Positions 1 through 18,021 of a stretch of DNA of 18,021 nt are shown piece after piece. A program made the translations under genes and the position numbers. Under the pieces are notes generated by a model. It was not told the origin of the DNA and searched no databases. It was given only the letters and a program-made list of their open reading frames with translations. Numbering within the stretch: position 1 is the stretch's first letter; the number at the start of each line of letters is the position of its first letter. The DNA comes from Fidelibacterota bacterium (GTDB lineage: Bacteria > Fidelibacterota > Marinisomatia > Marinisomatales > S15-B10), in NCBI GenBank assembly GCA_046861655.1, contig JBHIAI010000026.1:1-18021 (forward strand). The letters are read 5' to 3'.

Positions 1-27
1 GCCTTGGCGGGACGACCCCTCGCCGTG

Positions 28-100
<73 letters not shown>

Positions 101-178
101 TTCTCAAGGTTGACAGTTGGCAGTTCGCACCCAGGAATACCCATTGCGAATGACGAATTACATTCCGCCAGTCGAGCG

Positions 179-207
179 AATTTAGATGCAACAACGTGAT
201 ATTGCAA
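179..207 (-). promoter_or_regulatory. Putative sigma70-type promoter for tRNA-Ala
   Basis: Minus strand TTGCAA (207-202), 17-nt spacer, TAAATT (184-179), about 80 nt upstream of the tRNA 5' end. Confidence 0.55.
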
Positions 208-349
208 GCCACAACAGGGGGTTTCCAGAGGAGTTTACCCCGCCCTGTCAATTACCCTTTGTTTATTCACGATTCTGTGTGCAGGTTGTAAGGGTGGAAA
301 CAAACTGTTATTGGAAAAACGTAATCCAATAACCGAAAGGAGTTTCGTC

Positions 350-886
350 TTGCTACGGTCGATAAAGCTTGGATTGGTGCTCCCTCTGCTCATGGGATGG
401 CTGCTGATTCATGGTTGCGCGAAAGAAGAAGCGGCGTCCGTGGAGAAAGGAGGCAAGAAAATGGTCGTGAAAGAAGGGGACAGAGTGCAGGTGTTGTATG
501 AAGGCACGCTGAATGACGGAACTGTCTTCGATAAATCCGAACCGGGAGAACCCCTGGAATTCACGGTTGGGGGTGGACAGATAATACCGGGTTTTGAACA
601 AGCGGTAAGAGGAATGAAACAGGATGAGGAAAAGAAGGTAACCATTAAGCCCGAAGACGCTTATGGAGACCGGAATGAGTCTTTGATCAGGGAGTTTCCC
701 AGGAGTTCTCTTCCCGCCGGTTTCAAAGCCGAAAAGGGGATGGTGATCAGGTTGCAGGATCCACAGGGAAGAGCCGTACCGGCAACCATCACGGATATCG
801 GTGAGGAAAACCTCACCATCGACCTGAATCACCCCCTGGCAGGGGAGGAGTTAACGTTCGATATTACCGTCGTCAAGATTGAGTGA
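350..886 (+). CDS. FKBP-type peptidyl-prolyl cis-trans isomerase (SlyD/SlpA-like, no His-rich tail), with a predicted lipoprotein signal
   Basis: Motifs GDRVQVLYEGTLNDGTVFD, GQIIPGFEQAV, PEDAYG, IDLNHPLAGEELTF. TTG350 follows AAAGGAG and gives MLRSIKLGLVLPLLMGWLLIHG-C (lipobox-like). A second in-frame ATG461 has its own AAAGGAGG. Confidence 0.92.
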   Translation: MLRSIKLGLVLPLLMGWLLIHGCAKEEAASVEKGGKKMVVKEGDRVQVLYEGTLNDGTVFDKSEPGEPLEFTVGGGQIIPGFEQAVRGMKQDEEKKVTIKPEDAYGDRNESLIREFPRSSLPAGFKAEKGMVIRLQDPQGRAVPATITDIGEENLTIDLNHPLAGEELTFDITVVKIE

Positions 887-1008
887 GCGGGTCCACAGGA
901 CCCCCATCGTGCCAGCCCCCCGACACAATCACCGGGAGAATCCCACCGATGCTCGTAGTCCGGAGAACGGAAATGTGATGTCGTTCTAATCCCCGGCATC
1001 AGGACTGA

Positions 1009-1407
1009 ATGGCGACCAACAGAATATACAAAAACCTGGGGCTGGCCTTTCTTTACCAGGCTATGGTATCCCTTATTTCCTTATCCCTTATCCTCTACGT
1101 GAGTCCCGCTGGAATCCTAGCCCTTGCCGGAGTGGGCTTACGACCCCTGATCATGAAAAAGCGGGACGTCGAACCAGAACACTGGCCCTGGCACATTTTC
1201 TACTGGGTGGGAAAGATGGCTCTGATTATCACAGGAATCAGTCTGGTTGTGATGTTCCTCTTCTTCCAGCTGTGGGACGTGGAGGCCATTTTCCCAGGTC
1301 TAAGGAAGAGCGGACCTCTCTTCGCACTGCCTTTTTTCCTTTTCATCCATGGCCTGCTTGGAACGGCGTTACGGGATACCTTAACCGGGAGGATGGGGAA
1401 ACGTTAG
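1009..1407 (+). CDS. Hypothetical small integral membrane protein (about 4 hydrophobic segments)
   Basis: 132-aa ORF with AGGA upstream of ATG1009 and several long hydrophobic stretches; no family recognised. Confidence 0.65.
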   Translation: MATNRIYKNLGLAFLYQAMVSLISLSLILYVSPAGILALAGVGLRPLIMKKRDVEPEHWPWHIFYWVGKMALIITGISLVVMFLFFQLWDVEAIFPGLRKSGPLFALPFFLFIHGLLGTALRDTLTGRMGKR

Positions 1408-1603
1408 GCAGGCTTCCGGAAGAAGTTTCGGTTCGATAATCGCTGCACTTGTTGGAATACCTGAGTATTTCTTGAAAGGCTCTAGCTGCCCTGAAAAGAG
1501 GAGGACATCTGGCGCGGAGTCCGGTGCAGCAATGGGGCCCGCACGTTCGTTCGGCATGATGTTCTGATACGGCCGGGATCGAGTACCCGTTGAGGAGGTA
1601 GGC

Positions 1604-2290
1604 GTGAGTTCCGTACAAATGGTTGTCGAAACTTTGAAATCGGAGGCGAGACCGGACCAGGTTAAGGGGATGGCACGTTTCGGAATGGCAGCGGAAGGGA
1701 GGCTGGGGATAGCCGTTCCGGTCTTACGGAGACTAGCCAAGGGGTTAGGGAAGGATCATCAGCTTGCACTGGGGCTGTGGAAAACGGGAATTCCCGAAGC
1801 CAGAATCCTGGCCTCCATGATCGATGAACCTGAAAAACTGACCGACAAACAGATGGAAAGCTGGGTGAAGGATTTCAACTCCTGGGACGTCTGCGATCAA
1901 ACCTGCATGACTCTTTTCGATAAATCCCCGCTGGCCTGGAAGAAAGTCCTGGAGTGGGCGGAGAGGGAAGAAGAATTTGTGAAACGGGCTGCTTTCGCCC
2001 TGATCGCTTGCCTGGCTTGGCACGATAAGGATCGGGATGACGAGGACTTCTTGAGGCTTCTTCCTATGATCAAGCGGGAATCCATAGATCCGAGAAACTT
2101 CGTTAAGAAAGCCGTGAACTGGGCCCTGAGGCAGATAGGAAAGCGGAACCAAGAACTGAATCAGGCGGCCATCAAGACGGGGAAAGAAATCCAGCAGGTC
2201 GATTCCAAAACCGCCCGATGGATCGCTTCCAATGCCCTCCGGGAACTGGAAGGTGCGGCGGTTCGGAAAAGGTTTGAGAACCCAGGTTGA
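1604..2290 (+). CDS. DNA alkylation repair protein, AlkD-like HEAT-repeat family
   Basis: GAGGAGG precedes GTG1604. Motifs GIAVPVLR, EARILA, FNSWDVCD, EEFVKRAAF, DPRNFVKKAVNWALRQIGKRN. Confidence 0.88.
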   Translation: MSSVQMVVETLKSEARPDQVKGMARFGMAAEGRLGIAVPVLRRLAKGLGKDHQLALGLWKTGIPEARILASMIDEPEKLTDKQMESWVKDFNSWDVCDQTCMTLFDKSPLAWKKVLEWAEREEEFVKRAAFALIACLAWHDKDRDDEDFLRLLPMIKRESIDPRNFVKKAVNWALRQIGKRNQELNQAAIKTGKEIQQVDSKTARWIASNALRELEGAAVRKRFENPG

Positions 2291-2319
2291 TGGACTGTGT
2301 CTGACAAAAGGAGGTCCGA

Positions 2320-2556
2320 ATGAATGGTGAAAAAGTAATCCTTTACACCCAGCCAGGCTGACTCTTTTGTGGTCAGGAGAAAGCGTGGCTTTCTGAAAAA
2401 GGTGTTGGTTTCGAAGAAAGGAACATCCTTGAGGATCCGAATTCGATGCAGGAACTTCAGCGGCTGGGGGTTTTCTCAACCCCGGCCACAGTGATTGGCG
2501 AGCAGTTAGTGGTGGGCTTCAACCGGGAGAAACTGAAAGAGCTCCTCGGTATTTAG
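2320..2556 (+). CDS. Glutaredoxin/NrdH-like redoxin with UxxC motif (probable selenoprotein, TGA at 2359-2361 read as Sec)
   Basis: AAAAGGAGG precedes ATG2320. Translation MNGEKVILYTQPG-U-LFCGQEKAWLSEKGVGFEERNILEDPNSMQELQRLGVFSTPATVIGEQLVVGFNREKLKELLGI* (78 aa). The glutaredoxin-like pattern continues on both sides of the TGA, including the STP cis-Pro motif and VVGF. Absent from the ORF track. Confidence 0.88.
2362..2401 (+). promoter_or_regulatory. Putative bacterial SECIS stem-loop
   Basis: Upper stem AGAAAGC (2378-2384)/GCTTTCT (2388-2394) with apical loop GTG starting 23 nt after the UGA. Lower pairing TC/GA and CTTTT (2364-2368)/AAAAG (2397-2401). Confidence 0.65.
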
Positions 2557-2604
2557 GCAGATGGCTGTTCATCGTCCGATCGAGGTGGTAGCCGCTACTG
2601 CCTG

Positions 2605-3015
2605 ATGTGGAGAACTTTGTCCAAAGAATCCGCCCATAACAATAGGATACAGCCGTCACCCAGGGTCACCCACCTCTCCTGGGGACGGGTGGAAGTGGAG
2701 GGCCGGGAAGGGCCCTACAAGGACGCAAAACTCTATCCTGGGGGATCCAGGGAATGGGACTGGAACGAAACGGGAACCCATCACGTGCCGGGTACTCAAC
2801 CGGCCGATGTCCAGGAACTCCTTGATCACGGTGCCCGGGTCATTATCCTTTCCCGGGGCATGCTCCGGCGACTTCAGGTGCATCCCGACACGGTGAAAAT
2901 GCTCGAAGACAGAAGCATCACCCTCCACGTCCTCCAGACCGAAAAGGCCGTCCGGCTGTACAATGACCTCAGGGAATCCACGCCGTTGGGAGCACTGTTC
3001 CACTCCACCTGTTGA
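2605..3015 (+). CDS. Mth938-like domain protein (AAMDC family); start may be TTG2617
   Basis: Motifs LSWG, YKDAKLYPGGSREWDWNETGTHHVPG, QTEKAVRLYN and C-terminal FHSTC match the AAMDC/Mth938 family as I recall it. GGAG precedes TTG2617. Confidence 0.88.
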   Translation: MWRTLSKESAHNNRIQPSPRVTHLSWGRVEVEGREGPYKDAKLYPGGSREWDWNETGTHHVPGTQPADVQELLDHGARVIILSRGMLRRLQVHPDTVKMLEDRSITLHVLQTEKAVRLYNDLRESTPLGALFHSTC

Positions 3016-3020
3016 GATAG

Positions 3021-3184
3021 TGGGGTCACATCTTAAATATTAAGTGTTTGCCTTTCGATCCACTTCAACCCGCTATCGTGTGGGAAAAGTCCGCCTTTGA
3101 ACAGCCGCCCGACAAGTCAATTACTTGCCGTGATTCAATGAAATCTTTTTGGAACGAAAACTTAATATTTAAGATGTGACCCCA
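3021..3184. mobile_element. 164-bp MITE/REP-like non-coding element bounded by perfect 25-bp inverted repeats
   Basis: TGGGGTCACATCTTAAATATTAAGT (3021-3045) is the exact reverse complement of ACTTAATATTTAAGATGTGACCCCA (3160-3184). AT-rich relative to flanking genes, no transposase. The repeat is directly visible; mobility is inferred. Confidence 0.65.
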
Positions 3185-3192
3185 AGAGTTCC

Positions 3193-3222
3193 TTGCATCT
3201 GAACCCTCGATTCGGGTAACTT
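3193..3222 (+). promoter_or_regulatory. Putative promoter of the pruA-arcE-arcC-sucCD-ndk operon
   Basis: TTGCAT (3193-3198), 18 nt, TAACTT (3217-3222). Same architecture and the same GGGTAACTTTTCG context as the yceD promoter. Confidence 0.55.
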
Positions 3223-3287
3223 TTCGTTCGTTTTTCTCCCGTCAAACCCTGTCAAATGTCAGGAGACATTCCTAAAGGACTCCCATC

Positions 3288-4934
3288 ATGAATAATGCCA
3301 AGGTTCGGGTACCGCCCCCCGCCAATGAGCCCATAAAATCCTACGCCCCGGGCACACCGGAAAGGGATGCGTTAAGATCCAAGCTGACAGAGCTCCGGTC
3401 CGAGGAAATTGAAATCCCCCTGATTATCGGCGACCGGGAAGTGAGAACAGGCAACGTGGCGACCTGTGTCATGCCGCACAGTCACCGCCATGTTCTGGCC
3501 CGATACCACCAGGCTGGTGACCGGGAAGTACACATGGCCATAGAGACGGCACTGGATGCCTGGAAGGGGTGGTCCACCACACCGTGGGAATCCCGGATCG
3601 CGGTGTTCAAACGGATGGCCGCACTCCTGGAGGGACCCTATCGCTTCCTACTGAACGCTGCCGCCATGCTGAACCTGAGCAAGAACGTGTTTCAGGCCGA
3701 AATCGATTCAGCCTGTGAGATGATCGATATGTGGAATTTCAACGCCCGGTACGCTCAGGAACTTTACGAGCAGCAGCCCCCCCTTTCCCCCCCACCCACA
3801 TGGAACGTGGTTGAGAATCGACCCCTGGAGGGCTTTGTTTTTGCCATCAGTCCGTTCAATTTCGTCTCCATCGCTGGAAACTTGCCCACGGCGCCGGCAC
3901 TGATGGGAAATGTGATCCTATGGAAACCGGCCCCAAACGCTGTCTATCCTGCCTATTATCTCACCCGATTGTTCAAGGAAGCCGGCCTCCCTGACGGGGT
4001 GATCAATTTCATACCCGGACCGGCGGCTCAGGTTGGCAGTCAGGTCCTGTCAGATCCCCATCTCGCAGGTGTCCATTTTACCGGGTCCACGGCAACGTTT
4101 CAGACCCTGTGGAAAACGGTTTCCACACACCTTGAGACGTACAGGAATTACCCCCGGGTTGTGGGTGAGACGGGCGGAAAGAATTTTTGCCTGGTCCACG
4201 AATCCGCTGACAGGGATGCCCTGATCGCGGCCATGATTCGGGGTGCGTTCGAATATCAGGGACAGAAATGCTCGGCTGTTTCCAGAGCCTACATTCCCAT
4301 CCCCTTGTGGAAAGAGATCAAGGATACCTACCTGGATCAGGTTACCTCCATCAAGATGGGCGATGTGGAGGACTTCGCCAACTTCATGAATGCTGTGATT
4401 GACGAAAAAGCTTTCAAGAAAATCACCGGGTACATTGAGTGGGCAAGAAAATCAAAAGAGTGTGAATTCCTCACAGGAGGAGGTTACGATGATTCTGAAG
4501 GGTACTTTGTGGAGCCCACCACGATCGTCACCACCGATCCCCATTCGAGAATCATGGAAGAAGAGATTTTCGGTCCAGTGGTGACCCTGTACCTCTACGA
4601 CCCCAACCACTGGGAAGAGACTGTCCATCTGGTGGATCAGACTTCCCGCTACGGACTGACCGGGGCGGTCTTTGCCAGAGACCGCAACGCCGTCGACGAG
4701 GCCTCACGCATCCTAAGGCACGCCGCGGGGAACTTCTACGTTAACGACAAGCCCACGGGGGCGGTGGTTGGACAGCAGCCCTTTGGCGGGAGCCGGAGAT
4801 CGGGCACCAATGACAAAGCCGGGTCCATGCTCAATCTGTCAAGATGGGTCACCCAGAGAGTCATCAAGGAAAACTTCGATCCCCCCCGGGGTTTTCGCTA
4901 TCCCTTCATGGACCCGGAAGTGGTCAACACGTAA
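3288..4934 (+). CDS. pruA: L-glutamate gamma-semialdehyde (1-pyrroline-5-carboxylate) dehydrogenase
   Basis: ALDH motifs NEPIKSYAPG, QAEIDSACE, ISPFNF, FTGST, GETGGKNF (catalytic Glu), FEYQGQKCSA (catalytic Cys), EEIFGPV, NDKPTGAVVGQQPFGGSRRSGTNDKAGS. Confidence 0.96.
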   Translation: MNNAKVRVPPPANEPIKSYAPGTPERDALRSKLTELRSEEIEIPLIIGDREVRTGNVATCVMPHSHRHVLARYHQAGDREVHMAIETALDAWKGWSTTPWESRIAVFKRMAALLEGPYRFLLNAAAMLNLSKNVFQAEIDSACEMIDMWNFNARYAQELYEQQPPLSPPPTWNVVENRPLEGFVFAISPFNFVSIAGNLPTAPALMGNVILWKPAPNAVYPAYYLTRLFKEAGLPDGVINFIPGPAAQVGSQVLSDPHLAGVHFTGSTATFQTLWKTVSTHLETYRNYPRVVGETGGKNFCLVHESADRDALIAAMIRGAFEYQGQKCSAVSRAYIPIPLWKEIKDTYLDQVTSIKMGDVEDFANFMNAVIDEKAFKKITGYIEWARKSKECEFLTGGGYDDSEGYFVEPTTIVTTDPHSRIMEEEIFGPVVTLYLYDPNHWEETVHLVDQTSRYGLTGAVFARDRNAVDEASRILRHAAGNFYVNDKPTGAVVGQQPFGGSRRSGTNDKAGSMLNLSRWVTQRVIKENFDPPRGFRYPFMDPEVVNT

Positions 4935-4961
4935 CTTTCCTGATCGCCGTATGGAGATAAC

Positions 4962-6278
4962 ATGAACACAACCCGCATTCTCATCATGGGTGCAGCCGGC
5001 CGGGATTTCCACAATTTCAACACCGTATTCCGGGATAATCCCCATGTGGAGGTGGTGGCGTTTACGGCCACCCAGATTCCCAACATAGAGGGTCGCACAT
5101 ACCCCCCTGAACTGTCGGGAAAGCGTTATCCGGAAGGGGTTCCCATTCACCCTGAGGAGAATCTTTCTTCCCTGATTGACGAGCTTCAAGTCGACACGGT
5201 GGTATTCTCCTACAGTGATGTGTCCCACGAATACGTCATGCACAAAGCCTCGGAAGTCATCAAGGCCGGGGCCGATTTCACCCTGCTGGGGGGACTCAAG
5301 ACCATGATTCCATCCCGGCGGCCGGTGGTGGCGGTAGGAGCGGTGCGGACAGGGTCGGGAAAGAGTCAGACCACCCGACGCGTAGCCAGAATCCTGAGAG
5401 AATCCGGCAAACGAGTGGTGGTGATCCGTCACCCCATGCCATACGGGGATCTTGTCACTCAAAGGGTTCAACGGTTCGCCACCCTCCAGGACATGGAAAA
5501 TCAGAACTGCACTATCGAGGAAATGGAGGAGTATGAGCCCCACCTGGTCCAGGGATCCGTAGTGTACGCGGGCATCGATTATCAGGCCATTCTGCACCGG
5601 GCGGAAAGGGAAGCCGACATCGTCCTGTGGGACGGAGGCAATAATGATCTTCCCTTCTACAGGCCCGATCTGTTCATCGTTGTGGTGGATCCCCATCGTC
5701 CGGGTCATGAAGTCCGGTACCATCCGGGAGAGACCAATCTTCGCCTGGCGGACGTGGTGGTCATAAACAAAATGAACACAGCCGCTCCAGAAGACGTTGA
5801 AACCGTCCGGCAGAACATCATGAGAGTTAACCCGGAGGCCACGGTCATCGACGCTGCCTCGCCGGTCTCGGTGGACAACCCAACAGCCATTGAAGGCAAG
5901 CGTGTGCTGGTGGTAGAAGACGGCCCCACCCTGACGCACGGTGAAATGACCTACGGGGCGGGAACGGTGGCGGCCAACACTTACGGAGCCCGGGAGATCG
6001 TGGATCCGCGGCCCTGGACCACGGGTTCCATACGCGATACGTTTGAGGCCTATCCCAAGATCGGTCACCTCCTGCCAGCCATGGGGTACGGGGAACGGCA
6101 GATCGAAGATCTTGAGATCACCATCAACTCGGCGGAATGTGACCTCGTCATTATCGGTACGCCCGTCGATCTGAGACGAATCATGGATATCAAGAAGCCC
6201 ACGGTACGGGTCACCTACGAGCTGGAGGAGTTGACCCAGCCCGATCTCGAAGCCGTTCTCAAGAGGGTACTGGAATGA
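4962..6278 (+). CDS. arcE: COG2403 P-loop protein (cyclic 2,3-diphosphoglycerate synthetase-like); probable arginine synthetase
   Basis: N-terminus IMGAAGRDFHNFN and VVAFTATQIP, P-loop AVRTGSGKSQT, RHPMPYG, TIEEMEEYEPH, WDGGNND, EDGPTLTHG, PAMGY. Translationally coupled to carbamate kinase. The ArcE assignment rests on family recall and context. Confidence 0.8.
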   Translation: MNTTRILIMGAAGRDFHNFNTVFRDNPHVEVVAFTATQIPNIEGRTYPPELSGKRYPEGVPIHPEENLSSLIDELQVDTVVFSYSDVSHEYVMHKASEVIKAGADFTLLGGLKTMIPSRRPVVAVGAVRTGSGKSQTTRRVARILRESGKRVVVIRHPMPYGDLVTQRVQRFATLQDMENQNCTIEEMEEYEPHLVQGSVVYAGIDYQAILHRAEREADIVLWDGGNNDLPFYRPDLFIVVVDPHRPGHEVRYHPGETNLRLADVVVINKMNTAAPEDVETVRQNIMRVNPEATVIDAASPVSVDNPTAIEGKRVLVVEDGPTLTHGEMTYGAGTVAANTYGAREIVDPRPWTTGSIRDTFEAYPKIGHLLPAMGYGERQIEDLEITINSAECDLVIIGTPVDLRRIMDIKKPTVRVTYELEELTQPDLEAVLKRVLE

Positions 6279-7249
6279 CCCGGGAAGGGGGTCAAGCCGC
6301 AGTGGTGGCTCTGGGAGGAAACGCCCTCTCACCCCGGGGAGAGCGGGACACCATTGCCAATCAGTTTGATCACACACGCCGCAGCCTGAGAGCCGTCGTT
6401 CACCTCATCCGCCAGGGCTACGAGCTCGTCATCACCCACGGAAACGGACCCCAGGTGGGCAATGCCCTGCTGAGAACTGAATTGACGGCCCACAAGGCTC
6501 CTCTCCTGCCTCTCGAGATCTGCGTTGCCGATGTGGAAGGGGGCATGGGATACATGATCCAGCAGGTCATTCATAATCTTCTGAAGGAATCGGGAATCGA
6601 GAAGGACGTAGTTACCGTCATCACCCAGGTTGTGGTGGACAAAGAGGATCCCGAGCTTAAGAAACCCACCAAATTCATCGGTCAGAGGTACGACGCGGCC
6701 TCCGCTGAACGGCTGGCCGAACGATTCGGCTGGAGAATCCAGGAAACTGCCCCGTCCGAATGGCGCCGGGTGGTTCCTTCACCAAATCCCCTGTCCACCG
6801 TGGAGGCCGATTCCATCCGGAAGCTGGTGAAGGCTGGAAAAATCGTCGTCGCCTCGGGCGGTGGCGGGATTCCGGTTTACCTGGGCAAGAACGGAGAGAT
6901 CAAAGGTCTGGACGGGGTGGTGGACAAAGATCTGGCGTCTGCCGTTCTCGCCCATGAGATTGAGGCCACTCAGCTTATCATTCTCACAGATGTCGACGGT
7001 GTCGCCCTCAATTTTGGAAAGAAGGATGAATCGTGGCTGAAGAGAATTTCCCCGGACCGGGCCCGGGAATACCTTGATCAGGGTCATTTCCCTCCTGGGT
7101 CCATGGGTCCCAAAATTGGGGCCGCCCTCAATTTCCTGGACAAAGGGGGAGAATCGGTTCTGATCTGCTCTGTAGACCACGTGAGCGAGGCGTTAAGGGG
7201 AGAGGCCGGTACTGTCATCGCCAGGAGCCTGCAGGCTCCTAGATCATGA
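6275..7249 (+). CDS. arcC: Carbamate kinase
   Basis: VVALGGNAL, ITHGNGPQVG, GMGYMIQ, PTKFIG, WRRVVPSP, GGGGIPV, VVDKDLAS, ILTDVD, GSMGPK. ATGA overlap with the upstream gene. Confidence 0.96.
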   Translation: MTREGGQAAVVALGGNALSPRGERDTIANQFDHTRRSLRAVVHLIRQGYELVITHGNGPQVGNALLRTELTAHKAPLLPLEICVADVEGGMGYMIQQVIHNLLKESGIEKDVVTVITQVVVDKEDPELKKPTKFIGQRYDAASAERLAERFGWRIQETAPSEWRRVVPSPNPLSTVEADSIRKLVKAGKIVVASGGGGIPVYLGKNGEIKGLDGVVDKDLASAVLAHEIEATQLIILTDVDGVALNFGKKDESWLKRISPDRAREYLDQGHFPPGSMGPKIGAALNFLDKGGESVLICSVDHVSEALRGEAGTVIARSLQAPRS

Positions 7250-8427
7250 AGATTCACGAATACCAGGCCAAGGCTCTGTTCAAGAAGAGGGGAGTCCCCG
7301 TTCCGGAAGGTTCCCCCGCTTTTGATGCGGACGAAGCGGTTGAGATGGCCCGGAAACTCGACTCTGACATCACGGTCGTGAAGGCCCAGATCCACGCAGG
7401 GGGTCGGGGCAAGGGGGGAGGCATCGTCCTGGCAAGAGACGTGGACCAGGTACGAAAGGCCGCTGAGTCCATGCTGGGGAAGAATCTTGTGACTCCCCAG
7501 ACCGGTCCCCAGGGCAAGGAAGTTAGCAGGCTTCTCATTGAGGAAGGGATCGCCATTTCCAGAGAGCTGTATGCGGGTATCGTTCTGGACCGATCGCGGG
7601 AACGGTACGTTTTCATGGTATCGACTCAAGGAGGGGTGGAAATCGAGGAGGTGGCGGCCAGGAGTCCGGAGAAAATCTTGAAGAAATGGATAGATCCGGG
7701 ACTCGGTTTGACCCCCTACCAGGCGAGGGGTTTGGCCCACGGTCTGGGTTTGACGGGAAACGCGGCAAAGATGGGCGCAAAGACCTTTCTGGCCCTGTGG
7801 AAAACGTTCGAGACTTACGATGCGTCCCTGGCTGAAATCAATCCCCTGGTAGTCACCGAAGACAACACCGTTGTGGCCCTCGATGCCAAGATGAATTTCG
7901 ACGACAATGCTCTCTACCGCCACGAAGAACTGGAGGAACTTCGGGATCTATCGGAGGAACTTCCCACAGAAACGGAGGCCTCCAGATACCGGCTGAGTTA
8001 CATAAAACTGGATGGCGATGTGGGATGCATGGTCAACGGGGCGGGACTGGCCATGGCGACTATGGATCTCATCAAGCTTGCCGGAGGGAATCCCGCCAAT
8101 TTCCTGGATGTGGGAGGGGTGGCCAGTTCCGATACTGTGGCTAAAGGATTCAAGATCATCCTCAGCGATCCGGGAGTAAAGTCGATCCTGATCAACATCT
8201 TCGGGGGAATTGTCCGGTGTGACCGGGTGGCCCAGGGAGTGGTGGACGCCCTTTCCGGAATGGACGTGACCGTACCGGTGGTGGTGCGGCTTGAGGGAAC
8301 CAACGCCAAGGAAGGGGCAGATCTTCTGGAGGCATCAACCCTCGATTTCATCGTGGCTGCGAGCCTGGAAGAGGGTGCCCGGCAGGCCGTTCAGGCCGCC
8401 AGGGACACCACGGGAAAACCACTGTGA
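7246..8427 (+). CDS. sucC: Succinyl-CoA synthetase beta subunit
   Basis: [73 protein letters not shown]. Confidence 0.97.
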
Positions 8428-9305
8428 GCATACTGGTTGGTGGACGCACCAGGGTTCTGGTCCAGGGCATCACGGGGACCGAGGGCAGGTTTCACACCGA
8501 GAGGATGGTGACCTATGGAACCTCTGTAGTAGCGGGAGTTACGCCCGGCAAAGGGGGACAGACGCATCAGGGCATCCCTGTGTTCGACACGGTGGATCAG
8601 GCCGTCAGGGAGACGGAAGCCGACAGTTCGGTAATCTTCGTTCCTCCGGCCTTCGCCCCCGATGCCATCATGGAGGCTGCCGATTCCGGTATGGAGCTTG
8701 TGGTATGCATCACCGAGGGGATTCCCACATCGGACATGGTTGAGGTAAAGAATTTTCTAAGAACAACGGATACCCGGCTGGTAGGTCCCAACTGTCCCGG
8801 CATCATCTCTCCCGGGAAGGCCAAACTGGGCATCATGCCGGGATTCATTCACGAGCCCGGACCGGTGGGCGTTCTCTCCCGCAGCGGAACCCTTACGTAT
8901 GAGGCGGTGTACCAGCTGACTGGTTTGGGCATCGGTCAGTCCACCTGCGTGGGCATAGGAGGGGATCCTGTGATCGGGAGCACCTTCGTGGATCTGCTGG
9001 CGCTGTTTGCCAGGGATGACGACACAGAGTGTGTGGTGTTGATCGGTGAGATTGGAGGCCGGGCAGAGGAAGAGGCCGCAGAATGGATCGTGTCCACCGG
9101 TTTTGCCAAACCGGTCGTGGCCTTTGTGGCGGGCCGGACAGCTCCGCCAGGCAGACGCATGGGTCATGCAGGTGCCATTGTGGCCGGGGGAACAGGGACC
9201 GCCGAAGAGAAGATGGCTGCCCTTGAGAAGGCCGGGATCCCCGTGGCGGAAAGTCCCGCGTCCATTGGCGCCACGATGAAATCCCTTCTTGAAAAGAGAC
9301 AGTGA
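8424..9305 (+). CDS. sucD: Succinyl-CoA synthetase alpha subunit
   Basis: [54 protein letters not shown] (phospho-His). GTGA overlap with sucC. Confidence 0.97.
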
Positions 9306-9306
9306 A

Positions 9307-9729
9307 ATGGCGGATCGGACCCTTGCCATCGTTAAGCCTGACGCCTTCGAGAATCGACTCACGGGGAAGATCATCGATCGGGTCCTGGCGGCGGGATTCC
9401 GCACCGTCGCCATGAGACAGGAGACCCTGACCCGGAAAAGGGCGGAGGAATTCTACGCCGTCCATCGAGGCAAGCCGTTCTTCGAGGATCTGGTGGCGTT
9501 CATGTCATCGGGACCCTGTGTGGTCATGGTCCTGGAAAGGGAAAACGCCGTGGACGAATTCCGGCGACTCATGGGGACGACCGATCCGGGCGAAGCCCGC
9601 GAGGGAACACTCCGGAGGAAATTCGCCGAGAACGTACAGAGAAACGCCGTGCACGGGTCGGACTCGAGAGAAACAGCCGCGAAAGAAATTGCATTTTTCT
9701 TCCCGACCATCGAAATTCCCGAAGGATGA
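9307..9729 (+). CDS. ndk: Nucleoside diphosphate kinase
   Basis: RTLAIVKPDA, FYAVHRGKPFF, FMSSGP, MGTTDP, NAVHGSDS (phospho-His). ATG9307 lies 1 nt after the sucD stop. Confidence 0.97.
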   Translation: MADRTLAIVKPDAFENRLTGKIIDRVLAAGFRTVAMRQETLTRKRAEEFYAVHRGKPFFEDLVAFMSSGPCVVMVLERENAVDEFRRLMGTTDPGEAREGTLRRKFAENVQRNAVHGSDSRETAAKEIAFFFPTIEIPEG

Positions 9730-10586
9730 TCCCCCTCTCTTCCAGACCCTACCCTTCCCGTTCACGTCCTGGTATCATGAACGTTTGGTTTTTTTTCGCT
9801 TTTTCTGTCGTCTTCACCGGGTGCAGCCGGGAGGAATCCCACTCCGGGGTGGTGGACAACTACTATCGCATTTCGGTGGTGCCTCCCACGGGGGTCAAGG
9901 ACCCTACTTTCAGCTGGGAAATCCTCAGGAAACCGGAGAAAAGCCGCCTCCGGTTCTTCGACCTCCACATACGGTCCGGCGGCACCGAAATGACGTTCCA
10001 ACCCGACGCTCCGGGAGACTACGAACTTGAGATGACGGTTTTCAACTCACAGGGGAAGGAGGTCACGGGTCGAACCTATAGGTTTGTTATCGGTGAACCC
10101 GCTTCTGAAACGGTCGCCGTCCCTCCCCCATCACCGCCGGAAACAATCCAGGTGGCCGAGGTGGAAGAAGAAATCCCCCTGGATACTCCCAAGACTGAGG
10201 TGGCTATGGCCATCCCCCAGGACACCCAGGAGGTTGCTGAGGAAGAGGACATTCCTGAACAGCCTTCCAGGGTGGAGCCTGAGGAGCCGGCAGAGGCCGC
10301 GCCACCGGTCCGGGGAAGACTTATCGGAAGAATCGAGGGCAAATTCACGGTTCAAATCTCTTCCTGGCGAACCCTGGAGGATGCCCAGGTTCAGGTGAAC
10401 GAGCTCAGGACCATGGGGTTCGACGCGTATGTTCAGGAAGCGCCGTTTCAAGAAACAGAGGAAGTGTGGTACCGGGTGAGAGTAGGGAGCTTTTCAACCT
10501 ACGAGGCCGCGAATCAGGCGGCAAAAGACATCAAGAAGGCCACGGGCCTGGCGGCGTGGGTGGACCACGTCCGAGTAGACTACTAG
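9726..10586 (+). CDS. SPOR-domain (peptidoglycan-binding) protein, probable lipoprotein
   Basis: Hydrophobic N-terminus ending FTG-C, a beta-rich segment (FSWEI..FQPDAPGDYELEMTV, PKD/Ig-like by inspection), a Pro/Glu-rich linker and a C-terminal SPOR pattern (FTVQISSW, GFDAYV, WYRVRVGSF). ATGA overlap with ndk; ATG9777 is an alternative start. Confidence 0.82.
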   Translation: MIPLSSRPYPSRSRPGIMNVWFFFAFSVVFTGCSREESHSGVVDNYYRISVVPPTGVKDPTFSWEILRKPEKSRLRFFDLHIRSGGTEMTFQPDAPGDYELEMTVFNSQGKEVTGRTYRFVIGEPASETVAVPPPSPPETIQVAEVEEEIPLDTPKTEVAMAIPQDTQEVAEEEDIPEQPSRVEPEEPAEAAPPVRGRLIGRIEGKFTVQISSWRTLEDAQVQVNELRTMGFDAYVQEAPFQETEEVWYRVRVGSFSTYEAANQAAKDIKKATGLAAWVDHVRVDY

Positions 10587-10606
10587 ACGTTCAAGGAGGG
10601 TGAATC

Positions 10607-11839
10607 ATGGGACCAATGAACCTACACTTTGATTTCAGAGACGTTTTCCGAGCCCCCCGTTTGGCGCTCAGTGGAAAGAAGATCTGGACTCTGCTGGAAG
10701 CCAACATCGTGGGGTATGCAGTGTACTGGATTCTGACCTACGTCTCCCTGGCGGTTTCTGGAATCCCTTTTTCCCAGGCATGGGCGAAATACGGACTCTA
10801 TCCATGTCTGGTGGGAAACGAGGGAAACTGGGCGTCCTACGCGATCTGGACAGCGGGAGTGATTTTCTGGCTTGCGGCCCTGGTACTCGGGGCCACGGCC
10901 GTGTCCCGCATCACCTACAAGCAACTCAAAGGGGATGAATTCTACTCCTCAGGAGACGCCTGGCGGTTTGTGAAGAAGCACTGGCACGCACCGGTGTTTA
11001 CCCATCTTTCGGTGGCCATTATCGCCCTTTTCTTTGTGGTGATGGCCGTCGTATTCGGTCTGATTGGGAAAATACCGTATCTGGGAGAGCTCTTCTTCGG
11101 CATCCCCTATCTTCTCTGGTTTTTCGGATCCGTCTTCGTCGTGTACACAGCCGTCGTCCTGGTGGTGTCCTTCTTCTTCACCCACGCCATCGTAGCCACT
11201 CTCGAAGAAGACACCATGGGATCCGTCTTCCAGAACTATTCCATTACCTGGTCTCAACCCTGGAGAGCCGTGGTGTATCTGGTCCTGTTGGGCGGCCTCA
11301 TCTACGTCGGTGTCACCGTCTTCACCTGGTTTTTGTCCGCAGGATACGGCCTCATCAATCTGGTGTTCGGACACACATGGCTTATGGGTTCCAAACTGGC
11401 CAGTATGATGAGCTGGTCCAGCGATATCGTACTGGATCGGCTGTCTCCGGGTCTCTGGTACCTGGGGTTCTCCGCCAGCCCATCCACCATCATCGACATA
11501 CCCGCAGGGGGTCCCCTGAGCGCGGTGGAATATGTGGGGGGATTCTTCATCGCGGTCTCCCTTTTCCTCGTCGTGGCTTCGGTCATTTCCTATGCCCTGT
11601 CGGTTCAGGTGGTGGGAGAAACCCTGGCCGTGGTAATCTTCAGGAAAAAGACGGATGATGAAAACCTCCTGGAGAGGAAGGACGAAGAGGAACTGGAGGC
11701 GGAAGAAGAGGCCGCACCCGAAGCGCCTCCGGAAGTGGGGAAACCCGAAGAAGAAAAGGCCAAAGCAGAGGCGGCTGAGGAATCCGAGGAACCGGAAGAA
11801 GAAAGTGACGAAGAACCCAGTTCACAAGAAGAGGATTGA
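10607..11839 (+). CDS. Hypothetical polytopic membrane protein with a highly acidic C-terminal tail
   Basis: AAGGAGGG RBS, several hydrophobic helices, and a Glu-rich tail (DEEELEAEEE...EESEEPEEESDEEPSSQEED). Followed by a terminator. Confidence 0.8.
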   Translation: MGPMNLHFDFRDVFRAPRLALSGKKIWTLLEANIVGYAVYWILTYVSLAVSGIPFSQAWAKYGLYPCLVGNEGNWASYAIWTAGVIFWLAALVLGATAVSRITYKQLKGDEFYSSGDAWRFVKKHWHAPVFTHLSVAIIALFFVVMAVVFGLIGKIPYLGELFFGIPYLLWFFGSVFVVYTAVVLVVSFFFTHAIVATLEEDTMGSVFQNYSITWSQPWRAVVYLVLLGGLIYVGVTVFTWFLSAGYGLINLVFGHTWLMGSKLASMMSWSSDIVLDRLSPGLWYLGFSASPSTIIDIPAGGPLSAVEYVGGFFIAVSLFLVVASVISYALSVQVVGETLAVVIFRKKTDDENLLERKDEEELEAEEEAAPEAPPEVGKPEEEKAKAEAAEESEEPEEESDEEPSSQEED

Positions 11840-11864
11840 CGGTCCAGCAGCCGGGTTGAATCTC

Positions 11865-11890
11865 GGGGGGCCTTTCGGCCCCCTTTTTGT
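11865..11890 (+). terminator. Rho-independent terminator
   Basis: GGGGGCC-TTTC-GGCCCCC hairpin followed by TTTTTGT, about 25 nt after the stop at 11839. Confidence 0.88.
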
Positions 11891-11925
11891 TAGGGAAAAT
11901 CACCTGGGAAAAGAGCACGGATTGC

Positions 11926-11955
11926 TTGACTATCAAAAACAAAGAGGGGTAACTT
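11926..11955 (+). promoter_or_regulatory. Putative promoter of the yceD-rpmF-plsX-fab operon
   Basis: TTGACT (11926-11931), 18 nt, TAACTT (11950-11955), located between the terminator and the first gene. Confidence 0.65.
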
Positions 11956-11966
11956 TTCGGTCCGTC

Positions 11967-12482
11967 GTGAAACTGAAACGAACACAGCTTCTGGAAGCTC
12001 CGGGGTGGATTCGTTCTGAAGTGGAGGCATCCCACCTGGGTCTTGAAGACTTCCCCACGGTGATATCGGGGACCTGTCCTCTGGAGCTACAGATTTCCCA
12101 GGCCGGATCGGAAACCCGAGTCAAGGGTTCTGTCCAGATCGTCCTACAAGAAACATGCGACAGGTGTCTCACGCAGTTTGACCACGAGTTGACAGGGCGC
12201 TTCACCCTGATCCTCACGGAAGACAGATCTCTTTATTCTCGTGAAGCGGACGACGTTTACCTGTTCCCTCCCTCCCAGGTGGAATTCGATCTTGGTCCCG
12301 TTATCCGTGACGCCGTGCGTCTTGAAAGACCGATGAAACAGTTATGTAAGGAGGATTGCAGAGGTCTGTGTCCTCGATGCGGCACCAATCGTAATGAAAC
12401 AGACTGTGGATGCCAGGAGAAGACCGTAGATATGCGGTGGGCTCCCCTCAGGGCTCTCCAACAGTCGGATTCGGAAGGTTGA
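11967..12482 (+). CDS. yceD: DUF177/YceD family protein
   Basis: CDRCL and LCKEDCRGLCPRCGTNRNETDCGC...DMRWAPL motifs, in the canonical position before rpmF. Start set at GTG11967 because the longer ORF-track version crosses the terminator and promoter. Confidence 0.9.
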   Translation: MKLKRTQLLEAPGWIRSEVEASHLGLEDFPTVISGTCPLELQISQAGSETRVKGSVQIVLQETCDRCLTQFDHELTGRFTLILTEDRSLYSREADDVYLFPPSQVEFDLGPVIRDAVRLERPMKQLCKEDCRGLCPRCGTNRNETDCGCQEKTVDMRWAPLRALQQSDSEG

Positions 12483-12483
12483 A

Positions 12484-12666
12484 ATGGCACTACCCAGGAA
12501 GAAACATACCCGTGCCAGAAGTCGAAAGAGACGCACTCACTGGACGCTTAAGGCACCCACCACCTCGAAATGTCCCCAGTGTAACCAGATGAAGATGCCC
12601 CACAGGGCATGTCCCAACTGCGGATACTATCGAGGGCGACCTGTCGTAACCCCCACCGGCACGTAG
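12484..12666 (+). CDS. rpmF: 50S ribosomal protein L32 (Zn-ribbon form)
   Basis: MALPRKKHTRARSRKRRTH, CPQC...PHRACPNCGYYRG. Confidence 0.97.
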   Translation: MALPRKKHTRARSRKRRTHWTLKAPTTSKCPQCNQMKMPHRACPNCGYYRGRPVVTPTGT

Positions 12667-12680
12667 ATCGACAATCCTAC

Positions 12681-13709
12681 ATGCAAATCGCTGTGGATGC
12701 CATGGGTGGGGATCATGCCCCATCCGTCGTGGTAAGGGGTGCCGTCGAAGCACTGAAGGAAGGAAACGGTCAGTTCGACATCCTTCTTTTTGGGGACCGT
12801 TCCCTCATCGAGAAGAAGCTGGACGGTCTGGCTGTCTTCCCTCCCGGACTCGCGATTCGTCACGCGCCTGATGTGGTTGAGATGACCGATCGCCCGTCCC
12901 AGGTACTGAGAACCCGGCCTGATTCGTCGCTTGTCCGGGCCATCCAATCGGTGAAGGAAGGAGAGTCCAACGCTGTGGTCAGTGCGGGAAGCACAGGGGC
13001 CATTCTTTCCGTCTCCCTTTTTCTCATGGGCAGGATCCAGGGGGTTCGCCGGCCAGCCGTGGCCATCTATTTTCCCGTAAAACCCCGGGGATTCGTTCTG
13101 TGCGACGCAGGAGCCAACGTGGATGTCAAACCCCGACACCTCCTTCAGTTTGCCGTCATGGCTTCCGAGTACGTGAAACATATTCAAGAAATTGAAGATC
13201 CTGCCATAGGTCTTTTGAATATCGGAGAAGAACCGACCAAAGGGATAGACGCATACGTGGAAGCCCACAGACTTCTTTCGGCCAATTTTCCCACATTCAG
13301 GGGCAACATTGAGAGCCGGTACCTCTTGGATGGCTTGGTGGATGTGGTCGTCTGTGACGGTTTTCTTGGCAACAATCTGGTGAAATTTGCAGAGGGGTGG
13401 ATTCGCCACGTCAGCCGCGAAGTGTCCCGGGAGCTCAAGAAACACATCTCGTCGGACAGGGAAAAACGACAATTTGACTCTGTTTTCCAGCACGTAATGC
13501 TTGAATACGAATACGAAGAATACGGAGGAGCACCCCTTCTGGGCGTCAACGGAATCTGTGTCATCTGTCATGGGAGTTCCCCGGCCAGGGCTATCAAGAA
13601 CGCTATTTTTTCCGCTCAGAAGTCAGTGGATGAAAAGCTGGTGGAATCCATAAGAGATGGCATATCCACCACGGTCACGCGGCTCAGGTCGGCCAATTCG
13701 GAGCCTTAG
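12681..13709 (+). CDS. plsX: Phosphate acyltransferase PlsX
   Basis: MQIAVDAMGGDHAP, SAGSTGA, DAGANVD, LLNIGEE, VCDGFLGN, YGGAPLLGV, HGSS. Confidence 0.96.
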   Translation: MQIAVDAMGGDHAPSVVVRGAVEALKEGNGQFDILLFGDRSLIEKKLDGLAVFPPGLAIRHAPDVVEMTDRPSQVLRTRPDSSLVRAIQSVKEGESNAVVSAGSTGAILSVSLFLMGRIQGVRRPAVAIYFPVKPRGFVLCDAGANVDVKPRHLLQFAVMASEYVKHIQEIEDPAIGLLNIGEEPTKGIDAYVEAHRLLSANFPTFRGNIESRYLLDGLVDVVVCDGFLGNNLVKFAEGWIRHVSREVSRELKKHISSDREKRQFDSVFQHVMLEYEYEEYGGAPLLGVNGICVICHGSSPARAIKNAIFSAQKSVDEKLVESIRDGISTTVTRLRSANSEP

Positions 13710-13713
13710 AAAA

Positions 13714-14703
13714 ATGAGAGCCACCGTATCCACTGTCGCCAAGTACCTTCCCGACCGGGTGCTCACCAACAAGGATCTGGAAAAGATGGTGGACACGACT
13801 GACGAGTGGATCTTGAGCCGGACAGGCATTTCCGAACGAAGAATCGCAGCGGAGGGGGAGGTAACCTCATTCATGGGAACGAAGGTGGCCCGCAGCTTGC
13901 TTGACAGGAGGGGAATGGATCCTGGTGACATCGAGCTGATCATCGTGGCCACGGTGACACCCGACATGTTATTTCCCTCTACGGCTGCCCTTATCCAGCA
14001 TGCTATCGGTGCGAAAACGGCATGGGGTTTCGATCTTTCTGCCGCCTGTTCAGGGTTCCTGTTCGCTCTGGAAACAGGGGCCAAATTCATCGAATCGGGC
14101 CGTCATTCCGCGGTCATGATCATCGGATCGGACACCATGAGCGCCATCACCGACTACGAAGACCGGACCACATGTGTCCTGTTTGGCGACGGTGCGGGAG
14201 GCGTTCTTCTGGAGCCGACGTCCGGTGAAGATGGCATCATTGATTCGCTCCTTTTTACCGACGGGAGCGGGGCGGATCTCCTGAAAATGCCTGGAGGCGG
14301 CAGTCTCCACCCTGCGTCTGAAGATACGGTAAAAAAGAGGATGCACTACATCCGCCAGGAAGGACGGCAGGTATTCAAGTTTGCCGTGAAAAGCATGGCG
14401 GAGGCCACTGAGGAGATTCTGAACAGAAACGGCCTGACAGGAAAAGATGTCCGTCTTTTTATCCCTCATCAGGCCAACCAACGCATCATCGATGTCAGTG
14501 CCAAGAAACTGGGTCTGTCACCCGATCAGGTAGTCATTAACATCGACCGTTATGCCAACACCACAGCAGGGACCATCCCTATCGCTCTGGCGGAAGCGGC
14601 CGAAGAAAAACGTCTGAAACCAGGAGATTATGTGGTTCTGGCGGCGTTTGGAGGAGGGTTCACCTGGGGAAGCACCCTCATAAGGTGGGGAGACACGCGG
14701 TGA
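13714..14703 (+). CDS. fabH: 3-oxoacyl-ACP synthase III
   Basis: VDTTDEWILSRTGI, DLSAACSGF (Cys), LFGDGAG, PHQAN (His), YANT (Asn), FGGGFTWG. Confidence 0.96.
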   Translation: MRATVSTVAKYLPDRVLTNKDLEKMVDTTDEWILSRTGISERRIAAEGEVTSFMGTKVARSLLDRRGMDPGDIELIIVATVTPDMLFPSTAALIQHAIGAKTAWGFDLSAACSGFLFALETGAKFIESGRHSAVMIIGSDTMSAITDYEDRTTCVLFGDGAGGVLLEPTSGEDGIIDSLLFTDGSGADLLKMPGGGSLHPASEDTVKKRMHYIRQEGRQVFKFAVKSMAEATEEILNRNGLTGKDVRLFIPHQANQRIIDVSAKKLGLSPDQVVINIDRYANTTAGTIPIALAEAAEEKRLKPGDYVVLAAFGGGFTWGSTLIRWGDTR

Positions 14704-15626
14704 CGGACTCGGCTTTCCTGTTTCCCGGACAGGGCTCCCAGAAAGTGGGCATGGGTCAAGATCTTTTTGAGGAAAGTGATCTGGGCAGGCGGCGGTACGA
14801 ACAGGCCAATACAGTTCTGAACATGGACATTGCCTCCATCTCTTTTTCAGGACCGGAGGATGTACTGAAACAGACCTCCATTACTCAGCCGGCGATATTC
14901 GTCCATAGTGTGATTCTTGGAGAATTGCTCCTCGAGAAGGGGGAGTCTCCTTCGTACGGGGCAGGACACAGTCTCGGAGAATACTCGGCTCTCGCCCTGG
15001 CAGGTGCCATCACCTTCAAAGACGGTTTGCACCTGGTTAGAAGCCGGGGACGATTGATGGAGAAGGCCGGACGGTCTCAACCGGGAACCATGGCCGCTAT
15101 CATAGGCCTGGATTCGGCGTCTGTTGCACAGATCTGCCGGAAAGCGTCCAGGAAGTCCACCGTGAAACCTGCCAATTTCAATTCTCAGAATCAGATCGTA
15201 ATTTCCGGGGAAAAAGAGGGCGTCAGAAGGGCCATGGACCTTGCCCGCCAGGCTGGTGCCGTTCGGGTCACCGAACTGAAGGTCAGCGCCGCCTTCCACT
15301 CGCCCCTGATGACCCCTGCGAAAGCCGCTTTGGGCGAAACCTTGAAGAATACTGAGATACGAGAACCTGCTTTTCCTATTGTCATGAACGTTACGGCGAA
15401 AGCGACCACACGTCCCGCGGAAATCAGGGAAAACCTCATCCAGCAACTGGACCACCCGGTCCTGTGGCTTGACACCATCGTAACGTTGAGGGAGCTCAAC
15501 GTATCGGAGTTCGTGGAAATAGGTCCGGGGCGTGTGTTGCAGGGACTGGCCCGGAGGATCGATCCCGCTCTCACCACGCGGGGAGTGCAATCCCTCAGGG
15601 ACCTGGATCAACTGGAGCATGCCTGA
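14700..15626 (+). CDS. fabD: Malonyl-CoA:ACP transacylase
   Basis: FLFPGQGSQ, TQPAI, GHSLGEY, ANFNS, VSAAFHSPLM, EIGPG. GTGA overlap with fabH. Confidence 0.96.
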   Translation: MTDSAFLFPGQGSQKVGMGQDLFEESDLGRRRYEQANTVLNMDIASISFSGPEDVLKQTSITQPAIFVHSVILGELLLEKGESPSYGAGHSLGEYSALALAGAITFKDGLHLVRSRGRLMEKAGRSQPGTMAAIIGLDSASVAQICRKASRKSTVKPANFNSQNQIVISGEKEGVRRAMDLARQAGAVRVTELKVSAAFHSPLMTPAKAALGETLKNTEIREPAFPIVMNVTAKATTRPAEIRENLIQQLDHPVLWLDTIVTLRELNVSEFVEIGPGRVLQGLARRIDPALTTRGVQSLRDLDQLEHA

Positions 15627-16362
15627 CGCATCAGGAAAAGTGGCCTTTATTACGGGTGCCTCCCGGGGGATCGGGAGATCCATCGCAAGAATGTTTGCCC
15701 ACGAGGGAATAAAGGTGATCTGTGCGGCGAGAACAGCGGAACCCCTTCAGGAAGTGGTGGATGAAATAGAAGCGTCAGGAGGCGATGCCCTGGCCGTTCC
15801 TCTGGACGTATCCAGCCTCGACCATGTTATTCAAGGGATCAAACGTGGGGTGGACCACTATGGTACCATCCATATTTTAGTGAATAACGCGGCCGTTCTC
15901 AGGGACAAGCTCATTCTGAGGATGAGCGAGGAGGACTGGGACGAGGTCATGGCGATCAATCTGAAGGGGTATTTCAACGGCATCAAAGCCGTGGCACCCC
16001 ACATGATCAAGAACAGGTACGGTCGAATTCTGAACCTCACTTCCGTTGTGGCCATGACGGGCAACGCGGGGCAAGCCAACTATGCGGCGTCAAAGGCTGG
16101 GGTCATAGGATTGACGAAATCGGTGGCCAGAGAGCTGGCCTCCAGGAACGTAACGGTCAATGCCATAGCCCCGGGGTACATCGATACAGTCCTGACCCGG
16201 GGTCTTTCCGACAAGGCCCGGCGGGCACTCATCAGCCAGATTCCCATGGAAAGGATTGGCGAACCGGACGATGTGGCTCATCTTGCTCTCTTTCTGGTTT
16301 CTGAAGGAGCCGGTTACATCACCGGTCAAACCCTGTCTGTTAACGGTGGACTCTATATGTAA
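15619..16362 (+). CDS. fabG: 3-oxoacyl-ACP reductase
   Basis: TGASRGIG, LVNNA, GNAGQANYAASKAG, VNAIAPGYI, ITGQTLSVNGG. GGAG precedes ATG15619. Confidence 0.96.
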   Translation: MPDASGKVAFITGASRGIGRSIARMFAHEGIKVICAARTAEPLQEVVDEIEASGGDALAVPLDVSSLDHVIQGIKRGVDHYGTIHILVNNAAVLRDKLILRMSEEDWDEVMAINLKGYFNGIKAVAPHMIKNRYGRILNLTSVVAMTGNAGQANYAASKAGVIGLTKSVARELASRNVTVNAIAPGYIDTVLTRGLSDKARRALISQIPMERIGEPDDVAHLALFLVSEGAGYITGQTLSVNGGLYM

Positions 16363-16377
16363 CTTAAGGAGGTAATC

Positions 16378-16617
16378 ATGTCCCATTTCGAGAAAGTTAA
16401 GGAAGTTATCATGGACAAACTGGGTGTGGAGGAGAGTAAGATCACCCCGGATTCTTCCTTTGTGGATGACCTGGGGGCCGATTCCCTGGACACCGTAGAA
16501 CTGGTGATGCAGTTCGAAGAAGAGTTCGGGATCGAGATACCTGATGAAGATGCCGAAAAACTGACCACCGTAGGCAAGGCCGTGGAGTATATCGAGACCC
16601 ACGTGGAGAGTGAATAG
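16378..16617 (+). CDS. acpP: Acyl carrier protein
   Basis: [23 protein letters not shown] phosphopantetheine motif, [14 protein letters not shown]. Confidence 0.98.
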
Positions 16618-17860
16618 CCTGAGAAAAAAGGTTGTCATTACCGGTATGGGGGTAGTCTCTCCCGTGGGTAACGGCGTGCGGAACTTCTGGGATGCTCTCT
16701 GTTCCGGAAAAAGCGGAATTCGCTCCGTGAGCAAGTTCGATTCCGACGGATATCAGGTAAGAATAGGGGGTGAAGTGAGGGATCTCCATCCGGAGGAGTA
16801 TCTGGAAAAGAAGGAACTGAACCGGCTGGACGATTTCACCGTATACGCTCTCGTTGCCGCCCAGGAGGCCCTTGAGGACGCAGGACTATCGGACGGCATA
16901 CCGGACATGGACCGGTTCGGTGTCATCGCGGGCTCCGGTGTGGGAGGAATCGCCACAATGGAGGAACAGAATAGACGGCTGGTGAAGCGAGGACCCCGAG
17001 GCGTTTCGCCCTACTTCATTCCCATGTACATCGCAGATATCGCGCCCGGCCACATTTCCATGAAGTGGGGTATGAAGGGTCCCAACTACAGCGTGGTGTC
17101 GGCCTGTTCTTCCGCCAGTCACGCCATCGGAGACGCTCTAAGGCTGATTCAGTACGGGGATGCCGATGTGATGCTGGCAGGGGGAAGCGAAGCCGCCGTT
17201 ACCCCTCTTGCCTACGCCGGCTTCATCAATATGAGAGCCCTGTCCAAGCGTAACGACCAGCCCGAGAAAGCATCCCGGCCCTTTGACGCCGACAGGGACG
17301 GGTTCGTCCTGGGCGAAGGGGCCGGTCTTTTGGTCCTGGAATCCTCCGATCATGCCCTTGCCAGGGGGGCCACAATCTATGGAGAACTGGCCGGCTACGG
17401 CGCCACCGCCGATGCTTACCACGTTACTGCCCCTGCACCGAAAGGGGAAGGTGCCGCCCGGGCGATGGGGAGGGCGATCCGGGACGCGGGGATCCGGCCG
17501 GAACAGGTAGATTATATCAACGCCCACGGGACATCAACACCGTACAACGATAAGACGGAAACGGAGGCTATCAAAACAGTCTTCGGGGACGCCGCCAATC
17601 GGGTAAGAATCAGTTCCACCAAGTCCATGACGGGCCATCTTCTGGGGGCCAGTGGCGGAATCGAGGCTATCGCAACCATCCTGGCGATCAACCATGGCAC
17701 CATTCCCCCCACCATCAACTATGAGACCCCCGATCCGGAATGTGACCTCAATTATACCCCAAACGAAGCCGCCCCTGCTGAGGTGAACCTGGCCATGTCC
17801 AACACGTTCGGGTTCGGGGGCCACAACGCCGTGCTGGTCATCAAACGGTGGGAGATGTAA
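16610..17860 (+). CDS. fabF: 3-oxoacyl-ACP synthase II
   Basis: [19 protein letters not shown] (Cys), [25 protein letters not shown] (His), [10 protein letters not shown] (His), [10 protein letters not shown]. Confidence 0.97.
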
Positions 17861-17875
17861 ACCACCGGCCCATCG

Positions 17876-18021
17876 TTGCGACAGTTCCTCAGACGTCTGA
17901 ACTGGCGTTTCCTTAGACGAGAACCCAACCTGACTCAACTGCAAACGTCCCTGGGTTACTTCTTTACCGATAAGAATCTTCTCAGCCATGATAAATCTTT
18001 CCCTTCTATCCCGCTTCTATG
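17876..18021 (+). CDS. rnc: Ribonuclease III, N-terminal fragment (cut by the window end)
   Basis: Frame from TTG17876 reads ...LTQLQTSLGYFFTDKNLLSH, matching the RNase III N-terminal LGYxFxDxxLL pattern. rnc often follows fabF. The expected ALTH motif is absent after 17990 and the start codon is uncertain. Confidence 0.6.
   Translation, partial: MRQFLRRLNWRFLRREPNLTQLQTSLGYFFTDKNLLSHDKSFPSIPLL

What the first reader, a model, noticed from the sequence alone, without database searches (positions are those of the whole stretch)
2320..2556. Hidden selenoprotein: UxxC glutaredoxin-like gene with a SECIS-like hairpin, missed by ORF calling
Seen: a strong RBS, then 78 codons forming a complete glutaredoxin/NrdH-like protein whose only interruption is TGA (2359-2361), exactly at the N-terminal catalytic Cys position (YTQPG-U-LFC). 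A 7-bp stem with a G-starting apical loop begins 23 nt downstream. Established: bacterial Sec is decoded from UGA via an immediately 3' SECIS bound by SelB, and it often replaces the first Cys of CxxC in thioredoxin-fold proteins. TGA is a normal stop in many other genes here, so this is not a genome-wide code change. Inference: a Sec-containing redoxin, implying the organism uses Sec.
Basis: partly seen in the sequence, partly recalled or inferred. Interest (0 to 1): 0.85.

Follow-up and report, generated by a model that had tools for sequence, protein, structure and literature searches.

The report
Selenocysteine glutaredoxin gene with conserved hairpin
A 78-codon redox-protein gene has a "stop" codon at its catalytic cysteine position, followed by an RNA hairpin conserved across relatives, in a genome that carries selenocysteine-insertion genes, so it very likely encodes a selenium-containing glutaredoxin, which is an already known kind of protein.

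Summary
The finding is real but of a known kind. Window 2320-2556 (+) encodes a 78-aa glutaredoxin-fold protein with TGA at the first CxxC position (U14-x-x-C17).

The genome has tRNA-Sec, selB and a TGA-containing selD. selA was not found whole; what looks like its 3' tail overlaps selB at a contig edge. Contigs from four DNA runs (one study) keep the TGA.

Of 53 homologous loci, 51 have TGA, 2 have Cys and none has Trp (pattern-dependent count). Behind the TGA, the hairpin's Ala and Leu codons are identical in 39 of 39 distinct TGA genes, one stem pair changes on both sides, and both Cys forms break the stem. In a second phylum, 11 of 11 TGA carriers have selA against 1 of 5 Cys carriers.

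The closest structure is the known selenoprotein cGrx1 (7C10). The protein falls below every NCBIfam cut-off. The hairpin alone is unremarkable (-7.1 kcal/mol, shuffle z about 0).

One side result: helix residues AW/EF/GF switch together with the pair that closes the hairpin loop. This scan has reported Sec-glutaredoxins on other genomes before. Sec incorporation, reductant and substrate are untested.

The parts
2309..2314 (+). Shine-Dalgarno-like AGGAGG, 5 nt before the ATG
   Evidence: Sequence. A GGAG/GAGG/AGGA word before a start 9-18 codons upstream of the TGA/Cys column was found in 34 of 38 distinct homologous loci, most at 13 codons (loose test, no chance control).
2320..2556 (+). 78-aa glutaredoxin-fold gene, U14-L-F-C17, with cis-Pro-position T54-P55 and G66-F67
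   Evidence: AlphaFold model mean pLDDT 95.4; Foldseek best hit 7c10, TM 0.91, rmsd 0.7
2359..2361 (+). In-frame TGA at the first CxxC position, inferred Sec codon
2368..2370 (+). Cys17 codon, likely resolving cysteine
   Evidence: Invariant in 47 of 47 aligned sequences; role by analogy to cGrx1 (PMC7642778)
2378..2394 (+). SECIS-like hairpin inside the coding sequence: 7-bp stem, GUG loop 23 nt after the UGA, overlapping codons E-K-A-W-L-S

Best explanation
This gene has TGA at the catalytic-cysteine position of a glutaredoxin-fold protein and a conserved hairpin 23 nt behind it, so it very likely encodes a selenocysteine (U-x-x-C) redoxin that likely works as a small disulfide reductase, probably recycled by thioredoxin reductase. 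Shown: the reading frame, the codon, the hairpin and its conservation, tRNA-Sec, selB and selD in the genome. Inferred from established bacterial Sec biology: SelB carrying Sec-tRNA binds the G-led loop and decodes the UGA. Inferred from cGrx1 and Cp9/BC3987: Sec14 at the start of helix 1 attacks a substrate disulfide, Cys17 resolves it to a selenenylsulfide, and a reductant restores it. The reductant I favour (about 55%) is NADPH/TrxB: the genome has a TrxB above cut-off, no gshB or bshC was found, and the protein has the Cp9/YruB-type motifs. The substrate is unidentified; the likeliest class is peroxide-detoxifying or repair enzymes (MsrA, peroxidase-type proteins), about 45%. The confidence below is for Sec recoding plus redoxin function.
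For: Machinery: tRNA-Sec 62.9 bits vs cut-off 47, anticodon TCA; selB 334 bits vs 242; selD 382 bits vs 125 with one TGA in its UxxK motif. The first 17 codons of the selB contig end in an ATGA overlap with selB and match the last 17 residues of the same-genus SelA at 7 of 17 positions (counted by eye); selA abuts selB in 9 of the 10 relative loci that held the selB start (13 examined). selA is over cut-off in 55 of 61 genomes of the order. Codon: TGA in 5 of 5 close orthologues among 401 phylum genomes and in 51 of 53 loci scoring over 40 bits. Co-occurrence in the phylum of G403: selA in 11 of 11 TGA carriers, 1 of 5 Cys carriers. Hairpin: Ala GCG 39/39 and Leu CTT 39/39 among distinct TGA genes, whereas other conserved 4- and 6-fold residues use their top codon 25-69% of the time (Ser11, in the stem, 79%); both Cys genes break the stem. 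Outer pair A-U 30, U-A 3, C-G 1, G-C 1, unpaired 3 of 38; covariation score 0.097, 0 of 500 shuffles as high, and above all six slid controls. Other TGA genes of this genome have similar small loops: SelD GUU, SelW-like GUU, HdrA GGUC. Structure: best sequence and fold match is cGrx1, a native selenoprotein (PMC7642778). TrxB 396.8 bits vs 343.45.
Against: No peptide, 75Se or RNA evidence. selA is not found whole in this 92.8% complete genome. The isolated hairpin is -7.1 kcal/mol, just short of the -7.5 of the consensus model as given in PMC13188914, and is not more stable than shuffles. Five of the eight pairs never vary and so say nothing on structure; the two measures that count pairs or pair types were not beyond shuffles (187/500 and 62/500), and related sequences inflate the cell counts. 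The metagenome pattern demanded K-A-W-[LF], so the TGA:Cys ratio is pattern-dependent; 32 of 120 protein hits are full-length Cys forms. My codon-score scan for TGA read-through genes did not recover this gene. For the reductant: cGrx1, the closest structure, is described with glutathione; only gshB (TIGR01380) was searched, not gshA or gshF; no neighbour is conserved to point to a partner.
Confidence: 0.95

Rival explanations
1. A recent nonsense mutation or an assembly error turned a Cys codon into a stop, so the gene is a pseudogene.
For: TGA is the main stop codon here; the genome has a second, intact CxxC glutaredoxin on C132; selA is not found whole.
Against: The same TGA stands in 39 distinct homologues, most 43-81% identical to this protein, with open frames behind it; four assembled runs agree; hairpin codons are frozen; TGA forms track selA.
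Confidence: 0.01
2. TGA is read as Trp or Cys (code change or suppression), not as Sec.
For: 8 of 120 database proteins show W at this column.
Against: No TGG at the column among 53 homologous loci; TGA ends 432 of 867 long ORFs; the only TCA-anticodon tRNA reported by ARAGORN is tRNA-Sec. The W entries are more simply gene calls made under code 4 (inferred; their DNA was not seen).
Confidence: 0.02
3. Sec is inserted, but the protein is a true glutathione-type glutaredoxin like cGrx1, or serves metal or metalloid handling as suggested for UXX-star proteins, rather than being TrxB-recycled.
For: cGrx1 is the nearest structure and is described with GSH. Heavy-metal transport genes lie beside 5 of 41 distinct loci (L082, L099, L123, which are near-copies; L093; L110). 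The review mentions metal-ligand roles for UXX-star Sec.
Against: No gshB over cut-off in 5 of 5 carrier genomes and no bshC; the protein has V-G-F where the classical Grx of this genome has G-G-Y; the other 36 loci showed no such neighbour among the ORFs scanned.
Confidence: 0.35

Closest known systems
Selenoprotein glutaredoxin cGrx1 of Clostridium (Alkaliphilus) oremlandii, PDB 7C10/7C12/7C13 (PMC7642778)
   Same: Same size and fold (44% identity, TM 0.91, rmsd 0.7); Sec at the first position of the CxxC motif.
   Different: Active site U-L-F-C rather than U-P-x-C; MsrA here has no in-frame stop, so no tandem-Sec pair; no gshB found.
Sec-containing glutaredoxin family (PF00462, UxxC) in the prokaryotic selenoprotein inventory (PMC13188914; PMC1794560)
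   Same: PF00462 above cut-off, UxxC, in-frame UGA with downstream hairpin, Cys homologues exist.
   Different: A K-A-W-L-S subfamily that no NCBIfam model claims; database entries are mostly truncated (78 of 120 top hits start at the column after the Sec position).
Cp9/YruB-type redoxins and Bacillus cereus BC3987 (TIGR02196; PDB 3ZIJ; PMC3720550)
   Same: N-terminal [IV]-x-[ILV]-[YF]-[ST] motif (V-I-L-Y-T), Pro55, Gly66-Phe67, Leu72; best NCBIfam score.
   Different: 61.3 bits against a cut-off of 88.55; Sec instead of Cys; not in a TrxR-peroxiredoxin operon.
Uxx-star glutaredoxin-like (seleno)proteins (NF041212, NF041211, NF047338)
   Same: Small Grx-like selenoproteins; second-best NCBIfam score.
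   Different: 50.2 bits against 66; this protein keeps a resolving Cys (UxxC). The defining paper (Haft and Tolstoy 2025) was not available, so its definition was not read.
NrdH-redoxin (TIGR02194)
   Same: Fold, size, G-F motif.
   Different: 46.8 bits against 85.75; no C-[IMV]-Q-C; not in an nrdHIEF operon; no class I RNR small subunit found in 5 of 5 carrier genomes.

Membership tests
Bacterial selenoprotein (UGA + SECIS + SelB) | In-frame UGA aligned to Cys of homologues | tested here: met
Bacterial selenoprotein (UGA + SECIS + SelB) | Genome encodes tRNA-Sec, SelB and SelD | tested here: met
Bacterial selenoprotein (UGA + SECIS + SelB) | Genome encodes SelA | tested here: inconclusive
   No whole gene; probable 17-codon tail at the contig edge before selB; present in G001, G003, G016 and G360
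Bacterial SECIS consensus model (as in PMC13188914 Fig 2 legend) | 3-9 nt loop, 4-16 bp upper stem, G in first two loop positions, loop 16-37 nt from UGA | tested here: met
   3-nt GUG loop, 7 bp, 23 nt
Bacterial SECIS consensus model (as in PMC13188914 Fig 2 legend) | Minimum free energy -7.5 kcal/mol or lower | tested here: inconclusive
   -7.1 for the isolated hairpin by ViennaRNA; the model's own folding window and program were not reproduced; many homologues reach about -10
Bacterial selenoprotein (UGA + SECIS + SelB) | Sec present in the protein | not testable with these tools
   Needs 75Se labelling or mass spectrometry
Glutaredoxin domain PF00462 | Score above gathering cut-off; thioredoxin fold with CxxC/UxxC and cis-Pro position | tested here: met
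   47.6 vs 22.9 bits
Classical GSH-dependent glutaredoxin | Reduced by glutathione; host makes glutathione | tested here: inconclusive
   No gshB over cut-off in 5 of 5 genomes; gshA and gshF not searched; TIGR02181 33.5 vs 90 bits; activity not testable
YruB/Cp9 family TIGR02196 | Score above cut-off 88.55 | tested here: not met
   61.3 bits; best E-value among 47 members 1.2e-21, which I estimate at under 80 bits
Cp9/BC3987/NrdH group (PMC3720550) | [IV]-x-[ILV]-[YF]-[ST], Pro54, Gly65, Phe66, [LI]71 | tested here: met
   V6-I-L-Y-T10, P55, G66, F67, L72
Uxx-star NF041212 | Score above cut-off 66 | tested here: not met
   50.2 bits; 40.9 on DNA
NrdH-redoxin TIGR02194 | C-[IMV]-Q-C motif, class Ib RNR operon, score above 85.75 | tested here: not met

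The most novel reading that the evidence does not exclude
This is an unmodelled, cross-phylum Sec-glutaredoxin subfamily in which the SECIS dictates the protein sequence. Two helix-1 residues switch as a pair (A-W, E-F, G-F) because their codons form the base pair that closes the GUG/GUU loop (C-G, A-U, G-C). The mixed state E-W appears only after reversion to Cys. That gives a natural readout of how far an in-frame RNA signal steers amino-acid evolution, and a protein-level mark of Sec ancestry in Cys forms.
Probability: 0.6. Interest if true: 0.42.

Novelty: new member of a known kind. Interest (0 to 1): 0.27.

Why it matters
It corrects an annotation that databases get wrong at scale: 78 of the 120 best protein hits begin right after the Sec position and so lack the catalytic residue. 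It adds a fifth candidate selenoprotein to this genome beside SelD, SelW-like, AhpD-like and HdrA-like genes. The type of protein and the decoding mechanism are known, so the value is mainly the clean comparative data set: a minimal 7-bp, 3-nt-loop SECIS with frozen codons and paired amino-acid swaps that could be used to test SelB recognition rules.

Tried and rejected
- Single-sequence folding as evidence: not above shuffles.
- The first background test for hairpins used a threshold that this hairpin itself failed, so it was discarded and rerun with flanking bases.
- The search for related loci on genome contigs gave 2 weak, uninformative loci.
- Plasmids: no match at E 1e-10. Viral contigs: 70 of 70 distant relatives have Cys at the column.
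- Neighbourhood: 103 longest non-overlapping ORFs of 110 aa or more from 41 distinct loci scanned with Pfam showed no widely shared neighbour; 161 further overlapping ORFs were not scanned. DUF498 follows the gene only in G000 and G001.
- MsrA as partner: present in 5 of 5 carriers but also in 12 of 14 control genomes, so uninformative.
- NrdH role rejected.
- Tree of 90 rows and 79 columns is poorly resolved (27 of 87 branches starred): Sec and Cys forms are interleaved, at least 5 changes forced by starred branches, no direction or donor claimed. L156 was left out for an in-frame TAG.
- No RNA holder listed.
- A codon-score scan for read-through genes recovered SelD, SelW-like and HdrA-like genes among many false candidates and missed this gene and the AhpD-like gene.
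- Seven of 60 pattern matches scoring 40 bits or less were dropped before counting (5 TGA, 1 TGT, 1 TGG).
- Cluster members and names of P0002-P0005 could not be looked up, and the Haft and Tolstoy 2025 paper was not held, so the Uxx-star definition is known here only from model scores and the review.
- Two searches for papers on SECIS-driven amino-acid covariation listed none on this family; subscription papers and the BSepDB and review supplements were not seen and may already list it.
- No complex prediction was run, since no partner is indicated.

Full report
**1. Observation.** The window reads AGGAGG at 2309-2314, ATG at 2320, TGA at 2359-2361, TGT at 2368-2370 and TAG at 2554-2556. Read with TGA=U it gives 78 residues with U14-L-F-C17. 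The standard ORF list has nothing on this frame. The protein is a glutaredoxin domain by Pfam (47.6 bits, cut-off 22.9). It is below every NCBIfam cut-off; the best are YruB 61.3/88.55, Uxx-star 50.2/66 and NrdH 46.8/85.75. The hairpin has a 7-bp stem (2378-2384 with 2388-2394) and a GUG loop starting 23 nt after the UGA, at -7.1 kcal/mol. It is not more stable than shuffles. Hairpins meeting the same rule follow 38 of 583 TGA stops of long ORFs in this genome, 5 of 583 with a small GU/GG loop. Alone it is weak evidence.

**2. Not an error.** Contigs from 4 of 4 DNA runs cover the codon with no listed difference there. They come from one study, may include the source sample, and are contigs rather than raw reads.

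**3. Machinery.** G000 (92.8% complete) has tRNA-Sec over the Rfam cut-off with anticodon TCA, selB (334 bits) and selD (382 bits) with one TGA at its UxxK site. selA was not found by two models. However, selB starts 52 nt from the edge of contig C100, and the 17 codons before it end in an ATGA overlap and match the end of the same-genus SelA at 7 of 17 positions (counted by eye). In 9 of the 10 relative loci that held the selB start (13 examined), selA ends within 9 nt of it. selA is over cut-off in 55 of 61 genomes of the order. I infer that selA was lost at the contig break. Other TGA-containing genes here are SelW-like (98.9 bits vs 88), AhpD-like (94.7 vs 81.8 on a part) and HdrA-like; SelD, SelW-like and HdrA-like have small G-led loops 22-33 nt after the UGA.

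**4. Homologues.** Close orthologues occur in 5 of 401 phylum genomes, all with the TGA; 12 weaker hits have Cys. A metagenome pattern that left the codon's third base and all wobble positions free gave 55 loci. With the 5 genome loci, 53 of 60 scored over 40 bits: 51 TGA, 1 TGT, 1 TGC, 0 TGG. These reduce to 41 distinct genes, 39 of them TGA. The pattern required K-A-W-[LF], so the ratio is not a census. In the phylum of G403 (Acidobacteriota by the record title of L021), 16 of 401 genomes matched, 11 with TGA and 5 with Cys. selA was found in 11 of 11 and 1 of 5; these genomes are kin and may be incomplete.

**5. The hairpin is under selection.** Among 39 distinct TGA genes, Ala is always GCG and Leu always CTT, while other conserved 4- and 6-fold residues use their top codon 25-69% of the time. 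Both Cys genes break the stem. On 38 aligned sequences (one truncated locus left out), 94.4% of cells pair. The outer pair is A-U 30, U-A 3, C-G 1, G-C 1 and unpaired 3. The covariation score exceeds 500 of 500 shuffles and all six slid controls, but the pair-count and pair-type measures do not (187/500, 62/500), and five pairs never vary. RNAalifold predicts the same stem.

**6. RNA shaping protein.** In the second phylum the motif K-A-W-L-S becomes K-E-F-L-S or K-G-F-L-S. In L155 and L161 the loop-closing C-G becomes A-U with a GUU loop, and in L166 it becomes G-C. The rule is not absolute: L157, L167 and L168 have a mismatch and a larger loop, L156 carries an in-frame TAG, and four P-P-C type genes use a different hairpin further downstream. 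Of 120 listed protein hits, 78 start at the column after the Sec position, and all 78 have E-F (62) or A-W (16). The 8 with W at the column have A-W 5, E-F 2 and E-Y 1. The 32 Cys forms show 14 different dipeptides, including E-W in 8. I did not see the DNA of these proteins, many are near-copies, and the query was rich in A-W forms. The number of independent switches is therefore small and uncounted.

**7. How it likely works.** The model is confident (mean pLDDT 95.4; helix from residue 15). Its best match is cGrx1 (7c10, 44% identity, TM 0.91). cGrx1 is a native selenoprotein with U-P-x-C, proposed as reductant of MsrA and described with glutathione (PMC7642778, passages seen). By analogy Sec14 is the nucleophile and Cys17 resolves. 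The sequence carries the motifs shared by Cp9/YruB, BC3987 and NrdH redoxins; Cp9 shuttles electrons from thioredoxin reductase to a peroxiredoxin (PMC3720550, passages seen). G000 has TrxB over cut-off. No gshB over cut-off, no bshC and no class I RNR small subunit were found in 5 of 5 carrier genomes (78-95% complete; gshA and gshF not searched). I therefore favour TrxB recycling at about 55%. No neighbour is conserved, so the substrate is open; antioxidant or repair enzymes are my best guess.

**8. What is known.** UxxC glutaredoxin is listed among experimentally verified prokaryotic selenoproteins, and UXX-star families among predicted ones (PMC13188914, passages seen). Sec-glutaredoxins and remnant SECIS in Cys forms were reported in 2006 (PMC1794560, passages seen). 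BSepDB (PMC13326102, passages seen) does not mention glutaredoxin in its main text; its tables were not seen. Haft and Tolstoy 2025 is known to me only as a reference-list entry. Earlier notes of this scan describe Sec-glutaredoxins on several other genomes; none held the K-A-W-L or K-E-F-L words searched. One note calls this genome's lineage Marinimicrobia; I did not test that.

**9. Verdict.** A real gene, very likely a selenoprotein (0.95), and a new member of a known kind. It works like cGrx1 and Cp9-type redoxins and belongs to PF00462, but it does not pass the YruB, Uxx-star or NrdH cut-offs. Interest 0.27. The SECIS-linked residue swap is the part most worth following.

Noticed in passing
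window 3021-3184: 28-nt inverted repeat (96% complementary) enclosing 108 nt between the DUF498 gene and the next gene, shaped like a miniature transposable element; a partial second copy on C24 near 10738-10785, and contigs in other runs match the arm with different flanks.
   Followed up: partly
G000:C182 near 2723 (+), L241:379-621: SelW/Rdx-type gene with C-x-x-TGA and a GUU-loop hairpin 22 nt downstream; above the cut-offs of NF041051 and TIGR02174 when read through.
   Followed up: partly
G000:C41 near 36818 (+), L242: AhpD-like gene with C-F-Y-TGA; TIGR01926 above cut-off; its hairpin fits the consensus less well. Already noted by this scan.
   Followed up: partly
G000:C51 near 607 (+), L141: HdrA-like frame of 814 codons with one TGA (C-x-x-U) and a GGUC-loop hairpin. 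Already noted by this scan.
   Followed up: partly
G000:C100 1-54: Probable last 17 codons of selA at the contig edge, overlapping the selB start.
   Followed up: yes
window 311-3015 versus L023 (G001): In the same-genus genome the FKBP gene sits directly before the glutaredoxin; here a 132-aa hydrophobic ORF with no Pfam or NCBIfam match (1009-1407) and a DNA-alkylation-repair gene (1604-2290) lie between them (the window's FKBP identified by eye).
   Followed up: no
G025, G039, G051 (genus g17): The three smallest genomes of the order sampled (0.9-1.1 Mb, 97-99% complete) have no selA match, while 55 of the other 58 do: likely loss of Sec use in a reduced lineage.
   Followed up: no
L156 (G413:C193): A TGA-type homologue with an extra in-frame TAG a few codons after the motif, probably a decaying copy.
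   Followed up: no
L159, L160, L162, L163: U-P-P-C homologues whose hairpin lies about 11 nt further downstream and has a different sequence, suggesting a separately evolved SECIS.
   Followed up: no
L115, L127: Two low-scoring pattern matches with TGA-Y-x-C inside a frame unrelated to the glutaredoxin profile; may be chance.
   Followed up: no
G000:C43 and C48: Two near-identical selB-model matches (195 bits each) with equal neighbouring matches, probably duplicated EF-Tu regions.
   Followed up: no
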